Shown piece by piece: positions 1 to 64,000 of a stretch of DNA of 64,000 nt; positions within the stretch are counted from its first letter, which is position 1, and each line of letters starts with the position of its first letter. Under the pieces are notes generated by a model. The model did not search any database, had not been told where the DNA came from, and was given only the letters and a program-made list of their open reading frames with translations. Made by a program: the position numbers and the translations under genes. Location of the stretch: positions 21,120 through 85,119 of IMG/VR virus record IMGVR_UViG_3300033076_001357; one strand, given 5' to 3'. Source of the stretch: a virus. Lineage: Duplodnaviria; Caudoviricetes.

Positions 1-249
1 GTTGAAGCCGTCACCGTCCGGGGCGGCGCGGACCGACCACTCGAACTTGTCCCACCAGTCGTGGGCGCGGACCCGGTCGCGCACCTGACGCGCGGAGCCA
101 CGGGTGGCGTGGCCCTGCGAGATCAGGGCCCACTGGCCCGGGTACTCCGCGCGCAGCTTGGCTGCCAGCGCCTGGCGGTACTTGAACAGCTGGGACGAGG
201 AGGCCTTACGGGAGACGACCTCCGACGTGTTCACGATCTGGACTTCCAC
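1..249 (-). CDS. Hypothetical protein, partial (runs off window start)
   Basis: Read by hand: GGAGG RBS then GTG at 249, open to base 1 (VEVQIVNTSEVVSRK...); promoter-like hexamers at 297-325. Not in the ORF track. Confidence 0.6.
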   Translation of the reverse strand, partial: MEVQIVNTSEVVSRKASSSQLFKYRQALAAKLRAEYPGQWALISQGHATRGSARQVRDRVRAHDWWDKFEWSVRAAPDGDGFN

Positions 250-390
250 CGGTACCTCCGGAACGGGGCCACCGCTTGTCGGTGGCGCATGGTACCAGTC
301 TACCATAAGAGGTCCCCCAGCACAACTATGAGAATTACTTCAACTGATAGTAACCATATGATAACCAGCCAAGATGCGTGTACCCTACAC

Positions 391-700
391 GGAACACTGG
401 AACACCCCTCCGGCGAGAAAGCCTCGTACGCGTACGCGCGAGCACGTACGCCCACACACGTACGTAAAAAGCCTATATATCCTGTGGGTGTTCCAGTGTT
501 CCATAGCCTCTGACCGGCCACGCTTATGGAACACCCCCTATGTTCCAGGGGGTGTTCCAGAGGGGGTGTTCCGGTGTTCCAGTAACAGACAGTAGCAGCT
601 CGTCACAGCGAGCAAATGATAATTAGATAACTCCTTGTTACTGGAACACACCAGGGAGTTACTGGAACACCGCTGGAACACCGGGGGTGTTCCAGGAGTG
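391..700. repeat. Iteron-like array A of TGGAACAC/GTGTTCCA motifs with an AT-richer core; candidate replication origin
   Basis: About a dozen copies of the 8-mer in both orientations at irregular spacing; near the 3' end of the primase/helicase gene. Confidence 0.7.
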
Positions 701-823
701 TGCCAGGAGAGCCGTACTAATCTGTCGTAGCACGGGTGCGGCATAATGGAGCAGTTAGTGCGGTTACTCTTCGTAGGAAACTAGGGGGGGCTCGCTGGCC
801 CCCTCGGACCCCGGACACACAGC

Positions 824-926
824 GAGGCCGCCGGAGGGGTCTCCGGCGGCCTCGTAGGGGTCTCCCGGCGCCCAGGCCGTACCCGGGGCCGTACGCTTGC
901 GGGAGATACCGTCCCGGGCCGGGACG
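824..926. repeat. Conserved element, copy 1 (13-bp hairpin block plus 41-bp block)
   Basis: 824-858 is identical to 3999-4033, and 886-926 is identical to 4061-4101. Confidence 0.9.
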
Positions 927-954
927 GGGTATCCGGGCGGCAGCCGCCCGCTGG

Positions 955-3684
955 CTACTCCGTGGCGCGGTCCCGGATCATCTGTGAGTACTTGATGGGG
1001 ATCTCCCGGTACCGCAGCCTGCCGCCGTCCGACAACCTGACCGGCTTACCGCTTCCCGAACAGCCGATGTTGGTGAGTTCGGACTGGATGGCGTCCTCGC
1101 TGGTCAGCGACTCGGTGCGGGAGTCGCGTTCCTTGCGGTCCTTCCAGCAGTCGGCCATCCTGGACACGTTCACCCAGAACGTCTCGGTCACCGCGTCCCA
1201 GAACACCGGCACGTTGACACCCGGGCTGGTCTTACGGTTGGTGACGTCGTTCATCCGGGTCTCGGGGAACAGGTGGGACCGCCACAGGGTCGGGATCATC
1301 TGCAGCACCACCACGCTGGCGTTGCCGAGGTCCTCCTGGTCCCCGATCCAGTTGCGCACCCGGTCGACGTGGAACCCGTCACCGGTGAGCTTGTCCAGCA
1401 CCATGGCCCCCATCAGTATCAGGCTGTCGGTCTGGGACCTGCGGGACGAGGTCTTGTTCAGCCCCTTGAGCTGGCTCAGCATCGGGGCCAGTTCGATGAT
1501 ACCCGCCACCAGCGAACCCGCGATCTGGGTGTAGTCGCGGTTGAACCTGCCGAACCACAGTTCCTGGACGTCGTCCCACTGGGGTCGGGTGGGGTCCTTG
1601 AAAGACATCCGTCCCTTGGGGTCGGGGAAGTGCACCGCCACCATGCGGTCGCGGTTGGCCTTCTGGCTGTTGAAGAAGGTTCCCAGGCCTTCGGACGAGA
1701 TGGCGGCGCTGGCCCGGAACCTGGTCACCTGCAGCTTGGACAGGTCGGACACGTCCCGGTTGGTGGCGTCGCCCCCCGTCGCCGCCTGCCGCAACAGCTC
1801 CTGGATGTCACCGGCCAGCCCGTCGCAGTCGTCGAACCACACGATGCCGGACGCGTTGGCGCCCAGCGCGGTCCTGGCCGTGGCCTTGGTCCAGCCGCCG
1901 CCCGTGCCGGTGTGCCCGACCAGCGAGAACACCTGCTCCAGAAACTTGGACTTACCGGACTCGGCGGTCCCGTCCACCTTCAGGATGGGAAACACCGGCA
2001 GGTTCAGGTGACCGCGCAGCACGGACATCACAGCCCAGGACCCGACCACGGAGGCCGCTGTCTCGTCGTGGAAGGTCAGCACCTCCCGGAACACGTCGAC
2101 AGCGCCCCTGACGCCGACGACGGACCCGTACCGGCTGCGGGAGTGCTCAATGGCGAACTTGGTGGGGCGAACCTTGGTGAAGGGCTCGATGGCGGACAGC
2201 CCCGGGGTGATTACCCCCTGGTCCGCCACGAACACCCCAGCCTTCTCGTTCCACCCAAGGTGGCTGACGATCTCGCACCGGGGCGGGTTCTGCGACATCA
2301 GCAGAGCCTGCATCCGGGTACCAGCGTCTCCCTTGTCGGTATTGTTGGGGTTGTTGTACCGCAGCAGGCCGCCGTGGCCCATGACCCACCGTTTCAGAGC
2401 GGCGTTGTTGGCGAGAACGTCGGAGGTGATCTCCCGGTCCCGCTTGACTGTGCCGTCCTTGGTGATGAAATCCACGATCCAGGTGATGACCCCGTCGTCC
2501 TCGTAGACGCTGGTGGCCCGCAGCTTGAAATCGCTGAATACTGCGGTGAGGGCCTTGTGCTGCCTACCCTCTTCGTCGACGTACGATTCTCTGATCAACG
2601 CCTCGTATCCAAACTCCTCGATGCGGTCACGAAGGTGACCGTTGTCTTCAGAGAAGTCCAGAACAACGCTGCTGTCAACCTTGACGGGGCCGGACGGCAC
2701 CTCCACCACCGTACCCAGCCGGGTAGACGCGGCCAGGTTGAGGTGGGCCACGGCCTTCCGGTCGGGGTGGTTCTTCCGCTCCAGCTTGAAGATGGACCCC
2801 CACGTCGCCTCAAGGCGGGAGGACTCGTGGGGCTGGTCGGACATCATGTCTACCGCCCGGACGAACCCGATGGCCTCGTCCTCCTGGAGAAGCCCGGCGG
2901 CCACGGAGGGGGCCAGCATCCCGCAGATCCGGGCCAGCCAGTCGTTCCCCCGGTCCGGGTCGTCCGACATCAGCTCCAGCAGAGCCTTCTTGGACCGGCT
3001 GGAACCGTCGGCGGACGACCGGCCGGTCTTGGCGGCGACCAGAGACCACGCCTCGGGGTTGTCCACCCACAGGTCGGGGAGGAAAGTAAGGTCGTCGGCT
3101 CGCGGGGGCGCGCTGGCCTCCTCCCCCTCCGGGGTGAACCACTGGTACCGCAGGCCGTCCTCGTCGATCACGGAGGGCCACACCACCGAGTACCGGTGGC
3201 TGAACTGGATGACGTCGATGTCGGTAGCGGCCTTGGTGGGCCACTGCCTGCCGGGGGGAACCCGGTAGAACCTGATGCGGGAGTCGCCCCACCCCCGGCG
3301 GGTCGACGACCAGGTGGGCGGCAGGGGGCACACCCTGGCCTCCAGCTCGGCCAGCTGGTCCGCGCCCCGTTTGGCGCCGTAGTGATCGACGTCGATTCCG
3401 ACGACCCCGTCGGGGAGGCGCAGTCCGATGTTGCCGGACCAGGTGGCCACGTCTCCGGCGGCAGGCCAGCGCCCGTCGTATCCGGTGTACCCGTTGGGGG
3501 GCGGGGACTTCTTGCCCGAGGGAAGTACGATGGTTCCGGACCAGCCCGCCTGTCGGTACAGGTCGGCCGCTCGCTGGAACGGGGTTTGCTCTTCAGGCAC
3601 CTCTGTGTTAGACTCGGAGCGGGTGATCGGATGGTCAGGGCCCAGCGGAGGACGGATCCGCTGGGCCTCATTCATTTCTGTCAT
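955..3684 (-). CDS. Bifunctional DNA primase/polymerase fused to a P-loop helicase-like domain
   Basis: N-terminal prim-pol motifs (NIGLRLPDGVVGIDVD...RIRFYRVP); C-terminal Walker A GTAESGKS and a Walker B-like WFDD. Confidence 0.85.
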   Translation of the reverse strand: MTEMNEAQRIRPPLGPDHPITRSESNTEVPEEQTPFQRAADLYRQAGWSGTIVLPSGKKSPPPNGYTGYDGRWPAAGDVATWSGNIGLRLPDGVVGIDVDHYGAKRGADQLAELEARVCPLPPTWSSTRRGWGDSRIRFYRVPPGRQWPTKAATDIDVIQFSHRYSVVWPSVIDEDGLRYQWFTPEGEEASAPPRADDLTFLPDLWVDNPEAWSLVAAKTGRSSADGSSRSKKALLELMSDDPDRGNDWLARICGMLAPSVAAGLLQEDEAIGFVRAVDMMSDQPHESSRLEATWGSIFKLERKNHPDRKAVAHLNLAASTRLGTVVEVPSGPVKVDSSVVLDFSEDNGHLRDRIEEFGYEALIRESYVDEEGRQHKALTAVFSDFKLRATSVYEDDGVITWIVDFITKDGTVKRDREITSDVLANNAALKRWVMGHGGLLRYNNPNNTDKGDAGTRMQALLMSQNPPRCEIVSHLGWNEKAGVFVADQGVITPGLSAIEPFTKVRPTKFAIEHSRSRYGSVVGVRGAVDVFREVLTFHDETAASVVGSWAVMSVLRGHLNLPVFPILKVDGTAESGKSKFLEQVFSLVGHTGTGGGWTKATARTALGANASGIVWFDDCDGLAGDIQELLRQAATGGDATNRDVSDLSKLQVTRFRASAAISSEGLGTFFNSQKANRDRMVAVHFPDPKGRMSFKDPTRPQWDDVQELWFGRFNRDYTQIAGSLVAGIIELAPMLSQLKGLNKTSSRRSQTDSLILMGAMVLDKLTGDGFHVDRVRNWIGDQEDLGNASVVVLQMIPTLWRSHLFPETRMNDVTNRKTSPGVNVPVFWDAVTETFWVNVSRMADCWKDRKERDSRTESLTSEDAIQSELTNIGCSGSGKPVRLSDGGRLRYREIPIKYSQMIRDRATE

Positions 3685-3715
3685 TGCGCCATCCCGTCGG
3701 ATAGTTGCGATAACG

Positions 3716-3916
3716 TTATGGGCGGTCTTCTGTCAGATCGTCCAGGGAGCAGCCCAGGGCTTCGGCCAACCGGACAGCGTTTCTCAGGGTCGGTGTGTGT
3801 CTTCCGTTGACCCAAGCGGACACGTCGGGTCGATGGGACCCAATTTTACGGGCCAGACCTGACACGGTAACGCCCTTGCGGGCCATGGCCCTTCTTACTG
3901 CCGTCCTGTTCAGCAT
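3716..3916 (-). CDS. XRE/Cro-family HTH regulator
   Basis: VSGLARKIGSHRPDVSAWVNGRHTP...LAEALGCSLDDL. Confidence 0.85.
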   Translation of the reverse strand: MLNRTAVRRAMARKGVTVSGLARKIGSHRPDVSAWVNGRHTPTLRNAVRLAEALGCSLDDLTEDRP

Positions 3917-3998
3917 CAGTCATCACCTCCTTGTGACGGACGGGGCGTGAGAGAATCCTACACCTGCGTAGGGGCGGTCCTACATTTTTTCTACGGGG

Positions 3999-4101
3999 GA
4001 GGCCGCCGGAGGGGTCTCCGGCGGCCTCGTAGGAGCAGGACGGCCCCGGGAGGCCCGGGCGGGCCGTACGCTTGCGGGAGATACCGTCCCGGGCCGGGAC
4101 G
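3999..4101. repeat. Conserved element, copy 2
   Basis: See 824-926. Confidence 0.9.
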
Positions 4102-4104
4102 AGC

Positions 4105-4353
4105 CTACTCCGTGGGAGCGGGAGCCGCCGGGGGGTTCCGCCGGATCACCAGGTCGTCCAGGGAGCAGCCCAGCGCGTCGGCCAGGTTGGTCATGGACGC
4201 CACGGTAGGGGTGCGTCGGCCGTTCTCCCAGCCTGACACCAGCGTACGGTCGGTGCCCACCATGCGGGCCAGCTTCGACACCGACAGCGGGTTGCCGTCC
4301 GCGTCCTTCAGGTCCTTGCGGAGCCGGGTCATGGCCTCCGGGTTGAACGTCAT
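4105..4353 (-). CDS. XRE/Cro-family HTH regulator (paralogue of 3716-3916)
   Basis: VSKLARMVGTDRTLVSGWENGRRTP...LADALGCSLDDL. Confidence 0.85.
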   Translation of the reverse strand: MTFNPEAMTRLRKDLKDADGNPLSVSKLARMVGTDRTLVSGWENGRRTPTVASMTNLADALGCSLDDLVIRRNPPAAPAPTE

Positions 4354-4434
4354 CAGATTACCTCCTAAATGGGAAGGGCCGCCCCTCCCCTGGAGGGGGG
4401 AGGGGCGGCCCGGGGGTAGTGACGGCGGGAACCG

Positions 4435-4911
4435 TCAGAAGAGGGGCTTGTTCTCGGCGGCCGGGGTGGCCGCCGGAGCGGCGGAGAGCGAACTGCCGTT
4501 GGAGGCCAGGCCGACTCCGACGGGACCGTCGAGCGGCAGGAACTCCTGGATCTTGCTGCTGATCTTGCCCGCGTGGGCGCCCTTCTGGGTCACCTCGTGT
4601 CCGACCTGGGCCCGGATCTTGCGGCCCACCAGTTCACCGGTGTCGGTGTTGACCGGAACGCCGAAGGCGGCGAACACGTTCTTGAGCTTGAAGTACGCAG
4701 CCTCGGAGAGGCTGGTGTTCTCCCACAGCTTGCGCCCGGAGAACGGGCCGTCGACGACCTGGAACGACCACTTCCAGTACGGGCCCTTCTCGCCCTCCTT
4801 GACGGCCACGTCCTCGACCAGCTGGATGACGTAGATGCCGGGGTCGATCGGCTTGAAGCCGTCCTCGGCCGCCTCGACCTTGTTCGCGACGTCGTCGTTG
4901 AGACGGGGCAT
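4435..4911 (-). CDS. DUF669-like putative single-stranded DNA-binding protein
   Basis: FKPIDPGIY...GRKLWEN...AAFGV pattern; lies next to the Sak4-like gene. Start taken at ATG 4911 (MPRLNDD). Confidence 0.7.
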   Translation of the reverse strand: MPRLNDDVANKVEAAEDGFKPIDPGIYVIQLVEDVAVKEGEKGPYWKWSFQVVDGPFSGRKLWENTSLSEAAYFKLKNVFAAFGVPVNTDTGELVGRKIRAQVGHEVTQKGAHAGKISSKIQEFLPLDGPVGVGLASNGSSLSAAPAATPAAENKPLF

Positions 4912-5089
4912 TTGGTGCCTCTCTTTCTGGCGGTACTGCTTCTGTGTATGCCCTCGGTTCCCCGGGCAGGGGTTGCTCTTCACGAGCGTGGACTGGAGCG
5001 CCGTCTGGCTGGCGGCGCCCCCGTTCTGTAGCCAGTATAGCACGTGGTCTTGTGCTAGCGCAATCCGTGTGCCGACCGGCAGTGGCCCA

Positions 5090-5956
5090 CTAGGCGGGGG
5101 TGATCTCCCCGGTGGACTCATCGACCATGGACCCGTCGAACGGGTTCTGGTGGGTGCGCTCGTAGTAGGTCGTGATCAGCGGGTCAGCGACAGCCATGGC
5201 CCGGCTGTCGTCCGCCTGGACGTACTCGATGATGCGGTCCATGGTGGGGTTGGGGAAGACGGCCGGGAGGGCACCGAACCGGTCCTTGCCCCGGGCCTTG
5301 CCGACGGGGCGGGTGACGGCCACGAACCGGGACCGGTCGTCCTGCGGCCCTTCCTTCTGCTCGGTGTAGCACACGACGTCCACGTACCCGACCATGTCCA
5401 CCGCGAACTTGGGAGTGAGGGCCGGTCGGTAGAACGCCCCGTCGGTGTCGATCTCCCGCTTGGCGAGACAGACGAACACCACGTGGCAGTCCAGGTCACG
5501 GAACCGACGCGAGATCAGCCGGACCTGCTCGGTCATCTTGCCCCACTCGTCCTGCTCGGCGCTGAACTCGTCGTCCACCATGCCGACGGCGGTGCGCTTG
5601 ACGTGCCGCTTGTGACGGATGTCCTCCATCAGCTTCTTCTGCAGCTCGGTCATGGAGTCGAAAACGACTCCGGCGACCGACCCGGGGTCGGAATCGATCA
5701 TGTCCTTGACGGACCAGTAGAGACGGTCCAGGTCCTCGTAGGAGGTGACCCGGTAGGGCATGATGTTCTCGACCGGGACGCCCAGCTCGCGAAGGGGCTT
5801 GGCCTTCACACCCGATTCGGCGTCGACGTAGATGATCTTGCCGAGCTTGGCCAGGTGGGCGGCGGCGGTGGACTTGCCCGACCCGCCTTCACCGTAGTAC
5901 AGGACGTTGACGAACTCTTCACCCTCGATCTCGGCGAGGGACTTCAACGGGGGCAT
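5090..5956 (-). CDS. Sak4-like (AAA_24) phage ATPase/recombinase
   Basis: YYGEGGSGKST Walker A, YVDAESG, VVFDSMTELQ, VVFVCLAK. Confidence 0.8.
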   Translation of the reverse strand: MPPLKSLAEIEGEEFVNVLYYGEGGSGKSTAAAHLAKLGKIIYVDAESGVKAKPLRELGVPVENIMPYRVTSYEDLDRLYWSVKDMIDSDPGSVAGVVFDSMTELQKKLMEDIRHKRHVKRTAVGMVDDEFSAEQDEWGKMTEQVRLISRRFRDLDCHVVFVCLAKREIDTDGAFYRPALTPKFAVDMVGYVDVVCYTEQKEGPQDDRSRFVAVTRPVGKARGKDRFGALPAVFPNPTMDRIIEYVQADDSRAMAVADPLITTYYERTHQNPFDGSMVDESTGEITPA

Positions 5957-6024
5957 GCGGTTCCTTCGGGTTGTGTGCGTGGTGACCTGATGCTGACCGG
6001 CGGGCCGAACGGCTCCCGGTAGCG

Positions 6025-6096
6025 TGCCACCAACAGGACTCGAACCTGTGCCTCGGCTGTTTCAGAGCCGCGCTCTACCAACTGAGCTATGGTGGC
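6025..6096 (-). tRNA. tRNA-Phe (GAA)
   Basis: Full cloverleaf: GCCACCA/TGGTGGC, D-arm GCTC-AGTTGGTA-GAGC, CGGCT-CTGAAAC-AGCCG, T-loop TTCGAGT; CCA not encoded. Confidence 0.92.
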
Positions 6097-6150
6097 GGAT
6101 GGAAAGCGGCAGTTATCGCCGCGCCACTCCGCAAACGATAACTGCCGCAG

Positions 6151-6238
6151 TGTGCCGGACGGGAATCGAACCCGCATCTGTGAGTGTCTCAGCCAGGTCC
6201 TACCTCTGGCTTCACCGTCTTACTTAGACCACCGGCAC
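6151..6238 (-). ncRNA. tRNA-like RNA with an extra hairpin in place of the anticodon loop
   Basis: Acceptor GTGCCGG/CCGGCAC-A, D-like GTCT/AGAC, T-arm GCGGG-TTCGATT-CCCGT; the anticodon arm carries AGCCAG-AGGTAGGAC-CTGGCT. Confidence 0.65.
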
Positions 6239-6287
6239 CGCCCGGCTCCTAGGCGCCGGGCCAGGTCGGGTGTGCCTTCCCGACCAG

Positions 6288-6418
6288 TGAGCGGGGCAGG
6301 AATCGAACCTACCTAGGCGGGCTGCCGCCCTATTTGCCTCCAAGGTGAAGGGGAATCGAACCCCACACCCCACCCAGGGGAACCCGGAATCGAACCGGAT
6401 ACCTTATCCACTCCGCTC
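6288..6418 (-). ncRNA. Structured RNA with three identical GGTTCGATTCC T-loop hairpins closed by GAGCGG/CCGCTC
   Basis: Hand folding of the reverse complement. Confidence 0.6.
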
Positions 6419-6441
6419 TCGCTGTTGAGTTGTTGTGCTAG

Positions 6442-6517
6442 TGGACCCGGCGGGATTCGAACCCGCTACGCGCGCTATCACCAGCCGCCGGGTGCACATC
6501 CGGCAGACGACGGGCCC
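6442..6517 (-). ncRNA. 76-nt tRNA-like RNA with non-canonical D and anticodon arms
   Basis: Acceptor GGGCCCG/CGGGTCC-A and T-arm GCGGG-TTCGAAT-CCCGC are intact; the middle does not fit a cloverleaf. Confidence 0.55.
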
Positions 6518-6524
6518 AGGAACG

Positions 6525-6689
6525 TTAGTTGGTCTTGACGGGCTTCTTGCACTTACCCCGACCACAGGGGGCCGGGTCGTGGCGCTGGCCGCACGGCCGG
6601 ACCTTCCACGCCTTGCCGCTACGGCGCTCGGTGTTGGTGGCGACGGCGACGGCCTTCTTCCCGCCCCCGCCGGAGTTCTTCTTTGCCAC
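6525..6689 (-). CDS. 54-aa Lys/Arg-rich peptide with a C-terminal Cys/His cluster
   Basis: RBS AGAAAGGAG, GTG at 6689, TAA at 6525-6527; MAKKNSGGGGKKAVAVATNTERRSGKAWKVRPCGQRHDPAPCGRGKCKKPVKTN. Below the ORF-track cutoff. Confidence 0.65.
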   Translation of the reverse strand: MAKKNSGGGGKKAVAVATNTERRSGKAWKVRPCGQRHDPAPCGRGKCKKPVKTN

Positions 6690-6727
6690 GTGACGCTCCT
6701 TTCTGACGACTGACTGACACCACGGGG

Positions 6728-6851
6728 GGGACGGAGCGGGATTCGAACCCGCATCTGTTGCCAGGGACCGGGACAGCCCACCCGAGGAGATCCGCTCCCT
6801 TTGTGGGGCCCCTGACGTGCGCTTCCGCTCTACCGTTTGAGCTATCCGTCC
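6728..6851 (-). ncRNA. 124-nt tRNA-like RNA with canonical acceptor, D and T arms and a long nested hairpin replacing the anticodon arm
   Basis: GGACGGA/TCCGTCC; TA-GCTC-AAACGGTA-GAGC; GCGGG-TTCGAAT-CCCGC; insert closed by GTCAGGG/CCCTGGC. Confidence 0.7.
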
Positions 6852-6910
6852 AACCGGGACGCGACTTCCGCCGCGTCCCTAGCACCGGGGGGGGCTCGGT
6901 GCATACACCT

Positions 6911-6940
6911 ATTGTAGCATAGGACTTGTCTACGGCACAA
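6911..6940 (-). promoter_or_regulatory. Sigma70/HrdB-like promoter for the tRNA-like cluster
   Basis: TTGTGC-N18-TACAAT with an extended TG. Confidence 0.65.
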
Positions 6941-7247
6941 CCCCCTCTTTGACACGCTGATAACAGCGGTCGCACACCCCCCCTAGGGGGCACCTGTCGC
7001 AGGCGGACAGCCAGCCGTACGTCTGGAGTACGTCCAACGGTGTCCGGGTGTCCTCGGACGCGGTGTCCGGGTGTCCGACGGTGTCCTCGGACGCGGTGTC
7101 CGGGTGTCCGACGGTGTCCGAGACACGTCCGAGGTCGTACAGGGGAGCCACCACCCGGTCCCACAGATCGTCGATGACACGGTCGGGAACCAGCGATCTG
7201 AGAGTTGACCGCAGGTAGGCCCGGGCGTCCTTCCGGGACATCGTCAC
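6930..7247 (-). CDS. Hypothetical protein with DTVGHPDTASE repeats and C-terminal CxxC motifs
   Basis: ORF track; 33-bp tandem DNA repeat inside. Confidence 0.55.
   Translation of the reverse strand: MTMSRKDARAYLRSTLRSLVPDRVIDDLWDRVVAPLYDLGRVSDTVGHPDTASEDTVGHPDTASEDTRTPLDVLQTYGWLSACDRCPLGGVCDRCYQRVKEGVVP
7039..7130. repeat. 33-bp tandem repeat containing eight GGTGTCC (GGACACC) motifs
   Basis: gtgtcctcggacgcggtgtccgggtgtccgacg occurs twice plus partial copies. Confidence 0.85.
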
Positions 7248-7310
7248 AGCTTCCTCCTTGGTAGATACGGGCGAGCCCTGGCCGGGCGGGCCAGGGCTCG
7301 CGGGTTGGTC

Positions 7311-8297
7311 TCAGTGCCGGGAGAAGTCCTGTTGGAAGCCGGTGTCCAACAGGAACCGGCGCTCTCGTTCCTCGCCGACTTTTCGTCCGGTAAGGCAGGC
7401 TTCGGTGAACGCGCACATCCACCGGCACCGATCGGTGTCCGGATGACGCTGATGATGGTTCGACCTGGAGTACATGGCGCGCGCGGTGGCCAGAGCCTCC
7501 TGAGCGACCGTGTCCAGTTCGCGGTCGGTGCGGTTCAGGTAGGTGCGGGCGAACCTGGCTTCAAGTTCCTGGGGCTTGGGCTGGACGCCGGGTTTGCCGC
7601 CTGCCGACTTGACCTGGTGCCACTCGGCCACCACCTCGGGATAGTCTCCCTTGTTGCGGGTGGTCCTAACCGCGTTGTGGATAGCGGCGAATACCGGGCC
7701 GCCCAGCTGCCGCATAGCCCACAGGTACAGAGCGAACTGATCGTCCAGGTCCAGCTCACGGTCCTTGGGTAGGTTGGCGCAGGTCTTGTGGTCGATGAGC
7801 ATCAGGCGATGGTTGGACCGGTTGCGGACGATCAGGTCAATGCCGCCCTTCAGAACGAACCCGGACAGGCGGCCGGTGGCCGTGCGCAGCGGTACCTGGA
7901 ACCTTCGTTCGACATCCACCACTTCCCAGGCAGGGTCGCCCTGCCAGTGGTCGTGGTACCCGGTCAGCATCCACTCGATCAGGCCGAGTATGTCCGGGTC
8001 GATTCCCAGCTGCCGGTAGTCCCGGATCTCGCGCCTGGCGTCCTCAAGGGCCACAGCGCCGCTGGCACCCTGCATGATAGACCGGTAGTAGACTTCGATG
8101 GTCTTGTGAAACAGGGTGCCCTTGCCCAGGGCCGAGTTGTGAGGGGTGGGCTTGACCCACCGCTCCTTATAGGTCAGCAGGTGAGCGTGTGGGCACTGGC
8201 GGAACTTACTGATCTCCGACCAGCTGATGACGATGGGGGGCACTAGCTTCCCAACGTAGGAGGGTGAGAGGTCAGCCAGGGGCCGCCTCTCTTTCAC
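7311..8297 (-). CDS. PD-(D/E)XK Cas4/RecB-like exonuclease
   Basis: SEISKFRQCP...GTLFH...VERRF...GGIDL...IDHKT...QFALY...CRWMCAFTEAC (putative Fe-S cysteines). Confidence 0.8.
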   Translation of the reverse strand: MKERRPLADLSPSYVGKLVPPIVISWSEISKFRQCPHAHLLTYKERWVKPTPHNSALGKGTLFHKTIEVYYRSIMQGASGAVALEDARREIRDYRQLGIDPDILGLIEWMLTGYHDHWQGDPAWEVVDVERRFQVPLRTATGRLSGFVLKGGIDLIVRNRSNHRLMLIDHKTCANLPKDRELDLDDQFALYLWAMRQLGGPVFAAIHNAVRTTRNKGDYPEVVAEWHQVKSAGGKPGVQPKPQELEARFARTYLNRTDRELDTVAQEALATARAMYSRSNHHQRHPDTDRCRWMCAFTEACLTGRKVGEERERRFLLDTGFQQDFSRH

Positions 8298-8322
8298 CTC
8301 CTATTTTACCACACTTTTGCGC

Positions 8323-8757
8323 CTAGGACAAGATACCTGCGGCGCGCATCCGGGACTCCATCTTGTTTTTGAGGCTGGGCATGGCGGACAGTCGATCCAG
8401 CGCCTCAGCGATCGTGAGGGTCTTGTCCCTAACCCCGGCCGCGATCTGGCTGAGCAGCTTGGCGTCGTGCCCGGGAAGGAAGTTACTGCGGACCGTGGCC
8501 CCACACCCACACCCACACGTGCGCGGGCCGCTGCTGGCGCTGGCCGGGGCCGGGGCCGGGGCCGGGGAGACGGAGGGGGCGTTGACCGCGTCGGCGTGGG
8601 CCTGGACGTCCTTGTAGGCCGATGACGGATTGGACGCCGCGCGCCCCCGGTGGCCGCACCGGCACACGGACTGGAACTGGTTGCCGAGCGTCTGCTCGGG
8701 CGGACCCGGGACGTGCTCCAGGTGGGACAGGCTTCCGACTCCGATGAGGTAGCTCAC
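8323..8757 (-). CDS. Hypothetical protein with a CxCGCG...FxPGHDAK motif
   Basis: CGCGCGATVRSNFLPGHDAKL; promoter at 8811-8840. Confidence 0.7.
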   Translation of the reverse strand: MSYLIGVGSLSHLEHVPGPPEQTLGNQFQSVCRCGHRGRAASNPSSAYKDVQAHADAVNAPSVSPAPAPAPASASSGPRTCGCGCGATVRSNFLPGHDAKLLSQIAAGVRDKTLTIAEALDRLSAMPSLKNKMESRMRAAGILS

Positions 8758-8828
8758 GTAACAGTCCTTTCGTGTCCGGGGCGGCGGGTCCGCCCCGGCG
8801 GCGTACTACTATTGTACCAGTACAGTTG

Positions 8829-9404
8829 CTACTGGGACAAGCGCCGCCGACGTCCCGGCTGGTACTTCTTTCCCGTCAGGTTGGACCACCGCTTACCGGT
8901 CCAGATGTTGGCCACAGCGCTCTGGCTGACGCCGAACATGTCGGCGAGCTGATAAGAGTCTATGCGGTGCCGGTGGTCGTATATGAACAGCACCTCTGTA
9001 GGGGTCAGCTTCGTGCGTACGGTCGACCATATCTGGGTGCGATGAATAGGGCTGACGCACAGCCCCTGGCCACAGCTGGGAACTGTGACGGCACGCTTGC
9101 CGCTGGGAACAAACTCCGGGAACCATTCCTCCATCATCCACCAGTAAGCGGACCGGGTAGCCACCCGGTGGCTTCCTATGGTCAGGTGATATATGGGGTA
9201 CGGAAGAGGCCGACCTTCTTTCTCCTTGAATGGACCGGTCCACAGCCAGCACCCGCCCGGGTACCTGTCGACCCAGCCTGCCCACTTGGCACGGCGGAGA
9301 CACCGACGCTTGAATGTGTCCTGGTGCTGGTACATACGGCGGGCCGGTGGCTGAGCGATCGTCGCCCAGGCCACCGGCTCCTCCAGGTCGAACTTCTTAA
9401 GCAC
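8829..9404 (-). CDS. HNH-fold protein (catalytic residues apparently degenerate) with C-terminal HTH
   Basis: CWLWTG...RSAYW...VPSCGQGLCVSPIH, followed by SYQLADMFGVSQSAVANIWTGKRW. Confidence 0.7.
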   Translation of the reverse strand: MLKKFDLEEPVAWATIAQPPARRMYQHQDTFKRRCLRRAKWAGWVDRYPGGCWLWTGPFKEKEGRPLPYPIYHLTIGSHRVATRSAYWWMMEEWFPEFVPSGKRAVTVPSCGQGLCVSPIHRTQIWSTVRTKLTPTEVLFIYDHRHRIDSYQLADMFGVSQSAVANIWTGKRWSNLTGKKYQPGRRRRLSQ

Positions 9405-10316
9405 TTAGGCCCCAAACATCTTACCGAAACATACGTCCCCCGCCGACCGGTCCTTGCTGTCTTCCTTGGTGAGAGTGATACCGCAGCGCACGCAGGCCCC
9501 GTACAGCTTGCCGAACTGTTTCGCCTGCTCCTTGGTGATCATCATCTCGGGGGTGAGGGTACGGATCGCTCCGTCCTCCTTGAGGAAGGTGTGGATCCGA
9601 ACGCTGCCGTTTCGCAGCACGCGGGGTTCATCCAGGATGGTCAGCTTCTTGGCGTACTGTCGGCCGGACCCGTGCACCGCGTGGATCACCATGTAGATGT
9701 TGCCGTCGGGCCGCATGTAGATGCCGTCCTTCAGCGTAGAGCCACCGACGCCGGTGCCGTTGCGGGCGCCCTTGAGCTTGTCGATCAGCTTGCTGGCCGC
9801 CGCGTAGGACAACGTGTCGAGCTTGCTGGGGGTGAGGTTCATCTCGGCGGCCAGCGCGCTGATCAGCTCCAACTGGCGGGGGCTGGCGGGCTGCTGGTCA
9901 TCGGGAAGCCGGGGCAGCGCCATCATTCGGGTGATCAGCGCGCTGGCGTTCCCGAACCCGATAAGACCCCCGCCGACGACCTGGCTCAGGTGACCGGCCA
10001 GCTGGGAGCTGAGGCTGGTGACGTCCCGCTCCCTGGCCAGCCGCCGGATCAGGCCGATCTGGGGCTCAGTGGCCGAGCTGTCGGTGCGAACCGCCGACGA
10101 CCTCGGCTCCCTGACGGTGAAAGAGGGGGACGGCTCTTCGGCGGCGACAGAAGGAACGACCCTGCCGATGAGGGTCACCAGCTGCTTGGTGAGACCGATA
10201 CGGAGCCCGCAGGGGCGGTCTTTGGTGCAGCATTCCCGGTCGTGCACCTTGAGAGCGTCCGTGATGACGTCGCGCTTGTAGCTGTTGTGCTGGTACTCCG
10301 GCGGTATGGTGGCCAT
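9405..10316 (-). CDS. Hypothetical protein with a C-terminal CxxC...C zinc-binding domain (DUF6011-like)
   Basis: YGACVRCGITLT...AGDVC; promoter at 10357-10386. Confidence 0.65.
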   Translation of the reverse strand: MATIPPEYQHNSYKRDVITDALKVHDRECCTKDRPCGLRIGLTKQLVTLIGRVVPSVAAEEPSPSFTVREPRSSAVRTDSSATEPQIGLIRRLARERDVTSLSSQLAGHLSQVVGGGLIGFGNASALITRMMALPRLPDDQQPASPRQLELISALAAEMNLTPSKLDTLSYAAASKLIDKLKGARNGTGVGGSTLKDGIYMRPDGNIYMVIHAVHGSGRQYAKKLTILDEPRVLRNGSVRIHTFLKEDGAIRTLTPEMMITKEQAKQFGKLYGACVRCGITLTKEDSKDRSAGDVCFGKMFGA

Positions 10317-10374
10317 CGCCTGGCGTCCCCTCTCTATCCTGTGTTGTATACAACCCAGTATACCAGAGCGGTTG

Positions 10375-10617
10375 CTACCCAGGCAAGTGGCCGTCGGAGG
10401 CGCCGGTGGCGTCCTCTATTACGCGCCTGAGGAGAGTGATGGCCTGATCTATCGGCCCCTGGGACCAGGTCTTGAGGCGGCTGTCGACGGTGCTCTTGTT
10501 CTCAAGCCCCAGCGATATGACGTTGAGGTCCGAAGAAGCCCTCAGCAGCAGCTCCAGCACTACTTCCAGGTCGGTGCGGATAGGAAGAGACGCCACTAAC
10601 TTTCTCCAGTCAGTCAT
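10375..10617 (-). CDS. Hypothetical protein
   Basis: ORF track; consistent operon direction. Confidence 0.5.
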   Translation of the reverse strand: MTDWRKLVASLPIRTDLEVVLELLLRASSDLNVISLGLENKSTVDSRLKTWSQGPIDQAITLLRRVIEDATGASDGHLPG

Positions 10618-10621
10618 GCGA

Positions 10622-10690
10622 ACGGCCCCTCTCGAACAGGGAGAGGGGCCGTCGGGGGGGGGGGGGGGGGGCGGGGGGGGGGGGGGGGGG
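10622..10690. other. 12-bp hairpin followed by a 37-nt poly-G tract
   Basis: ACGGCCCCTCTC/GAGAGGGGCCGT; G-run at 10654-10690 with one C at 10672. Confidence 0.8.
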
Positions 10691-10691
10691 C

Positions 10692-11018
10692 TCAGGCGGT
10701 GATGTAGTCGGACGGGCGGTGGTACCGGTCGGTCAGAACCTGGAACCGGCCGGAGGCGTCCTTGAACTCCTCCGAGTCGTCCCTGCCGGTGAACTTCCAG
10801 GTCCGGTACGGCTTGCTAGGGTTGGACGGGTGGTACAGTCTGACGGTGCCCTCGCCGTGTACATACCCGGTCTCCAGCTCCACGCCGGACTGATGGCGCC
10901 AGCGACCCGCGTGGACCGAGGCGAACTCGGGAAGCCGTAGAGCTGACCGGAACGCAGCCATGATGGCCTGGACGTTCCGGATTCGCCACTCGGCCTCAGG
11001 CAGCTTCCTGGTTGTCAC
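10692..11018 (-). CDS. Hypothetical protein
   Basis: AGGAGA RBS before GTG at 11018. Confidence 0.55.
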   Translation of the reverse strand: MTTRKLPEAEWRIRNVQAIMAAFRSALRLPEFASVHAGRWRHQSGVELETGYVHGEGTVRLYHPSNPSKPYRTWKFTGRDDSEEFKDASGRFQVLTDRYHRPSDYITA

Positions 11019-11274
11019 TGGCGGTCTCCTTGTCGGGGCTGAACACTTCCCGTCGGAGGTACTCACCGAACAGCTGGTGGGCGTCGGTCGGGGAAGTGTA
11101 GATGGTCAGGGCCTCGGCGGCGTCCAACCGGTAGGCCTCGATGATGCGACCGAGCAGCGCCCGGCCGGGCAGTCGCTCTCCCGACTTCAGCCGGGACGCG
11201 GTGGTGAAGTGGCAGCCGACCCTCGCCGCAAATGCGTCGAGAGTAACCGCCGCGCTTGCGGTTTGGTTCGTCAT
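10996..11274 (-). CDS. XRE-family HTH regulator
   Basis: TLDAFAARVGCHFTTASRLKSGERLPG; promoter at 11282-11311. Confidence 0.8.
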   Translation of the reverse strand: MTNQTASAAVTLDAFAARVGCHFTTASRLKSGERLPGRALLGRIIEAYRLDAAEALTIYTSPTDAHQLFGEYLRREVFSPDKETASDNQEAA

Positions 11275-11364
11275 GGTCACAAGTATACCACGGAGCTTGT
11301 CTCTGGCGCTAGTATAGCGGTGTGACGCCTGGGGCGTGTGAGACCAGGCCCCAGGCGTCACGGA

Positions 11365-11871
11365 TCAGTTGTGACGAACCAGCCAGTTGTGCAGATCGGC
11401 GGGGGTGACGTACCGATCCGGCTCGGACGACAAAGAGACGCCCGCCGCGTTGTACGTCTCCGCCACCAGCTGAGAGCAAATAACCGCCTGCCGGTGACGG
11501 TTCTCCAGTCCGAGCAGACGTCGAAGGAACGGAATGTGGTACGCGGCGATGTCCGGGTAGTCCCAGTAGTCGTAGGGGCGGCCCTTCATGGCCCAGGCGG
11601 CGGCCACGATCGTGACCCGCTGGCCCCGAGACAGACGGACGGACCCGGTGGACCACATCAGGTTTCTACCGTGGTACTCGCTCAGCGGTTTGACGCGCAC
11701 GCCCCCGGGCTCAGCTTCCACCAGCTGGCCGTCGCCCAGGTATACGAACGCGTGCTCGTAGTCAGCCAGCGTGTGGCTGACCAGCCCCTGGCCCAGCCGG
11801 ATCAGCAGACCCGTGGGGCCACTGACCCTCACCAGAGCAAAGTCCCCCGGAAGGGGCTCGACGACGGCCAC
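11365..11871 (-). CDS. Permuted papain-like NlpC/P60 hydrolase (YiiX/YaeF-like)
   Basis: GDFALV...HAFVYLG...LVEA...GRPYD...CSQLVAETY (His precedes Cys). Confidence 0.8.
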   Translation of the reverse strand: MAVVEPLPGDFALVRVSGPTGLLIRLGQGLVSHTLADYEHAFVYLGDGQLVEAEPGGVRVKPLSEYHGRNLMWSTGSVRLSRGQRVTIVAAAWAMKGRPYDYWDYPDIAAYHIPFLRRLLGLENRHRQAVICSQLVAETYNAAGVSLSSEPDRYVTPADLHNWLVRHN

Positions 11872-11877
11872 GCCGGG

Positions 11878-12795
11878 TCAGGCCTTCGGGGGTGCGGAGA
11901 CGACGTCCACCGACACCTTCACCACCGAGTCCTTGACGGCGGCCTCGACGGCAGCCACCAGCTGGCTCTTGACGCCGGGGCTCAGGGTGTTCAACGACGC
12001 CGACAGCTTCGGCATCAGCTGGTCCCAGGCGCTGGGACTCTTGGGGTCGGCCTTGTAGTCGCCAGCCAGGGCGTGCTGTAGCCACTGGCACAGGGCCAGG
12101 GCGGTGGAGTCGCGGACGTGAGCGGAGGTGACCGCGTTGACTACCTCCTCGTTGACGAACTTCCTGATCTGAGCTTCGGTGAACGGCAACGAATCCTCCT
12201 CGGTTGGGGGGCTGAACGACAGGGCCCATGACTGTAGCGTGCTGCGACTTGTCAAGCCGCAGTAGTCGAGATCCAGGCCACGACTCTCGCCGTACTGGTG
12301 AAACATCCAGTGCGCCGTGATGCGGGGGTGCCCGATGGGCGCCCCGGGGTCGGCGATCCATAGGAAATCGCCGAAGTAGCTGGTGGTGTCGACGTTCTTC
12401 CAGTACTCGACGTTGCAGTACATGCCGACCGGGTTGTGCGGCATGCGGGACTTGATGTGCTTGAGCCAGGCGTCCTTGTACGCCGCCTGAGTCGACTTGG
12501 ACACGGACTGGTTGGCCGCGTCGTAGCCTTCCCAGTCGAGACAGATGAGGTCTCCCGGTTTCCAGTCCACCTTGCTCAGGAACCGGTCACCCTCGGCCGT
12601 CGGGCTGTTGCTCATGACGGGGTAGTGGTAACCGCCCCACACGAGTCCGGCCTTCTTGGCGTCGTCTCGCTGGCTCACCCACTTGGGGTTGGTGTAGCCG
12701 AGGCCTTCGGTGATCTTGGTGAAGGCAAAGCTAAGTCCAGCAGTGGACGGCGAGCTGTCCTGGTAGCTGGACCAGTCTTGTCCGTAGATTCCCAC
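11878..12795 (-). CDS. Endolysin, GH25 muramidase
   Basis: GQDWSSYQ...FAFTKITEG...GGYHY...LDWE...HQY. Confidence 0.88.
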   Translation of the reverse strand: MGIYGQDWSSYQDSSPSTAGLSFAFTKITEGLGYTNPKWVSQRDDAKKAGLVWGGYHYPVMSNSPTAEGDRFLSKVDWKPGDLICLDWEGYDAANQSVSKSTQAAYKDAWLKHIKSRMPHNPVGMYCNVEYWKNVDTTSYFGDFLWIADPGAPIGHPRITAHWMFHQYGESRGLDLDYCGLTSRSTLQSWALSFSPPTEEDSLPFTEAQIRKFVNEEVVNAVTSAHVRDSTALALCQWLQHALAGDYKADPKSPSAWDQLMPKLSASLNTLSPGVKSQLVAAVEAAVKDSVVKVSVDVVSAPPKA

Positions 12796-12798
12796 AGG

Positions 12799-13272
12799 CT
12801 ACTTCTCCTCAGGGTCGGTCCTCAGGGCGGCGAACTGGGCGGCGGAAAGGAACTCGGCGGGGGTAGCCAGCCCCTCCCGGTGGAACCGCACGTTCTGCCA
12901 CAGAGGCTCCGGTAGAACGTGGATGCCGTACCGGGTCCGGTGGTGGTTGGAGCACAGCACCTCAAGGTTTCCTGGTTGCTCCACCCACTGCTGGAAGTCC
13001 TCGTCGCTGTCGAAGTGCAAGCCGTAGGCCTTTTCCACCTTGTGGGGGTCGACCTGGCCGATGGCGGAGAACTCGATGTGGCTGTGGTGCAGCTCGGGCT
13101 GGCCGCCACACAGCTCGTCGTTGATGATGCACTTCCACAGGCCCTGGGACTTCAGCCTGCGCTTGGCCTCCTCGAACAGGTGGTAGTGAGGGTCGGTTTC
13201 ACGAGGCTCGTGAGCTTCGACGTGCTGCACCAGATGCAGGGTCATCATCTGGTCGTGTGCGTTGACGGTCAT
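12799..13272 (-). CDS. HNH-like protein
   Basis: C...C...ELHH...NLEVLCSNHHR. Confidence 0.55.
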   Translation of the reverse strand: MTVNAHDQMMTLHLVQHVEAHEPRETDPHYHLFEEAKRRLKSQGLWKCIINDELCGGQPELHHSHIEFSAIGQVDPHKVEKAYGLHFDSDEDFQQWVEQPGNLEVLCSNHHRTRYGIHVLPEPLWQNVRFHREGLATPAEFLSAAQFAALRTDPEEK

Positions 13273-13298
13273 CGCGGCTCCCAGCTAACGGGCGCGGT

Positions 13299-13553
13299 TC
13301 ATTTATTGTCTAGGTTACCACAGGTGAAAACCGAAGAATAGGAGGCGGTGCGGCTGTACCCGGTAAGCCGCAGACGGTTCAGTTCCTCGGTAAGACTGCG
13401 GATAGTTTGCTGATCAGTCGTCCTACTGCGCTCCAGGTGCGCGTTGCTGGTAGACAGCAGATTTACTGACCAGCCCACAAACATCAGCGCTGACAGCATG
13501 GCCGTGGCGGCCAGGGTGGTGATCAGACACACCACCCGGTCTCTGGTAACCAT
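13299..13553 (-). CDS. Small membrane protein (N-terminal TM plus coiled coil), lysis cassette
   Basis: Hydrophobic N-terminus; position upstream of the lysin. Confidence 0.55.
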   Translation of the reverse strand: MVTRDRVVCLITTLAATAMLSALMFVGWSVNLLSTSNAHLERSRTTDQQTIRSLTEELNRLRLTGYSRTASYSSVFTCGNLDNK

Positions 13554-13555
13554 TA

Positions 13556-13864
13556 TTATTTGGCCCCCTGAGCGGCGCTGTACGCCTGAATCACCAGACC
13601 GATTATGCCGATGGTTACGGTCACCACGGCCAGTATCTGGCTTTTGGTGACTCCAGGCTTGGCTTCCAAGACGCCGACGCGCGAACGGACGTTTTCCAGG
13701 TCCTCGTCTCGGTTGTGCTCTATCTGGTCGTGCACGTCCACATGGACCGAAGAAGCGGCCACTTGGTCTATTCTGGCGTGCAGCAGCTTGTGTTCGTTGT
13801 CAGACCTCTTTTCGTGGTCTCGTAGTCTTCGGTCCAGCTCCCCCACGGTAACGTCATTCGACAC
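13556..13864 (-). CDS. Holin-like/lysis accessory protein (coiled coil plus C-terminal TM)
   Basis: ILAVVTVTIGIIGLVIQAY; position between tail genes and lysin. Confidence 0.55.
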   Translation of the reverse strand: MSNDVTVGELDRRLRDHEKRSDNEHKLLHARIDQVAASSVHVDVHDQIEHNRDEDLENVRSRVGVLEAKPGVTKSQILAVVTVTIGIIGLVIQAYSAAQGAK

Positions 13865-13898
13865 AGGCCCTCCTGTTCATCGCAGGTCCGCAGCTGAA

Positions 13899-16331
13899 TC
13901 ACAGCAGCTGAGGTATCAGTGACGGTAGGTGACGATTGACGTAACTGACAGTGCTGACAGCTGCGGTGCAACGGGTCAACTCTGGGGACAGGTTGAGCCG
14001 TATGTCAGACAAGTAAAGCAGGTTAGCTGCGCTAGGTGTTCCCCCCAAGGTGGGCACCACCGTGGCCCGGGACGCTCCCGACGGTACGGCGAACCAGTTG
14101 CCGACAAAGGTCCACGTAGTGGCTGGTAGGGATACGATAGTGTTAGAGGTAGAAAGGTAAACGCTGGCGCTGTCGTACCAGTTGGTGGACAGCGAGAAGC
14201 TGGAGGTTCCCAGAGCCGAGTACAGCCACCCGCTGACGTAAACGTAGTTAGGGGCCCCGCTGCTGGCCAGGTTTATCGGGATGTTTTCCTTTTCGGACTC
14301 TACGTATACTGTGGCCGAGGTGCCGTTAGGGGTAATAAGCCCGGAAAACAGGTACCCACCATGGACGTGGGCGCTGGATTGAGTAAAGGTGCAGTTGACC
14401 GGCGTCCAGTTACTCACCCCGCTAGCAAACGTGGGATTGACGTTCAGAGCCGAGGTAGAATGTACGGTGGTGTCGGACATCAGCAGCGGCAGGTTGGCAT
14501 AACTGTACCCGATGTAGCTCCACCTGGAGGCCAGGTTGGCAAACGCTCCGCTGCCCGAGTTTCCGGCGTCAGGGTCCGCCCAGATGTGATACACGTTAGA
14601 GTCATTGATGAAGTTACCGGCCGTGTCGGTTGTAACAACGTTGGCCTGGTTGTCGTACACCACTACTGGCACCGAGTATCCGGCCCTCAGGGTGGACCAC
14701 GAAGTTCCGTGTCGGGAAGCCACCAAGGCGTCCGAGCTGTACGATCCGTTGGCTATGGGGATGCTGACGTAGTCGTTCTCGGTTACCTGGTTGACCTGAG
14801 TGAACACTATGTGGTACACCGCGCCGTTGGTCAGGCCGGTGGCCACCAGCGGGATGGAGATCGCCGGTACCGGAGTGAAGGTAACCTGTTGGTACTGGAT
14901 GTCGGTGCTGTCGCCGTTGACGGGCATGATGGCCACCACGTCCCATGACCCGTCACCGTTGTCGAACGCGCCCGAAGGTCCCACCAGGTCGTTGGGGCCA
15001 CTGACCGAGCTGGTGATGGTCCACTTGTTGGTGACCCAGTGATGATTGAACCCGTAGCTGTTTCCCGACTGTATTAGCGTCTCGTTGACCGGGGAGACGG
15101 TGCCTACTACCGTGTTGTACCCGCCGATGATGCAGGTGGCTGTACCGCCCAAGCTGACTGCGTTGGCAGTGATGTCGTACGCGTCGACGCCCGTGGGTAG
15201 CGGAGACCCTACCTGCCAGGACCCGGTAAGGGTGCCGTCGGCGTTGATGGGAGTATAGTAAACGGCGGTGCTGCTGGTGCCCGTGCCAGCCAGAGCCGGG
15301 ATGCCGCCCGACACCACCAGCCAGCTGTCCACCACCGTGACGAAAGCTCCGGTCAGCTTTTGCTGTAGCGCGGGACCGGTTACCCAGCTGCCGATGTGGC
15401 CGTTGGATATGGTGGCGTAGTACACTGTATTGGCGGGGGTAGGTCCGGTGACGTCCCCGCCGACTACGTATACCGTGTTGTTGTAGCTGGCGCCACCGGC
15501 GTGAGCCACGGCGGTAGGTAGCGAGGACGCGGCTGACCACTGCCCGATTATGCCCTGGTTGGAATCCCAGCTGGCCACAAACACGTTGTTGACGTGTGTG
15601 TAAACTCCCCCGGACAGCGTCTGTCCGCCAGCGAATACTATGGTGTCGCTGGTGGTTATCACGGTGGCGTTGCTGGCGCCGACAGGTAGGGACGGCTGGA
15701 AGGTGGCCTGACTCAGCGCCCCTCCGCCAAGGTACTCGTAGGTGAACACCTTGTTGGTGCTGGACACACCATTGTCACCGCCAGCGCCGATGATGTAGTC
15801 ACCGCTGTAAGTGAAGCACCCGGAGGACAGGGCGGTCATAATGATGCTGTCGCCGACGGGGGGCGCGATGGTGCTGGTTACGGTACCGCCGCTGAGATAG
15901 TAGGTGTTGTTCTGGGGAAGCGCACCTGGCCCCGCGTCGGTCAGCCCGGTCGGGGCGGCCAGTGTATTGATTATGCCCGCTGGCACCAAGGTCTGAGCCA
16001 AGGCGCCAGCGGCTATGTTGGGCGATCCTGCCGAGTTACTGTACAAGCTGACCAGAACGTCGCCACCGTTTCCTACCGGCAACAATGGGACCAGTACCCG
16101 GCCCATCACAGTGCCAGACATGGTTATTGGCTGGCTGACGTCCTGAAGGGTGCTGGGGTTGTACCACACCAGGTTGTCCCCGCTGAGAGGAGACAGCTTG
16201 CGGGCGCCGTTGTATCCTATCCGTAGGTTGTGTGTCCCCACGAATTGTGATATGTGCGCCGCGTGGTTCACCGCAGACAGGTCTACAGGCAAACCGTTGC
16301 TGACTGCGGAGTAATTCGGTGTGGTGGCCAC
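13899..16331 (-). CDS. Tail fibre/receptor-binding protein with Kelch-like repeats and a C-terminal CBM-like domain
   Basis: Repeated VYVVGG/IIGG...LP blades; NPTFASGVSNWTPVN C-terminal domain. Confidence 0.7.
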   Translation of the reverse strand: MATTPNYSAVSNGLPVDLSAVNHAAHISQFVGTHNLRIGYNGARKLSPLSGDNLVWYNPSTLQDVSQPITMSGTVMGRVLVPLLPVGNGGDVLVSLYSNSAGSPNIAAGALAQTLVPAGIINTLAAPTGLTDAGPGALPQNNTYYLSGGTVTSTIAPPVGDSIIMTALSSGCFTYSGDYIIGAGGDNGVSSTNKVFTYEYLGGGALSQATFQPSLPVGASNATVITTSDTIVFAGGQTLSGGVYTHVNNVFVASWDSNQGIIGQWSAASSLPTAVAHAGGASYNNTVYVVGGDVTGPTPANTVYYATISNGHIGSWVTGPALQQKLTGAFVTVVDSWLVVSGGIPALAGTGTSSTAVYYTPINADGTLTGSWQVGSPLPTGVDAYDITANAVSLGGTATCIIGGYNTVVGTVSPVNETLIQSGNSYGFNHHWVTNKWTITSSVSGPNDLVGPSGAFDNGDGSWDVVAIMPVNGDSTDIQYQQVTFTPVPAISIPLVATGLTNGAVYHIVFTQVNQVTENDYVSIPIANGSYSSDALVASRHGTSWSTLRAGYSVPVVVYDNQANVVTTDTAGNFINDSNVYHIWADPDAGNSGSGAFANLASRWSYIGYSYANLPLLMSDTTVHSTSALNVNPTFASGVSNWTPVNCTFTQSSAHVHGGYLFSGLITPNGTSATVYVESEKENIPINLASSGAPNYVYVSGWLYSALGTSSFSLSTNWYDSASVYLSTSNTIVSLPATTWTFVGNWFAVPSGASRATVVPTLGGTPSAANLLYLSDIRLNLSPELTRCTAAVSTVSYVNRHLPSLIPQLL

Positions 16332-16342
16332 AGTTAACTACC

Positions 16343-16585
16343 TTACAGGAACACGGTGGGGTTCAGGTTGGGGGACCCGCTGGAGCTGGTGTTGACGTCG
16401 GTGACCTTGCTGATGGTGATGTTCAGGAAGATGCCGGTAGGCCAGGCGACGTTCTGCAGCCGGGTGACCACGTCCAGGGCCATGGCGTCGGTCACGCCGT
16501 CGCTGGCGTTCAGGGTTATGTTACCCCCGGAGTTACCGATGCCGATGCCGATCAGGTACTGCGTGACGGTGTTGGTGCTGCTCAT
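16343..16585 (-). CDS. Small tail-associated protein
   Basis: ORF track; operon context. Confidence 0.5.
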   Translation of the reverse strand: MSSTNTVTQYLIGIGIGNSGGNITLNASDGVTDAMALDVVTRLQNVAWPTGIFLNITISKVTDVNTSSSGSPNLNPTVFL

Positions 16586-16606
16586 TGAGGAACTCCGTTC
16601 TCGACG

Positions 16607-17113
16607 TTACGGGTGATCCCACCTGATCCACAGCATGGTTACGATGTCCGCGCCGATGTAGGTAGTGAGGGTGGACCCAGAGTTCTGAAGCCCCTGTAGC
16701 TCCAGGTAGTCTCCTACCACTAGACCGGTAAGGTTTCGGGTGGGGAGGGTGATTCCGGTGCTGATGGCGGTGGACGTGGGGGTGGCCATCATCGAGGCTA
16801 GCCCCGGTATAGCGCTTCCGTTTTTTGCCAAGCGTGCTCCCCGCAGGCCCGTGGTGTTGGCCTGGAAGGTAACGCTGCCGCCGATGGTGTACGTGCCTGC
16901 CACCTGGATCGTATAGCGGGTGTTGTTCACGGAGGTAGAGTGACCACTGTAGTTGTCCACCAGGATGCCCGCGCTGTCGGCAAAGTTCAGAGACAACCAG
17001 GAGGTGCCGGAGGTCATCGAGGTGCTGGTGGCGGTCTGGATGGCCAGGAACTCCGGGGGGTTGTTCCTGAACTGAATGGAGGCAAGGTTCAGAACTTCGA
17101 GAGTGGACGCCAT
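16607..17113 (-). CDS. Minor tail protein, C1q/TNF-like beta-sandwich
   Basis: RYTIQVAGTYTIGGSV...GDYLELQ. Confidence 0.65.
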   Translation of the reverse strand: MASTLEVLNLASIQFRNNPPEFLAIQTATSTSMTSGTSWLSLNFADSAGILVDNYSGHSTSVNNTRYTIQVAGTYTIGGSVTFQANTTGLRGARLAKNGSAIPGLASMMATPTSTAISTGITLPTRNLTGLVVGDYLELQGLQNSGSTLTTYIGADIVTMLWIRWDHP

Positions 17114-17116
17114 TGG

Positions 17117-17872
17117 TCAGCTCACCACCGATAGTGATCCGTTCGAGTATGAAAACGTACGGTACGACTGGATGTACCCCGCTTGTCCCACGGTGTACTC
17201 GGAGTAGGACGCCATGGTGCGCGTGTTGGCGTTGTACACATAGAAAGTCCATCGTTTGCCGCCGTCCTCCCACACCGAGAACAGCTGGCCGCTGGGAGTC
17301 TGGTCGAACACGGTGTATCTGAAACCGTACGCCTGCGGGGTCCAGGTTATCCCGTCAGGGGAGGTGGAAGCTCCGGACACGGACGCTGACTGATACCAGG
17401 TGTAGTTGTTGACCGGGTCTCCGGCCGCCGCCAGCACCAGCCAGTACGTGGCCCCGTTGGTCAGACCGGTAGCTGGCAGCGGGTAATACGTACGGGTGTT
17501 GACAGCGCCGTTGGCAGTGGTGAGATACGCGTACTCAGCGGTCACAGCGGTACTGACTATCGGTGACCCCGAGGGGGCGCCAGCCGAGTTGGCGTACAGA
17601 CTCAGCGTGGTGGGGGTGAGGCCGGATCCGCCGGTCGACACCGTGGTTTCTATGGGGGCCCGCACCAGCCCTACGGTGGTCCCCACCATGGTGAAAGACT
17701 GGGCCAGGTAAGTCAGGTAGGTGCTGGTGGACGCGGTGCCGTTGGTGGTGACCGAGGCTATGGACACGCCGTTGTACAGGTCCTGCGAGACGTGGGACCC
17801 CAAAAACTGGTTGACGTGGTCGGCTTTTGGGGGACTGCCGGTAGAAGCCGTCTGCCAGTTGGGAGTTACCAT
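17117..17872 (-). CDS. Minor tail protein (paralogue of 17872-18621)
   Basis: Shared NQFLGxH...QSFT...LxLYA...SPDGxTWTxQ. Confidence 0.7.
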   Translation of the reverse strand: MVTPNWQTASTGSPPKADHVNQFLGSHVSQDLYNGVSIASVTTNGTASTSTYLTYLAQSFTMVGTTVGLVRAPIETTVSTGGSGLTPTTLSLYANSAGAPSGSPIVSTAVTAEYAYLTTANGAVNTRTYYPLPATGLTNGATYWLVLAAAGDPVNNYTWYQSASVSGASTSPDGITWTPQAYGFRYTVFDQTPSGQLFSVWEDGGKRWTFYVYNANTRTMASYSEYTVGQAGYIQSYRTFSYSNGSLSVVS

Positions 17873-18621
17873 CAGCTGACCCCCGTCTGAAGTCCGTTGG
17901 TGTACGTAACAAACCTGGATGAGTACATGTACCCGACGGAGGTCTGACCCACGGTGAACTCGATTATGTTATTGAGGTTGCCCGTGGAACCGTAGGAGAG
18001 ACTGGTCCATCGGGTGCCGTCGTCTTCGACGATGAGGGTGGGCTGGCCGTAAGTTACCGTCGTATCCAGAACCTGATAGGTCAGGCCGTACGACTGGGCG
18101 GTCCAGGTAACTCCGTCGGGAGACAGCGCAGCCCCGGACACCTGGTTCGACTGCAACCACTGGTAGTGGTTGGTGACCGTGCCTACTGGGGCTGTAACCA
18201 AGTGATAAACGGTGCTGGCGGTTACAGAAGCCACCAGCGGGAACGTCACCCAGGTACCGGACGTGGCTATGTACTCGCTGGGGACCAGAACCGAGGCCAG
18301 CGCGCTGCCGGTGGGGAACCCGGTGGCGGGGTCATCCGCGTACAGCGACAAGTTGAGTACGGGAGGTGCTGACGGACCTACTCCGCTCACCCGCAGCAGC
18401 ACCTGGCCGATGGCCGTCTGCCCTACGGCGGTGGTGAACGACTGCGAGATGTACTGACCGACTGTAGATACGTTTACGGCTCCGGCGGTAGTCTGAGAGG
18501 CTTTGACTGTTCCGTTTCCATACACCATCTGGGCGGTGTGAAGCCCTAGGAACTGGTTTATCTGACCCGCTGTGGCGTCCTGGCCAGCGGTCGCCGCCAG
18601 CCAGGTGGGAGTGGCTACCAC
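17872..18621 (-). CDS. Minor tail protein (paralogue of 17117-17872)
   Basis: Same shared motifs as 17117-17872. Confidence 0.7.
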   Translation of the reverse strand: MVATPTWLAATAGQDATAGQINQFLGLHTAQMVYGNGTVKASQTTAGAVNVSTVGQYISQSFTTAVGQTAIGQVLLRVSGVGPSAPPVLNLSLYADDPATGFPTGSALASVLVPSEYIATSGTWVTFPLVASVTASTVYHLVTAPVGTVTNHYQWLQSNQVSGAALSPDGVTWTAQSYGLTYQVLDTTVTYGQPTLIVEDDGTRWTSLSYGSTGNLNNIIEFTVGQTSVGYMYSSRFVTYTNGLQTGVS

Positions 18622-18636
18622 GCGTCGCCCGCCTTC

Positions 18637-19164
18637 CTACGAGATGCTGAACGTAGCCTGCAACAGCAAGGTGTCAGTAGTGGGCACCGACAGCGGGGGG
18701 CTGAACGCCCAGTGGTCTATCAGAGTACCAGCCTGGGCCACCGTGGCGTTGCTGCTGGTGCCGTTGGCGAACACCCCGGCTTCGGTTACCGTCCAAGCGG
18801 TGGCGGGTGCCGGGAAGTAAAACAACCAGGTGACCTGAGCGGAGATGGAAGCGGTGGCGGGGGAAAACGCCCCGGCACCCACCGTCTGTCGTCCGAGTTC
18901 GTTGAACAGCAGGGCGTCGGTGTTGGCCACGGTGCCTGCGCCCGACCCCACCGCCCCCCATAGCGGAGTTAGGTAAGTCGAAGTGGTGATGCCCAGGTTG
19001 CTGGCTTGGTCCTGTATGCCCGACCACACCAGCGCCGAAGCCAGCACGGTCTTACCGGCCAGGCACATTATGTTGTCGCCTTCGCGGCGGTCTCGGACAG
19101 AGCCATCCGGGCGAAACACGGTAAGCGACAGCTTGCCGGACACGGTGATAGTGGATTCGCCCAT
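18637..19164 (-). CDS. Minor tail protein
   Basis: GAVGSGA...LFNELGR...TEAGVF pattern typical of tail-tip proteins. Confidence 0.65.
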   Translation of the reverse strand: MGESTITVSGKLSLTVFRPDGSVRDRREGDNIMCLAGKTVLASALVWSGIQDQASNLGITTSTYLTPLWGAVGSGAGTVANTDALLFNELGRQTVGAGAFSPATASISAQVTWLFYFPAPATAWTVTEAGVFANGTSSNATVAQAGTLIDHWAFSPPLSVPTTDTLLLQATFSIS

Positions 19165-19190
19165 AACTGAAGCGTATCACCTTAGTGATC

Positions 19191-19409
19191 CTAGGTCCAA
19201 GTGAACGTGCCCCAGGTAGCGTTGTCCCAGAACACCTGTGACAGCACTACAACAGATCCGGTGACAGATTCGCCTACGGAGAACGTCTCGTTGGTCTCTC
19301 CGAAGTCGCCCACGCCGTCAGTCACGTCGTTGGCCGTCTGCTGGGTGGACTGGTCGTTCATCGTGCCCAGGATATCGACCAACGTGTAGGGACGAAAAAC
19401 CCCCGGCAT
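19191..19409 (-). CDS. Small tail-associated protein
   Basis: ORF track; operon context. Confidence 0.55.
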   Translation of the reverse strand: MPGVFRPYTLVDILGTMNDQSTQQTANDVTDGVGDFGETNETFSVGESVTGSVVVLSQVFWDNATWGTFTWT

Positions 19410-19415
19410 ATTAGA

Positions 19416-20822
19416 TCACACCCTGATGGCGGTTATGTTGCTGATACGGTGTCCGGTGGTGGTGAACGACACGCGGTTACCGGTAACAAGAAACGTGTCG
19501 TTGATACCCAGCGCGTAACTGTTCTGGGCGTCCGGCACAAACGCATTGACCACAGTGCACACCTGGCCCGACCGAACCCATCCGATCCAGTCTTCGGTGG
19601 TGTTGAAGATGATGCGCTCTACCGCGAACGCGTACTCGGTCCGCTCCCGCATGGCCCGGTTCAGAGCCATGGGCACCGTGGTAAGCGACCGGTCCAGGAT
19701 GTACGTGGCGAAGATGCCGTGGTTGGGACCCGGGTAGGTGGCCTGTGACTGGAAGTCGTTGGCGATAGCCACTACCGGTACCTTGTAGTTGTACCAGATG
19801 GATATCTCTACGCCCTTGGCCGGTGGAGACGAAGTTGTCAGGGACCAGCCACCGACGCTGTTCTCCACCACCTGCCACGTGGAGCTGGACGCCGGAGACC
19901 CGGCTGGCACTACCGCCGGAGTTACCTTGGTCTTGTTCAACTTGATAATCGGTACGTCGATGACCGTGTACCGTAGCGGCCACGCGGTCTGCACCCCATT
20001 ACTTACCCATTTATCGGTGGGGTGGGGGGACGCGGTGCTGGTGGACCCATGGTATACAACGTTGGTGGCGCCCTGAACTATGATGCGGTTACGGATGCCG
20101 GTACCGTCCCACTCGTAGTTCATGCTGTCTCGGCTGAAGTGACCCTCAGTAAGGGACCCGTCGGTGGTAGGGCTGGTGGTGAAAGTCACACCGGACACCT
20201 GAGCGGTGGTGGCGTCGAAGAAATGCAGCGCCCGGTTTTCGTCGACGTACCAGCCGAATGGAGTCTGCTTACCGGCCAGAACAGATAGTTTGCGCCATGC
20301 GTTGGACAGTGTGTTGTAAGCCAGGATGAAACTGGCCAGCTGCGGGCCCTTCTGGACGAAGCCGCCGTTCTCGATGGTGTCGGCAGTGATACCGCAGTCA
20401 GCCTGTCGGGTCAAGCTGATTATTATCTGGTCCACGGTAAATCCGAAGAAGGTCCCGTGTACCTCCGAGGTGTCCGCATAGAAGGCGTAGTCAACGCACT
20501 GAAGCGTCCACTCGTTGACCGTAGGACTGACCACCGTAAGCTTGGGGTTGGTACACAGACCGGCGAACAGCGTCTGGCCAGCGGTGTTGTCCACCAGCTT
20601 GACCTGACTCAGCACCTGTATATGTATCGCGCTACCGCTGGTGGCGTACTCGTCAGTCAGTATGAAAGTGGCCGTGTCCCCCTGCCTACCAAAGTTCTGT
20701 GATATGGACGCCCCGCCGCTGCCGCCCGAATAAGTAAACTTGGCGGTGTAGTTTATCGGCGACCCCCCAGGGGGCGTCACCGTGAACGTGTAGTTGGGCA
20801 GAGGGGTAGGCAAGGTCGTCAC
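19416..20822 (-). CDS. Minor tail/baseplate hub protein
   Basis: Follows the tape measure gene with a GTGA overlap at 20819-20822; WYVDENRALHF, IRNRIIVQG. Confidence 0.7.
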   Translation of the reverse strand: MTTLPTPLPNYTFTVTPPGGSPINYTAKFTYSGGSGGASISQNFGRQGDTATFILTDEYATSGSAIHIQVLSQVKLVDNTAGQTLFAGLCTNPKLTVVSPTVNEWTLQCVDYAFYADTSEVHGTFFGFTVDQIIISLTRQADCGITADTIENGGFVQKGPQLASFILAYNTLSNAWRKLSVLAGKQTPFGWYVDENRALHFFDATTAQVSGVTFTTSPTTDGSLTEGHFSRDSMNYEWDGTGIRNRIIVQGATNVVYHGSTSTASPHPTDKWVSNGVQTAWPLRYTVIDVPIIKLNKTKVTPAVVPAGSPASSSTWQVVENSVGGWSLTTSSPPAKGVEISIWYNYKVPVVAIANDFQSQATYPGPNHGIFATYILDRSLTTVPMALNRAMRERTEYAFAVERIIFNTTEDWIGWVRSGQVCTVVNAFVPDAQNSYALGINDTFLVTGNRVSFTTTGHRISNITAIRV

Positions 20823-23800
20823 ATCCTGATACGGGTTCCACCAGCGGGCAGGACCCACGTGGCCAGCCGCGCCTCGATCTTGGCTATGATGGCGTCCGCG
20901 TCCCGGTCGGAGCTGATGGTGCTGCCCCGCAGGTCTATGATCAGTGCTCCGCCACCGCCCCGGCCCCGCATGGCTCCGGCCCACTCGGCCGGTATAACGG
21001 CCTCATGGGGGTGGAGCAAAGCCATGTGGGCGAAGGACCCGGTGTCCCAGGTACCGACTTCGTAACCTACATAAGGACCACCGTGTGCCATGGACACCAA
21101 GCCCGGCACGTTGTTGATACTGCCGTACCTGGACGCGATGTAATTGATAGCCGCCGCTATGTTAGCCACTGGGTCAAAGATGTTCCAGCTGGTGCCGGAT
21201 TGGTGGTAGGCGCTGAACGTAGCGCCGATGGTCTGCATCAGACCCCGGGACGGGTCGCCGTGCTGAGCGTTGATGTCATAGTTGTTGATGGCGTTGGGGT
21301 TACCACCAGACTCGTGCATGGCGATGGTCTCCAGGCCAGCAAACCACGACATCGGTTTACCGGTAGCGGCCAGCGCCTGCCTGGTCCACGCGTCCAGCTG
21401 GCCGCCCACCCCCTTTGGTGCCGTCTGGTCCTTGTCTCCCAGGAACTTCAGAACACCCTTTTCCAGAGAGCCGATAGCGCCGATCATCTCCCGGCCCAGG
21501 CCGGTGGTGGCCCCCGGTATGGTACCCAACAGGTTGTTGATGACATCAAACGCCGACCTGGCGGTGTCTCGTAGGCCGCCCAGTGCCAGATTGGCCACGG
21601 CTCCGATGGCGCTCTTGATGCCACCAACCAGGCTGCTGACGATGCCACCGCCCGCGTATCCACCGCCTCGGCCGCCGGAACCGGCCCCGAACATGGCCAG
21701 GATGGCGCCGATACCTCCAGCCGAATTGATCATGTCGTGAGACAGGACGAACTCTCCCGGGGTCAGCCACGCCGGTACCGTGTCTCCGAACCCCGCACCC
21801 GGAACCATACCACCAGCGGCGAATTTCAGCGGAGAAATGGGGCTGAGCTTGGGCCCCCCGAACACCCCGGACACGTCGTTCCACAAGGTCATGATGCCGT
21901 GGTTGTACACGGTGTCGATGACAAAGTTGACCGGATCGGCGGCCAGCTTCTTCAGGTCGTTCCACACGGTACGCAGAGTGTCGATACCGTCGGAGAACGC
22001 GTTGACGATGCCGTCCCAGATGCTCTTGAGGAACCCCGAGATGCCGGTCCAAATGGCATGCCATGCGCCTATCACACCGTCGGCGATGTCGTTCCAGATG
22101 TTTACCAGCCACCGCCACAGGTCGCCGAAGATGGACTTAACGGTGTTCCAGACGGTGGTGGCCACCTCGTAGGCGGTCTCGTTGATGTCCTTCCACATCT
22201 GGCTCCAGTTGCCGGTGAACAGGTCGATGAACACCTTCAGAACACCTTCGATAATGTCGAGAGCAACGTTGATGACGCCCTTGATGGTGTCCCACGCTGC
22301 TTCGAATACCATGATGATGGTGTCCCACGCCGCCCTGATGAAACCCCAGATGACGTCAAAAACCGCCTTGATGACGCCCCAGATAAGTTCCATGGCGCCC
22401 TTGACCGCACCCCAGATAAGGTCCCACGCCATCTTGGTGGCGCCCCACACCGTGTCCCATACGGTCTTGATAGTGTCCAGTATCAGGCCGAAGGAACGAG
22501 TGACGGCCGACCACAGGTACGCCAGGTACTGGGACACCGCACCCCAGATTACGCCCCAGATGGTGGAGGTGGCGTGGGATATCTGGGTCCAGTGCCCCGA
22601 CACGTAGGACACCAGCTTACCGCCGGTTACGTTCCAAAGCTGGATTATCTCATTCCAGATCTCGCCGAGTTCTTCCACAATGTGGTTCCACTCGGCGGAC
22701 ACCGACGCTGATACCACGTGCCAGGCGTGGTTGATCATGGACACCAGCTTGCCGCCGGTGGCGTTCCACAGGTCTACTAGACCGCTCCACACGGACTCGA
22801 AAGCCGACGCTATGTCCTTGCGGTATTTGATGATAACCGCTACGATCAGCGACATGCCGCCGGTCAGCGGCGCCAGGATCAGTGGCCACCAGCGCCTGAC
22901 CGTACCCCCGATCTCGGACCAGATGCTGTCCCACATGTCTACCACGCCGTGCCACACGCCGACGAAGAAGTCAGCGGTGGTCTTGGCGGCGTCCACCAGC
23001 CACTTCCACACCACACTGAGTACGGCCTTGGTCTGACTCCAGTGAGTGGCCACGACCAGGGCGATGACCCCGATAGCGGCTATGGCCAGGCCCACCGGGC
23101 CCATGCTCAACATCAGGCCGCCCATGATCTCCCTGAAGGCTATCACGGCGATCTTTATCTTTTCGAACACCAACGCGCCGGTCAGCACCACCGCGATAAG
23201 GGTGCTGATAGCTCCGACGGAGCCCAGGATGATGGCGGCCAGATGCTGGTGGTGGCTGGCCCACTCCGCCAGCGGGGACACCAGCCTGGAGATGTGGGAC
23301 ACCAACGCGGTAACCGCAGGCAGCAGTCCGGTGCCGATAGAGATGGCCAGCGCGTGGACGGTGTCCTTCAGCTGCGCGGACCGGAAGTTAAAGGTGTGCT
23401 GGATGTCGGACCAGCCCTCCACGTGGGCACCGGCCTTACTGGCCGCCTCGGCCACGGCGCTGACCGTGTTACGGAAGGTGCCAAGCCCCCCGTTGGTGAG
23501 CGCCAGCACGGTCTGTAGCGAGGTGGAGTCGCCTACGACCTTCTTCAGCGCTGCGGTGTACTCCAGGGCGGCGGGCTGGCCGCTCTTCAGAAGCTGGTTG
23601 AAGCCCATGGACTGGTTCAGTAGGTTGACAAACTGGACGCCCAGCGCGTGCTGCGGGCCGCTGAGGGCCTTGATCTCTTTGTTGTACTCGCCGAACGACA
23701 TGCTGCCGTTCTTCAGCTCTTCGGCCAACGACTTGACGTCGGGGGGCATGGAGGCCAGCATGATCTTGAGGTCCTGGGCCGCCGACTGAGACTGGTTGAA

Positions 23801-25006
23801 CGCGCTCACCAGGACCTTGCCGTCCTTGATGTGAGCCCCGATGGCGTTGGTCAGGATTTCCAGGGTTCCGGTCAGGCCTCTCTTACCAAGATTGGCGGAC
23901 AGATCCTGGGCATTGACCCCCAACTGAGCCATGTACTTGACGGAGTCGATGGTGGGCGACTCCAGCTTCTGGATGGCGTGGTTGAGGTCCGTAGTAGCCT
24001 GCTGAGCGGTGATGCCCTGAGCGGTCATCGTAGCGATGGCGCCAGCGATCTGCTCGAATGATATGCCTGCTGAGTGAGCGGTAGGCAGCACCGTGGACAG
24101 CGAAGAAGCGAACGCCTGGGTGGTCATCTTGCCAGAACCGACCGCCGCCACCATCATGTCCGTGACCTTCACGGCGTCGGTCACCTTGTAACCGTAGTCT
24201 CGCATGATGGTGGTAAGAGCGTTGCTGACCTCGCCCAGGTCGGCGCCTTCAGCCCTGGCGCCTTCGGACGCCGCCCTCAGGATGGTAAGAGCGTTGCTGG
24301 TGCGGTAACCGGCAGACTCGACCAGGTACAGGCCCTTGGTAAGTTCGTCGGTGCTGGTGGCGGTGTCCATGGAGATCTGAAGAACACCGGCGCTAAGCGA
24401 GGCCAGGTTCTGCCGGGCCTCTCCTGCCGACGTCACCATCTTCAGCATGCTGGACTGGAAATCAGCGCCCGCCTTGACGCTTTTGTCCCCGATGACCACC
24501 GTGGCCAGGGCCAGGGCTCCGGCGGCGACGGCCCCCGCTTTCATCGCCGCCGTACCCAGACCCAGCGAGGTAGAGGTGGCTTCGGCCGCTGCGGCGGCCT
24601 CCCGGGACCTGACGGTTACTTCCTGGTCGGCCCGGCTGAGAGCGTCCAGGGAGGCCACCTGTTTGGCTGACGCCAGCTCCACCGCGTCGGCTTGAGCCTT
24701 GGTGGCTCCGGCGGCGGTGGCCGCCGCCTGGGTGTACGCTTCCTGCGCCCGAGTTAGAGCTTCGGTGTCCACCCGGAGGGCGTTCTGAGCGTCGGCCTGT
24801 ACCTTGAGTGAGCGTTCGTAGGCGGTGGCGGACGCGGCGGCCCGGTCCTGAGCTACCTGCAACTCGGCGGCGGACATCGTGGCCCGGCTGGACGCGGCGG
24901 CCAGCTTGGCGCTCATCGAGTCCATCACGTCGCCGATTTTGCCGAGAATAAACGTAGCCTTGTCTACGGCTTCCACCGTAAGCAGGACCGACAGCTCGTC
25001 TGCCAC
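20819..25006 (-). CDS. Tape measure protein with a C-terminal lytic transglycosylase domain
   Basis: 1395 aa, Ala-rich, with Trp-periodic repeats; HESGGNPNAIN...SRGLMQTI. Confidence 0.92.
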   Translation of the reverse strand: MADELSVLLTVEAVDKATFILGKIGDVMDSMSAKLAAASSRATMSAAELQVAQDRAAASATAYERSLKVQADAQNALRVDTEALTRAQEAYTQAAATAAGATKAQADAVELASAKQVASLDALSRADQEVTVRSREAAAAAEATSTSLGLGTAAMKAGAVAAGALALATVVIGDKSVKAGADFQSSMLKMVTSAGEARQNLASLSAGVLQISMDTATSTDELTKGLYLVESAGYRTSNALTILRAASEGARAEGADLGEVSNALTTIMRDYGYKVTDAVKVTDMMVAAVGSGKMTTQAFASSLSTVLPTAHSAGISFEQIAGAIATMTAQGITAQQATTDLNHAIQKLESPTIDSVKYMAQLGVNAQDLSANLGKRGLTGTLEILTNAIGAHIKDGKVLVSAFNQSQSAAQDLKIMLASMPPDVKSLAEELKNGSMSFGEYNKEIKALSGPQHALGVQFVNLLNQSMGFNQLLKSGQPAALEYTAALKKVVGDSTSLQTVLALTNGGLGTFRNTVSAVAEAASKAGAHVEGWSDIQHTFNFRSAQLKDTVHALAISIGTGLLPAVTALVSHISRLVSPLAEWASHHQHLAAIILGSVGAISTLIAVVLTGALVFEKIKIAVIAFREIMGGLMLSMGPVGLAIAAIGVIALVVATHWSQTKAVLSVVWKWLVDAAKTTADFFVGVWHGVVDMWDSIWSEIGGTVRRWWPLILAPLTGGMSLIVAVIIKYRKDIASAFESVWSGLVDLWNATGGKLVSMINHAWHVVSASVSAEWNHIVEELGEIWNEIIQLWNVTGGKLVSYVSGHWTQISHATSTIWGVIWGAVSQYLAYLWSAVTRSFGLILDTIKTVWDTVWGATKMAWDLIWGAVKGAMELIWGVIKAVFDVIWGFIRAAWDTIIMVFEAAWDTIKGVINVALDIIEGVLKVFIDLFTGNWSQMWKDINETAYEVATTVWNTVKSIFGDLWRWLVNIWNDIADGVIGAWHAIWTGISGFLKSIWDGIVNAFSDGIDTLRTVWNDLKKLAADPVNFVIDTVYNHGIMTLWNDVSGVFGGPKLSPISPLKFAAGGMVPGAGFGDTVPAWLTPGEFVLSHDMINSAGGIGAILAMFGAGSGGRGGGYAGGGIVSSLVGGIKSAIGAVANLALGGLRDTARSAFDVINNLLGTIPGATTGLGREMIGAIGSLEKGVLKFLGDKDQTAPKGVGGQLDAWTRQALAATGKPMSWFAGLETIAMHESGGNPNAINNYDINAQHGDPSRGLMQTIGATFSAYHQSGTSWNIFDPVANIAAAINYIASRYGSINNVPGLVSMAHGGPYVGYEVGTWDTGSFAHMALLHPHEAVIPAEWAGAMRGRGGGGALIIDLRGSTISSDRDADAIIAKIEARLATWVLPAGGTRIRM

Positions 25007-25014
25007 ACGCCTCC

Positions 25015-25380
25015 CTATTCGAACAGCTTAGCTCGTTGGGCCCTGACTTCGGCGTTGGGGTGAGGCCCAACGGGTCCGCTGCTCACCAGCTTGTCGGTGT
25101 GCTGCTGTTTCATGGCCTTGAAGGCCAGTTCGGTCATCTCTTCGGACGAGGTTCCCGGCTGTCTGGACCCCACCCCGGCCGCCCGCTGCTGCTGGCGCTG
25201 GTTCTCTGTCTCTACCTGGTGCTCCAGCTTCATGACGGTAAGGTAGTCCTTGATACGCTGAGGCGGCCACTGGCGCAGCCTGTCCTCGTCCACCCCGAAC
25301 CGGGTCCAGAAGGCTTCCAGGGTTCTCATCTCACCCAGTATGTCCGGGCCACCCTTGCCGGACCTAAGCGCCGATAGCAC
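25015..25380 (-). CDS. Tail assembly chaperone, downstream (frameshift-extension) ORF
   Basis: Overlaps the upstream chaperone in the +1 frame, just before the tape measure gene. Confidence 0.6.
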   Translation of the reverse strand: MLSALRSGKGGPDILGEMRTLEAFWTRFGVDEDRLRQWPPQRIKDYLTVMKLEHQVETENQRQQQRAAGVGSRQPGTSSEEMTELAFKAMKQQHTDKLVSSGPVGPHPNAEVRAQRAKLFE

Positions 25381-25792
25381 CTGGCTCGTGAAAGGTTCGC
25401 TGGTCCTCCTCGGACCGGACGGAGTCCTCGGTGTTGGCCTCGATGTGGTCGCGCAGCCTGGCCCGGGCGCTGGCTGGCAGCATCCGGATCGACTCCAGCT
25501 TCTTGGCCAGGGGCTCCAGCGGCAGCAGCTGGTCGTTGTGGTCGGTGAGGTTCCAGGTGACGATGGCCTCGGACAGCAGTACCTCGGTGTACGCGGCGGT
25601 GTCGGTGATGGTCTCGACCCTCACGGTACGGTTAGCCGACGGGCCACCCTGCTGAGCCTCGGTGACCGCCTTGACCCGGGCGGCCTGGGCCCGGTCCAGG
25701 GCGTCTCCGGACAGGTAGCGCTTGAGCGTCACCTGGTACCCGTCGCCCATGTCCACCACGTCAGTGCCCGAATACTTGGTGAGAAAACCCAC
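25364..25792 (-). CDS. Tail assembly chaperone
   Basis: Position between the major tail and tape measure genes; AIVTWNLTD. Confidence 0.7.
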   Translation of the reverse strand: MGFLTKYSGTDVVDMGDGYQVTLKRYLSGDALDRAQAARVKAVTEAQQGGPSANRTVRVETITDTAAYTEVLLSEAIVTWNLTDHNDQLLPLEPLAKKLESIRMLPASARARLRDHIEANTEDSVRSEEDQRTFHEPGAIGA

Positions 25793-25873
25793 AACTTACT
25801 CCCGTACAGACGACTGGCCCCAAGGGCCGGTATTGACCCTGGGGCCAGTGTATCAGCCGCTGACTCGTTCGGC

Positions 25874-27307
25874 CTAGTACGGCAGGTACACTCCGTTGGA
25901 GATGAACGCCGTGACGGTCGTCAGGGTGGATAGGTTGAGACCTAGGTCGATCGTCAGGGTGGACATGACGACGTCGTCCATCTTGATCGCGTCGGTGTAG
26001 GTCTTCAGCCGACCCTTCGGCATGTAGAACATGATGTACCCGCCGGTGGACGGATGGGTGAACGCCAGCTGCACCGGGAAGTTGGTGGACGGAGTGGACG
26101 TCATCTGGGTCCAGTAGCCCCAGGTGGGGTCGTCCAGCGACGTGAACACCACGTCGCACTTGAACGTCACCAGACGGGTGACCGGGGTCAGGAACTGCAG
26201 GTCATGGGTGCCGTTGTAGGTGTAGGTGTCCTTGAGTCCGTTCTCGATGGACACGTCGGCCGAGGTGGCCTGGATCACAGCCTGGTTGGACAGGGACAGC
26301 GTGGTCTCCGCGAACACGAACGGAGATTCGTCCGTGACCGAGATGGCGGACGGCGTGGCCAGCACCGCCGAGTGCTTGGACCGCCAGTCGACCGCGATGG
26401 TGGCTTCGGCGTTACCGGTGGTGGAGGTAATGCCCAGCTTGTTGATGCGGGACCCCGCGAACTGCAGCGACTCGAAGCCGCCGATGTTCTTCTCCACCGT
26501 GAACGATGGCAGGGTGTTGGCCTGGGTCACCGTGTGCAGATACATCGCCTGAACGATGGACACGTTGACCGAGCTGGCGTGCGCGTAGGTCAGCGCCGAG
26601 TCCAGGGTCAGCGTGGTGGTGACCACGTTGGTGACCTTGCGCACCTCGGAGGTGGTGGTGCCGGACGGACTGTTGACGTCGATCTGGATGATCGTGCCGT
26701 TGACGATGCCGGTGGCCGAGGTGACCGTGACCGAGGTGGCTCCGGCCAGAGTGGGCGCCGACAGCGTGGTGGTGGCGGACGTCACCGCAGCGGAGCTTAT
26801 CGCGTGGTCGAACGTCAGAGCGTCCGCCACCGTGACCACGGATCCCGCCACGTTGGAGATCTTGCGGACCTCTAGGGAGGGGGCCGACCCGATGCGGATC
26901 TCCTGGCCGACGGCGAAGCCGGTGGGAGAGGTCAGAGTGACTGACGTAGCCCCAGCCGACGAGCCAACGGACAGCGTGGTGGAGGTCGGGGTGACCGGCG
27001 TTCCCGACACGCCGTACCCCACGGCGGCGTCGGCCCCGATGGAGCCGGGGATCAGCGTAACCGCGTTGCTGGGGAACAGCGGACCGTTCAACGACCCAGC
27101 GTTCTTGTACTGACCGTAGACCGGGAAGATGTTCAGGTCACGCTGGCCCATCATCACCTTGGGCCAGAACAGTCCGGGGTCCAGTTCCAGAGTGTTACCC
27201 GACATGGGCTCGTAGGTTGTCGGGGTGACCGGCGTGCCAAACGCCGTCTCCTTGGCCAGGCCTGTGGCAGAGAGCGATCCGTATCGCTCGACAACAGTAG
27301 TAGGCAC
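25874..27307 (-). CDS. Major tail (tube) protein with an inserted tandem beta-rich repeat
   Basis: GLAKETAFGTPV...PSFTVEK; two internal repeats TTLS..AGATSVT.T. Confidence 0.8.
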   Translation of the reverse strand: MPTTVVERYGSLSATGLAKETAFGTPVTPTTYEPMSGNTLELDPGLFWPKVMMGQRDLNIFPVYGQYKNAGSLNGPLFPSNAVTLIPGSIGADAAVGYGVSGTPVTPTSTTLSVGSSAGATSVTLTSPTGFAVGQEIRIGSAPSLEVRKISNVAGSVVTVADALTFDHAISSAAVTSATTTLSAPTLAGATSVTVTSATGIVNGTIIQIDVNSPSGTTTSEVRKVTNVVTTTLTLDSALTYAHASSVNVSIVQAMYLHTVTQANTLPSFTVEKNIGGFESLQFAGSRINKLGITSTTGNAEATIAVDWRSKHSAVLATPSAISVTDESPFVFAETTLSLSNQAVIQATSADVSIENGLKDTYTYNGTHDLQFLTPVTRLVTFKCDVVFTSLDDPTWGYWTQMTSTPSTNFPVQLAFTHPSTGGYIMFYMPKGRLKTYTDAIKMDDVVMSTLTIDLGLNLSTLTTVTAFISNGVYLPY

Positions 27308-27340
27308 ACGCCTCCCAGATCTAAGTTTTCTTATTCAATG

Positions 27341-27625
27341 TTACACGGTCGGGGATTCGGTGTCTACCGCCCAGTCCCCCCGGGCCCGCAGCCGGGCGGC
27401 CAGCTCGTCACCGACCCGAACCACCTGATCGGTTGCCACTTCGCCACCCAGCTCCATGAACACCGTGTCCTGAGGGCCGGTGAACCGTAGGGCCGTGAGG
27501 CTCTCCGTGGCGTCTCCCGGGGCCTCCACGGCCTCGGAGGTGCTCGGGGCCGTGGAGGCTCGCGAGGACGTCTTCTTGGTGGTCTTCGTGGTCTCCGTGA
27601 CGCTGTCGTGAGCCGTCTCGTCCAT
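27341..27625 (-). CDS. Small virion-associated protein
   Basis: AAGGAGG RBS, ATG at 27625. Confidence 0.55.
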   Translation of the reverse strand: MDETAHDSVTETTKTTKKTSSRASTAPSTSEAVEAPGDATESLTALRFTGPQDTVFMELGGEVATDQVVRVGDELAARLRARGDWAVDTESPTV

Positions 27626-27636
27626 GGCCGTCCTCC

Positions 27637-28080
27637 TTATAGGCCTCGGTAGGCCCTTCCCATTATCCTGGCTATCTCGCTCAGTTTGCCGCGTACCGCT
27701 CGATCGGGGTAGTTGTTGGGCCGGGTGCCAGGGTGAGCCACCCAAGCCGCGAACGCGTCTGTGCCCCAGTGAAGCGCTCTTGCCGTGTCCGGGGTGATGA
27801 TGTGCGCCCCCGTCCCGTGAATCACGTACGGGGCGTACGGAACGTCCCCGGCGGAAAACACCAGCTTTATGCTGTTGCCGGTGCGGACCTGGGTAACCTG
27901 GGTGGAGTCCCTAAGGGCACCAGTCATAACCGGCGCCTCGGATTTTATTGCCTCCACCAGCATCGGTCCGACCTTGTCGGCCCACCTGCGGCTGGCCGAG
28001 TCCCACCTCAGGTTGCCTATGAAAGCCCGTACCTTACCGACGTTGTGGCCTTCGATTAGGACTATGTCTCCGCTGGGCAT
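27637..28080 (-). CDS. HK97 gp10-like tail completion protein
   Basis: APVMTGALRDS...YAPYVIHGT...VAHPGTRPN. Confidence 0.75.
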   Translation of the reverse strand: MPSGDIVLIEGHNVGKVRAFIGNLRWDSASRRWADKVGPMLVEAIKSEAPVMTGALRDSTQVTQVRTGNSIKLVFSAGDVPYAPYVIHGTGAHIITPDTARALHWGTDAFAAWVAHPGTRPNNYPDRAVRGKLSEIARIMGRAYRGL

Positions 28081-28081
28081 A

Positions 28082-28564
28082 TCAGGCTTGCACCTGTTCC
28101 CTGACGTCGCAGATGATGCGGGCCGTGTACACCAGCCACCGCTGGTCTTCCACCGAGTGCACCGGCGAGTAGTCCCACCTCAGACGTTCACCGATCATCT
28201 CTATGTTGGAGTTCTGACCGGTGAGGGGGTCTTTGGCGTTCAGCACCGGCATGGGCGTCACCCGCAGCCTCTGGCACACCGCGTCCACGATGGCGGGGAA
28301 CGCCACGTCCGACGCCTGGTCGTCCGCCGGTCCGAACCAGATCAGCCACAGGTCGATCTCGTGCTTGATCACCCGGAACCCGAGACCTCGCGGCATGGAC
28401 CTGCGGATGTCCTCAGCTGTCGACCCCCACACGTACACCGCCGGGTCCATTCCGTTACCCGGGTTGGGCGGCGAGATGTACGCGGTCAGTACCCCGGCTG
28501 ACCCGGGCAGCTGCAGCTGGTCCAACACTCCCTTCAGCAGCTGTTGTACGGTGTTGAGAGGCAC
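28082..28564 (-). CDS. Tail terminator-like protein
   Basis: Position and size; start taken at GTG 28564. Confidence 0.55.
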   Translation of the reverse strand: MPLNTVQQLLKGVLDQLQLPGSAGVLTAYISPPNPGNGMDPAVYVWGSTAEDIRRSMPRGLGFRVIKHEIDLWLIWFGPADDQASDVAFPAIVDAVCQRLRVTPMPVLNAKDPLTGQNSNIEMIGERLRWDYSPVHSVEDQRWLVYTARIICDVREQVQA

Positions 28565-28574
28565 TAGGTCCGCC

Positions 28575-29540
28575 TTAGATGATGCGCTTGTACGGGTTGA
28601 GCATTGCCTTGGCCTCACTCAGCAGGTCGTCAGGGCCGCGCGATCCGCTGGACGTTTTCGATCCGGGAAGCGCCTGCACCGTCACCGCCGTGGCTCCTCG
28701 TACCAGCGCCTGAGACACGCACAGCAGTATTACGGCTTGCTGTATGGTCTCGGTCATCGTGGTGACGATGGTTCCGCTGACGTGCTCGTACACCAGCGGG
28801 GTGGTCAAATGGAGTACACCAGGTCCGGTTACCGCCCCCGTGGTGGCAGGAGTGACCGAACTAACCAGGATGGTCTCCTGCCCGCTTGAGCTGTGAAGCG
28901 TACCCGACGCTCCCACCCACCCGGTTATGTCGTCCACCGACAGGGACGTGGCTCCCACCAGCGCGTCGGCCGTCAGTGACCCGTGTGGCCAGCCGTTGAT
29001 ATAAGTTATCTGGACGTCGTAGGCCATGCGGCCGAACGCCCAGGTAACGATGCCGGGCGCCAGCAGTATCGACTGGCCACCGTCTCCCGATCCGTTGGGG
29101 GCGGTGGACCCGTAGGTACCCACCACCGGCCGGTCCACCCTCATCTGGTTGGCCGATATGGCGGTGTACTCCGGAGGAAACGCCGAAGCGGGGGACCACT
29201 GACCCGACACGATGGACAGCACCGGCAGCCTGGACGCGATGACCCGGGCCCGGCCGTTTCGCTGAAGCTGGAACCTGAAGTCGCCGGGGCCGGTGAACGT
29301 CTCGGTGTCCACCGTTGCCCGAAGGGTGGTGTTGCAGATGCTGTCGGCCATAGCCGACGCCCTGGCGCAGATATTGGACACCTCGGCGTAGTACGCCGAG
29401 GGGGTGGGCTTGCCGCTGTTGGATCCTACGGTAGACCAAGAGATGCCGGTGGGGGCGGCCAGCAGCATCTCCGGGCTTACGTACGGCGTGCTAGGACCGG
29501 TTACCAGAACCCCGGTAGTGTCTTCCAGTCCCATCGTCAC
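28575..29540 (-). CDS. Head-to-tail adaptor
   Basis: YVSPEML...YINGW...IQQAVILL...LLNPY-like C-terminus. Confidence 0.7.
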   Translation of the reverse strand: MTMGLEDTTGVLVTGPSTPYVSPEMLLAAPTGISWSTVGSNSGKPTPSAYYAEVSNICARASAMADSICNTTLRATVDTETFTGPGDFRFQLQRNGRARVIASRLPVLSIVSGQWSPASAFPPEYTAISANQMRVDRPVVGTYGSTAPNGSGDGGQSILLAPGIVTWAFGRMAYDVQITYINGWPHGSLTADALVGATSLSVDDITGWVGASGTLHSSSGQETILVSSVTPATTGAVTGPGVLHLTTPLVYEHVSGTIVTTMTETIQQAVILLCVSQALVRGATAVTVQALPGSKTSSGSRGPDDLLSEAKAMLNPYKRII

Positions 29541-29717
29541 CCACCTCCCTGGCGCACTTGGTGCACACCCACTGGTCTATCGACGGGTCCCAGGTGACGT
29601 GGCGGGTGCACACCCCCCTGTCGCACCTGGCGCACACCTGTACGATGTCACCCGTCCGGACAGATCGGCCGCGCACGGGCCCCGAGCACCTGGCGCACCG
29701 GTTGCCCGGACGGGACA

Positions 29718-30230
29718 TTACTGGGCTGCCTTGCGAGGAGCTGCCACCTTCTTGGCGGGGGCCCCTGCCAGAGTGACCGTCGGACCTCCGGCGGGGGCGG
29801 TGTTGTCCAGGCCCGCGATGGTGAGAAGCTGGGCCAGGTCCTCGGGGGCCAGGCTCTTCAGCGCCGACATCAGCTCGGAGGTGGACGGCGGGGCCGGGGC
29901 CGGGGCCGCGTGGCCCAGGTATCCCTGACGAACGGCGGCGGCCAGCGTGTCGCCGAGCTGCCGCACCATCAGAGCGGTGGCGGCGGAACCTTCCTTCTCC
30001 TGGGTCTCCAGCAGCCTGCGCTCGTCCGGGGTCAGCGCCACCTTGTCGATGCTGTGGGCCCAGCCGTGGGAACTCAGCGGGGGCCGGGTCAGCGCCTGGC
30101 CGCAGCTCTCGCAGTCCAGCGCCCACCGCTCCCCCTCGGCCAGCTCGGCGGAGACGTGCGGTTCACCGCACCCTCCGAACTGAATCGGGACGGTGATGGC
30201 CCGGACGTCCGACGGGGCGTAAACGGTCAT
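29718..30230 (-). CDS. Hypothetical protein with a CxxC motif
   Basis: ATG at 30230 overlaps the upstream stop. Confidence 0.55.
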   Translation of the reverse strand: MTVYAPSDVRAITVPIQFGGCGEPHVSAELAEGERWALDCESCGQALTRPPLSSHGWAHSIDKVALTPDERRLLETQEKEGSAATALMVRQLGDTLAAAVRQGYLGHAAPAPAPPSTSELMSALKSLAPEDLAQLLTIAGLDNTAPAGGPTVTLAGAPAKKVAAPRKAAQ

Positions 30231-30511
30231 TCGGCAGTCTCCTCGATGGTGGCGTCCCCGCACCGGGGACAAGTCTCGTTCCACGCGTTCCATCTGCGCC
30301 CTCGGCACGGGACGCACACCCGGGTCCGCTTGGTGCCGAACGACATCTGCTCGCCGCTGGACATGATGCCGGACTGCCCGTAGAACGACGTCTTGAGGTA
30401 CCGCGCGTGGCTCTCGCTTACTTCGACCTTGTCCCCGGGCTTGGCTGAATACTTGGTGCCGTCGGCCATGTCCAGCCCGCGACAGCCGTCCGGCAGCTGT
30501 ATCTTTGGCAC
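30227..30511 (-). CDS. Small zinc-ribbon protein
   Basis: CVPC...CPRCG. Confidence 0.6.
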   Translation of the reverse strand: MPKIQLPDGCRGLDMADGTKYSAKPGDKVEVSESHARYLKTSFYGQSGIMSSGEQMSFGTKRTRVCVPCRGRRWNAWNETCPRCGDATIEETAE

Positions 30512-30618
30512 CTGGCACCTCTCGACGTAGCTAGCAAGTTACCCCGATGGTACCAGATCAACGGCCACCACGCCACCACCCGGCTCGACCGCTGCCGGAT
30601 GGTGGCGCCTTGGGGTGA

Positions 30619-31155
30619 TCAGCCGACCCGGCGGGCGACCAGGGTGGCACCGTAGACCGAGCTGGCGGTGGCGTTGCCGAGGGCCTTGACGTTGACGGTG
30701 TCCACGGCCGACAGGTTGAGCACCACTGGCGGAATGTCCCATTCCACTGTGGATCCGGTGGTCGACGGGACGATCACCAGAATCGGGTTCAGCCGGGCGG
30801 TCGAGGTCTGGTACAGCGCCATGTTGTTGGTGTCGGCGGCGGCTACCGTGGTGCCCGAGATGGTGACCTTGCCCGACACCTCCCACAGACCAGCGGTACC
30901 GGGGGTGATGGTGACGACCACGGCGGCGGCGGCCGGAGCCGACGCGGTTCCGGTGGCCTGGACGGTGATCGCCGAGTCTCGGTACGAGGCTGTCTGCAGG
31001 CTGGCCACGCCGCCCGACGCCAGGCTGGTGGCCAGGGCGTTGCCGTTGACGTCGCCGATGGTGACGATCTGTTCGGTGATGCCGGGGGCAGGCTGAGCGT
31101 ACCCGCCGGTCACCGGCTCGTTGGGACTCTGCGCGTTGAAGCTGGAGTTGGCCAT
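30619..31155 (-). CDS. Putative virion (decoration) protein
   Basis: Ala/Thr/Val-rich; downstream of the capsid gene. Confidence 0.55.
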   Translation of the reverse strand: MANSSFNAQSPNEPVTGGYAQPAPGITEQIVTIGDVNGNALATSLASGGVASLQTASYRDSAITVQATGTASAPAAAAVVVTITPGTAGLWEVSGKVTISGTTVAAADTNNMALYQTSTARLNPILVIVPSTTGSTVEWDIPPVVLNLSAVDTVNVKALGNATASSVYGATLVARRVG

Positions 31156-31174
31156 CTTCTGCTGTCCTCCCTGG

Positions 31175-31480
31175 TCAGCTGACGCTGACGGTGGTGTACG
31201 CCTGGATGCCGGTGACCGCAGCGTTCAGCGTCGACGCCATGCTCTTGACCTGGGTGGCGACGAAGTCTCGCACCAGCTGGTCGGCGATGCGCTCGGTGGT
31301 CTGCGGCCACGTGATGGTGACCGTGGCGGTCGACGCGCTGGCCGTGGCGGCGGTGTTGGACACCGTCGGGAACACGATGCCGTTGAACGCGGCGGCGATG
31401 GCCGTGGCGTCCGCGTTGGTGCCGCCCGGGGCGCTGAGCGTGACGGTGGTCTGGTAGGCGACCGTTCCGGTGATTGCCAT
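31175..31480 (-). CDS. Putative virion protein
   Basis: GGAGG RBS; downstream of the capsid gene. Confidence 0.55.
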   Translation of the reverse strand: MAITGTVAYQTTVTLSAPGGTNADATAIAAAFNGIVFPTVSNTAATASASTATVTITWPQTTERIADQLVRDFVATQVKSMASTLNAAVTGIQAYTTVSVS

Positions 31481-31508
31481 GAGGGGGGTTCTCCTCCCGT
31501 TTCAGACG

Positions 31509-31540
31509 CGGGCCGACCCGCCAGCTGGCGGGTCGGCCCG
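31509..31540. terminator. Perfect 32-bp palindrome after the major capsid gene
   Basis: CGGGCCGACCCGCCAG|CTGGCGGGTCGGCCCG. Confidence 0.6.
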
Positions 31541-31546
31541 AGACGG

Positions 31547-33379
31547 TTAGGACCAGGTGCCGGTGGATCCGGAACGGTCGGTCTGCTGGATGCCCTGGAG
31601 GATGCCGCAGTACTGCGGGGCGTTGGCCACCAGCGCGCCGTACATGAACATCGAGTAGCGGAAGCTGGCGTCGATGACCGGCCAGCTGATGCTCAGGTAG
31701 TCCTGGACGGTGGTGAACTCCCACACGTTGTTGACGTTCGACCAGGCGAACGGGAGCGTGTAGCTCTGTAGCAGCGCGGTGCCCTGCGTCAGCCACGGGT
31801 GGACCACGACCCGGACCGGCGAACGGGTGATCGGGTTCTGGAACTCGGACACCGCAGCGCCGAGCCGGACGCCGGGGACCTCCGACTGCTCGACGAACAG
31901 CCGGTAGGCGGTGTTCTGGGAACCCGCGTTGACGATGCTGTTGGACATCCGCATGACGTCGCCACCCTCGGCGACGATCTCGCTCGGGTCGGCGCGGTAC
32001 GATCCCGGGCCGTCCCACAGCTGCTGGAACGCGGTGTTGAGGACCGAGACGTTGAGGGTGTCTCCGACCGACTGGTTGACGTATCCGCCCTGCCACCCGG
32101 TCGGGTAGATCGCGCTCGGACCTGCCGAGTGGCCGGTCAGCACCGAGATCATGCCCTCCTGCCGGTTCGGCGAGGAGGTCCCGGTGTCGGCGGTGGGCGG
32201 GGTCGACCCGGAAACCGGAAGCGCACCCTGCAGGGTGAAGTTCAGGCCGCCGACGCCCGACTTCATCAGGTAGTACGTGCCAGCGCTGGCGCCGGTGGTG
32301 ACGTACAGGTTGTACCACTGCGCTCCGGCGACCGGAGAGATGGTGACGTCGACCACCTGGCCGGAGGACCAGCCCACGCTGGCGCCGGTCGAGGCGGCGG
32401 TCTCACCGTACCAGTTGGCAGCAGTGACCTTGACGAACACGTTGGTGGTGACGCCGGTCAGCGCGGTTTCGCCGGTGTTGGCGGTACGAGCCGCCAGGGC
32501 GGGGGTTCCCGGAGTGCTGAGAGCGACGGAGGTGGCAGCCAGGTGGGCGGCCTCCTCGTTCAGCATGAACTCCTGGAGCAGGATCAGGTTGGCGAGAGCA
32601 GAGACGTCCTCGAACCCCTGGCCACCGAACTGCGCGAGCCACGACAGCGACTCGGTCAGACCCCAGAACCGGTACGGAACGTTGAGGTCGACGGAGTCCT
32701 GGCTGCCCGAGCCCGGGAGGTTGAGCGGCCAGTTGGACATCGAGCCCGCGCCGGTGACCAACTCGGGGATGCCCAGGTCGACGAACTTGCCGCCGCTGGC
32801 GCCGGTCTGGGAGCCAGAGACGCCGGTGATGACCTTGGTCCTGCGGCTGGTGCCCTGGCCGGGGACGCGCGGCAGCTTGTTGCGGATCGGCGAGTACACC
32901 GGGTAGATCAGCCGGGACGGCGCGACCAGGTCGAACGGGACCAGGCCACTGGCCAGCGGGCTGGTCAGGGTGATGTTCTTGCCGATGGCGTCCGAGATCT
33001 GGGTCTGCAGCCCGCTGACGAACTGGTTCAGCATCTGGGTCTGCGGGTTGGCAGACAGGAACGACCCGAACTGGTTGGCGAAGTCCGGGCTCATCGACTT
33101 GAGTGCCGCGCCCGGGTCCCGGACCGCGTCCTTGATGGCCTTGGTGAAGACCACCTCGGCCCGCATCGAGCGCTTGAAGATCTCGCCGTCGTCGCTCAGC
33201 GGCCGGTTGCCGCCGGGCTTGGCATAGCCAGCGCCCTTGACGAGGGTGGTCATGGCGCCCGAGACCATGTGGTTGGGCTTCTCGAACTGATGGAACGCCG
33301 ATTCCGCCAGGAATTCCGGCGACGCTCCCGACTCGCGGATAGCGTCCATGACGTCCATCGTTCCGGTTGCTCCGGTCAT
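31547..33379 (-). CDS. Major capsid protein (610 aa, with an inserted Ig-like segment)
   Basis: Follows the protease/scaffold gene; FDLVAPSRLIYPVYSPIRNKLPRV, LQEFMLNEE, C-terminal LVANAPQYCGILQGI. Confidence 0.8.
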   Translation of the reverse strand: MTGATGTMDVMDAIRESGASPEFLAESAFHQFEKPNHMVSGAMTTLVKGAGYAKPGGNRPLSDDGEIFKRSMRAEVVFTKAIKDAVRDPGAALKSMSPDFANQFGSFLSANPQTQMLNQFVSGLQTQISDAIGKNITLTSPLASGLVPFDLVAPSRLIYPVYSPIRNKLPRVPGQGTSRRTKVITGVSGSQTGASGGKFVDLGIPELVTGAGSMSNWPLNLPGSGSQDSVDLNVPYRFWGLTESLSWLAQFGGQGFEDVSALANLILLQEFMLNEEAAHLAATSVALSTPGTPALAARTANTGETALTGVTTNVFVKVTAANWYGETAASTGASVGWSSGQVVDVTISPVAGAQWYNLYVTTGASAGTYYLMKSGVGGLNFTLQGALPVSGSTPPTADTGTSSPNRQEGMISVLTGHSAGPSAIYPTGWQGGYVNQSVGDTLNVSVLNTAFQQLWDGPGSYRADPSEIVAEGGDVMRMSNSIVNAGSQNTAYRLFVEQSEVPGVRLGAAVSEFQNPITRSPVRVVVHPWLTQGTALLQSYTLPFAWSNVNNVWEFTTVQDYLSISWPVIDASFRYSMFMYGALVANAPQYCGILQGIQQTDRSGSTGTWS

Positions 33380-33420
33380 GCGTTGCCCTCCTTTAGAGGC
33401 TAGAGCAGGTAGTGGTCAGG

Positions 33421-35994
33421 TCAGAACAGATCCGGCAGTCCCGCGTTGATCAGCGCCTGGTGCGCCCGCTCGCGGATGTCCGGGTCGCCGGACTCGGTGA
33501 GGTTGCGCAGGTACTGAACGTACGCGGCCTTCTCGGCCTTGACTGCCTTGTCCTGGGCTTCGGCGGCCAGGCTGCGGCGCTCCACGGGAGCGACCCCAGC
33601 TGCCTTCCTGACCGTACCCCGCATCGGGGCCTGGGCCGGGTCGGGCTGACGTCCCAGTTCGTCAAGCTCTCGCTTCAGAGCCTTGATCTTCTTCTTGTAC
33701 GGGTTGGTGGCCTTGTCGATCATCGACTTGACGGCCTTGGTGCTGACCGCCGCGCCAGCGGCGGTGTCCAGAGCGGGTCGGGGGGCGGGCATGGCGTCCG
33801 ACCCGTTGCGGGGCGGCAGCACGGTGTTGGACGGCGCCATCGGGCACAGCCCCACCGTGGTCTGCTCGATGTGGTCGTGAATGGCCTTCATTCGGTTGGC
33901 AGTGTACTCTAGCGCGGCGGCTGCGTACAAGTCCCTGCCGGATCCAGTGGCAACCGACCCCAGATCGTTGTTACCCTTGCTGGCCGGGCTGGGGCGCTCG
34001 TGGCCAGAGGTCAGCGGCCCCCGGTCGAACTTGCCAGGGTCCAGGCTGCGACCACCGGGAGGCAGCATCGGCTTCTTGCCGGCGGCGGTCAGCGGGGCGT
34101 GGCCGGACAGGATGTACGGACGCTGGAAGCTTCCGGGCTTCGGCGGGTTGCCCGGGGTCAGCCGGACCGTCGGGTACATGTCGGTGAACGACTTGTGGAC
34201 CAGGTCCCGTGCCTCGGCCAGCAGCCGGGGGTGCGACGACTTCAGAGCGTCGGCGTCCGTCGCCAGCCGCCCTAGCACCGTGGCCGACTCGATGTCGCCG
34301 TTCGACATCGCCTTGGCCGCTTCGGCCCACAGGTAGTCCCGGTCGATGGCGGCGTCCAGCGACTTGACGGAGTACTCGGCCATCACGTCGCTGGCGTGGT
34401 ACGCGGCGCACAGCGCGTCGTGCATCCGCTTCATCGCCAGCTGCGGGTCGTTGACCTTGGCGGACTTCTTGGTCTTGGCGTCCACCGACGACGGAACCTT
34501 GTCCGGCTTGGGGTCCTTCTTGGTCGGCATGCCAGCGTCCTGCTCCAGCTGCTCGACGGTGGTGTCTCCGTCGGGCTCTCGGTGCTCACCGGCTGGTGGC
34601 AGGAACCGCTTCTTGGCCTTCTTCGACTTCTTCTTGGCGGCCCGGGTCGGCAGCAGACTCTTGCCGGTGACGCAGGCCGCTCCGCACTGGGAGCAGAACC
34701 GGTCGTCGTCGTCGCAGTCCTTGCCGCACCCCGAGCAGTAGCACTTGGAGAGCGTCGCGGTCGAACCGTCTCCACCGTCGGACGGCTTGCACGTGCACGG
34801 GAACGCGCTGCAGCACGAGCAGACGCCGTCGTCGACGTCCTCCCCGCACACCGGGCACTTGTCGCCGTCGTACCCCTTGACCACCGGGATCTCCTCGGTG
34901 CGGTGAGCACCTTCACGCGCGCCGATGACGAAGGTCGGCTTCTTGCCGCCCTTCTTCGGCTTCTTGGCCTTGGAGGTAGCGTCCATCTCCTTCTTCCACG
35001 ACTCGGGCAGCTCAGCCACGAAGGACGCACCCTTCCGGCGGGCGATGCGGATGATTCGGCGCTTGAGTTCGTCGCTCGAATAGTTGTCCTCCCCGGCCCG
35101 GCCGATGGAAGACGCGGCGTCGCTGACGTCCCCGGGGGTGACGATCGGGAAGCTACGGTTGCGGCCAGCGAAGTCCTTGCCCGGGATCTTCTCCCGGTCC
35201 ACCCCGCCACCTACGTCCAGGTCCATCTCGCGCTTGGTCAGCCAGTCCTCGTAGCCGCCGTCCACCAGGCCGGTGTCCTCGCCCTTGGCGTGCCACCGCT
35301 GCCACTCGGCGCGCTTGGCCAGGTACTCGGGGCCCTGGGTGGCACTGGACGGGTCAGGTTCGCCCGCCAGCCACTCGGCGCGTTCGGCCAGCCACCGCCG
35401 GGCGAGACCGGTACCGGCGGCCTTGGCGGTGGCGTGACCCTCCAGGTCTCCGTAGGTCCAAGCGGTGGAATCCGACCCGTCCTCGGACTTGGACAGCTCG
35501 GTCTCGGACTTGGACAGCGTGATGGAGCAGTTCTTGTTGGCCGGTCGGTCCACCAGGGACAGCTCGAACAGCTCGCCGCCCTTGATGATGCCGCCTCGCG
35601 CCTTGCCGGTGATGTCTCGTTCGACCACCGGCCGGGAGATGCCCACCGAGTACGCCTGGAGAACCTTGGTCCTGACCAGCTTCTTGGCCGTGGGCTCGAC
35701 GATCAGAGCCTTGACGTAGTGGCCGTCGTCGGTTTCCTCGACCGTCAGGCCCTTACCGGCCGGGTACAGCGCCGGGTTGTGCTGTACCCGCACGTTGCCG
35801 CCGGTGTTCAGCCACTTCTGAAGCGCTGGGCCGGACCACTCCGGATCGACGATCTGGTCGTCACTGTCCACCGACCCGTCCGTGGCCTTGCCGTATACCA
35901 CGATGTCGCCGTCGTCGGTGGACTCGAACTTGGTGATGGGGAAACTGACGAACAGCTTGTCCGACTTACCCGCGTTGTCGAGAACAGTGGCCAC
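33421..35994 (-). CDS. Prohead protease/scaffold multidomain fusion
   Basis: HK97-type motifs (VYGKATDGSVDSDDQIVD, NVRVQH, AYSVG, LSLVDRPAN), then zinc ribbons and a coiled-coil C-terminus. Confidence 0.8.
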   Translation of the reverse strand: MATVLDNAGKSDKLFVSFPITKFESTDDGDIVVYGKATDGSVDSDDQIVDPEWSGPALQKWLNTGGNVRVQHNPALYPAGKGLTVEETDDGHYVKALIVEPTAKKLVRTKVLQAYSVGISRPVVERDITGKARGGIIKGGELFELSLVDRPANKNCSITLSKSETELSKSEDGSDSTAWTYGDLEGHATAKAAGTGLARRWLAERAEWLAGEPDPSSATQGPEYLAKRAEWQRWHAKGEDTGLVDGGYEDWLTKREMDLDVGGGVDREKIPGKDFAGRNRSFPIVTPGDVSDAASSIGRAGEDNYSSDELKRRIIRIARRKGASFVAELPESWKKEMDATSKAKKPKKGGKKPTFVIGAREGAHRTEEIPVVKGYDGDKCPVCGEDVDDGVCSCCSAFPCTCKPSDGGDGSTATLSKCYCSGCGKDCDDDDRFCSQCGAACVTGKSLLPTRAAKKKSKKAKKRFLPPAGEHREPDGDTTVEQLEQDAGMPTKKDPKPDKVPSSVDAKTKKSAKVNDPQLAMKRMHDALCAAYHASDVMAEYSVKSLDAAIDRDYLWAEAAKAMSNGDIESATVLGRLATDADALKSSHPRLLAEARDLVHKSFTDMYPTVRLTPGNPPKPGSFQRPYILSGHAPLTAAGKKPMLPPGGRSLDPGKFDRGPLTSGHERPSPASKGNNDLGSVATGSGRDLYAAAALEYTANRMKAIHDHIEQTTVGLCPMAPSNTVLPPRNGSDAMPAPRPALDTAAGAAVSTKAVKSMIDKATNPYKKKIKALKRELDELGRQPDPAQAPMRGTVRKAAGVAPVERRSLAAEAQDKAVKAEKAAYVQYLRNLTESGDPDIRERAHQALINAGLPDLF

Positions 35995-36094
35995 ACGGCT
36001 CCAGGGTTATCGGTGGTTGACGTCTACCAGGTGGGCCCGCGCACGGCGCCAACGCACCTTCACCGTAAATAATACTAGTCTTACGGCTGGTTGG

Positions 36095-36289
36095 TCAAGG
36101 CGTCACGGACACAACCGGGTTCAGTCGCATCGGCACCGCCAGCACCACCTTCTGGCTGGAATCTACTAGCGTAAGCATCTCTTCGCCGACCAGCATGTCT
36201 GCCGCCGTTACGCTGTACGACATCGGCGCGGGCACCGAGGACATCTGGCCGGGGGCCGGAGGCCAGAACGTTACGTTGAAAGTGCTCAT
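36095..36289 (-). CDS. Small hypothetical protein
   Basis: ATG at 36289 overlaps the portal stop. Confidence 0.5.
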   Translation of the reverse strand: MSTFNVTFWPPAPGQMSSVPAPMSYSVTAADMLVGEEMLTLVDSSQKVVLAVPMRLNPVVSVTP

Positions 36290-38865
36290 CGCTTCTTGTA
36301 GTCCTCGCTGTGAGAGTTCATCTCCTTGCCCCAGGGCCCGGCGTCCTGATCCACCGTACCCACCCAGGCCATGATCGACTTCTGCTTGGTGAGCCGGAAA
36401 GCGTCCACTCGGTGCCAGCCGTCCGCTATCTCCAGCTTGTCTCCGTCCGGGGTCTTGACCAGCACTACCGGATGCGCCGGGGGGGTTCCGTCCTCTATCG
36501 CCCGGACCAGCTGGCGAACCTTTACCGGATCGTACGCCCCTCCCGGACGAGGACCCGACTGTATCTGATCCAGCGACACCGGCTGCGGACCGTGCCAGTG
36601 GGCGTCTTTCACCCAGTCGATCAGCGCCGCCGGGTAATGCCTGGCCAGGTACGCGTACACCTCGTGAGTGCCGTCCCCGTGGTCGGCGTGCTTGATGGAC
36701 GCCCGAGCGGAGCTGATGGCCTCCTCCACCGACTTGCCTATGGCCAGATCGGCGTACAGGGACGCCCACGTCCGGGTGTCCACGTGCTTCCAGTCCCAGT
36801 CGTCTATGGATTTGCCCTTGATCAGCCTGCGACGCACCAGGTCCAGCTCCCGCAACGCGCGGCTCTTGATACGAGGCCGGGGGGCGTCGGCTTCGGCAGC
36901 TGCGGCCTGGTGTCCCGGGGTGCCTCGGTCACCGATGGTGTCTAGGTCGTCTTCCGGCTCGGGGGTGTGCGGAGTGGCCACCGACGGCTCCACGGTCAGC
37001 GGCTTGTCGTCGGGAGACCTGGACGGGCTCATCGGTCCCACGGCCATCGGGTCCGGCCGCTTCGGCACCCCGGGAGCGTTGTCGTGGTCGCCCACCGACG
37101 CGGGTTGGGACGTGGTCGGCCCGCCCTGGCCCTGCTGACGCTCCCTGATCCTCTGGTCCTGTAGGTTCTGGGCTGCGGTGGTCAGCACCACCGACCCGGT
37201 CTGAGGGCTTAGCTGACCTGGAACCGCCATGCCGGTGGACGGATCGATAGACCCGATCGGGGTGATTCCTCGGGTGGTCATGTACAGCGGGTCGGAGGTC
37301 AGCGGCAGGCCCCATGGCTGTTCGCCACGCTGGATCCGGGCCTCGTCGATGGACTTCATTCCGAAGGACACTTCCTGGATCAGGATTCCGACCTCGGACG
37401 CTTCGTCGACGCCTTCCTCCAGGCCCTCCCACATCCATTCCATGTCCGACTGGCCGCAGATGTCGTGCAGCACGAAGTCGAACAGACTGGACTTCAGCCA
37501 CTTCAGCAGGGGCCGCAGTGCCTTGCGCTGCATGACCTCCTGGCTCATCTTGGCCATCTGGTTCGCCGCGCCGGGAGACTGAGTTAGAGACACCTTGGGG
37601 GCGATGCCAAGCTCCATGGGCATCACCGAGTACCCCATACAGACCTGGTTCATCACCACCTCGTCGAACTGGTCTGCCAGCGGAACCGGCCGAATCGGGT
37701 CTATCGTGGAATTGCTGGGCAGCACGATGATCTTGTGCTTCCACGCCGGGTCCCCCGCCATCGCGTTGAGAGCGTCCTGCAGCTCCCTCAGCTGGTTGGG
37801 GGTGAGGTCCGGGTTACCCGCCGAGATGAACATGCCGGGGACGGTACCCTCGGCGTAGTAGTTCAACTGGTACTGCTGACGCTGAATGCCGCTCAGAACC
37901 GGCACCAGCGACTGCTCAAGGGGAGTGAAGCCGTACGGGGTCCAGTCACGTGCGGTGTACGGAAGGTACAGCAGCTGGTCTCCCCGGTACTCGGCGGCCA
38001 GCTCCTCGCCCATGTCGGCCACGTCGTCCCCGGATAGCGCGGTCATCAGATCGACCCGGGGCACCCCGTAGTTGTAGATCTGAAACGCCGGGGCCGGTGG
38101 CCGGGGAATTCCTCCTCGGATGTCCAGAAGCGGCCGGACCGTCGACCCGTCGATCAGGCACAGAGCGGCCAGGTCCGACCCCAGCAGACCTTTGCCCCTC
38201 CGCCGGGACGGCTGCAGGTACACCGACAAAGCGTCGATAACGAAGACGTCTTCCAGCACCGCCGACAGCCACGAGTTGAACGTATGGTACTTCTCCGGGT
38301 CGGGTCGCTTGAAGAACTTGAGAGCTTCGGCCCTGCGCTTGGCGAAGTCCATGTGCTGAGACGCCGACCCGCGCATGGCCTTCTGAGCCTCGCGGGTCGG
38401 CACGATGTCCCAGCCCAGGCCGATGATCTCGTTCTTACGAAGCTCGATACAGGCCCTGGCCACCGAATAGGTGTCGCTGATGGTCCGTAGGGCTTCGAAT
38501 GGAGCCAGCCGGATGGCCTCGGTGCCCGGTTCGCCAACCGGCATGTTCCACGCCACCGGGTACGGGAACCTGCGGGGCTCCGGTCGCCCGGAATCAGGTT
38601 CTGGCGCATCGATGCCCACCGGCGCTATCGGACTGAGCGGGCCGAACGCTCCAGAAAGGAACGTGTCCGGTATCCGGGGAAGTCCGGTACCGTATGGCCT
38701 TCCCTGGGTCCATTGCTCGTAGCTGGCCACCAGCGGGCTGATCATCGCCGACCCGGGCTGGCCAGCGGCGGCTGGTACGCCGCCGAACCCCCCTGGCCCT
38801 CCGGGACCACCGACAGAACCGGTCGGCGGAAGAGCCCTGGCCACCGACCCCGGACGAACAGCCAT
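36286..38865 (-). CDS. Portal protein fused to a C-terminal ParB/Srx-like domain
   Basis: Portal motifs (LIDGSTVRP, PYGFTPLEQ, YYAEGTVPG); C-terminal PVVLVK...IADGWHRVDAF. Confidence 0.85.
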   Translation of the reverse strand: MAVRPGSVARALPPTGSVGGPGGPGGFGGVPAAAGQPGSAMISPLVASYEQWTQGRPYGTGLPRIPDTFLSGAFGPLSPIAPVGIDAPEPDSGRPEPRRFPYPVAWNMPVGEPGTEAIRLAPFEALRTISDTYSVARACIELRKNEIIGLGWDIVPTREAQKAMRGSASQHMDFAKRRAEALKFFKRPDPEKYHTFNSWLSAVLEDVFVIDALSVYLQPSRRRGKGLLGSDLAALCLIDGSTVRPLLDIRGGIPRPPAPAFQIYNYGVPRVDLMTALSGDDVADMGEELAAEYRGDQLLYLPYTARDWTPYGFTPLEQSLVPVLSGIQRQQYQLNYYAEGTVPGMFISAGNPDLTPNQLRELQDALNAMAGDPAWKHKIIVLPSNSTIDPIRPVPLADQFDEVVMNQVCMGYSVMPMELGIAPKVSLTQSPGAANQMAKMSQEVMQRKALRPLLKWLKSSLFDFVLHDICGQSDMEWMWEGLEEGVDEASEVGILIQEVSFGMKSIDEARIQRGEQPWGLPLTSDPLYMTTRGITPIGSIDPSTGMAVPGQLSPQTGSVVLTTAAQNLQDQRIRERQQGQGGPTTSQPASVGDHDNAPGVPKRPDPMAVGPMSPSRSPDDKPLTVEPSVATPHTPEPEDDLDTIGDRGTPGHQAAAAEADAPRPRIKSRALRELDLVRRRLIKGKSIDDWDWKHVDTRTWASLYADLAIGKSVEEAISSARASIKHADHGDGTHEVYAYLARHYPAALIDWVKDAHWHGPQPVSLDQIQSGPRPGGAYDPVKVRQLVRAIEDGTPPAHPVVLVKTPDGDKLEIADGWHRVDAFRLTKQKSIMAWVGTVDQDAGPWGKEMNSHSEDYKKR

Positions 38866-38873
38866 CTGGCCCC

Positions 38874-39098
38874 CTACCTGACTTTGTACCGCGTGGTCAC
38901 CTTTTTCAGGTGAGGAGTGGTCTCACAGAACGTCTGGTGCACCAGCCGGTGTTCCACGGCGTCCTGATACTGCTGAGGAGTGTTGACAACCCACAGCCTA
39001 CCGCACCATTCAACCGTTGCGTGGCACAGCAGCACAACCGGGAGAACACGCGGGGCGCCTCGCACCTCAGGCATCGGCACCTTGTCCCAGTTTACCAT
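38874..39098 (-). CDS. Hypothetical protein
   Basis: ORF track; overlapping start/stop chain. Confidence 0.5.
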   Translation of the reverse strand: MVNWDKVPMPEVRGAPRVLPVVLLCHATVEWCGRLWVVNTPQQYQDAVEHRLVHQTFCETTPHLKKVTTRYKVR

Positions 39099-39526
39099 CA
39101 GACAGTTTCCTCAGTATCCGGGTAGTAAGGTATCTCCTCCGGCCAGGCCACGTTGTCCTCCGGCCACACCCCGGCTTCCCAGAACTCGATCTCGGCCAGT
39201 GAGCCGTTCGGATGAAACGTCATTCTCTTCACCCGGGGACAGGCCCGGGCGTGGATGCCGCCGCAGTGTTTGCACGCCTCGCCGTTGTTGAACCGGGTTC
39301 TGAACTCGGTGGCCAGCTGGGGCGTCCACTGATCGTCGTCCTTGGCCGTAGGGTCCTTTTCCACCGTGCCCACGGACCAGTTTTCCAGTATGTAGGCACC
39401 GTTCAGACCCCTCCATCTCATCAGTGCGTCGCGCGCCTCTGTGGCCTCACTCTCCGACTCGTACGGTCCGAAGGTCTGCAGTATCCCTGACCTGTCGGAA
39501 AACCACAGGTGGAGAACGTATGGCAT
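39098..39526 (-). CDS. Hypothetical protein (CxHCGGxH motif)
   Basis: ATG at 39526 overlaps the upstream stop. Confidence 0.55.
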   Translation of the reverse strand: MPYVLHLWFSDRSGILQTFGPYESESEATEARDALMRWRGLNGAYILENWSVGTVEKDPTAKDDDQWTPQLATEFRTRFNNGEACKHCGGIHARACPRVKRMTFHPNGSLAEIEFWEAGVWPEDNVAWPEEIPYYPDTEETV

Positions 39527-39801
39527 CAGGCGCCGCCCTTCTTTTGCACCGACTGGTTTATGGCCGCCGATATGGCGTTCTCGTCCACCACCAGGACCCG
39601 TTGGGGATCGGTGATCCACACGCTGGGTCGCACCTCGATGGTGCCCGCCCACCCGTGCTCCACCACCATGCCCATCAGGGTGGCCACCTCGCTGGGAGCA
39701 CAGTACAGCACCCGCTTACATTCTTCCCTTACCATCTGGATGAATGCCTGATCGAAGTCGAACTGATCGGGCCCGTCGTAGTCGTCTTCTTCCTCGGTCA
39801 C
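39526..39801 (-). CDS. Hypothetical protein
   Basis: GTG at 39801 overlaps the upstream stop. Confidence 0.5.
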   Translation of the reverse strand: MTEEEDDYDGPDQFDFDQAFIQMVREECKRVLYCAPSEVATLMGMVVEHGWAGTIEVRPSVWITDPQRVLVVDENAISAAINQSVQKKGGA

Positions 39802-40169
39802 GGCGCGGCCACCTGGGGCGCGTAGAAGGTGCCGACCACCAGGGCGGTGGCGCTGGTCTGTCCCGGGTCCATCCACAGGATGTACGGGCCGCCCCCGTGA
39901 GTCAGAAGCGCGGTTCCGGTGGCGGTCAGAATCACCTGAACGGTTGACGCGGTGGTGTCCACGATGATCTGTCCGTTGGCTGTGGACGCCCCACTGGTCA
40001 CCGACAGAGTGGGGGACCCGGTGTCGGTGACCGCCCGCCTGATGGCGAACTCGAAGGTCTTGCCGATGATGTTCATCAGCGTGCCGTCCGAATTCTGCAG
40101 CAGGTAGGTGGTGGACCACTGAGAACCTTGGGGGTTGGTGACGTCGACCGTGTTGGGCAGAAAAGTCAT
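39798..40169 (-). CDS. Small beta-rich virion-type protein
   Basis: QGSQWSTTYLL...VQVILTATGT...GTF resembles baseplate-upper N-terminal domains. Confidence 0.55.
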   Translation of the reverse strand: MTFLPNTVDVTNPQGSQWSTTYLLQNSDGTLMNIIGKTFEFAIRRAVTDTGSPTLSVTSGASTANGQIIVDTTASTVQVILTATGTALLTHGGGPYILWMDPGQTSATALVVGTFYAPQVAAP

Positions 40170-40176
40170 CCGCTGG

Positions 40177-41793
40177 TCACCTTTCGTGGCGGTGCCAGCA
40201 CTTCGGGCACCGTTCGGGGTGTAGCTTTTTCAGGAATGTGTGGTTACAACCGTCACAGGTTACCACCCCGTATGCCTCGTGCCAGCCGCCGGACACTACC
40301 CAGAACGCCATCACCACCGCGTCCGCGTAGTCGGTGGACCGTCCGATACGTGACCGGATGTCGTCCTTGGACTCTACCTGGATCTTACCGCCCGACATCA
40401 CTCGCCAGTGCGGAGCCGTCAAGTCACCGGTCAGGCGATCGTGAACAGGAAGCATCAGTTTGCTTCCCTTGGACGGGTCCAGCAGGTCTCTCAGCCGCCA
40501 CCACGAAGCGGCCCGGGCGTTTACGAAACCCAGCTCACCCGAACTGTCCTTCTTGGACGAAGACGCCGAGGCATTGAACGCCTCCACCGGCATCTTCTGC
40601 TCCCGCAGCCGGTCCACCACGCCAGCGCCGATGCCGATCACGTCCACCACCGCCGACATCCCGGGGTTACCGTCCAGGATACCCTTCACCTGCCCGGTAG
40701 TGACCATGGTGTCCTGCCGGTTGAACTCCCGCAGGTCGGTGACGATGTCACCGAACCTTATGGCCATGATGGTCTTGTCCGTACCGGACCTGGCTACGTC
40801 GACCCCTACGGTCATCTGACCGTCGGAGAACGGCCTTCCGTTCTCGTCCCACTCCCGCCACCGCTCGTTGGCCGCTTCGATCCACGCTAGCGGTATGACT
40901 CCGTCCTCGTCGGACGAGTAGAACTCACCCAGCACGCGGTTGTTGTACACCGCCGAATTCTCGCCCCACTGGCTTTTGCGCTGATCGGCCCACTGTTGAG
41001 ATATGCGCTTGGCCGCTATAGCTTCTTCCAGCTTGACGTGACGGGGGGTCCAGTCCTCCAGTCCGGGCTTGCGCGCGTGGATGTCATAGAACATTCCGTT
41101 GGGTTCGCCCGGCGTGGACGCAGCCAGCGCGAACGCTTCCGGCAGCCCCTCGGCAGCGGCTCCGGAGAACGCTCCTTCAGCGGCTTCAAAGGTACTGGAC
41201 GGAATAGCTTTGGACTCGTCGAAGACGTACAGCACCGAGTCGGCGTGAACACCTTCAATAAGCTCGGCCTTGTTGGACGCCACCGCGAACGCGGCCCCGT
41301 GTGTGAGCTTCAGGTTGAGGCTGAGAAGCTCGGTTCTCTCGTCGAACGGCCCCCGGTTCAGCCGGTCCCACCTGATCCGCTTAGCCCATTTGTGAATCTC
41401 CGGCCACAGATACCGTTCAAGCTGCCGCCACGCGCCCGCCGTGGTGGCGATCTTCCAGTCCACTCCGGCATCGTCCCGGGTCAGAGCGAACCACAGCACC
41501 GCAATGGCCGACAGGGCACTCTTGCCCAGACCATGGGGGCCCCGGACGGCCACGCGCTTGTTGACGGGTATACTGGACAGAATGTCTTTCTGGTACGCGG
41601 TAAGGCCGTCTTCTTGAGAGTCGCCGAAGTCTATGCACTCCAGTGCGAACCTTACCGGGTCGCTGTAGAACCTTCTGGCCGGTAGGTCCTCGGCGGTCTT
41701 GTTGGACACCCCGTTGATCTCGTCGTGCTTCTCCCTTAGCTTGCGCAGCCGCTCCAGCCGCTCCAGTTTGGCCACCGCCAGGGGGGAAGTCAT
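40177..41793 (-). CDS. terL: Terminase large subunit
   Basis: Walker A RGPHGLGKS, Walker B VFDES, ASTP, nuclease GVDVARSGTD and DYADAV. Confidence 0.93.
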   Translation of the reverse strand: MTSPLAVAKLERLERLRKLREKHDEINGVSNKTAEDLPARRFYSDPVRFALECIDFGDSQEDGLTAYQKDILSSIPVNKRVAVRGPHGLGKSALSAIAVLWFALTRDDAGVDWKIATTAGAWRQLERYLWPEIHKWAKRIRWDRLNRGPFDERTELLSLNLKLTHGAAFAVASNKAELIEGVHADSVLYVFDESKAIPSSTFEAAEGAFSGAAAEGLPEAFALAASTPGEPNGMFYDIHARKPGLEDWTPRHVKLEEAIAAKRISQQWADQRKSQWGENSAVYNNRVLGEFYSSDEDGVIPLAWIEAANERWREWDENGRPFSDGQMTVGVDVARSGTDKTIMAIRFGDIVTDLREFNRQDTMVTTGQVKGILDGNPGMSAVVDVIGIGAGVVDRLREQKMPVEAFNASASSSKKDSSGELGFVNARAASWWRLRDLLDPSKGSKLMLPVHDRLTGDLTAPHWRVMSGGKIQVESKDDIRSRIGRSTDYADAVVMAFWVVSGGWHEAYGVVTCDGCNHTFLKKLHPERCPKCWHRHER

Positions 41794-42156
41794 CTACAGC
41801 CCCAGGTCGGTGACGATCAGAGAAGCCGAGTTCATGGCGCTGGAGCCGTTCAGCGCGTACGCTATGAACTCGATGACGTGTGGACCGGCGGACAGCGGGG
41901 TGTTGAAGGAGAAGTGCGTACCCGCCGAGTCCTCGTACACCGCTATCCCGTCCACTGTCACGCTGACCTGAACGGCTCCGTTGTTGACGGCCTGAGACCC
42001 GCCGACGAACTGGACCAGGTGGCCCGATCCCGACACCGTGGCGCTGGCCCCCTGCAGCAGTGACGTAGAGCTGTTGGCCGGTAGCGGTACGTCGGACGCG
42101 GTGTCGACCAGCAGCGTTAGCGGGCTGGCCGGTCCGGTAGCGGTGGTGGCGGTCAC
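41794..42156 (-). CDS. Putative virion protein
   Basis: Ser/Thr/Val-rich beta-sandwich composition. Confidence 0.55.
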   Translation of the reverse strand: MTATTATGPASPLTLLVDTASDVPLPANSSTSLLQGASATVSGSGHLVQFVGGSQAVNNGAVQVSVTVDGIAVYEDSAGTHFSFNTPLSAGPHVIEFIAYALNGSSAMNSASLIVTDLGL

Positions 42157-42174
42157 GAGCTGAGTACCTCCGGG

Positions 42175-43575
42175 TCAGGGCAGGGCGAACTTGGGGGCCA
42201 GGATGACCGCGCTGTTGGCAGCGTCCTGAAGGCTGGCACAGACCCGAGTCATGCAGACCCAGGCTATCAGAATGCCGTCGGTAAAGTCGGGACTCTGTAC
42301 GAAAGTGGTGGAGTGACCCACTGTGGCCACGGCCGCGCTGAGTGAACTGTACACCGTCTGGCCATACTGGACGCCCACCTGGGTACCGGCCGTCCTGGTG
42401 CCGAACAGATAAACCCGCTGAATGGTGGAGCTGTTGGTTCCGCCGCCCACCGAGGTCAGCACCCCGCCCACGTCGTACACGGTGGGGTTGAGCTGAGTAG
42501 CTGGAGTCTCGGAGTTCGGCAGCTGGGTGCCGTAATAGAACGACACCGGGGTTTCCGCCACTGAGGTGATGACGTTGGGGTTGTACACGTCTACACCGTA
42601 GTTGTACCCCGCACTGAACAGCTGGCCCGCGCTCAGATTGAACCTGAGGTTGGCGCCGTTGGCGGTGACCTTGGCACCAGCGGCCACGAAGGGATTCAGA
42701 CTGTTCATCAGGTCTACGTCCTGATTGGCGTTCTGGGGTATGTAGCTCGGTGCCGAGTCCACCGAGATGATGGATCCTCCAATGTACACCGTGACGCCCA
42801 GCTGAATGGAAGACCGCCGCTGAGAAGCGGTGGGCTTGGCGGCCAGCGAGGTCACGTTGCCAGCGGCGTCCGACACCCACCAGCTGATGGCCCGGGTCAG
42901 CTCGGGGCCGCTCAGCGTTATGGTGCGAGCCGGTATGGTAACCGGGGTTATCGTGGGAGCAGCGGGGTTGGTCACCGCGTCCACGATCACACCCACGCCC
43001 GCCGACACGTTGAACGAGGTTGCGGCGTTGGGCGTCAGAACCGCACCGCCCAGAAGTCCGGTGGACCGGTACGGGGAGTATGGCCACGCCACGCCGTTGA
43101 CCCTGGACACAGTGGGGCTGGGCAGCGTTCCCGACAAATCTCCCCCGGCGGTGGCGCCGGTCTGTATGGCGTTGACTATCCGGCTGTCGTTACCGGCCGC
43201 TATCGTCCCGGAAGCCGTTCCTACCGGCAGTACCGGGGTCCACACCGCAGCCCCCGTGGCCGCGTTGGAACAGATGTAGTTGACGTTGGTTACGGTGTTG
43301 GTCCACTGGGACCCCGGCGTGAACCCCTGAGTGTGGTCGTTGGACACCGTGGGGCTGGCAGCAGCTATCCGGCCCACTGGTACCCCGAAGGAGTGTGTGG
43401 TCCCCCACACGCCCGACACCCGTGGCCCGTAGTACACCCCCGGGGTGGTAGTGTCGAGGTAGAAGTACCCGTCCAGGCCGGTGACGTGGTCCACGGGAGC
43501 CCCGGCCCCACTTATCCACCCGGAGCCGGGCGGGCCCGAGGTCCCGCCCGACTGGATGATGACATCGATCGCCAC
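42175..43575 (-). CDS. Fibre-like virion structural protein
   Basis: GAGAP...GYFYLDT..VYYGP and AGGDLSGTLPSPTV motifs common in phage fibres. Confidence 0.65.
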   Translation of the reverse strand: MAIDVIIQSGGTSGPPGSGWISGAGAPVDHVTGLDGYFYLDTTTPGVYYGPRVSGVWGTTHSFGVPVGRIAAASPTVSNDHTQGFTPGSQWTNTVTNVNYICSNAATGAAVWTPVLPVGTASGTIAAGNDSRIVNAIQTGATAGGDLSGTLPSPTVSRVNGVAWPYSPYRSTGLLGGAVLTPNAATSFNVSAGVGVIVDAVTNPAAPTITPVTIPARTITLSGPELTRAISWWVSDAAGNVTSLAAKPTASQRRSSIQLGVTVYIGGSIISVDSAPSYIPQNANQDVDLMNSLNPFVAAGAKVTANGANLRFNLSAGQLFSAGYNYGVDVYNPNVITSVAETPVSFYYGTQLPNSETPATQLNPTVYDVGGVLTSVGGGTNSSTIQRVYLFGTRTAGTQVGVQYGQTVYSSLSAAVATVGHSTTFVQSPDFTDGILIAWVCMTRVCASLQDAANSAVILAPKFALP

Positions 43576-43578
43576 TGG

Positions 43579-43755
43579 TTAGCTGGCCTTGTCGACACTG
43601 TTGGCCAGCACTCCGGCCAGGTCCCGGACCAGGTCGGCCCGTAGCTGGTTGAGCAGCGGGACCAGGTCGTCGTGGACCGCCTTGGCCACCAGCTCGGCGT
43701 CGTGCTCGGCCAGTCCCGCCACGCGCTGCAGCGCGTCCTTGATGCCGTGGAACAT
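43579..43755 (-). CDS. 58-aa helical protein
   Basis: AAGGAG RBS, ATG at 43755, TAA at 43579-43581 (MFHGIKDALQRVAG...). Confidence 0.55.
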   Translation of the reverse strand: MFHGIKDALQRVAGLAEHDAELVAKAVHDDLVPLLNQLRADLVRDLAGVLANSVDKAS

Positions 43756-43822
43756 GGGGCCACTCCTTGGTAGACGAAGCTAGTGACTCCATTAAACCGT
43801 GCTGTCGTCCTGACAGCTACTG

Positions 43823-43906
43823 TGGTGCCGCCGGGGGGATTCGAACCCCCACGCCTAAGCACTAGTTCCTAAGACTAGCGTGTCTGCCAAGTTCCACCAC
43901 GGCGGC
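43823..43906 (-). tRNA. tRNA-Leu (TAG)
   Basis: GCCGCCG/CGGCGGC-A-CCA; CTAGT-CTTAGGA-ACTAG; long variable arm. Confidence 0.93.
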
Positions 43907-43911
43907 CTGAA

Positions 43912-43984
43912 TCGGGACGGGGGGACTCGAACCCCCGACAACCCGCTCCCAAAGCGGGTGTCCTAGCCGCTGGACCACGTCCCG
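43912..43984 (-). tRNA. tRNA-Pro (TGG)
   Basis: CGGGACG/CGTCCCG; CCCGC-TTTGGGA-GCGGG; T-loop TTCGAGT. Confidence 0.93.
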
Positions 43985-43985
43985 G

Positions 43986-44059
43986 TCGACCCCCCAGGAG
44001 TTGAACCTGGTACCTTCACCTTATCAGGGTGACGCTCTACCTGCTTGAGCTAGAGGTCG
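43986..44059 (-). tRNA. tRNA-Ile (GAT)
   Basis: CGACCTC/GGGGTCG; TCACC-CTGATAA-GGTGA; T-loop TTCAACT. Confidence 0.92.
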
Positions 44060-44097
44060 TGGCGCCCGACGGGGACCATATCCATTCCCCGCCGGGC
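44060..44097 (-). ncRNA. Minihelix-like RNA: 12-bp stem plus G-CCA, abutting the tRNA-Ile 5' end
   Basis: GCCCGGCGGGGA-ATGGATATGG-TCCCCGTCGGGC-G-CCA. Confidence 0.55.
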
Positions 44098-44131
44098 TTT
44101 TAAAACGATAATCGTCGTTTAGAGGTCTACC

Positions 44132-44300
44132 ACCCGATCAAGCACATTTAAAGACACCGGTCACGCCTCACGCAATACCGCTATACCATTAAGCGTACCC
44201 GACCGAGGATGGTTCTGCTCAGTTAAGAGCCGAGGTCGGGGCGGGAGTCGAACCCGCAACTTATTGCAACAGCCAATGTCTGGTCGATCTCGATGGGGGC
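44132..44300 (-). ncRNA. Circularly permuted tRNA-like module 2 (YrlA/Y-RNA-like topology)
   Basis: T-arm 44257-44241, then CCCGACC...GGTCGGG, then TA plus D-arm CGCT-TAATGGTAT-AGCG; ends pair via GCAATA/TATTGC, AGACATTGG/CCGGTGTCT and ATCGAG/CTTGAT. Confidence 0.75.
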
Positions 44301-44337
44301 GTACTGCTGAGTCTAGAGCGATAGCCTTAGTCTTTTT

Positions 44338-44423
44338 GCCTGGTCGCTGCCTCTGCTTTGGGCTACCCGGGCTCGATTGGTGCCCGGGGCAGGTCTCGCA
44401 CCTGCACTGTAACGATGTCGGCG
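44338..44423 (-). ncRNA. Circularly permuted tRNA-like module 1
   Basis: T-like arm GCAGG-TGCGAGA-CCTGC, then CCCGGGC-ACCAATCGA-GCCCGGG, then TA plus GCC-CAAAGCAGA-GGC; closing TCGTT/AGCGA. Confidence 0.7.
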
Positions 44424-44532
44424 TGAGTCTGTAGCTTCAGTCTGAGACTCTTACCCGGTCGCTCAAACCGGGGGAGCGGCGTTCGTCACGGGTACGAACA
44501 CCACCCTCCGACCTGAGTGAGCGAGGCTCGTG

Positions 44533-45270
44533 TCAGCTGAACAGCAGCCAGCCCAGAACGGCCTGACCGATGTGCTGCTGCGTGACCTGGACGGAGTTGG
44601 CCTCCTCGCGCGCGTGCTTGACGGCGTCCTGGAGAAGGTGAACCCGGTTCAGCAGCTGATCGACCCGGGCGGCCGGAACCGCTCCGGAGAACTTGGTGAG
44701 GGTCCAGTACCCCACCGTCTGGTCCTCAGAGTAGACCTCGACCTGCGCCGGGTGGCGGTCGGTGGCCTCGGCCTTGACGTGGTTGCGGAAGACCTTCTTG
44801 GTCTTGTTGGTCTCGATCGGCTCGGTCTTCCACAGGTTGAGCTGGTCGTCGAACCGCCAGCTCTCGGCCGGGTCGAGAGTGGGGAGCTTCGCCAGGAAGG
44901 TGGCGATGTTCACCAGCTGCTTCTCCAGGAACAGCAGGTAGGTGACCGGCACCGCGTGGGCCAGCACCGCCCCGCCTACCACCACGTCGGCCACGGCCGA
45001 CTGGTTGGCGGTCTCCTTGGTGTAGGTGACGTCGAACAGGTTGACCAGACTGTCGGCCACCTTCCGGATGACGTCGTCGACTCGGACCTGGACCTTGACC
45101 GACTCGGGCGGGTAGACGTCCCCGTCCTCGAACTTCGGTCGGTAGGTCCGGCTCAGACCAGAGGTCAGCGCGGACTTCTGAAGCTGGTGGTGAGCGGCGG
45201 TCAGTTCCTTCTCGGTGCGGCTCTTGACGCCGCTCTCGGCGGCAATGATCTGGTTGAGTCGAGTCGACAT
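44533..45270 (-). CDS. 245-aa hypothetical protein directly upstream of the permuted tRNA-like RNAs
   Basis: Clean codon usage and its own promoter (45316-45345). Motifs RLNQIIA, VPVTYLLFLEKQL and RNHVKAEATDRHPAQVEVY resemble a family I recall from Actinobacteria (unverified). Confidence 0.85.
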   Translation of the reverse strand: MSTRLNQIIAAESGVKSRTEKELTAAHHQLQKSALTSGLSRTYRPKFEDGDVYPPESVKVQVRVDDVIRKVADSLVNLFDVTYTKETANQSAVADVVVGGAVLAHAVPVTYLLFLEKQLVNIATFLAKLPTLDPAESWRFDDQLNLWKTEPIETNKTKKVFRNHVKAEATDRHPAQVEVYSEDQTVGYWTLTKFSGAVPAARVDQLLNRVHLLQDAVKHAREEANSVQVTQQHIGQAVLGWLLFS

Positions 45271-45315
45271 CAGTCTGGTGCTCCAGCTTGTCCCTGCTTG
45301 CTGCTTACAGGGACA

Positions 45316-45345
45316 AGTATACCACGCCACATGCCGCTGGCGCAA
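45316..45345 (-). promoter_or_regulatory. Sigma70-like promoter of the protein + ncRNA + tRNA cassette
   Basis: TTGCGC-N18-TATACT with TGG extension; insulated upstream by a 12-bp hairpin at 45348-45374. Confidence 0.7.
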
Positions 45346-45381
45346 TAGCGCCCCCGACAGGTTGTCGGGGGCGCCCGGCCA

Positions 45382-45852
45382 TCAGCCGGTCAGCTCCTCC
45401 AGGTCCAGCCCCTGCCGGGCCAGTTCCTCGGTAAGCGCGGCGATCTGGCTGTCGATCTGGTCCATGGTGGTGATCTCAAGCTTGGTGGTGGCGTCCAGAC
45501 CCAGTAGCTTGGCCCGGCGCTCACACAGCTTGATGGCGATCTCCACCGCCCGGGGCACTCCCCGCTGGATACCCGGGTTCAGAGCCAGCAGCATCTGGTC
45601 CAGCCTGCGCAGCTCGATCTCACGGTAGATGTCCACCGCGTGATCCTGGGCGACGATGGACTGTTCCAGCGCCCTGTTGATGTCCAGGCTGGCCGCCCGG
45701 ACGTTCGGGTACTCCAGGGCCAGGGTGATGGCCTCCAGACTGTACCCGTCGACTCGCATCTGTACCGCCTGGGCCCTACGGTCGGCGGTCTGGGCGCTGA
45801 TAGCGGTCTGAACCGTGGCGGTGGCCCCCTCAGGGGGCATCTTACGTGGCAT
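45382..45852 (-). CDS. Terminase small subunit-like protein
   Basis: N-terminal HTH (RRAQAVQMRVDGYSLEAI), ELRRLDQM, ERRAKLLGLDA. Confidence 0.75.
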   Translation of the reverse strand: MPRKMPPEGATATVQTAISAQTADRRAQAVQMRVDGYSLEAITLALEYPNVRAASLDINRALEQSIVAQDHAVDIYREIELRRLDQMLLALNPGIQRGVPRAVEIAIKLCERRAKLLGLDATTKLEITTMDQIDSQIAALTEELARQGLDLEELTG

Positions 45853-45908
45853 GATTTGACCTCCCTCACCGACAGTTTACGTCCGGTGAGGGAGGTCGGC
45901 AATTCCGG

Positions 45909-46808
45909 TTACGCCGTGACGGTCCGCCACCGCCGGTGTCCGTTGGCGTGCCAGACGTGGCCACCGGCGGTCTTGGTGCACCGGGCCGTCTGGCCGTCGA
46001 CGGTCCGCGCGTCCGCGCACCGGTTGTCCGCGCGCAGCTGCGCCACCAGGTCCCTGGCCTCCTTGGCCCGGATCACCCCGATGAACGCCCTGGCCGTCTC
46101 CCGGGTCCAGGTGGGGACGTTGACCAGAGCGGAGACCACCACGTCCTCCGCCGCCGAGGACCCCTCGGTGATCCGGTAGTAGTTCTCCCCCCGGTGGCTG
46201 ATCACCGCCCCGTCGGAACTGATCACGGTGTCAGGGCCGATAGCCGTGGCCTCGCCCTCCGGCCTAGGGTACCCCAGCTCGGCCAGCGCCGCCTTGATGA
46301 CGGCGTCCAGCAGGGTTACCGGAGAGTTGCGCAGGTTGAACCGGTCGTCGCAGGTCACTTCTTCCTCCGTCGTGGTGTGAGGTTCGTCACATTCGGTGGG
46401 CGCCGGGCCCCGGTCGTTCCGACGACGCGGCGTAGGAACGACCGGGGCCCCTTCCGCCTCCAGCAGCCCAAGAACGTCGGTGAGGGCCTTACGGTACCCA
46501 CGCAGCTCGATGTCGTGAGCAGGCGCCGGGTCGTGGCAGCCCTGGGCGTGCTCGCGGACGCGCTGGACGGCAGCGCCGAGCCGGTCCCGCTCAGCCTCGA
46601 CGAGAAACTGTTCGCGAGCCATACACAGTATGACGCGCTGCCGGGCGGCGGACAGATCCAGCTCGGGCCGCATCGCGGTCAGAGCGGCCTCGATGGCGGC
46701 GTCCAGAAGAGCGCCGGGTTCGGCGATGTGACGGGGCCGCAGACGCCCCTTGTCGTCCAGTACGATGGCGGCGATGTGCCGCCGCAGGTCGTCGACCACG
46801 TCGTTCAT
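45909..46808 (-). CDS. Hypothetical early protein
   Basis: ORF track; GC3-biased coding pattern. Confidence 0.6.
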   Translation of the reverse strand: MNDVVDDLRRHIAAIVLDDKGRLRPRHIAEPGALLDAAIEAALTAMRPELDLSAARQRVILCMAREQFLVEAERDRLGAAVQRVREHAQGCHDPAPAHDIELRGYRKALTDVLGLLEAEGAPVVPTPRRRNDRGPAPTECDEPHTTTEEEVTCDDRFNLRNSPVTLLDAVIKAALAELGYPRPEGEATAIGPDTVISSDGAVISHRGENYYRITEGSSAAEDVVVSALVNVPTWTRETARAFIGVIRAKEARDLVAQLRADNRCADARTVDGQTARCTKTAGGHVWHANGHRRWRTVTA

Positions 46809-48206
46809 GTCAGACTCTCCTCGGTGGGCTCGGCGGGGCTGGTGATGATCCAGCCGACGACGTCGTCGCGGTCCTCCAGACCGGCGTCGATCCAGCCCGT
46901 GGCCACATCGGCCATCTCGTCGGGGCTGTAGTAGTCGCCCTTGAATTCGACCGTGACGGTCAGGGCGACCCGGTGGGTCGTGGGCAGTGGGTCGTTGTCG
47001 GTCACCGACTGGACTCCTTCGGTGTACTGGCGGCTGAGGCTGCGGCGGGCGCCCAGTAGACGCTGGAGCCGGTCAGGCCAGCCCGCTCCAGCAGGGCGTC
47101 GACGGAGACGGCGGCGGCGACCAGACCCCGCTCGGGGTGGTCGAGGACGACGCGGCCGGACGGGTACTGGGCGCCGTCGTAGAAGTCACCGTCGGGGGTA
47201 ACGAGGCGGAAGCCTCGGGCGTAGGCGTGCACGGTGTTCCTCCGGGCAGTCACTGGTCGTTCCCTTCGGGGGCGTTGGGCTGTGACCGGCAGGCGGGACA
47301 CAGTTCACCATTGCGGTGTACCAACCAGCCCCACTGGCGCGCTTGTCTGCGAGCGTCGCTGATGGTAACCGCTTCCGGTACCGTGCTGTAATCTAGCGTG
47401 GCGTCACACGCGTCACAGAACACAAAAGCTCGGCGAATAACGCTCATCGGCTGTCCCGTTTGGTCAAGGCAGGTCACGCTCCCCCGTCGACCCGGGCCAC
47501 CCGGGCGGTGTGAAGCCCGACCGGCCGGTCGGAGCCGGTAACCGAACGGCAGTCCTGGCCTACCTCGGCTCCGCAGTATCCGCAGGATACCGACAGCGGC
47601 GTCAGCTTGCGGGCCAGAGAGGCCTGATAGGCCAGGGCACGCACTCCCGCCCGAAGCTCTCGGATCTCGGACGCGGCTATGGTGCCCGCCTCCACGCGGT
47701 CGATCAGCCGAAGCAGCTCGGCCAGGGTTATCACAGCAGTTCCTCCTGTATACCGATCGGGGGCCGCCGGGCGCAGATCACGCAGCGGGTCCAGGTGTCA
47801 CCGTCGCTCAGGGCAAAGGTCATCCCGCCGACCTCTTCTCCTCCTGGTCGGCCAGGCCGTTCAGCCAGGCGGCCACCTGGGGGCCGTAGACACCGAACCA
47901 GGACACCACCGGCTCTTCCGGGTCGGCAAGGTCGGCCGCCCGGCGAAGCGCCTCGGCCCGGCTGTGACCGGAACGAAGCGCCCGCTTGTGCAGAGCGTTG
48001 TACACCTTCCACGGTACGCTGCCGGTACCCGGCTGGTCCGAGGAATACAGGCGCAGCCCTTCGGAGAGAGGCAGGACCTCCTCCAGGACCGCGTCGGCCA
48101 GCGCGTCGGCCAGCGGGGGCGCGACGAAGTCCGCCGTAAGCTCGACCAGGCGGCGGCGAGCCGCCGCCCGGGCGGCCTCGGTCAGCACCTCCAGGTGATC
48201 GGTCAC
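46805..48206 (-). other. Chain of small overlapping early ORFs (46805-47005, 47002-47253, 47250-47447, 47474-47734, 47731-47823, 47820-48206), several with CxxC motifs
   Basis: ATGA/GTGA start-stop overlaps; individual starts are uncertain. Confidence 0.55.
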
Positions 48207-48748
48207 AGCCGGTCCGCCCACGCGGCCAGCGCCTCGAAGTCGTCGTCGGCCAGACCTACGAAGGGGCTGACCGTGATCAGCAGCGCCGGACCGGGGTGGT
48301 TACGGGCCACGTACTCGCGGTCGGCGTCGGTGACGTCATCGTCGACCCACGCGAAGGGTCGGCCCGCCGCCCAGTCGACGACCGCCGGAGTCTTCCAGAA
48401 GACGTTGTCGGTACGGAACCGGCTGCCCGGAAGCGGGGCCACCGGCAGCGTCGGCAGCCCCACCCGGGGGGCGATCCACTCGTTGGCATCGTCGCCCCAG
48501 GTGGTACACCACACCAGATCGAAGGGAAGTTCCAGCAGCCGGGGACCGTGGTCGGGGTTGAGCCACACCCGCAGGGGTACGGGCCGCTTGCCCGGACGGC
48601 CCGAGGCGGCCAGCCGCTCCCGCTCGGCGCGCTCCCACGAAGCGGGAAGCAGTCGGTAGGTCCGGTAGCCTTCGGGCCTCCGGGTGGGCTTGGCGGCGAA
48701 CGGGTTCAGCGGTCCGTCCACGTCTATCAACAACAGGGGGCGGCTCAT
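48203..48748 (-). CDS. HAD-superfamily phosphatase (HAD_SAK/RNA-repair-associated type)
   Basis: LLIDVDGPLNP...VWCTTW...FAWVDDD. Confidence 0.8.
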   Translation of the reverse strand: MSRPLLLIDVDGPLNPFAAKPTRRPEGYRTYRLLPASWERAERERLAASGRPGKRPVPLRVWLNPDHGPRLLELPFDLVWCTTWGDDANEWIAPRVGLPTLPVAPLPGSRFRTDNVFWKTPAVVDWAAGRPFAWVDDDVTDADREYVARNHPGPALLITVSPFVGLADDDFEALAAWADRL

Positions 48749-48910
48749 CGGGTCGCCTCCGTCTCGGCGCGGTCGATGTACACGGGCCGGGCGGAGAAGC
48801 GGGGGTCGTTGCTGTGTTCGTAGATCTCGCTGACGATGTCGTCGGGGACGGGCATCACTGTGGCTCCTCGTCGGGGTGTGGGCCCGGCCGTGCGGCCGGG
48901 CCCGGGGCGG

Positions 48911-49807
48911 TCAGGGGCGGGGTACCTCGTACTGCTCGGAACCGTTGGGGACGTGACCGGTGCCGTCGCAGGCGTCACACGCCTTCACTCCGGCGGACTC
49001 CGCCACCGACAGCCAGAAGGCCAGCTGCGAGTCGTACTCGGCCAGCGCCTCGGCGTAGTTGTCGCCCCGAACGCGGTGCGGAACCGGCAGAATCAGCTCC
49101 CGTCGGGCCAGCTTGGGCGCCTGATGGGTCCTCTTCAGCCTGCGGCCCTGGGCGTCGTACTCGTGCCGAACCTCGGTATGGGGGGTCTCGAAGGGAACCT
49201 CCACCACCACCTTCATACCCTGGAAGGGGTCACGGTCGGTGGGGCCGAGAACGTACGCCACGTGGCGCATCCGCTTGATCCGGTCCTGGACCTCGGCGTA
49301 CAGACCCGGGATGTGGCCGGGGAAGTACCGGTGGTACTGGGGGTGGCTGATCAGCACCTGGGGCAGGCTGGCGACCCACGCCCGACCGGGCCGGGTCTCG
49401 TCCGGAACCTCACCGTCCAGCACCCGCCACGGGCCGGGAACGTTCTCCGACAGGGGCTCACGCAGGGCGGTGACCGACTCGTACAGGCGGTAGGCCGCCT
49501 GGCTGCCGTAGGTCTCCTCCAGGTTGTCGTGCTGGTCGGGGGTCAGCTCCGGGGGGAACTTGGCGCTGGCGTCGGCGGGGTCCTTCAGTCTCCACCCGAC
49601 GATCTCGGGCCCGAAGTGGTAGGTGACGGTGATGACCTCGGCCTCGTGGTCGGACACCCACCAGTTACTGAAGGCGCCGAGACGGGTCAGCAGCTGGTCG
49701 TCGGCGCAGACGGTGACGTTCTCGTAGAGCCGGGCGCTGTTGAGGGTGATGTGGTAGAAGAACCGGCCGTCGCTGTGCCGGATGGCGAAGTGCTCGAAAT
49801 CGGCCAC
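48911..49807 (-). CDS. Hypothetical early protein
   Basis: GGAGG RBS; C-terminal CDACDGTG. Confidence 0.7.
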   Translation of the reverse strand: MADFEHFAIRHSDGRFFYHITLNSARLYENVTVCADDQLLTRLGAFSNWWVSDHEAEVITVTYHFGPEIVGWRLKDPADASAKFPPELTPDQHDNLEETYGSQAAYRLYESVTALREPLSENVPGPWRVLDGEVPDETRPGRAWVASLPQVLISHPQYHRYFPGHIPGLYAEVQDRIKRMRHVAYVLGPTDRDPFQGMKVVVEVPFETPHTEVRHEYDAQGRRLKRTHQAPKLARRELILPVPHRVRGDNYAEALAEYDSQLAFWLSVAESAGVKACDACDGTGHVPNGSEQYEVPRP

Positions 49808-49873
49808 GGTGGCCGCCTCCCTGTAGGAACGGGGCTCCGGGCCGCCGGACGGCGGCCCGGAGCCGGATCGGTG

Positions 49874-50557
49874 TTACTTGGACAGGCCGTGGTCCGGCAG
49901 GAAGCGCCACACGTAGGTCATCAGTTCGTAGTACCTGTAGGGCAGCAGGTCGCCCACCAGTTCGGCCATCACGGCCAGCGACGCCTGGTTGGCGGCGCTC
50001 AGGGTGACCACGTCGTCGGCGCAGAGTTCGTGGAACGTCCGGCCGACAGCGGTGGACAGCGTCCGGAAGGGCAGCACACGGCCCGAGTCACGGGCCAGCT
50101 CGCGGGCGTGCCCGCGAGCGATATCCTGGTCCAGAGAGGGTCGGGTCATCAGGGCCGACTCTTCGGCGGTAAGGCGCCTGAGCCGCTCCAGGGGCCGGAC
50201 AGCGGCCTCGCCCATGGGGCCGAGGGCCTGATGGGCGGGAAGCTCCTGGACCACCCGCAGGGCCCGGACGGCCCACTTGCACGGGAAGGTGCCGGTGCGG
50301 ACGTCCACCGGCTCGTCGACCGGCTCGACCCGCAGCAGGCGAGCGGGCCAGTAGGCCGTGTGGTCATTGCTGACGACCAGGGTCCAGGCCGGGTCGGTAG
50401 AGACGCTGAGGTAGGTGTGGGGGGTGTGAGGCCGGATCCGGACGCCAGGGTGGGGGTGGACGACCACGCGGTCGGTACCCAGCGCGCTGCCGTAGTCGAC
50501 GGTGCCGCTGTGGAAGTCGAACCCGTCGGGACGGACGGCCTTGAAATAGTGGGTCAT
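49874..50557 (-). CDS. Hypothetical early protein
   Basis: AGGAG RBS, ATG at 50557; promoter at 50727-50756. Confidence 0.65.
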   Translation of the reverse strand: MTHYFKAVRPDGFDFHSGTVDYGSALGTDRVVVHPHPGVRIRPHTPHTYLSVSTDPAWTLVVSNDHTAYWPARLLRVEPVDEPVDVRTGTFPCKWAVRALRVVQELPAHQALGPMGEAAVRPLERLRRLTAEESALMTRPSLDQDIARGHARELARDSGRVLPFRTLSTAVGRTFHELCADDVVTLSAANQASLAVMAELVGDLLPYRYYELMTYVWRFLPDHGLSK

Positions 50558-50763
50558 CGGACTGGACTCCTGTCGGGTGATCGGAGGCCGCGAGGCCCGG
50601 AGGGGGGTCTCTCGCGGCCCGGGGGAGCCGGGCCGGGCCTGGGGCCCCGTGGCCCCTCCTGCGGTTGCGGGAGGGGCCACGGGAGGCCGGGACGGGGCAC
50701 CCGGGCCGGGAGCGCTGCGTACCAGCACCCTACCACGGGACTTTCCCCGGCGGCAAGGGGCGG

Positions 50764-51309
50764 TCAGCCGACCGGCTGCCAGCCGTCCCCCCACTGGGCG
50801 GAGGAAAACGCCACCGACCGCCAGGGCTGGCGCCTTCCGCTACGGGCGAAGCCGAACGCCCGCATCGCTCCCTTGGTGGGGTGCCGGGCCACCGCCACGC
50901 AGCTGAACCAGGTGGAGGACTCCGGGGCCCGGAACGGGTCGTAGTCGGCGTAGGTGACCCCGGGCCGGAAGAACTCGGGCGCGTCGGGGTCGGGGCGGGC
51001 GTCGTCGCGCCGGGCCAGCAGCAGGTCGGCGATCTCGGCCGGACCGAGATCGCCGAACGTGGCGTCCAGGTACTCGGACGAGGTGTGGGCGATCAGGTCG
51101 GCGAGCAGCTGGCTGGGCGACCGGCGGTCACCGTCGGCGACCTGGACGGTGGGGGCGTCGATCAGCACGTCGACGCCGGGGACCAGTCGGTCGCTGGCGT
51201 CGGCCAGCTGGCTGGCCAGGAACTCGTTGGTGACCTGGTGGCCGTGGTGGTCGGTGCGGTGCACCGTGTCACCGACCTGGGCGGAGAAGCTGATGTTCAC
51301 GCGCCTCAT
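50764..51309 (-). CDS. Hypothetical early protein
   Basis: AAGGAG RBS; ORF track. Confidence 0.65.
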   Translation of the reverse strand: MRRVNISFSAQVGDTVHRTDHHGHQVTNEFLASQLADASDRLVPGVDVLIDAPTVQVADGDRRSPSQLLADLIAHTSSEYLDATFGDLGPAEIADLLLARRDDARPDPDAPEFFRPGVTYADYDPFRAPESSTWFSCVAVARHPTKGAMRAFGFARSGRRQPWRSVAFSSAQWGDGWQPVG

Positions 51310-51501
51310 CGGGGGCTCCTTATCGGGGTGGCGGAGAGGGCGAGGGCCGGGACGGGCCCTCCCGCAAGCGCGGAGAGGGCCGGGGGGCCTGGGGCCCGGG
51401 GCCGGGCTCCCAGGCGGCGGGAGGGGCCACGGGAGGCCGGGACGGGGCCACGGGGGCCAGCGGCCCGCCCCCGGCGGGCACCGGGGGCGGGCCGCCGGGG
51501 A

Positions 51502-51699
51502 TCAGGAGGCCAGGGGGGTGGCGGTCACGCTCAGCACGACGGTACCTCCGGCCAGGGGCACCGCGCCTTCGCCGACGTAGGCGCCGGTCAGGTACTCCTG
51601 GATGAACTCGGGGGTGAGTGGCTGGTCGCCGTAGTCGGTACCGGCGGTGGCGCCGTCGGGGACCTCGGCGAGGATGACGATGCAGATCTGTTGGGCCAT
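51502..51699 (-). CDS. Small early protein
   Basis: GGAGG RBS, ATG at 51699; promoter at 51750-51779. Confidence 0.6.
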   Translation of the reverse strand: MAQQICIVILAEVPDGATAGTDYGDQPLTPEFIQEYLTGAYVGEGAVPLAGGTVVLSVTATPLAS

Positions 51700-51844
51700 G
51701 GGTGCCTCCGGTGTCGGCGTGGCCCGGCGGGGTGCCGGGCGGTGGTACCACCCTACCACGGGTATTTCCGGGGCGGCAACCGGTGCCCGGAGGGGTCACG
51801 AGACAATGCCTCAGTTACCCCCGCCAAGATGCTTGCACGCACAA

Positions 51845-52180
51845 GGAACACTGGAACACCCCCTAGGGCCCTGAGCCTCGGATGCGCACGCTCGCGTACG
51901 TACGCGCGCACACGCTCCCGTACGTACGAGACAAGATATATATGTGGGTGTTCCAGTGTTCCATAGCCTCTGACCGGCCACGCTTATGGAACACTAGGGG
52001 TGTTCCAGGGGGTGTTCCAGGCCAACCGTAGGGTGTTCCAGTAACGCTGTGGTGTGTGCTGGTAGCTCGTAGTAATCTAATTACCCTTTGCTCGTCGTAG
52101 TGGAACACTAACTAGTCGTTACTGGAACACCCCTGGAACACCCCCACGGTTGGCGTGGAACACCGGGGGTGTTCCAGAAC
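51845..52180. repeat. Iteron-like array B of TGGAACAC/GTGTTCCA motifs
   Basis: Same layout as 391-700; 51943-51994 is identical to 483-534 (52 bp). Confidence 0.8.
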
Positions 52181-52320
52181 GGCAACCGTGGGGGTATAAT
52201 AATACAGCCCCCCATAACGCATTGCCGCGAGGGGTAACGCAGCGCCGCGCAGTGGCCGTCGGCCGCACATACAGGCGCGCCCCCGGCTCCAGTTGGAGCC
52301 GGGGGCGCGACGGGGGGGGG

Positions 52321-53193
52321 TCAGTTGTTGAGGGTGAGTCCGGGGACGGTCGGGATCGGCTCGTTGACGCCCCAGCGGAACACCTGCCTGCGGTCACCCG
52401 CGACGTACATGGACCACGCCTTGGCCACCAGCGGGTACGCGGTATCCATGTTGGCCCGCCCGGGATGGCCCAGGAAGTGGTTGCGCAGGTGCAGTCGCGG
52501 GTCCCCGGAAACCAGGTTGGATCCGGTGATGAGGCCCTCCAGCCATTCACCGATCATGAGCCGGAAAGAGCTGCGCTCGGCCTGCGCCAGCACGGCCAGG
52601 TGGGCCGCCTTGGGGATACGGGCCCGGTTGCGCGCGGTCACCGCCGCCCTGGCGTGGGTGTCCAGCTCCGGCCACTTGGCCACCTCCGCCAGCACGGCGG
52701 CGGGGCTCATGGTGCGGGCGTACAGGCCGACCCTGCCGGGGACCAGGTACCGGACGGCGGCGGTGACGGTGTCGCTGTGGTTGCCCGCGTACAGCTGGCG
52801 GGCCTGACGAGCGTAGCCGGTGTCGACCTTGTCGAACAGCCCCCGCGACTCACAGGGGAACACCCAGAAGTCCAGGCCGTCGTTGTTGAGGACTCCGGCG
52901 GGCACGTTGCGTAGGGCGGCCATGCGGTGCTGGCCGTTGAACAGCCAGCCGTCGGTGTCGAAGATCAGACCCTGCGGGTTGAGCCACCAGCGGCCCGCCA
53001 CCATCTCCTCGATGTAGGAGCCAACCTTGACCCGCGAGAGCTTGCGCTGGTGGTCGGTGCCCGGCCGGGTCCGGTAGTCGGACCAGTCGCTGGCCATGTC
53101 CCGGGTGACGAACAGGGGCCCCGGTTCGGCGGGCAACGGGTACTTGGACAGCCAGGGACCAAGCTCGGCGGGGGCGGGGCTGTTGATGCCCAT
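52321..53193 (-). CDS. ParB N-terminal/DGQHR-like domain protein
   Basis: YIEEMVAGRWWLNPQGLIFD...LFNGQHRMAAL. Confidence 0.7.
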   Translation of the reverse strand: MGINSPAPAELGPWLSKYPLPAEPGPLFVTRDMASDWSDYRTRPGTDHQRKLSRVKVGSYIEEMVAGRWWLNPQGLIFDTDGWLFNGQHRMAALRNVPAGVLNNDGLDFWVFPCESRGLFDKVDTGYARQARQLYAGNHSDTVTAAVRYLVPGRVGLYARTMSPAAVLAEVAKWPELDTHARAAVTARNRARIPKAAHLAVLAQAERSSFRLMIGEWLEGLITGSNLVSGDPRLHLRNHFLGHPGRANMDTAYPLVAKAWSMYVAGDRRQVFRWGVNEPIPTVPGLTLNN

Positions 53194-53240
53194 GATGTTG
53201 GCTTCTTTCTACTAGAAGCAGCTGCGCGGTTCGCGGCTGG

Positions 53241-55983
53241 TCAGTGGTCGGTGGAGAGGTGCTGGGCGAGCCGGTGGGACACGTTGGTGACGAACGCCGC
53301 CTTGGTCATCAGCTCCAGGTGGTAGCCCTGGTTCAGCGCCAGGATGGCCTCGGTGTCGCCCATCCAGTAGGCGCGGGCGGCGCGGGCCACGTTGTCCCGC
53401 GTCACGGTGTCGGACGGGAACATGTCGACGGGGTTCTTGTCGGGGTCGTAGACGACCCACATGGCGTCGCGCGGCCGGACCTGCTGGCCGTCCACCTCGA
53501 TGTGGGCGAGCCTCGGGCCGCTCTTCTTCCTGTTGCGGGCGGAAGGGGCTGTCATCAGGGTCTGAGTTCCTTTCTTGCCGGTACCGGCTGTTGTAGCACC
53601 AGTATAGCAGGGGCGTTTCCCGCCCGGCAACTAGCCGGGCGGGAAACCACGGCGGGGGTCAGATCTGGTACGAACCGTCGAGACGGGCCACGCCGCTGGC
53701 CACGGTGGGGACCTCGTCGGACCCGAGGTACTGGCTGGTGGAGAGCCACGCCCCGACCATGGCCACGGCCTCCTCGGGGGAGGCTTCGCCGATGGGGTCG
53801 TACCCGGCGGCCTCCCACACCTGGGGGTCGATGCGGACGATGAGGCGGGCGGTGAACGTCATCACCGCGCTGTGGCGGGCGGCCAGGGCCAGAGCCCGCT
53901 CGGCGTCGACGTCCTCCTGGATGCCGGGGGGCAGCGGGTCGGTGTCGGAGCCGAACAGCCCGATGGTGGCGGCGTACACTTCCTCTTCACGGGTCATAGC
54001 GAGTTTCTCCTGTGGTCTACGGGTGCTGGCGGGGGGTCTGGATCCGGATGCGCGCGGCGGGATCGGTGACGGGGAGGCCGGTGGCCGACCCCGGCTTGAG
54101 CGCACGGGAGGTCACGGCGGAGTCGTGGTGGCGCACCTGGTTGGTGACGGGCAGGTCCGCCGTGTACGGCCGAATGAACTCGGCGGTGTCGGCCGAGGGG
54201 TCGAACGCGGGCCACGGCGTGGTCAGCCGCTCCAGCTCCGACCGCAGAGCGTCGATGGTGGCGCGGGAGTCGGCCAGCCGGGCCTCGAACACGACCCGCT
54301 GCTCCGCCAGCTGGTGCGCGAGGTCACGCCTACCGGTGGCCAGCGAGCGGACGAACTCCAACTCCAGTTCGAGCACCTCTATGCGGTCGAGCAGCTCGGA
54401 GACGGACCGGCGGCGGCGGTGGCCGGAGCCGGAACGGAACAGTTTCATCACGGGTGCTGGCCTCCTGTGGAGCGGCGGGTGGTTATGATACTACTGTAGC
54501 ACGGGGCTTTCTGGGGCGGCAACTACCCCCGGCGCGACCGGCTGCGGGTGACGATGTCGATGACCAGGGCGTCCGGGTCGTCCTTCAGGCCCAGCGCCAT
54601 CAGCAGGTACCGGAGCTGGTCACGCAGGTCCTCGCGGGGCACGTCCACGTTGGCGGGGTGGCGGATGACGTAGGTCTCGGCCACCTTGCCAGCGGCGTTG
54701 GCCTCGTCCTTGGTGACCTTGGACGGGGGAGGTACCGAAGCTCCTACGGCGATCTCACCGAAGTGAGTGTTGTCCTTCACTTGACGCGACCTTTCTACAG
54801 GTCGAGCCCCCGCTTCGTGAGAAACGGGGGCTCGACCTGCGGTGGAGGGACTACTGCTGCTCGTCACCGGTGACGACGGTGAAGTCGGCGACGGTCTGGG
54901 AGACGCCGTCGGCGTCGGTGTAGGTGAAGCGCTGACCGAACTCGGGGCTGTCGGAGACGTGGCCCAGGTACCGGGAGCCGTCGACCTGGGCCACGACCAG
55001 CGGGGAGCCGCTGTCGTCGGTGAGGACGAGCTTGGCGAGGGTCTGCCGCTCCTTCTTGAGAGCGGCCTTGGCGTCGACGGCGGCCTGGCGCTTCTCCTCG
55101 CGCTTGCGCAGCCGGTCGGCGGCGGCCCGGCGGCGGGCCACGGCCTTGTCGATTCCCGAGCAGACCTGGTCGGTGAACCCGTACCTGGTCGCCCAGTTAT
55201 CGGCGCTCGCCGAGACCCGGACCGAGCCCTCCAGGCGGTAGATCTCCTCGTCGAGGGCTCCGTACTTGATCAGCAGGGACTTCAGCTTGGCGTCGTGACC
55301 CGGGGCGAACATCTTGCGGGTGGTGGAGGTGCAGCCGGTGGTGACGACGTCGTCGTAGAGCGGCTCTCCGCCCTCCTCGGGGTTGTCGCGGAAGTTGACG
55401 AGAACCTCGAAGAAGCTGCACTCGCACGGGCGGGGGTCGTTGGAGGCCTTCGGAGCCTCGACGGTGGTCTCAGCGGTCTCGGGGGCGCTGTCGGTCATGT
55501 CCGAACTCCTCGGAGAAGGCCCCGCCAGGGTGGCGGAGCGGCTTGATTGAGCGGTAGGACCAGTCTAGCAGATCATTTGTCTACAGCGCAACTGGTTGGT
55601 GACCCCGCTGATCACACGTAGCGGCCGGTGGCCCGCGTCAGTAGGTCCCTGTAGGTGTTGAGAGAGTCCCTGACGTACCGGGGGGAGGGGTCGATGAACG
55701 CCTGGGGGTTCTTACGAAAGTCCTTGACCCACCCGGAGAAGTCCAGAGGGGCCGAGAGAGCGGTCTGGTAGTGGTCGAAGACCCGGTGCTCGAACACGCG
55801 GGGGTTGAAGAGGCGCCCGAGAGACGTCTGGCGACCCTTCAGGGATACGAAGACCACCGGTCGGAACTGTGCGCGAGCGTCCGCCCACGCCTGGTAGCGG
55901 TCCGAGGGCCCCTCGGGGGTCTCCAGGATCACGAAGACGCGGTTACCACGCTCCAGAAAGGTGTCGAACCGGCGCTCTGACAT
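53241..55983 (-). other. Small early ORFs behind repeated promoters (53241-53555, 53659-53997, 54017-54451, 54523-54780, 55612-55983)
   Basis: Coding-like composition; promoters at 53601-53630, 54493-54522 and 56047-56076. Confidence 0.55.
54851..55498 (-). CDS. Hypothetical protein with a CxC...GC...FAPGHDAK motif
   Basis: CECS...GCTSTTRKMFAPGHDAKL; promoter at 55562-55591. Confidence 0.75.
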   Translation of the reverse strand: MTDSAPETAETTVEAPKASNDPRPCECSFFEVLVNFRDNPEEGGEPLYDDVVTTGCTSTTRKMFAPGHDAKLKSLLIKYGALDEEIYRLEGSVRVSASADNWATRYGFTDQVCSGIDKAVARRRAAADRLRKREEKRQAAVDAKAALKKERQTLAKLVLTDDSGSPLVVAQVDGSRYLGHVSDSPEFGQRFTYTDADGVSQTVADFTVVTGDEQQ

Positions 55984-56134
55984 CGCTGAAGCCACGTCGG
56001 GCTCCTTTCTGGCCGGGCCAGGCGGCTCCTGGCGGCGTAAGACACCAGTATAACAGGCCACTTGCGGCCCAGGAAATAGCCATGATTGGCTGGTAGCAAG
56101 CCCGACAGGGGGCCCGGAACGATTAGGAGCACAC

Positions 56135-56569
56135 GTGAAGGACGACACCAAGGACGGGCTCGGCGCCCTGGCCATCGTGCTGGGCCTGATGGCGCTGGGA
56201 GGGGTGATCGGGCTGGTGATCTGGGGCGCGTCGGTGCTGCTGTCGCCGGTGGTGGGGGCCGGAAACGTCCACAAGGACGTCAACGACGCCAAGAACCGGG
56301 AGCACTGGCAGGCCCAGTATTGGGCCGAGTACAACCAGCTGCAGGCGGACAAGCGCCAGATCGGCGTCCTGAAGACGTCGTACGACAGCTCCAGGTCGGA
56401 GCAGGACCGGATCGACCTGGAGGGGGCTCAGAACAACTGTCAGCAGGACGTCGCCCGGTACAACGGTGACACGCAGAACGTGCTGGGGGCCAAGTGGCTC
56501 CCCGAGGGGCTGCCGAGCCAGGTGGCCGACGGGGACATGTGCGAGCCTCAGGCCACCGCGTCCCGGTAG
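56135..56569 (+). CDS. Membrane-anchored protein
   Basis: N-terminal TM helix, then a helical domain. Confidence 0.7.
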   Translation: MKDDTKDGLGALAIVLGLMALGGVIGLVIWGASVLLSPVVGAGNVHKDVNDAKNREHWQAQYWAEYNQLQADKRQIGVLKTSYDSSRSEQDRIDLEGAQNNCQQDVARYNGDTQNVLGAKWLPEGLPSQVADGDMCEPQATASR

Positions 56570-56915
56570 AACCCCGCCCGGGGCCCCCGGATCCGATGAG
56601 TCGGATCCGGGGGCCCCGCGTGTATCAGGAGAGGAGAAGGAACCTGTGGGCAGCCGACCTTTTTCGACGCCGGTGGTCATCACCCTGGAATGCGGCCACC
56701 GGGTGCGGGGGCGAAACCGACCCCTCAACCCTGCGGCCAGGTACCCGTGTGGGGCCAACGCGGGGTGCGGGTACCTGGTCGGGTGGACCAGGTGGGAAGA
56801 GCAGGACACCGGCATGAAAGGGGCGAACCCGAAGGCGGGTCAGCGGTAGCACTTGCTGCGGGGGAAACGGGGGTGGTATGATGGGTACAACACACAACCC
56901 CAGGGGGTGCCCACG

Positions 56916-57098
56916 ATGAGGAAAAAGGCCGCCAAGCCGCCGGTCACCAAGGCTCAGGCCGACAGGACGATCATCACGCTGATCCTGGCGTGCGTCCTGG
57001 TGATACTGGGGATGTCGGCCCACCGCACCCCCGACACCGACGGCTGCCGACCGGCGGCCAGTCACCGCTGCGACCGGACGGAGACCCCGACCCCATGA
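56916..57098 (+). CDS. Small membrane protein
   Basis: TIITLILACVLVILGM; promoter at 56853-56882. Confidence 0.55.
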   Translation: MRKKAAKPPVTKAQADRTIITLILACVLVILGMSAHRTPDTDGCRPAASHRCDRTETPTP

Positions 57099-57307
57099 CG
57101 AAGACCCAGGCGGTCAAGGTGGCGCTGATCGCGCTGCCGCTGGCGGCCACGACGGCCGCGTGCGGCGGTAACGGTGGAGGTCACTACCACCAGCCCGCGA
57201 CCACGGTGGTCCACCACCACTACTACCACCCGGCGCCGGTGGCGCCCCGAGTTCGCGCCCGCAGGAACACCACGGTCCACGTCTACCACTACCACTACCA
57301 CCACTGA
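57095..57307 (+). CDS. Small His/Tyr-rich lipoprotein
   Basis: Signal peptide with lipobox TAAC-G; HYHQ, HHHYYH, HVYHYHYHH. Confidence 0.6.
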   Translation: MTKTQAVKVALIALPLAATTAACGGNGGGHYHQPATTVVHHHYYHPAPVAPRVRARRNTTVHVYHYHYHH

Positions 57308-57358
57308 TCATCGAGACCCGGGGCGCCGGTGGCGCCCCGGCGAACGGAAGGCAGAACG

Positions 57359-57949
57359 ATGCGGAAGAACGTGAAGAAAGCGGGCGCGGTGGCCGTCCTG
57401 GCGCTGGTCGTGGGGGCCGGGGCCAGCGCGTGCGACATCGGCGGCGACGACAGCGGCCCCAAGGGCGGGGTGTCGGCCCAGAACCTGGGCAACAACGACA
57501 ACAACGCCATCGCGTCGTGGGCGAACCGGGCGGTGCGGTACCCGTACCGCAACCAGGACCCGACCGACCCGCTGGAGATCAAGAACCTGGCCAGGCGGCT
57601 GACCTACTTCAACTCGAAGGGGTCGACCGGGTACGTCTACCTGCTGGCGCCCAATACCGACAAGGTGATCGGGTACTACGTCATCAGCGGCAAGGTCAGC
57701 TCGACCGGGTCCCAGATGACCGCCACCCAGGCGGTCCACAACTGCTCCGACCAGTACGGCGGAAGCTGCACCGCCACCGACTCGATCGGTGACGACGGCT
57801 CGTACGGGCCGGAGGAGGGTGGCCAGCAGGGCGTGTTCTTCTTCACCACCACCGGTACGCTGGTGGAGACGGTGATGCCGTGGATCTACAGCTCCCAGCC
57901 GCTGAAGGTCTACGCGGACGCGCCGATGCTGGACAGCAACAAGAAGTGA
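57359..57949 (+). CDS. Lipoprotein
   Basis: MRKNVKK...GASAC lipobox; DDGSYG...GVFFFT. Confidence 0.75.
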   Translation: MRKNVKKAGAVAVLALVVGAGASACDIGGDDSGPKGGVSAQNLGNNDNNAIASWANRAVRYPYRNQDPTDPLEIKNLARRLTYFNSKGSTGYVYLLAPNTDKVIGYYVISGKVSSTGSQMTATQAVHNCSDQYGGSCTATDSIGDDGSYGPEEGGQQGVFFFTTTGTLVETVMPWIYSSQPLKVYADAPMLDSNKK

Positions 57950-58161
57950 CGGCCCCGCCCCGGCCGGAGGGTCCGGCCGGGGCCGAACGGAAGGGAGAAG
58001 GGCGGTGTCGCAGGACGACAGAACAGAGGTGTCGGTGATACGGATCCTGGCCGCGCTGGCCAGGCTCGCGTCCCGGCAGGCGGCGAACGAGGTCCACCAG
58101 ACAAGGGTGGGCGCCAACGAGTTCCTGAAGAAGTGCGGCGGCAACGAGAAGGAGAAGTAAG

Positions 58162-58428
58162 ATGGGCATGAGGGACATCCTGCGCAACGGCCGGGGGTCG
58201 CGGGGCACCGCGTTCCAGGGGTCGCTGGAGAGCAAGGACCCCGACCGGCTGGACGCGGCGGCTGCCGTGATCCGGGGGGAGGCCAAGAAGCACCGCGCGG
58301 CCCAGGCCATCGAGGCGGCGGTGGGCGACGCCGACCAGGCGGAGCGGCTGGGCCAGATGGCCAACCTCACCGAGGGCGAGGCCAACCGGTACGAGAAGAC
58401 CAGCTGGCTGAAGCGGATGACCGGCTGA
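58162..58428 (+). CDS. Small hypothetical protein
   Basis: AAGGAG RBS; ORF track. Confidence 0.55.
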   Translation: MGMRDILRNGRGSRGTAFQGSLESKDPDRLDAAAAVIRGEAKKHRAAQAIEAAVGDADQAERLGQMANLTEGEANRYEKTSWLKRMTG

Positions 58429-58673
58429 CCGGCTGACCGACACCAACACGCGGACCCCCCACCAGACTGACGCTGTCCAGGGAAACAGCCAGCTGGTGGG
58501 GGGTCCGCGCGTATTTGGCGGCGGCGGAAGCAACGAGCCCGACAAGAAACGGTGCTTGAGCCGGTACCAGGATACCAAAAGAGAAGTGGAGAGCACAACC
58601 AGGACAACTTGCGCGGGTGGAACAAGTCTGGTATACTTGTATGGAAGACAAGCCCGACAAGGAGGGTCTTACC

Positions 58674-58952
58674 GTGACCAGAGCACCCCACTACACCAGT
58701 TCGCTGATAGAGGACCTGGTGACCGGCCGACAGACCATGAAAGACGTGATGTTCGGAGTGGTGCGGACCGCCGGACCACGCGGGCTGCGCCCCGTCGACG
58801 TACACCGGCGGATGACGAAGCTGGTGGGCGAGTGGTCGGTGCCGCACCTGCGGACCGTGACCAGGTGGATGAACGAGGACGACCGGATCTGGAAGCCCAC
58901 CGGCTTCGGCACCTACGCGGCCAAGCCCAACTTCAGCAAGGAGACGAACTGA
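58674..58952 (+). CDS. Small winged-HTH-like protein heading the transfer operon
   Basis: Promoter at 58609-58637, GGAGG RBS, GTG at 58674. Confidence 0.6.
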   Translation: MTRAPHYTSSLIEDLVTGRQTMKDVMFGVVRTAGPRGLRPVDVHRRMTKLVGEWSVPHLRTVTRWMNEDDRIWKPTGFGTYAAKPNFSKETN

Positions 58953-58954
58953 CC

Positions 58955-59944
58955 ATGGCCAGGATGAGGAGGGTGATCACCGAGCGGGTCGTGACTCACA
59001 CGATCGGCGGCAAGACCCGTACGGTGCGGGTGCCCGAAGAGAAGATGGTGCCCTTGGCACCCAAGGACTGGGACCGGGTGGCGCTCAACGCCGTGACCAC
59101 GGCGGTGGCCCTGATGGGCGCGGTGTCGATCGTGTGGTCGACCGTGTCGATCGGCCACCTGCTCAGCCTGGCGTCGGTAGTCTGGGCCGCCTACCTGGTG
59201 GCCGCCATCTTCGACGTCAGCTGGATCGTGTGCCTGGTGCTGGAGTGGCTCAGCCGCTTCAACCCCGAGAAGGTGCGAGCACCTCGGACGGCGGGGTGGG
59301 CCGCGCTGGTGGTCGCGATGTCGGCGATCTTCACCAACAGCAGCCTTCAGCACCAGCCGCTGGCCGGACTGTTCGGCGCGGCGGTGTCCCTGGTGTCGAA
59401 GGGACTGTGGGCGATGAGGATACACCACACCGCCCAGAAGCTGACCCCCGAACAGCAGGCCTGGGTGTCCGACGAGCTGGCGGACATGTCCGCCACGGCG
59501 GCGGTGCTCGGAGCCCGCAGGCAGATGGCGGGAATCAACAACCGGACACAGCGGATACTGCTGGCGCTGGAGGCGGACACCGTCGGACACGTCCGGACAG
59601 ACGTCCAGGACACGGCGGACACGTCCGACGATGTCCGGACAGAGTCACAGGACGTGACGGACAACGAAGCTCTGACCGGCCCGGACAGCGTCCGGACACT
59701 GTCCTGGACAGCCGGGACGTCACAGGACGTGACGGACACGTCCGACCGTGTCCGGACAGGTGTCCAGGACACGGTCGGACAGCGTCCGGGGCCACTGCCC
59801 TCACTGGCCCAGCTGGTGAGGGACGCGATGGACGAAGGCGTCAAGGAGGAAGGGATCGTGGAGGCGGTGCACAGGGTCAACCCCGACGCCAAGCCGAACA
59901 GCGTGATCCGGACCTACCGACGAGAACAGCAGAACCACGTCTGA
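58955..59944 (+). CDS. Spd/DUF2637-like multi-TM plasmid spread protein with C-terminal HTH-like end
   Basis: Four TM segments (AAIFDVSWIVCL motif), coiled coil, low-complexity repeat region. Confidence 0.65.
   Translation: MARMRRVITERVVTHTIGGKTRTVRVPEEKMVPLAPKDWDRVALNAVTTAVALMGAVSIVWSTVSIGHLLSLASVVWAAYLVAAIFDVSWIVCLVLEWLSRFNPEKVRAPRTAGWAALVVAMSAIFTNSSLQHQPLAGLFGAAVSLVSKGLWAMRIHHTAQKLTPEQQAWVSDELADMSATAAVLGARRQMAGINNRTQRILLALEADTVGHVRTDVQDTADTSDDVRTESQDVTDNEALTGPDSVRTLSWTAGTSQDVTDTSDRVRTGVQDTVGQRPGPLPSLAQLVRDAMDEGVKEEGIVEAVHRVNPDAKPNSVIRTYRREQQNHV
59581..59790. repeat. Dense GGACA/GTCCGGAC repeat cluster inside the Spd-like gene
   Basis: 13 GGACA plus 3 GGACG counted in about 210 bp. Confidence 0.8.
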
Positions 59945-60000
59945 CGACCCCGCCCCGGCCGGACCGACTCCGGTCGGGGCCCTACTGCTTGGCGGCAGCG

Positions 60001-61779
60001 ATGAACACCAACTGGCTGAAGAAGCACACCCGAACCATAGCGCTGTCGGTGGGACCACCGACCGGAGTGAGCGGCCTGGCGCTGGCCACCTGGCTGCAGT
60101 ACGGCGGGTCGGCGGCGGCGGTCGAGTTCGCGGTAGCGGCGACCAGCGGCGGACTGGCCGTAAGCTCGTTCGCCAAGAAGTGGTCAGGACCGCTGAGCTG
60201 GGCCGCCACCGGCCTGGCGCTGGCAGCCACCCAGGCCACCGTCACGTCGAGCGCCGGACCGTCCGGCGTGACGGTGTACGCCTGGCTGGTGGGGGTGGGA
60301 CTGAGCACGGCGGCCACGGCGGTGCTGAACCACCGGACCCGCCACGACCACCACCGGAACCGGATAGAAGAGATCCACGCCGACACCGCGCTGGCCCAGC
60401 AGAACGTCGCGATGGCCAGGCTGGCGATGATGCAGAACCGGCTGGCGGCCACCGCCCCCGCCGAACCCCGGCTGACCGGGTCCAACCCCGAGGAGGTGGC
60501 GGTCAGGACGGCGCTGTGGGAGGTGTACAAGACAGAGTTCCCGACGGTGTCGGTGGAGAAGCTGGCGGGGGGAGACGGCTGGGTGGCGGTGATCGGGACA
60601 CCCCCGGGACACCCCCGGGACACCGTGGCGAAGAACTGGGACAAGGTGTCCGGGGCCATGGGCGTGCCCGGGAAGTTCGAGACCCGGAGCGGGGTACTGA
60701 GCAACCAGCTGGTGGTGAGGTACCAGGAAGGCGACCCGCTGACCGCGACGATACCGTACGAGGTCAGCGAGGCCAGCAGCTTCCTGGAGCCCGTGACGCT
60801 GGGGAAGGACGCCCACGGAGACACGGTGACGGTGGAGCTGTGCTACAACCACACGCTGATAGCCGGAAGCTCCAGGTTCGGCAAGTCGAACCTGATGAAA
60901 CTGATCGCGCTGAGGCTGGCCGCGCTGCCCGACACCGTGCTGTACGGGGTGGACATGAAACCCGGAGCGCCCGAGCTAACCCTGCTGAAGCCGGTGCTGC
61001 ACGACCTGGGACAGACGGTGGAGCAGGCCAGGGCGCTGTTCGACTGGCTGACCCAGGAGATGCACGAGAGGGGAGAGATACTTTCGAAGGCCGGGGACAC
61101 CGCGTGGGACCCGAAGAAGCACGGCCGACCGGCCATATTCGTGCTGGTGGACGAGCTGGCCGAGCTGGTCAGGCAGGGAAACAGGGTACCCAAGGGAACG
61201 AAGCCGATATCGGAGCAGGTGGAGTCGCTGCTGGCGCTGGCCCGGGCGTACGGGATACAGCTGATACTGGGGACCCAGCAGCCGTCGAACAGGGTGTTCG
61301 GCAACTCGACGGACGCGAGAGGGAACCTGACGGTGAGGATCTCGACCCGGATGAACGACGCCAAACACGCCCAGTACGTGTTCAGCGAGGCCAGGTTCAG
61401 GCCGGGGACGCTGGACACCCCCGGCAAGTTCCTGCTGATGAGCCCCGACCACACCGACGGCAGGGAATACAAGGCCCAGTTCGTGAGTGACGAAGTAGCG
61501 GCGAGGGAGGTGGCCAGGCTGGGCGCGGAGATGGTACCGGCGCCGGTGGGCCACCGGGCGGTGCTGCCCGCGCCAGCGGGGCTGAACAACCAGGAGGCGG
61601 TACGGAACCGGCTGGAGAGGTACGGGGAGATGAGCAGGAGGGAGCTGGAGGCGGGAACCGGACTGAGCCGGGAGCAGGTGCTGAGGGCACTTAGGGAGCT
61701 GGCCCCGGAGGTGGCGCAGGACCGGGCCAGCTACCTGTGGTCGCTGAGGCCCGAGGAGACGGCCGACGAGGCCGGGTGA
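60001..61779 (+). CDS. traB: TraB-type FtsK/SpoIIIE conjugative DNA translocase
   Basis: N-terminal TM helices; Walker A AGSSRFGKS, VDMKPG, Walker B VLVDELAEL, ARAYGIQLILGTQQP; C-terminal wHTH. Real start is ATG 60001, not the track start of 59134. Confidence 0.85.
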   Translation: MNTNWLKKHTRTIALSVGPPTGVSGLALATWLQYGGSAAAVEFAVAATSGGLAVSSFAKKWSGPLSWAATGLALAATQATVTSSAGPSGVTVYAWLVGVGLSTAATAVLNHRTRHDHHRNRIEEIHADTALAQQNVAMARLAMMQNRLAATAPAEPRLTGSNPEEVAVRTALWEVYKTEFPTVSVEKLAGGDGWVAVIGTPPGHPRDTVAKNWDKVSGAMGVPGKFETRSGVLSNQLVVRYQEGDPLTATIPYEVSEASSFLEPVTLGKDAHGDTVTVELCYNHTLIAGSSRFGKSNLMKLIALRLAALPDTVLYGVDMKPGAPELTLLKPVLHDLGQTVEQARALFDWLTQEMHERGEILSKAGDTAWDPKKHGRPAIFVLVDELAELVRQGNRVPKGTKPISEQVESLLALARAYGIQLILGTQQPSNRVFGNSTDARGNLTVRISTRMNDAKHAQYVFSEARFRPGTLDTPGKFLLMSPDHTDGREYKAQFVSDEVAAREVARLGAEMVPAPVGHRAVLPAPAGLNNQEAVRNRLERYGEMSRRELEAGTGLSREQVLRALRELAPEVAQDRASYLWSLRPEETADEAG

Positions 61780-61782
61780 GGG

Positions 61783-61853
61783 GTCGCGGAGGCGGTCGCG
61801 ACCGTCCGAGCGGGGCGCGGCTCGCCGAGCCGCCGCGCGACCGCCTCCGCGAC
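61783..61853. terminator. 18-bp inverted repeat between convergent genes
   Basis: GTCGCGGAGGCGGTCGCG/CGCGACCGCCTCCGCGAC. Confidence 0.6.
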
Positions 61854-61863
61854 CGTCCGGCGC

Positions 61864-62337
61864 TCAGGCGAAGGCGGGGGGAAGGGGGTTGCCGTCGTCG
61901 TCGACGCCCCAGGGGTTGGGGCCGAGCCACTCGGCGGTCTGGGAGCGGGCGGCCTGGATGAGCTGCTCGCGGGCGGCGTCGGCCTGGAGACGGGCCAGGC
62001 GGCGGTCGGCCTCACGTCGGAGGCGGGTGTCACGGGCCCGGGCCAGGCCCTGCTCGCGAGGTATGGTGCGAAACTCGGCCCGGGTGGCCCGGTAGGCGGC
62101 GAGGGCACGGGAGGCGGCCTGGACGTCAAGGGCGGAGTTGACGGAGGACTCAAGACCGAGTTCACGGACGACAGCCCAGACGTCGGTGACGGGTTCGCCG
62201 TCGAGAAGCAGAGGGTCGCCGTCCAGAAGGTGGCGGACCACGAGGGTCCGGATCTTGGCGCCGTGGCCGGTGGTGAAGGGTCCCTTGCTGCTACGGGTGC
62301 AGCCGGTTCCGAACCTGGAGCAAGCGCAGACGTTCAT
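61864..62337 (-). CDS. Hypothetical protein with a divergent CxC...GC...FxxGHGAK motif
   Basis: MNVCACSRFGTGCTRSSKGPFTTGHGAKI. Confidence 0.6.
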   Translation of the reverse strand: MNVCACSRFGTGCTRSSKGPFTTGHGAKIRTLVVRHLLDGDPLLLDGEPVTDVWAVVRELGLESSVNSALDVQAASRALAAYRATRAEFRTIPREQGLARARDTRLRREADRRLARLQADAAREQLIQAARSQTAEWLGPNPWGVDDDGNPLPPAFA

Positions 62338-62734
62338 GCACCGATGATAGCACACTAAGTGTGGTAAAAGTGCAGTTACTATGCTTAATATGCCGGAACC
62401 ACACGAATAAAGAAAAAGTGATCTGTCTTTCAACGGGTTGCAACGTATTTGCGAAAGATCTTGCAAACACGGAGCGTCATTGGCTGTCACTCGGTGTTGC
62501 CGTTGCGCTTCGTTACCGGGGGACACGCGCCGTTATGGTGACCGGATGTAGCGGACCGTAACGGCGCGTAGCAACCGGGGGGCCCGGGGGGCTTGTCACG
62601 GGCAGTTACCACGTGTTGCGCGCGGTGACGGCGCGCGCGTCCTCGTCGGTCGGTTACTGGTAGTCATGCCCGGCTACCCCGCGTCATGTGATGAGCGTCA
62701 CACGCACGGGACGCCCGGGGGGGCGGCGGGCAGG

Positions 62735-62833
62735 TTGTGCCTCCCGCGCAACCTATGGTATGATGGTATCACAACGACGGGGGGCTGGCCCCCCGCCCCA
62801 CCGCCCCCCCACCGGGGGGCCACCACCGGAGGT
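62735..62833 (+). promoter_or_regulatory. Promoter-leader module, copy 1
   Basis: TTGTGC-N18-TATGAT, then GG(T/A)ATCACAACG...CACCGGAGGTT shared with 63797-63896. Confidence 0.65.
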
Positions 62834-62840
62834 TCCCGAG

Positions 62841-63314
62841 ATGCGCATCCTGGCCCACACCACCGCCACCACCCCCACCGCCGCCCACAGCCTGGCCGCC
62901 GCGTTCGCCACCGCCCCGGTCCCGGCCGTCCTGGCCGGGGTGCTGGTCCCCGCCGAGGTCGCCACCCCCAAGCGGGCCCGCAAGGCCGCGACCACCGCTC
63001 GGCCCGAGAAGGCCGCAACCACCCACCACGCGTGCCGTTGCGCTGCGTTCGTGACCGAGGACGGGGTCTGGACCGGGTGCGAGGCCACCACCGCCCGGAC
63101 GTTCGCTCCCGGTCACGACGCGAAGCTGGGGAGCCTGCTGCAGCAGGCCGCCCTCACCGGAACCCCGGTCTACGACGAGCAGACGGCCACCTGGGTTAGC
63201 GCCCTGCAGGCCGCGTCCTGGTTCCCGTTCGGTCGCAAGGTCGCCGACCGCGTCGCGGCGGTGCAGGCCAAGAACGGCGCGTGCCACGACCGTGACGCGG
63301 CGTTCCGGAGCTGA
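62841..63314 (+). CDS. Hypothetical protein with a CxC...GC...FAPGHDAK motif
   Basis: CRCA...GCEATTARTFAPGHDAKL. Confidence 0.7.
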   Translation: MRILAHTTATTPTAAHSLAAAFATAPVPAVLAGVLVPAEVATPKRARKAATTARPEKAATTHHACRCAAFVTEDGVWTGCEATTARTFAPGHDAKLGSLLQQAALTGTPVYDEQTATWVSALQAASWFPFGRKVADRVAAVQAKNGACHDRDAAFRS

Positions 63315-63406
63315 CCGCCCCCGGGCGGCGGGGTGACCCCGCCGCCCGGACCCCCGCCCCCCGGGAACCGCCCAGGGGGCTACCCCCCACCAGAAAAGAG
63401 ACCGCC

Positions 63407-63751
63407 GTGAACACCGCCCCCCTGACCGACACCCCCCACGCCCGCCGCCGCGTCGCGCTGCTCGCCGAGGCCAGCCGCAAGCGGGCGGCGGCCGAGGGTC
63501 GCTGGCTGGCGACCCGCACCCCCGCCGCCCTGCGGTACCTGCGCACCGCTGCCGACCGGGAGCTGCGGCTGTTCCTGGCGGGAACCGACGAGCGTGACGC
63601 GGCGTGGTCTGCGCTGGCAGCGGTCAGGAAGGCTGCTGACGCGACCGACCGCGCGCTGGCCGCTGACGCAACCGCGCGCTGGGCGCGGTTGGCGGGTCTG
63701 GGCGTTCGTGACGCTGCCGCCCGGCTGCGCCTGGTCGCGTTCGGCGACTAG
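63407..63751 (+). CDS. Ala/Arg-rich hypothetical protein
   Basis: ORF track; followed by a 17-bp hairpin. Confidence 0.55.
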   Translation: MNTAPLTDTPHARRRVALLAEASRKRAAAEGRWLATRTPAALRYLRTAADRELRLFLAGTDERDAAWSALAAVRKAADATDRALAADATARWARLAGLGVRDAAARLRLVAFGD

Positions 63752-63796
63752 CTCGCTCCCCGCCCGGTGTGACGCGCGTCACACCGGGCGGGGGGG

Positions 63797-63896
63797 TTGC
63801 GCGGGGGGTTGCGGGTGTGGTAAGATGGAATCACAACGGCGGGGGGGTCACCCCCGCCGGACCCGCCCCCCGCCCGGGGGGCCGTCACCGGAGGTT
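63797..63896 (+). promoter_or_regulatory. Promoter-leader module, copy 2
   Basis: TTGCGC-N18-TAAGAT; GGAGG RBS before ATG 63902 (partial gene). Confidence 0.65.
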
Positions 63897-64000
63897 ACCT
63901 CATGTCGCACACCGTCACCGCCGCCGCCCGCCGCGCCGCCGCCGCCGGGGTCGCCGCCCGCCGCGACGTCGCCACCGCCCCCGCCGGGTGGCGGGCCCAG

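Follow-up and report, generated by a model that had tools for sequence, protein, structure and literature searches.

An element of 124 nt, located on the minus strand of an uncultured actinophage genome, combines a complete tRNA frame with an arm of 69 nt that replaces the anticodon arm. It occupies positions 6851..6728 (read directly from the sequence) of the window, the whole 64,000-nt stretch of DNA that was analyzed, which belongs to an 85-kb IMG/VR virus record that is about 92% complete. As judged from its sequence, the element has no anticodon and cannot read codons. It can be regarded, with moderate confidence, as a functional non-decoding tRNA mimic acting through its tRNA body, the first gene of a small putative operon that is made up of tRNAs and tRNA look-alikes and lies among the replication genes of this phage, which is distantly related to the Hiyaaviruses. 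In annotation, such a gene is either missed (by ARAGORN) or labelled as a plain tRNA (by Rfam).

The tRNA frame and its arm

The Rfam tRNA model RF00005 scores the element at 44.5 bits, against a gathering cut-off of 29 bits (E = 3.3e-6 for the 64-kb window; Rfam matches were listed at E <= 10 over 5900-7000). The initial annotation had proposed a tRNA body at 6728-6851, and these limits are exact, on the minus strand. In the RF00005 alignment, the 71 model positions are placed except for the anticodon arm, where 69 nt replace 17. ARAGORN, a program that needs an anticodon arm, makes no call on the element.

The perfect acceptor stem and the canonical D and T arms that had been described were found as such by direct reading. 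The 5′ strand of the acceptor stem, GGACGGA (6845..6851, minus strand), pairs at 7/7 positions with 6729-6735, and U8 is present. The D arm, GCTC-AAACGGTA-GAGC (6827..6842, minus strand), carries A14, A15, and G18G19, and its stem is invariant in six members of the lineage. The T arm, GCGGG-TTCGAAT-CCCGC (6736..6752, minus strand), appears both in the RF00005 alignment and on direct reading, next to a 3′ linker, AAC, and a variable region, AGAT (together 6753..6759, minus strand), where U48 can form the Levitt pair with A15. The acceptor 3′ strand TCCGTCC and a discriminator C (6728..6735, minus strand) are followed by a run of C, and CCA is not encoded. This discriminator, C73 without G-1, matches no known bacterial identity set. 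Overall, 16/16 stem pairs of the frame are intact, as are the tertiary nucleotides, with the elbow set of U8, A14, G18G19, T54-C56, and the 15-48 pair all found. The frame is far beyond chance, whereas the folding of the arm is not.

The 69 nt found at the 17-nt anticodon-arm position represent an excess of about 52 nt. G26 and a 9-nt 5′ linker, GAAGCGCAC (6817..6826, minus strand), are unpaired in the minimum free energy (MFE) fold and in all suboptimal folds within 2 kcal/mol. Then comes, in the MFE and suboptimal folds, a 57-nt irregular hairpin (6760..6816, minus strand) replacing the anticodon stem-loop. Its MFE structure consists of a 10-bp outer stem, which is present in all suboptimal folds, a 4-bp stem, an 8-nt 3′ bulge, a 5-bp tip, and a 5-nt CGGAU loop, with nine unpaired nucleotides before the hairpin and seven after it. 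The three helices of the nested hairpin named in the initial annotation can all form, and the MFE fold is a close variant of the pairing described there. The further description of this segment as structured is not demonstrable: the arm alone (69 nt) folds at -29.3 kcal/mol, versus -27.7 +/- 3.4 kcal/mol for dinucleotide shuffles (z = -0.48), 65 of 200 shuffles fold as well, and the arm has no homologue in which covariation could be followed. For the whole 124-nt element, the z-score is -1.68.

No second copy of the arm was found in the phage genome, in the rest of the window, or in about 500 compared loci, and a blastn-short search of these loci and the rest of the window with the 74-nt middle returned just chance matches of 10-17 nt. 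Pattern searches were equally unproductive. The exact pattern of D arm and linker had no match in viral contigs; the acceptor and D-arm pattern recovered only ordinary 72-79-nt tRNAs (Val, Phe, Lys, Asn) from viral and metagenome contigs; and the D-arm pattern with an AAAYGG loop gave no GC-rich orthologue in viral and genome contigs. Against GenBank phages, blastn of the region 5900-7000 matched tRNA-Phe only. No significant complement of the arm exists elsewhere in the window, the best matches being 12-16 nt long with E values of at least 0.2. The unpaired 5′ linker is also untidy in comparison with the arms of relatives, which join the D stem directly. As the arm is neither thermodynamically special nor matched by a homologue, the window copy could descend from a better-built ancestor and have been damaged since.

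To look for a normal anticodon arm within these 69 nt, a deletion test was run, in which any one contiguous block is removed and the remainder must supply position 26, a stem of 5 bp, a loop of 7 nt that has U33 and a purine at 37, and 4 or 5 nt of variable loop. Applied exhaustively to the element, it gave no solution at any cut position for either variable-loop length, and no 5-bp stem with a 7-nt loop containing U33 and R37 is present anywhere within the arm. The comparison set comprised 59 distinct phage genes with the D/T-arm pattern, 62-92 nt between the two arms, and good acceptor stems. The test is informative, since it was passed by 22 of these 59 long tRNA-like genes of other phages, against 1.1 with shuffled middles. 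Short interruptions of phage tRNA genes exist, and the 124-nt element is not one of them. As no deletion restores an anticodon arm and no U33/R37 hairpin is hidden in the sequence, the arm is replaced, not interrupted, and the element is not a decoder. The insert of about 50 nt in the anticodon arm that had been proposed is right as to the excess length, but it is not an insert in an intact arm.

It is, therefore, highly improbable that the element is an intron-containing pre-tRNA, from which splicing would produce a canonical tRNA of about 75 nt. Such a reading draws on the tRNA genes of other phages (22/59) that have blocks of 42-55 nt, whose removal yields perfect tRNAs, but in the element itself the deletion test fails at every cut. 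Introns with a group I or II core usually measure 200 nt or more, against an excess of about 52 nt here, and no intron family matches at E <= 10, in agreement with the initial judgment that the segment is too short for them. A protein-spliced intron was likewise rejected: the folds contain no bulge-helix-bulge, as had been stated from the outset, but a single 8-nt bulge on one side only, and the phage has neither RtcB nor an RNA ligase. Genes for a CCA-adding enzyme, PTH2, and Ro/TROVE proteins are also absent from the phage. In addition, bacterial hosts are not known to possess a tRNA splicing endonuclease.

Other RNA families were considered and discarded. A class II tRNA with a giant variable arm does not fit, as the 17 nt after G26 cannot pair. 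A tmRNA would have tRNA-Ala-like ends with G3:U70, an internal tag reading frame, and no D stem; in the element, the third pair is A3-U70, the D arm is complete, and ARAGORN finds no tmRNA, while the weak Rfam tmRNA match of the region belongs to another RNA (6439-6517). YrlA/Y RNA gives no RF02553 match over the element, in a phage devoid of a TROVE gene, and the defining features of mascRNA are not those of the element. The overlapping open reading frames (ORFs) at 6619-7428, 6404-6781, and 6758-6922 have no family support.

The interrupted tRNA genes deserve a separate description. They occur in many unrelated, mostly AT-rich phages, are 112-139 nt long, and become perfect tRNAs for Lys, Asn, Thr, Val, Arg, and other amino acids after the removal of 42-55 nt. 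Usually, the first 2-3 bases of the 5′ strand of the anticodon stem precede the removed block. Examples are found in L012 (119-237), L053 (957-1077, minus strand), L064 (905-1026), L076 (14658-14774), L081 (1104-1231, minus strand), and L058 (4101-4223), as well as in L046, L054, L069, L118, and others. Fifteen of them have in common an ACAGCAA motif after a hairpin, and a second type is marked by a GCCC-tetraloop-GGGC hairpin and GGTTATCG. Over these genes, Rfam reports only 'tRNA'. The blocks of 42-55 nt may constitute an undescribed kind of short tRNA intervening sequence.

Operon context and relatives

The genes flanking the element on the minus strand encode a Cas4-family PD-(D/E)XK exonuclease (7311-8297), a Sak4-like annealing protein (5090-5956), a DUF669 protein, and a Prim-Pol. 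The order of the operon is promoter, leader hairpin, element, 54-aa ORF, odd tRNA-like pieces (6260-6520), 89-nt RNA, tRNA-Phe, and Sak4. An extended -10 box, TGCTACAAT (6911..6919, minus strand), lies 60 nt upstream of the element. Its pattern, TGNTAYAAT, was found twice in the 64 kb, versus 0.37 expected, both times on the minus strand and ahead of blocks of minus-strand genes. A -35-like hexamer, TTGTGC (6935..6940, minus strand), situated 18 nt upstream of the -10 box, is weak (3/6 match). A strict scan for sigma-70 promoters and terminators found nothing, and the promoter was called from the extended -10 motif instead. Between promoter and element, direct reading reveals a leader hairpin, GGGACGCG-GCGGAAGT-CGCGTCCC (6856..6879, minus strand).

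Upstream of this promoter, the gap that separates it from the exonuclease gene contains a 33-bp unit repeated 2.5 times (96% match; 7039-7120) and built from GGTGTCCG octamers, which may be a protein-binding array.

The ORF that begins 39 nt past the element (6525..6689, minus strand; ribosome binding site (RBS) AAAGGAG) encodes a 54-aa basic Cys/His protein and is probably co-transcribed with the element. It has no match among Pfam or PHROG families. Homologues from a family of 54-72 aa are nevertheless present in the tRNA-like arrays of two related contigs, L516 (12156-12362) and L517 (11696-11914), and the three phages share the invariant motif GKAWK-R-CG-RH...C. None was found in the related contigs L125, L126, and L127; a 59-aa ORF after the L125 array is unrelated. 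In L516, a 67-nt mini tRNA-like RNA, with a 4-bp/tetraloop arm and a window-like frame, lies 21 nt upstream of the homologous ORF. In L517, the homologous ORF stands directly behind the promoter and leader, with no tRNA-like element in between. The pairing of the small ORF with a preceding tRNA-like element is, thus, frequent and not obligatory.

Several further RNAs of the operon depart from normal tRNAs. At 6439-6517 (minus strand), a tRNA-like RNA of 76-79 nt has G3:U70 in its acceptor GGGCCCG/CGGGTCC and a poor D stem, with 3/4 pairs and a 7-nt loop; the Rfam tmRNA model gives it 30.3 bits, below the cut-off of 47. Acceptor ends of the same type (GGGCCTG...CAGGTCC) are found in L515 (4371-4450) and L514 (10691-10799). 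Three GGTTCGATTCC T-loop hairpins follow one another within about 130 nt at 6288-6420 (minus strand). The 89-nt RNA (6150-6238, minus strand) is called tRNA-Leu(TAG) by ARAGORN, while it is under the threshold of the Rfam tRNA model and matches only tRNA-Sec, at 18.9 bits. It is probably another tRNA look-alike, since a normal tRNA-Leu(TAG) exists elsewhere in the window (43823-43906). The initial annotation had suggested a common origin of this RNA and the element, based on a common 16-mer, ACAGATGCGGGTTCGA. This is indeed their longest common substring, but it is poor evidence of common origin, because the T-stem/T-loop consensus accounts for 10 of the 16 bases, and TAGATGGAGGTTCGA is found at the same spot in relatives.

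Relatives were reached through exonuclease homologues of 56-74% identity. Judged by this protein, the closest ones are the contigs L125, L126, and L127 (71-74% identity), and then L514-L517 (50-57%). Searches for related loci based on the exonuclease alone or on Sak4 alone returned no IMG/VR relatives. Each of these seven contigs has a gene-free stretch of 1-2.5 kb between the exonuclease block and the Sak4/Prim-Pol genes, packed with tRNAs and tRNA look-alikes. Genes with a full frame and an oversized, closed arm are among them: 92-nt genes with a 37-nt arm in L125 (7982-8073) and L127 (4300-4391), and a 100-nt gene in L126 (6365-6464), whose arm is a perfect 19-20-bp duplex closed by an AUCG tetraloop. 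Full-frame genes with an oversized arm are also found in L516 (11588-11677; 90 nt) and L517 (11303-11390; 88 nt). The long-armed gene of L125, L127, and L126 comes first in the array and lies 84-97 nt downstream of an extended -10 box; in the window, too, the element is the first gene behind such a box. L125 and L127 have a promoter and leader similar to those of the window, L125 having a box comparable to its -35/-10 arrangement (TTGCGG-N18-TATACT), and comparable leader hairpins are present in L125, L127, L516, and L517.

The frame of the element is 78% identical to that of its L125 and L126 counterparts, versus 61% to the tRNA-Phe of the window, which has the same type of D arm. The arms of the counterparts in L125, L126, and L127 differ from that of the window, with a length of 37 or 44 nt, and a more distant positional counterpart has an arm of only 12 nt, so that arms range from 12 to 69 nt. 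As the relatives keep the position and the frame but vary the arm (37, 44, 12 nt), the arm appears to be freely replaceable in evolution. Its folding is also uneven across the lineage, with z-scores of -9.0 in L126, -2.0 and -2.5 in L125 and L127, and about 0 in L516, L517, and the window. The duplex arm of L126 6365-6464 would be an ideal substrate for a double-strand-specific nuclease or a dsRNA-binding protein.

The homologue covariation asked of the element could be followed for the frame, but not for the arm, which has no homologue to compare. In an alignment of the frames of six lineage members, 102/102 frame cells form standard pairs. Nine of the 17 frame pairs change on both sides, a figure reached by 0/500 shuffles, and the signal collapses in slid controls. 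Of the six members, three have A-U at the tertiary 15-48 pair and three have G-C. The sister pair L516/L517 displays six compensatory changes, one of them within the arm, which points to selection on the whole design in these two phages. At the sequence level, the covariation of the frame indicates intact tRNA bodies and is not proof of orthology or function, as any set of real tRNAs would covary likewise.

Another tRNA-like gene, of 119-125 nt, is conserved in L125 (8314-8432), L127 (4672-4790), and L126 (7345-7469). It has a class-II-style D arm, GCAG-AGCGGCCAA-TTGC, and a middle of 68-72 nt, in which a GGGAG/CTCCC hairpin becomes GGGTG/CACCC in L127.

Among cultured phages, the Streptomyces Hiyaaviruses come nearest; their exonuclease is about 50% identical, and the gene order is shared. 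The long element is absent from the cultured members Hiyaa and Galactica, which have a normal tRNA-Glu at the syntenic site. Cultured Hiyaaviruses also carry a 78-nt tRNA-like sequence, in which the anticodon loop is replaced by a loop of 12 nt (L006 7504-7581; L005 7589-7666). In Galactica, it scores 31 bits and overlaps the RecA/Sak4-like gene at its annotated start; in Hiyaa, it lies just upstream of the annotated Sak4-like gene.

Known systems and competing explanations

Compared to a canonical elongator tRNA, the element has the same 7-bp acceptor stem, G18G19, TTCGAAT loop, U8, A14, and 15-48 pair, but it has neither an anticodon stem-loop nor a U33 loop, contains 69 nt in place of 17, and is rejected by ARAGORN. 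Its nearest documented precedents are the small stable RNAs of the T4 tRNA cluster, rnaC (species 1, 139 nt) and rnaD (species 2, 119 nt), which, like the element, are encoded among clustered phage tRNA genes and exceed tRNAs in length, and which are annotated in GenBank only as 'small, stable RNA'. The element fits this type by context and architecture, the class being descriptive and not a homology family. In T4 rnaC, a T arm and a terminal stem are present, but a D arm is missing and RF00005 gives no match (the only score being 17.5 bits to tRNA-Sec), which makes the element, with its full frame, the more faithful tRNA mimic.

YrlA (RF02553) is also non-decoding, with a tRNA-like D/T elbow on a long helix. 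It is, however, permuted, the T arm preceding the D arm and the termini lying in the long helix, and it works with a Ro/TROVE protein, whereas the element has the normal arm order and its termini in the acceptor stem. Another example of a tRNA-shaped RNA is tRNA-Other of Bacillus cereus, which is reported to play no part in translation and to exert a regulatory effect in the cell (PMC3399842). In contrast to the element, tRNA-Other is a chromosomal and not a phage gene, has a normal tRNA length and an anticodon-type loop, and has no expanded arm. A survey of structured RNAs in phages names 'tRNA or tRNA-like structures', without describing a design like that of the element (PMC10690425). In a literature search of incomplete coverage, no description was found of anticodon-less, long-armed phage tRNA mimics.

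Besides the intron reading, three explanations compete with a functional mimic. The fold could serve in cis as a processing signal ('tRNA punctuation'), directing RNase P and 3′ nuclease cuts of the transcript. These cuts would release the mRNA of the 54-aa protein and the tRNAs further downstream, giving them defined ends, and the RNA that is cut out would have no job of its own. The position of the element between the promoter and the RBS and ORF, ending 39 nt before the start codon, is what such a signal would occupy; the mini tRNA-like RNA of L516 lies in the same slot, and arm content is seemingly unconstrained from 12 to 69 nt. Nevertheless, RNase P needs just an acceptor/T minihelix and an elbow, which the perfect D stem, G18G19, and the covarying 15-48 pair exceed. 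Moreover, the ORF of L517 does without a tRNA-like element behind its promoter and leader, and the counterpart in L125 and L127 precedes more tRNA-like RNAs, not an ORF of the 54-aa type, so we hold a purely cis-acting role to be unlikely. It is similarly improbable that the element is a relic, i.e., a former tRNA or tidy mimic in which an insertion or a recombination event scrambled the anticodon arm, leaving a neutral remnant. An arm that folds no better than shuffles, an untidy 9-nt linker, the lack of an arm homologue in everything searched, and the other odd tRNA-like pieces nearby (6260-6520) would all suit a decaying gene. Decay would not, however, spare 16/16 stem pairs and the tertiary nucleotides while rewriting 69 nt, the slot is one that relatives fill with clearly non-random long-armed genes, and phage genomes lose dead sequence quickly.

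A natural 'tRNA scaffold' can also be envisaged, in which the frame would provide processing and nuclease resistance, and the arm would be the active part, either as an antisense RNA or as an aptamer that binds a protein, such as the basic Cys/His protein encoded next to it. The variation of arms on a constant frame among related phages, as expected of exchangeable payloads, speaks for this view, along with the perfect 20-bp duplex arm of L126 and the conserved small basic Cys/His ORF that accompanies the arrays of three phages. It is, nonetheless, rather improbable for the window copy, the arm of which has no significant complement in the window (best matches of 12-16 nt, as above) and no sign of selection on its folding (z = -0.48), while L125, L126, and L127 have long-armed elements but lack the small ORF. 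The functional non-decoding mimic remains the favored explanation, and it is supported by the recurrence of a promoter-proximal slot together with a full frame in L125, L127, and L126.

Proposed action and significance

In the proposed mechanism of the mimic, transcription would start from the extended -10 promoter at 6940-6911. The host RNase P would then cut off a leader of about 53 nt, in line with known substrate rules; this step is proposed on account of the 7-bp acceptor stem, the T arm, and the intact D/T elbow. The 3′ end would be trimmed past the discriminator, and CCA, which is missing from the gene, would be added by the host enzyme, given that the phage lacks one of its own. After maturation, the RNA would measure about 125 nt and fold into the L-shape of a tRNA, its anticodon limb being a long, closed, irregular hairpin with single-stranded hinges. 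It would presumably act via the upper body, namely the acceptor end, the T arm, and the elbow, while the oversized arm would exclude it from decoding. The likeliest role would be to occupy, as a stable decoy or competitor, a host factor recognizing the upper body of tRNAs, candidate targets being a toxin or defence protein that modifies tRNA ends or cleaves tRNAs, or a processing or modification enzyme. Within the mimic reading, a decoy or competitor is the leading guess, and the genome does not name its target.

The usual explanations for tRNA genes in phages are codon supply and the replacement of tRNAs cut by host defences. A phage tRNA without an anticodon can serve neither purpose, which points to a second use of the tRNA shape in infection. 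In the lineage described here, such a gene consistently heads the array of tRNAs and look-alikes, and its arm is rebuilt from phage to phage. More tentatively, and with some doubt, the element might stand for an undescribed and widespread class of anticodon-less phage mimics, whose tRNA upper body would decoy immunity systems or toxins that hit the acceptor end or the elbow. The sealed arm would be fast-evolving and exchangeable, keeping the RNA off the ribosome, and actinophages would head a 'mimic operon' with one such gene. If the RNA is made and stable, it would offer a handle for finding the host factor that phages occupy through tRNA mimicry.

What the first reader, a model, noticed from the sequence alone, without database searches (positions are those of the whole stretch)
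44132..45345. Candidate new system: a 245-aa protein co-transcribed with tandem circularly permuted tRNA-like RNAs
Seen: one promoter (45316-45345) drives a 245-aa ORF. Its stop is followed by about 400 nt of non-coding sequence with two modules in the order T-arm, acceptor 3' strand, loop, acceptor 5' strand, TA, D-arm. Module 1 pairs CCCGGGC/GCCCGGG and module 2 pairs CCCGACC/GGTCGGG, each 7/7. In module 2 the RNA ends zip into an anticodon-position stem extended by two more helices. Reading the halves as an ordinary tRNA (GCCCGGG with CCCGACC) gives two mismatches. Established: this topology is that of bacterial YrlA Y RNAs, two-piece tmRNA precursors and permuted tRNA genes. Y RNAs normally pair with a Ro60/Rsr (TROVE) protein, and none is encoded in this window. 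Inference: the upstream protein may be the RNA partner, forming a phage RNP that mimics or decoys tRNA. I recall similar proteins in Actinobacteria but have not verified this.
Basis: partly seen in the sequence, partly recalled or inferred. Interest (0 to 1): 0.92.

Follow-up and report, generated by a model that had tools for sequence, protein, structure and literature searches.

The report
Two-headed tRNA-mimic RNA beside DUF7873
This phage carries an unstudied protein gene (DUF7873) followed by one folded RNA of about 450 bases with two back-to-front, anticodon-less tRNA look-alikes; the same gene-RNA pair recurs in half of the sampled Streptomyces species, in other bacterial phyla and in many phages without the Ro60 protein such RNAs normally serve, so it is probably an undescribed RNA-protein system.

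Summary
A 245-aa gene (45270-44533, minus strand; Pfam DUF7873, E 2.5e-101) is followed by about 450 nt of structured RNA. The RNA holds two circularly permuted tRNA-like modules, each with a 7/7 acceptor stem closed by a loop. The modules are two domains of one RNA, not two tandem RNAs.

It is absent from Rfam. The closest family, YrlA, scores 30.9 bits against a cut-off of 69. No TROVE/Ro60 gene occurs in this 85-kb phage or in two complete related phage genomes.

Linkage is very strong. My covariance model finds the full RNA next to the gene in 148 of 165 loci. All 55 DUF7873-positive genomes among 101 Streptomyces have it. Forty-five of 46 predicted base pairs show compensatory changes.

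In four Myxococcota loci the RNA lies on the opposite strand. The pairing therefore does not depend on co-transcription.

The protein has no known fold, fusion partner or published study.

The scan has met the same pair before, with 155 notes in at least 90 genomes. Best reading: a Ro60-independent, Y-RNA-like ribonucleoprotein built on tRNA mimicry. Its function is unknown.

The parts
45316..45345 (-). Promoter-like element TTGCGC, 18 nt, TATACT upstream of the ORF (unverified)
   Evidence: Read directly. The consensus scan did not call it because the -35 element matches only 3 of 6 positions.
44533..45270 (-). DUF7873 gene, 245 aa (P0001)
   Evidence: Pfam PF25283 at 338.9 bits, E 2.5e-101, residues 3-243. 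The AF2 model has pLDDT 95.8 and no clear known fold.
44455..44509 (-). 5' hairpins of the RNA: a nested hairpin at 44509-44471, then hairpin CCGG-UUUGAGCGA-CCGG at 44471-44455. The GAGC-type loop of the second hairpin recurs in relatives.
   Evidence: alignment columns 1-60.
44425..44449 (-). 5' strand of the hexamer-repeat (A-N-N-C-U-N) helix that closes module 1
   Evidence: At least 3 in-register hexamers occur in 91 of 106 relatives, against 2 of 106 shuffles. Pairing with the 3' repeats: U46-A238 in 37/41, A48-U236 in 38/41, U52-A232 in 40/41; C51-G233 covaries.
44349..44405 (-). Module 1, a permuted tRNA-like domain. Order: T-arm, 7-bp acceptor stem closed by loop A-CCA-AUCGA, UA, then a 3-bp D-stem with a 9-nt loop here (11 nt in most relatives). 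This is a class II, tRNA-Leu-like D-arm.
   Evidence: compensatory changes in all three helices; A at the discriminator position in 91/106; NCCA in 41/106; R1 partial hit 44405-44348.
44304..44333 (-). 3' strand of the hexamer-repeat helix, including the conserved UCGCU bulge
44137..44294 (-). Module 2 with its three closing helices. Two conserved internal-loop motifs, AUCGACC (44288-44282) and UUAAAUGUG (44151-44143), sit in the closing stem. The core runs 44257-44179: T-arm, 7-bp acceptor stem with a 29-nt loop, UA, 4-bp D-arm.
   Evidence: Model R1 scores 107.4 bits over its full length at 44307-44083. YrlA model 30.9 bits, positions 1-114. Covariation. AUCGA is present in 92/106 relatives and UUAAAYG in 64/106.
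44064..44120 (-). 3' hairpin (44120-44103) and terminal GC-rich hairpin (44097-44064). The terminal loop carries the family-conserved GGAUA motif. This is the likely 3' end or terminator and it abuts tRNA-Ile.
   Evidence: GGMUA is present in the tail of 72/106 relatives. No U-tract terminator was called.
43823..44059 (-). Context: ordinary tRNA-Ile(GAU), tRNA-Pro(UGG) and tRNA-Leu(UAG) genes directly downstream
   Evidence: ARAGORN. Rfam tRNA at 61.4, 65.6 and 55.6 bits.

Best explanation
The locus encodes a two-component system: the DUF7873 protein and a dedicated structured RNA of about 450 nt. The RNA presents two anticodon-less tRNA look-alikes (tRNA elbow plus a 7-bp acceptor stem) on long, irregular helical stalks.

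Proposed mechanism, all of it inferred: DUF7873 binds the family-specific stalk elements. These are the AUCGAC/UUAAACG internal loop and the periodic hexamer helix. The binding would parallel the way Ro60 binds the stem of a Y RNA. The two tRNA-like heads would then recruit or occupy factors that recognise tRNA shape, such as RNase P, the CCA-adding enzyme, modification enzymes, possibly LeuRS, or host tRNA-targeting proteins.

The 7-bp acceptor stems and the encoded A-CCA make RNase P nicking into CCA-ended pieces plausible. This is what happens to Mycobacterium smegmatis YrlA.

What is shown: the anatomy, the covariation, the near-obligate linkage and the independence from Ro60. What is inferred: physical binding, processing and the biological role. 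Phages carry the pair inside tRNA gene clusters, which points to a role in tRNA or translation biology during infection.
For: - Protein family: DUF7873, E 2.5e-101. There are 2280 clusters at 50% identity and more than 5400 proteins.
- RNA structure: 45 of 46 predicted pairs carry compensatory changes. On the module-1 alignment the covariation score is 0.322 against 0.143 in shuffles, reached by 0 of 500 shuffles.
- Linkage in collected loci: full-length R1 hits lie next to the gene in 88/95 and 60/70 loci.
- Linkage in sampled Streptomyces: protein and RNA both present in 55 genomes; protein without RNA in 0; RNA without protein in 3 (G027 checked, a truncated copy); neither in 43.
- Distant phage homologues at about 30% identity (Klebsiella, Rhizobium, Vibrio, Ralstonia) still have permuted modules just downstream.
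- Linkage survives strand inversion in 4 Myxococcota loci. It is therefore not a by-product of co-transcription.
- No TROVE gene in this phage, in Talia1610 or in GodonK, nor in 3 of 5 complete bacterial genomes that carry the pair. In the other two, TROVE lies more than 100 kb away.
- Flanking protein genes differ in the three bacterial loci read. The gene-RNA pair is what those loci share.
- Precedent: a YrlA with a 7-bp acceptor stem is cut by RNase P and receives CCA in vivo (PMC4201824).
Against: - There is no binding, expression or processing datum.
- The protein is not basic. Its pI is 6.7, and the median over 74 members is 6.2. Its most conserved polar residues are acidic or His, which could fit an enzyme better than a plain RNA-binding scaffold.
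- The protein has no recognisable RNA-binding fold.
- Exceptions to the pairing exist. Two near-identical viral contigs (L117, L118) and one Myxococcota locus (L179) have the gene but no detectable RNA. At least one genome (G027) keeps an orphan RNA fragment.
- An earlier check within this scan priced the binding claim at only 22/100 (e1-2703945).
Confidence: 0.5

Rival explanations
1. Enzyme plus RNA substrate or cofactor. DUF7873 would be a catalytic protein that processes or modifies this RNA, or that uses it as a tRNA-shaped guide to act on real tRNAs. It would not be a passive Ro60-like scaffold.
For: The conserved residues are rich in Asp, Glu and His: E56, D80, E116, K117, D133, D141, H173, D183, R221, E222. 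The pI is near neutral. The sequence is unusually conserved for a scaffold, with mean column identity of 82% across 18 sequences drawn mainly from actinobacteria plus Ktedonobacter.
Against: No similarity to any known enzyme fold or Pfam catalytic family. No fusion to or neighbourhood with RNA-repair enzymes.
Confidence: 0.2
2. Conflict module. One option is a type III-like toxin-antitoxin or abortive-infection pair in which the structured RNA neutralises the protein. The other is a phage counter-defence decoy that soaks up host factors acting on the tRNA acceptor stem or elbow.
For: The distribution is patchy: 55/101 Streptomyces and 19/301 Myxococcota. The pair is present in many phages inside tRNA clusters. 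Chromosomal contexts vary. One genome holds an orphan truncated copy.
Against: Sequence conservation is far higher than is typical of defence genes, at about 60% identity across phyla. The RNA is not a tandem array of short repeats processed by the protein, as in ToxIN. No PADLOC search was run. The heads lack anticodon loops, so they cannot decoy anticodon nucleases.
Confidence: 0.12
3. Cis element only. The RNA would be a structured 3' UTR that stabilises or regulates the DUF7873 mRNA, with no function in trans.
For: In all 165 actinobacterial and phage loci examined the RNA starts within about 100 nt of the stop codon on the same strand. No separate promoter was called in this window.
Against: Four Myxococcota loci have the RNA divergent from or convergent with the gene. 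The Klebsiella phage FBKp24 record annotates a promoter between gene and RNA. About 450 nt of covarying tRNA-like architecture is far more than a stabiliser needs.
Confidence: 0.05
4. A working split or permuted tRNA, or a two-piece tmRNA that takes part directly in translation.
For: Both acceptor stems are 7 bp. Module 1 has A at the discriminator position followed by CCA. Sub-threshold hits to permuted tmRNA models occur in relatives. Module 1 has a tRNA-Leu-like D-arm, and by established knowledge LeuRS does not read the anticodon.
Against: There is no anticodon arm. ARAGORN finds no tRNA or tmRNA here. Neither acceptor stem has a G3-U70 pair (read directly). tmRNA model scores are about 25 bits against cut-offs of 47-84. 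No ORF of 40 aa or more lies on the RNA strand.
Confidence: 0.04

Closest known systems
YrlA-type bacterial and phage Y RNAs with Ro60/Rsr (Rfam RF02553; Chen et al. 2014, PMC4201824; Wang et al. 2018, bioRxiv 10.1101/312249), especially the Mycobacterium smegmatis form
   Same: The arm order is the same: T-arm, loop-closed acceptor stem, UA, D-arm. The anticodon position opens into a long stem formed by the flanks. The RNA is encoded next to a dedicated protein gene and occurs in phages and actinobacteria. The 7-bp acceptor stem matches M. smegmatis YrlA, which RNase P cleaves and which receives CCA. The YrlA model aligns end to end with module 2.
   Different: The score is 30.9 bits against a gathering cut-off of 69. 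No Ro60/TROVE gene is present. The Ro60-binding GNCGAAN0-1G motif is not conserved at the equivalent site; AUCGAC/UUAAACG stands there instead. There are two tRNA-like heads in one RNA of about 450 nt, with a hexamer-repeat helix. The partner is a 245-aa protein of unknown fold, not a TROVE ring.
Two-piece (permuted) tmRNA with SmpB
   Same: The gene order is permuted, with the T-arm and acceptor 3' strand ahead of the acceptor 5' strand. An NCCA is encoded inside the intervening loop. The element occurs in phage tRNA clusters.
   Different: There is no G3-U70 pair and no recognisable tag reading frame. Full D-stems are present. ARAGORN and the Rfam tmRNA models do not call it.
SPFH/Band-7-associated tRNA-like RNA predicted in RNA-repair operons
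   Same: It shares the idea of a tRNA-like non-coding RNA partnered with a scaffold protein other than Ro60.
   Different: DUF7873 gives no Band_7 match in Pfam, and no SPFH chain appeared in the fold searches. The three bacterial and two phage neighbourhoods read show no RtcB or other RNA-repair gene.
Type III toxin-antitoxin systems (ToxIN-like)
   Same: A protein gene is tightly linked to a structured, repeated non-coding RNA. Both are found in phages and bacteria.
   Different: The order is protein then RNA, not RNA then protein. The RNA is two dissimilar tRNA-like domains, not identical short repeats. The protein shows no similarity to ToxN-type endoRNases.

Membership tests
DUF7873 (Pfam PF25283) | Score above the curated Pfam cut-off over the whole domain | tested here: met
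   338.9 bits against a cut-off of 27; residues 3-243 match profile positions 2-242 of 244.
YrlA (Rfam RF02553) | Reaches the Rfam gathering score | tested here: not met
   Module 2 scores 30.9 bits and module 1 scores 18.4 bits, against a gathering score of 69. The same model also matches 6 control genomes below the cut-off.
YrlA (Rfam RF02553) | Permuted tRNA-like domain (T-arm, loop-closed acceptor stem, D-arm) on a stem formed by the RNA's flanks | tested here: met
   Covariation.
YrlA (Rfam RF02553) | Encoded beside a Ro60/Rsr (TROVE) gene and bound by it | tested here: not met
   No PF05731 match in the 85-kb genome, in two complete related phages or in 3 of 5 bacterial genomes with the pair. 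Binding itself cannot be tested with these tools.
YrlA (Rfam RF02553) | Ro60-binding GNCGAAN0-1G motif on the 5' strand of the terminal helix (PMC4201824) | tested here: not met
   The motif is present somewhere in only 34 of 106 family RNAs and never at a fixed place on the module-2 stem. AUCGA stands there in 92 of 106.
Two-piece tmRNA | Recognised by ARAGORN or by the Rfam tmRNA models at threshold | tested here: not met
   ARAGORN finds none. Rfam gives no tmRNA hit in this region. Relatives give partial hits of 19-25 bits against cut-offs of 47-84.
Two-piece tmRNA | G3-U70 alanine identity pair in the acceptor stem | tested here: not met
   Read directly. Module 1 has C3-G70 and module 2 has U3-A70.
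Two-piece tmRNA | Short tag reading frame with a resume codon | tested here: inconclusive
   No ORF of 40 aa or more lies on the RNA strand. Short frames were not analysed.
Permuted tRNA gene | Complete cloverleaf including an anticodon arm once the halves are joined | tested here: not met
   The anticodon position opens into long helices in both modules. ARAGORN calls no tRNA here.
Type III toxin-antitoxin | Array of identical short RNA repeats upstream of an endoRNase toxin | tested here: not met
   The RNA lies downstream of the gene and consists of two dissimilar domains. The protein matches no known nuclease family. Toxicity was not tested.
SPFH/Band-7 scaffold with tRNA-like RNA | Partner protein has an SPFH/Band-7 domain | tested here: inconclusive
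   No Band_7 match in Pfam at E up to 1. No SPFH chain is among the listed fold matches, but an unlisted family is not thereby excluded.

The most novel reading that the evidence does not exclude
DUF7873 and its two-headed RNA form a widespread, Ro60-independent ribonucleoprotein. RNase P nicks it into CCA-ended pieces, one of which may be chargeable through its tRNA-Leu-like head. Bacteria and phages would use it to interface with the tRNA-handling or translation machinery. This would be a third class of tRNA-mimic particle beside tmRNA-SmpB and Ro60-Y RNA.
Probability: 0.35. Interest if true: 0.88.

Novelty: new variant of a known kind. Interest (0 to 1): 0.77.

Why it matters
If the pair is a real particle, a protein family with thousands of members gains its first functional handle. 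The family is present in about half of the sampled Streptomyces species and in phages of actinobacteria, cyanobacteria and proteobacteria.

A large structured RNA would be added to the short list of bacterial tRNA mimics. It would also show that Y-RNA-like tRNA mimicry is not tied to Ro60.

For phage biology it would explain a conserved resident of phage tRNA gene clusters. Genome records currently annotate it as a gap, as a spurious small ORF or as a suppressor tRNA.

Tried and rejected

**Searches that gave nothing useful**
- Fold searches gave no clear relative. Foldseek PDB found nothing at E <= 0.001. In VIA-align wide the best hit was 3kdq, Z 9.2 but rmsd 7.7 A, which I do not trust. ESM Atlas returned only DUF7873 itself and unnamed viral proteins or DUF6847, TM about 0.5-0.65.
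- The PDB sequence profile search found nothing.
- PHROGs gave no family for the protein.
- The search for longer, fused forms found only 2 likely gene-call artefacts in 5.8 billion proteins.
- Literature: no paper mentions DUF7873. Burroughs and Aravind 2016 could not be read.
- A single-protein scan of viral contigs found nothing. The alignment-based scan did.

**Readings I rejected**
- Ordinary-order tRNA spanning both modules: rejected on pairing counts.
- A perfect canonical helix between the hexamer repeats: rejected. A strict diagonal search found none, and only an imperfect periodic helix is supported.
- A 4-bp pseudoknot AGUG/CGCU: dropped, because its last G is already the first base of the T-stem.
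- R1 partial hits of about 48 bits elsewhere in Streptomyces genomes: the one locus inspected (L170) is two adjacent tRNA genes, not an extra copy.
Full report
**What is there**

The window is part of an 85-kb viral record that CheckV rates 92% complete. All features below lie on the minus strand.

- An ORF runs 45270-44533 and encodes 245 aa (P0001).
- It matches Pfam DUF7873 end to end at 338.9 bits, E 2.5e-101. No PHROG family matches it.
- Downstream, from about 44509 to 44064, lies non-coding sequence. It ends exactly where tRNA-Ile, tRNA-Pro and tRNA-Leu genes begin.

In both, the T-arm comes first and the D-arm last, and UA occupies tRNA positions 8-9.

Reading module 1's 5' acceptor strand against module 2's 3' strand, which is the ordinary tRNA order, gives 5 of 7 pairs here. 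In 106 relatives it gives mostly 3-5 of 7. The permuted reading is therefore the right one.

**Is it more than chance?**

I collected homologous loci from four sources:
- annotated phages;
- NCBI genomes;
- 80 species genomes;
- 70 IMG/VR contigs.

A strict pattern was scanned across them: a 5-bp T-stem, a T-loop of form U.YRA.., seven bases, a loop of 3-89 nt, then seven fully complementary bases. Results:

| Region scanned | Loci with a hit |
|---|---|
| Within 900 nt downstream, gene strand | 154 of 165 |
| Same stretch, opposite strand | 0 of 165 |
| Upstream, the two strands | 5 and 4 of 165 |

Most loci have two modules about 145 nt apart. Their D-arms differ consistently: 3 bp with an 11-nt loop in module 1, and 4 bp with a 7-nt loop in module 2.

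A MAFFT alignment of 53 diverse RNAs (A3) was folded with RNAalifold. It gave 46 pairs, 45 of them with compensatory changes. These pairs cover both T-arms, both acceptor stems, both D-arms and two long-range helices that close module 2.

**One RNA, not two**

The alignment shows conserved elements well beyond the two modules.

- *5' hairpin.* Its loop is of the GAGC type.
- *Hexamer repeats.* A run of A-N-N-C-U-N hexamers lies on each side of module 1. At least 3 are in register upstream in 91 of 106 RNAs, against 2 of 106 shuffles.
- *Repeat helix.* The two runs pair as an imperfect, periodic helix. The invariant A and U residues face each other (U46-A238 in 37/41, A48-U236 in 38/41, U52-A232 in 40/41). 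C51-G233 covaries with U-A. Fixed positions remain unpaired.
- *Internal loop on the module-2 stalk.* AUCGAC faces UUAAACG. AUCGA occurs in 92/106 RNAs and UUAAAYG in 64/106.
- *Terminal hairpin.* It is GC-rich with a GGAUA-type loop, seen in 72/106.

**Model R1 and the strength of linkage**

A covariance model of module 2 with its stalk (R1: 190 positions, 31 pairs) scores 107.4 bits on the window at 44307-44083.

Across the collected loci it finds full-length matches immediately next to the gene in 88 of 95 and 60 of 70 loci. Two more are cut by contig ends and several give partial matches.

- The loci without full-length matches are mostly ones with no flank, or the most distant proteobacterial phage homologues.
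- Those phage homologues still show permuted modules by the pattern scan and by Rfam's YrlA or permuted-tmRNA models.
- True exceptions are two near-identical viral contigs (L117, L118) and one Myxococcota locus (L179).

**Co-occurrence test in whole genomes**

I searched 101 Streptomyces species genomes with both the protein family and R1.

| | Full-length R1 hit | No full-length R1 hit |
|---|---|---|
| DUF7873 present (55) | 55 | 0 |
| DUF7873 absent (46) | 3 | 43 |

- In the coordinate pairs I compared, the RNA lies 150-400 nt beyond the gene.
- The one genome with two gene copies has two RNAs.
- Of the 3 protein-negative genomes with an R1 hit, the one whose sequence I read (G027) is a truncated copy holding module 2 only.

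One caveat: the many 48-bit partial R1 hits elsewhere come from adjacent tRNA genes. In the locus inspected, the neighbouring halves imitate a permuted module.

**A new point: linkage does not need co-transcription**

In a sample of 301 Myxococcota genomes, 19 carry the gene. Of the 17 gene copies tblastn confirmed, 13 have a full-length RNA beside them.

- In four the RNA is on the opposite strand: two divergent (L182, L185) and two convergent (L184, L187).
- I confirmed this independently by tblastn and by the pattern scan.
- The RNA must have its own promoter there.
- Selection therefore keeps gene and RNA adjacent whatever their orientation.

This argues against a purely cis-acting 3' UTR and for a partner acting in trans.

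**Relation to Y RNAs**

Rfam 15 has no family that reaches threshold here. The best is YrlA:

| Locus | YrlA score |
|---|---|
| Window, module 2 | 30.9 bits, aligned over all 114 positions |
| Window, module 1 | 18.4 bits |
| Relatives | 26-38 bits |
| Gathering cut-off | 69 bits |

YrlA RNAs are defined by their Ro60/Rsr partner.

- No TROVE domain is encoded in this phage.
- None is encoded in the complete genomes of Arthrobacter phage Talia1610 and Gordonia phage GodonK.
- None is encoded in 3 of 5 complete bacterial genomes with the pair. In the other two, TROVE lies more than 100 kb away.
- The Ro60-binding GNCGAAN0-1G motif described by Chen et al. (PMC4201824) is not conserved at the equivalent place.

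So the RNA works like a YrlA in shape but fails the membership tests.

**Hints of processing**

Both acceptor stems have 7 bp. Chen et al. singled out this feature to explain why M. smegmatis YrlA, alone among the Y RNAs they tested, is cut by RNase P and receives CCA in vivo.

- In module 1 the base after the acceptor 3' strand is A in 91 of 106 RNAs.
- The next three bases are CCA in 41 of 106. About 2 would be expected by chance.
- The window has A-CCA.
- Module 2 has NCCA in 27 of 106.
- The phage's own tRNA genes do not encode CCA.

In the more distant phage members I read, the D-arm of module 1 has the sequence signature of class II tRNA-Leu. By established knowledge, LeuRS does not read the anticodon. 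Nicking into CCA-ended pieces is therefore plausible but untested.

**The protein**

- DUF7873 has more than 5400 relatives in the 90% clusters and 2280 clusters at 50% identity.
- It is always about 245 aa and has no informative fusions.
- It is highly conserved, at about 60% identity between this phage and Streptomyces, Ktedonobacter or Sorangium.
- The AlphaFold model is confident (pLDDT 95.8). It shows four long helices packed on a sheet with a long beta-hairpin.
- It matches no solved fold convincingly.
- Its Atlas neighbours are unnamed viral proteins and DUF6847.
- It is near neutral (pI 6.7), and many conserved residues are acidic or His. An enzymatic role is therefore as open as a scaffold role.
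- No held paper mentions the family.

**Context**

In phages the pair sits inside or beside tRNA gene clusters. That holds here too, with three tRNA genes directly downstream. In the bacterial chromosomes I read, the neighbouring protein genes differ from locus to locus.

**Verdict**

The genetic partnership of DUF7873 with a two-headed tRNA-mimic RNA, independent of Ro60, is about as well supported as comparative genomics allows. Physical binding, processing and function remain inference.

The scan has reported the same pair many times on other DNA. A later check there accepted the observation but priced the binding claim low, for lack of any transcript or binding datum. My additions are:
- the genome-level presence/absence table;
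- the opposite-strand loci;
- the NCCA and 7-bp acceptor statistics;
- the pairing model for the hexamer repeats.

Noticed in passing
window 6025-6940 (minus strand): A second cluster of odd tRNA-like elements. There is a 124-nt match to the tRNA model (6728-6851, 44.5 bits), a partial tmRNA-model match (6439-6517, 30.3 bits against a cut-off of 47) and a weak tRNA-Sec-like match (6288-6376). They sit beside a normal tRNA-Phe and tRNA-Leu. R1 gives only an 18.7-bit match here.
   Followed up: partly
window 45382-45852 (minus strand): The gene just upstream of the DUF7873 unit (156 aa) matches phrog_645, labelled 'Rnase E', at E 1.1e-23. It has no Pfam family. The label is probably inherited annotation rather than a tested function.
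   Followed up: partly
L007 3012-3091 (Klebsiella phage vB_KpM_FBKp24, MW394391.1): The public record annotates a 'tRNA-Sup-TTA' at 3012-3091, just downstream of its DUF7873 gene and overlapping the YrlA and R1 hits for a permuted module at 3045-3163. It also annotates a promoter between gene and RNA. The suppressor tRNA call may be a misreading of the mimic.
   Followed up: partly
L003 3994-4122 (Gordonia phage GodonK gene 151): A 42-codon reverse-strand ORF is annotated across module 2 of the RNA (R1 hit 3956-4143). It is likely a spurious gene call.
   Followed up: no
L006 2941-3150 (Microcoleus phage My-WqHQDG): A HEARO RNA (Rfam RF02033, 129 bits) lies directly after this phage's DUF7873 gene, where the tRNA-mimic RNA would be expected. 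It may be an insertion of an IS605-type element into the locus.
   Followed up: no
L171 1957-2145 (Streptomyces genome G027, contig 34): An orphan copy holds module 2 and the 3' hairpins only. No DUF7873 gene is present and the 5' half is missing, which suggests a decaying cassette.
   Followed up: partly
L170 301-451 (Streptomyces genome G001): Two adjacent tRNA genes 5 nt apart score 38.5 bits with the YrlA model and 49.7 bits with R1. The T-arm and 3' end of the first, with the 5' end and D-arm of the second, imitate a permuted module. This is a general source of false positives for permuted-tRNA searches.
   Followed up: yes
L189-L192 (Myxococcota genomes G241, G206, G311, G261): Shorter proteins (172-281 aa reading frames) match only parts of the DUF7873 profile, at E 1e-14 to 1e-5, and have no R1 hit nearby.
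   Followed up: no
L173 2-112 and 268-332 (Streptomyces genome G063): Two sub-threshold YrlA matches (39.8 and 33.9 bits) lie away from any DUF7873 gene. They could be genuine Ro60-linked YrlA RNAs. The neighbourhood was not examined.
   Followed up: no

What the first reader, a model, noticed from the sequence alone, without database searches (positions are those of the whole stretch)
44338..44423. Permuted module 1 hides an A-CCA in the loop closing its acceptor stem
Seen: CCCGGGC-A-CCA-ATCGA-GCCCGGG. Established: two-piece tmRNAs are matured by RNase P cleavage and 3' trimming of such an intervening loop. Inference: this module could be cut into a two-piece RNA with a free CCA end. Its G1-C72/C2-G71/C3-G70/A73 pattern matches the neighbouring tRNA-Leu rather than Ala (no G3:U70). 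A short downstream ORF (GCA AAA AGA CTA AGG CTA TCG CTC TAG, AKRLRLSL*) lies where a tmRNA tag would, but it does not end in the usual AA.
Basis: partly seen in the sequence, partly recalled or inferred. Interest (0 to 1): 0.7.

Follow-up and report, generated by a model that had tools for sequence, protein, structure and literature searches.

The report
CCA-capped tRNA-mimic head beside DUF7873
The flagged hairpin is real, but it is one of two back-to-front tRNA look-alike heads in a ~470-base phage RNA that follows an uncharacterised gene (DUF7873); it is not a tmRNA, although its built-in A-CCA and 7-pair stem make it a credible candidate for being cut open by tRNA-processing enzymes.

Summary
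Observation confirmed, on the minus strand: T arm (44405-44389), a perfect 7-bp acceptor-like stem (44388-44382 / 44372-44366) closed by the loop A-CCA-AUCGA (44381-44373), then UA and a D arm (44363-44349).

This is head 1 of a non-coding RNA with two such heads, lying between a DUF7873 gene and three tRNA genes. The gene-RNA pair recurred in every phage and bacterial DUF7873 locus I inspected in detail, and both heads were found in 98 of 160 fetched loci. This scan has reported it many times on other DNA. I found it in neither Rfam nor the papers I could search.

The CCA is more than chance. N-CCA directly follows the acceptor 3' strand in 28 of 87 distinct head-1 and 25 of 73 distinct head-2 sequences (chance 1 in 64). 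It is commoner there than in genuine tRNA genes of the same phage loci (36/78 against 24/188).

The stem is 7 bp with an unpaired position 73. That is the feature which lets RNase P cut Mycobacterium smegmatis YrlA in vivo before a CCA end is completed (Chen et al. 2014). The two-piece idea is therefore plausible (about 45%) but untested.

The tmRNA reading fails. The short ORF is the 3' strand of the closing helix, and its stop codon is kept in 13 of 46 relatives. The likeness to tRNA-Leu holds for the family, but this copy has a degraded elbow.

The parts
44533..45270 (-). DUF7873 gene (245 aa), immediately upstream of the RNA on the same strand
   Evidence: Pfam PF25283, E 3.5e-101. The 245-aa form is P0001. 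51% identical to Racecar gp145. The AF2 model has pLDDT 94.5 with no convincing solved-fold match.
44062..44532 (-). Whole non-coding stretch holding the double tRNA-mimic RNA, from the DUF7873 stop to a terminal hairpin just before tRNA-Ile; the transcript ends are inferred, not mapped
   Evidence: MFE z-score -2.78. Homologous RNA follows DUF7873 in Racecar and in the Gordonia, Klebsiella, Rhizobium, Ralstonia, Vibrio and cyanophage loci and the Streptomyces, Kutzneria and Ktedonobacter loci.
44411..44450 (-). 5' strand of the long bulged helix that closes head 1 (takes the place of the anticodon arm)
   Evidence: Pairs end to end with 44349-44305 in the MFE fold and in cofold. The flanks pair better than shuffles (z < -2) in 29/46 relatives.
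44389..44405 (-). Head 1 T arm: GCAGG-UGCGAGA-CCUGC; the T loop has G where the 45 aligned relatives have U55
   Evidence: Stem pairs covary. The column is T in every other row of alignment A2.
44366..44388 (-). Head 1 acceptor-like stem (7 bp) with closing loop A73-C74-C75-A76-AUCGA; predicted RNase P site between 44373 and 44372, predicted mature 3' end at 44378
   Evidence: all 7 pairs show compensatory changes. The loop is identical in Racecar.
44349..44365 (-). UA plus head 1 D arm GCCC-AAAGCAGA-GGC; lacks the GG (G18 G19) that relatives keep
   Evidence: The strict Leu-type D-arm pattern is met by 94/98 relatives but not by this copy.
44313..44339 (-).
   Evidence: Stop kept in 13/46, first codon in 3/46. 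Base-paired. Block conservation is shown.
44179..44257 (-). Head 2: T arm GCGGG-UUCGACU-CCCGC, 7-bp stem CCCGACC/GGUCGGG closed by a 29-nt loop starting U-CGG (no CCA), UA, D arm
   Evidence: Rfam YrlA sub-threshold hit of 30.9 bits over 44148-44282.
43823..44059 (-). tRNA-Ile(GAU), tRNA-Pro(UGG) and tRNA-Leu(UAG) directly downstream on the same strand; possibly one transcript with the RNA
   Evidence: ARAGORN and Rfam. No sigma-70-type promoter or intrinsic terminator is detected between them.

Best explanation
The flagged element is head 1 of a non-coding RNA, about 470 nt between gene stop and terminal hairpin, encoded right after a DUF7873 gene and just before three tRNA genes. The RNA carries two circularly permuted tRNA look-alikes. 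Each has a T arm, a 7-bp acceptor-like stem closed by a loop, and a D arm, and each sits on a long bulged helix in place of an anticodon arm. Head 1 is tRNA-Leu-like at family level (A73, Leu-type D arm). Its loop begins with the encoded tRNA 3' end, A-CCA. Proposed mechanism (inferred, not shown): the RNA is transcribed with or just after the DUF7873 mRNA. Host RNase P recognises the 12-bp acceptor/T-stem stack and cuts 5' of G44372. 3' exonucleases remove AUCGA back to the CCA at 44378, with the CCA-adding enzyme repairing or completing the end in relatives that encode only C74. The result would be a nicked two-piece RNA, held together by the acceptor stem and the closing helix, with a free tRNA-like CCA end. 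That end would protect the RNA from exonucleases and present a tRNA-type end to tRNA-binding factors. DUF7873 is the presumed protein partner. It is not a tmRNA and has no tag ORF.
For: Identity of the element (strong). A DUF7873 gene lies directly upstream. The same gene-plus-RNA arrangement with two heads occurs in Arthrobacter, Gordonia, Klebsiella and Ralstonia phages and a Pseudanabaena cyanophage; Vibrio and Rhizobium phages showed one head by my finder. It also occurs in Streptomyces, Kutzneria and Ktedonobacter chromosomes. Both heads were found in 98 of 160 further loci. T, acceptor and D stems covary. Sub-threshold YrlA hits fall in the gap after DUF7873 in 7 of 10 phage loci. Processing (indirect). 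The stem is exactly 7 bp with unpaired N73 in 62/87 head-1 and 59/73 head-2 sequences. C follows the discriminator in 78 of 87 distinct head-1 and 71 of 73 distinct head-2 sequences, as it does in 174/188 genuine tRNA genes of the same phage loci. Full CCA is present in 36/78 viral heads against 24/188 real tRNA genes (odds ratio 5.9, p 1.4e-8). Apart from N73-C74 and a C-R-N 3' end, loops vary freely in sequence and in length (4-83 nt), as an excised spacer would. Precedent: M. smegmatis YrlA, the YrlA with a 7-bp stem, is cut by RNase P in vitro and in vivo and gains a CCA end, giving two Rsr-bound pieces (PMC4201824; 10.1101/312249).
Against: This copy has a deviant elbow, with G at T-loop position 55 and no G18 G19, which could weaken recognition by RNase P and other elbow readers. 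Some relatives have 4-nt loops, or long loops that pair CCA into a hairpin, which look like poor RNase P substrates. In short loops C at -3 (117/119) and R at -2 (104/119) are conserved, which may instead mean the closed loop is itself a recognised motif. CCA is absent from about two thirds of heads, including head 2 here. The DUF7873-RNA partnership rests on gene linkage only.
Confidence: 0.5

Rival explanations
1. The head stays closed. The A-CCA loop is either a relic of the tRNA gene(s) from which the module arose, or part of a closed-loop motif (consensus N-C-Y-N-C-R-N) that mimics a tRNA end and is read by DUF7873 or another factor without any cut, as proposed for most YrlA RNAs.
For: Wang et al. 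state that most YrlA RNAs probably keep closed acceptor loops. Short loops keep C at -3 and R at -2 in nearly all copies, which RNase P is not known to require (the conservation is; the RNase P point is my own knowledge). 4-nt loops and hairpin-forming long loops exist. This copy's elbow is degraded.
Against: Loop length and most loop positions vary freely among close relatives, which fits a spacer better than a recognition motif. A relic would not stay 20- to 30-fold enriched on 19 different stem sequences. The strict 7-bp length with unpaired N73 matches the one YrlA that is known to be cut.
Confidence: 0.35
2. After opening, head 1 is charged with leucine by the host leucyl-tRNA synthetase and acts as an aminoacylated tRNA mimic, for example as a decoy or acceptor. 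This is a special case of the best explanation.
For: A73 holds in 69/87 head-1 sequences. A D-arm pattern that hits only tRNA-Leu among 188 real phage tRNAs (8/25 Leu, 0/163 others) is present in 94/98 head-1 and 0/98 head-2 copies. Bacterial LeuRS does not read the anticodon (my own knowledge). Chen et al. raise possible aminoacylation of cleaved YrlA.
Against: The pattern was drawn partly from head 1 itself. This copy lacks G18 G19 and U55, which set the tertiary fold that LeuRS reads (my own knowledge). The acceptor pairs are not conserved across the family. There are no charging data.
Confidence: 0.07
3. It is a phage Y RNA (YrlA) that works with the host's Ro60/Rsr protein, with DUF7873 only a neighbour.
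For: The head architecture is the same as YrlA, and the only Rfam hits are YrlA. A GNCGAANG string occurs at 44487-44480. 3 of 5 bacterial carriers tested encode a TROVE protein.
Against: Scores of 18-38 bits fall well under the gathering score of 69. The Ro-binding motif is no more frequent than in shuffles (18/70 against 15.7) and sits at no fixed place. There is no TROVE in this phage. A complete 7.9-Mb Streptomyces genome with the RNA has no TROVE, and where TROVE is present on the same contig it lies 70-110 kb away.
Confidence: 0.07
4. It is a two-piece (permuted) tmRNA whose tag is AKRLRLSL: the first reader's framing.
For: The gene order T arm, acceptor 3' strand, CCA, spacer, acceptor 5' strand is that of permuted tmRNA genes. 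The Rfam beta_tmRNA model gives weak partial hits (20-25 bits, model positions 86-151 only) on relatives.
Against: ARAGORN finds no tmRNA, and no tmRNA family reaches threshold. Position 3:70 is C-G, not G-U. The D stem is real and covaries. There are two heads. The ORF's stop is kept in 13/46 and its first codon in 3/46. The ORF is base-paired in the closing helix.
Confidence: 0.01

Closest known systems
YrlA (Y RNA-like A, Rfam RF02553), especially Mycobacterium smegmatis YrlA (Chen et al. 2014, PMC4201824; Wang et al. 2018, 10.1101/312249)
   Same: A circularly permuted tRNA-like domain (T arm, loop-closed acceptor stem, D arm) sits on a long helix formed by the flanks. Tandem RNAs come from one precursor. 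M. smegmatis YrlA has a 7-bp stem, is opened by RNase P and ends in CCA, which is the fate proposed here.
   Different: No Ro60/Rsr gene is present in the phage. The Ro-binding motif is not conserved. Rfam scores are far below the gathering score. Two heads lie in one ~470-nt unit. The linked gene is DUF7873, not rsr. CCA is often encoded in the loop.
Two-piece (circularly permuted) tmRNA of alpha- and betaproteobacteria and cyanobacteria (Rfam RF01849-RF01851)
   Same: Permuted gene order with the CCA-bearing acceptor piece upstream, a spacer that is removed, and RNase P making the 5' end of the downstream piece.
   Different: No G3:U70, no conserved tag ORF, a genuine D stem, two tRNA-like domains, and no hit by tmRNA detectors.
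Circularly permuted tRNA genes (Cyanidioschyzon merolae and others; cited in 10.1101/312249)
   Same: The acceptor stem is first a closed loop that RNase P and/or RNase Z open. The 3' half is encoded before the 5' half.
   Different: Those precursors contain a real anticodon arm and are circularised and spliced into working tRNAs. Here the anticodon arm is replaced by a long bulged helix and no anticodon loop exists.
DUF7873-linked double tRNA-mimic RNA, as reported repeatedly by this scan on other genomes (for example e1-2703945, e1-3079809, e1-5360782)
   Same: The same gene-RNA pair, the same two-head layout and the same conserved blocks. CCA in the capping loop was noted there too.
   Different: This copy has a deviant head 1 elbow (G55, no G18 G19) and sits directly upstream of tRNA-Ile, tRNA-Pro and tRNA-Leu. 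The family is not in Rfam or in the papers I could search.

Membership tests
Two-piece tmRNA | Recognised by tmRNA detectors (ARAGORN, Rfam tmRNA models) | tested here: not met
   ARAGORN finds no tmRNA. No tmRNA family is listed at E <= 10 in 43700-44700.
Two-piece tmRNA | G3:U70 alanine identity pair in the acceptor stem | tested here: not met
   C3-G70 is read directly from 44370 and 44384. No relative in the listing shows G3:U70 as a rule.
Two-piece tmRNA | Conserved tag reading frame with a resume codon and a stop | tested here: not met
   Stop kept in 13/46, GCA in 3/46, and the frame runs on for 19 or more codons in most bacterial relatives. The segment is paired in the closing helix.
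YrlA / bacterial Y RNA (RF02553) | Permuted tRNA-like domain: T arm, loop-closed acceptor-like stem, D arm | tested here: met
YrlA / bacterial Y RNA (RF02553) | Reaches the Rfam gathering score (69 bits) | tested here: not met
   18.4 bits on head 1 and 30.9 bits on head 2. Relatives score 24-38 bits.
YrlA / bacterial Y RNA (RF02553) | Conserved Ro-binding helix motif GNCGAAN0-1G | tested here: not met
   Present in 18/70 family RNAs at scattered positions against 15.7 expected from shuffles. There is one copy in the window, in a 5' hairpin.
YrlA / bacterial Y RNA (RF02553) | Encoded next to rsr (Ro60, TROVE domain) | tested here: not met
   No TROVE in the 85-kb phage record. In bacterial carriers TROVE is absent (2 of 5) or, where on the same contig, 70-110 kb away.
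YrlA / bacterial Y RNA (RF02553) | Bound by Rsr in vivo | not testable with these tools
   Needs immunoprecipitation.
RNase P-opened tRNA mimic (M. smegmatis YrlA type) | Seven-base-pair acceptor stem stacked on a 5-bp T stem, with unpaired discriminator | tested here: met
   7/7 pairs here. The stem is exactly 7 bp with unpaired N73 in 62/87 head-1 sequences. The criterion is taken from PMC4201824.
RNase P-opened tRNA mimic (M. smegmatis YrlA type) | Cleavage at +1 and a CCA 3' end in vivo | not testable with these tools
DUF7873-linked double tRNA-mimic RNA (undescribed; defined by this scan) | Lies directly downstream of a DUF7873 gene on the same strand | tested here: met
DUF7873-linked double tRNA-mimic RNA (undescribed; defined by this scan) | Two permuted heads 120-340 nt apart, plus the conserved block CUCAGAYUNUCGCUC between them | tested here: met
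   The heads' T arms start at 44405 and 44257. The block aligns.
DUF7873-linked double tRNA-mimic RNA (undescribed; defined by this scan) | Head 1 has A73 and a Leu-type D arm with G18 G19, plus a U54-U55-C56 T loop | tested here: inconclusive
   A73 is met. The D arm lacks GG and the T loop reads UGC, so this copy departs from 94/98 relatives.
Circularly permuted tRNA gene | An anticodon arm with a 7-nt loop can be assembled from the flanks | tested here: not met
   The flanks form a long bulged helix of more than 30 nt per strand with no anticodon loop.

The most novel reading that the evidence does not exclude
Head 1 is opened by RNase P to expose its encoded A-CCA and is then charged with leucine, making the DUF7873 RNA a two-piece, aminoacylated, anticodon-less tRNA-Leu mimic. 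Phages would carry it inside their tRNA operons, and its charged end would be the working part, for example as a decoy for defence toxins that attack tRNA 3' ends or as an amino-acid donor.
Probability: 0.06. Interest if true: 0.9.

Novelty: new variant of a known kind. Interest (0 to 1): 0.55.

Why it matters
Only one class of bacterial RNA with this inside-out tRNA shape is known, the YrlA Y RNAs, and it is defined by its partner Ro60. Here the same shape is doubled. It travels with a different and very widespread protein of unknown fold and function (2280 clusters at 50% identity). It sits inside phage tRNA operons.

The specific point of this finding adds a concrete, cheap test to a system that so far rests on gene linkage only. 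That point is an encoded CCA, a strict 7-bp stem, and a trailer that starts like those of real tRNA genes. End-mapping in a cultured phage such as Racecar or GodonK would show whether the RNA is a nicked, CCA-ended two-piece molecule.

If it is, tRNA-processing enzymes are part of its biogenesis. Its free tRNA-like end then becomes the obvious candidate for what the particle does: protection from exonucleases, recruitment of tRNA-binding enzymes, or a decoy for toxins that target tRNA ends. If it stays closed, the conserved N-C...C-R-N loop becomes a candidate protein-binding site.

Tried and rejected
- **Exact-pattern scan.** Scanning IMG/VR for the loop plus D-arm start (CACCAATCGAG-N6-TAGC) gave 19 hits. 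None has the flanking stem, so all are chance.
- **Single-protein locus search.** A search with the DUF7873 protein alone found nothing. An alignment was needed.
- **Self-cleaving ribozymes.** I looked for them in long closing loops of relatives, prompted by scan notes e1-5560811 to e1-5560813 about a twister ribozyme. There were none in 11 loci at E <= 0.5, so I could not check that note.
- **Column-wise covariation of the outer helix.** The window's subsequence MFE fold mapped onto the MAFFT alignment A2 gave mostly non-pairs, because the flanks are not structurally aligned. I replaced this with per-sequence duplex folding against shuffles.
- **Promoter and terminator scan.** Nothing was found in 43700-45500, so the transcript ends are not defined.
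- **Fold of DUF7873.** Foldseek against the PDB gave no match with E <= 0.001. VIA-align wide gave a best match of 3kdq_A, a protein of unknown function, at Z 9.2 with rmsd 8.2 A. The remaining rows are generic helical hairpins. No function could be inferred.
- **Phage-encoded processing enzymes.** I searched for a CCA-adding enzyme, RtcB and TROVE. None is present.
- **First count of trailer bases in real tRNA genes.** It mis-placed the discriminator in some genes and was redone.
- **Literature.** No paper mentions DUF7873. None of the papers returned by the searches describes this RNA. The jumbo-phage survey mentions only TROVE with its tRNA-like partner.

Full report
**1. What is in the sequence**

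The feature lies on the minus strand. Read 5' to 3' on that strand it has these parts:
- a T arm, GCAGG-UGCGAGA-CCUGC (44405-44389);
- a perfect 7-bp stem, CCCGGGC (44388-44382) with GCCCGGG (44372-44366);
- a 9-nt closing loop, A-CCA-AUCGA (44381-44373);
- UA, then a D arm, GCCC-AAAGCAGA-GGC (44363-44349).

This is tRNA arm order turned inside out.

A second module of the same design follows at 44257-44179. Its loop is 29 nt and starts U-CGG, so it has no CCA.

ARAGORN and Rfam at gathering score call only the three ordinary tRNA genes just downstream: Ile, Pro and Leu at 44059-43823. With relaxed thresholds the only meaningful hits are to YrlA (RF02553). These score 30.9 bits on module 2 and 18.4 bits on module 1, against a gathering score of 69.

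**2. What it belongs to**

The 470-nt ORF-free stretch lies directly after a 245-aa gene of Pfam family DUF7873 (E 3.5e-101).

The only similar DNA among 50,697 phage records is in Arthrobacter phages Racecar, Mimi and Talia1610. There it also sits in the unannotated gap right after their DUF7873 gene, whose product is 51% identical to this one. Racecar has the identical loop ACCAAUCGA, while the stem carries a compensatory G:C to C:G change.

DUF7873 occurs in 75 phage records from very different hosts. I inspected phage loci from Gordonia, Pseudanabaena, Microcoleus, Vibrio, Klebsiella (jumbo), Rhizobium and Ralstonia hosts.
- In all of them the gene is followed by 250-1100 nt without a credible gene, often inside a tRNA gene cluster.
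- Most hold one or two permuted tRNA-like modules.
- The same holds for chromosomal copies in Kutzneria, Streptomyces and Ktedonobacter.

The protein family is large: 2280 clusters at 50% identity, and 5393 proteins with E <= 1e-5 among the 90%-identity clusters.

The earlier notes of this scan show that this pair has already been reported on many other genomes (129 notes in at least 82 genomes). The system-level discovery is therefore not new to the scan. I found it in neither Rfam nor the searchable literature.

**3. Is the CCA more than chance?**

I fetched 80 viral and 80 bacterial DUF7873 loci. I searched the 800 nt after each gene with a simple finder that requires a 5-bp T stem (one mismatch allowed) with a canonical T loop, a 7/7 acceptor stem and a D-arm-like hairpin. 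Both modules were found in 98 loci.

| Distinct sequences | N-CCA directly after the acceptor 3' strand |
|---|---|
| Viral head 1 | 19 of 39 |
| Viral head 2 | 17 of 39 |
| Bacterial head 1 | 9 of 48 |
| Bacterial head 2 | 8 of 34 |

The chance rate is 1 in 64 (p 2e-24 and 5e-8 for the two head-1 sets). In head 1 the CCA sits on 19 different stem sequences, so it has been kept while the stems diverged.

The discriminator is A in 69 of 87 head-1 sequences and U or G in nearly all head-2 sequences.

As a yardstick I took the 188 genuine tRNA genes that ARAGORN finds in the window and the phage loci.
- C follows the discriminator in 174 of them.
- Full CCA is encoded in only 24.

The loops therefore begin as the 3' trailers of real tRNA genes in these phages do. 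Encoded CCA is clearly commoner in the heads (36/78 against 24/188; odds ratio 5.9, p 1.4e-8).

CCA is enriched, not universal. Two thirds of heads lack it, including head 2 of this window.

**4. Could the loop be cut?**

No tool here can show that. The case is indirect.

*For cleavage*
- The stem is exactly 7 bp with an unpaired position 73 in 62/87 head-1 and 59/73 head-2 sequences.
- Chen et al. (PMC4201824) showed that M. smegmatis YrlA has a 7-bp stem and is cut by E. coli M1 RNA in vitro at the tRNA-type site. In vivo it exists as 82-nt and 65-nt halves, the 5' half carrying a completed CCA. YrlAs with other stem lengths were not cut.
- Wang et al. repeat this and add that exonucleolytic nibbling precedes CCA addition (10.1101/312249).
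- Apart from N73-C74 and the last three bases, loop sequence and length (4 to 83 nt) vary freely even among Streptomyces species. That is what one expects of an excised spacer.
- U is the commonest base at -1, as in the real tRNA genes.

*Against cleavage*
- Short loops keep C at -3 (117/119) and a purine at -2 (104/119). I cannot explain this by RNase P, and it may mark a closed-loop motif.
- Some relatives have tetraloops, or long loops in which the CCA is base-paired.
- This window's head 1 is the odd one out in the family. It has G in place of U55 in the T loop and has lost G18 G19 in the D loop, so its elbow is probably weakened.

I put the odds that head 1 of this RNA is opened in vivo at a little under one half.

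**5. The tmRNA part fails**

The short ORF (44339-44313) lies in a strongly conserved nucleotide block, but it is not conserved as an ORF. The aligned triplet is a stop in 13 of 46 relatives and CAG in 22. The first codon GCA is kept in 3. In most bacterial copies the frame runs on for the 19-20 further codons examined.

In the minimum-energy fold and in a two-strand cofold, this block is the 3' strand of a long bulged helix whose 5' strand is 44450-44411. The two flanks pair better than shuffled controls (z < -2) in 29 of 46 relatives.

Four further points go against tmRNA:
- there are two tRNA-like heads;
- the D stem is real and covaries;
- position 3:70 is C-G;
- no tmRNA model reports the region.

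**6. The tRNA-Leu likeness**

The acceptor pairs are not conserved across the family, however.

The D arm is more telling. The pattern U-R-G-Y-S-S-A-A-N(1-4)-G-G-N-A-G-A-S-R-C hits 8 of 25 tRNA-Leu genes and none of 163 other tRNA genes in these phage loci. It is present in 94 of 98 head-1 copies and in none of the head-2 copies.

The pattern was drawn partly from head 1, so only its specificity among real tRNAs is an independent result. This window's copy fails it because the GG is missing.

**7. Relation to Ro60 and Y RNAs**
- The phage has no TROVE gene.
- The Ro-binding motif GNCGAAN0-1G occurs in 18 of 70 family RNAs, at scattered positions, against 15.7 expected by chance.
- Of five bacterial carriers, three have a TROVE protein; in the two where it shares a contig with the DUF7873 locus it lies 70-110 kb away. 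Two have none, one of them a complete 7.9-Mb Streptomyces chromosome.

The RNA therefore works like a YrlA in shape but fails three of the defining features of that family.

**8. The DUF7873 protein**

DUF7873 gives a confident AlphaFold model (pLDDT 94.5) of long helical hairpins packed on a beta sheet. It has no convincing match among solved structures. Its role as the RNA's partner is inferred from linkage only.

**9. Verdict**

- The two-piece, CCA-ended product is a reasonable, testable idea with a published precedent in YrlA.
- The tmRNA and tag reading is refuted.
- Leucine identity is a family-level resemblance that this copy has partly lost.

The wider system looks like an undescribed variant of the Y-RNA theme, and this scan has already reported it many times.

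Noticed in passing
window 6025-6940 (minus strand): A second cluster of tRNA-like elements. Rfam calls a 124-nt 'tRNA' at 6728-6851 (44.5 bits), which implies an insert of about 50 nt. Weak YrlA hits (13-21 bits) tile G000:C1 27169-28001, which is window 6050-6882, beside tRNA-Phe and a tRNA-Leu.
   Followed up: no
window 44480-44487 (minus strand), inside the 5' hairpin 44505-44470: The string GACGAACG fits the Ro-binding motif GNCGAAN0-1G of Y RNAs. Across the family the motif is no more frequent than chance, so this copy is probably chance.
   Followed up: yes
closing loops of both heads across loci L044-L203: Short loops (10 nt or fewer) keep C at -3 (117/119) and a purine at -2 (104/119) before the acceptor 5' strand, giving the consensus N-C-Y-N-C-R-N. 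In the window the loop ends C-G-A (44375-44373). I have no explanation for this.
   Followed up: partly
L030 3560-3688 (GodonK gene 151); L036 3512-3591 (FBKp24 'tRNA-Sup-TTA'); L035 3515-3610 (Vibrio phage D491): Small hypothetical CDSs and a 'suppressor tRNA' annotated in GenBank records lie in the RNA gap after DUF7873. GodonK gene 151 and the FBKp24 tRNA call overlap head 2; the D491 CDS overlaps its single head. They are probably annotation artefacts.
   Followed up: partly
L034 3441-3650 (Microcoleus phage My-WqHQDG): A HEARO RNA (RF02033, 129 bits) followed by a 425-aa ORF sits in the gap after the DUF7873 gene. This is probably an inserted IscB/OMEGA-type element.
   Followed up: no
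L030 1-469 (GodonK); L123 1191-1308: Phage tmRNA-like hits lie in the same tRNA clusters as the DUF7873 RNA: 46.8 bits (cut at the locus end) and 33.5 bits. These phages may therefore carry a separate tmRNA, distinct from the tRNA mimic.
   Followed up: no
L033 3235-4398 (Pseudanabaena phage Pam2); L036 (Klebsiella phage FBKp24); L038 (Ralstonia phage RSL1): In phages of Gram-negative hosts and cyanobacteria, head 1 has a D arm almost identical to the tRNA-Leu D arm as I recall it for E. coli (UGGCGGAAUUGGUAGACGC). Long closing loops often fold into hairpins that pair the bases right after the discriminator.
   Followed up: partly
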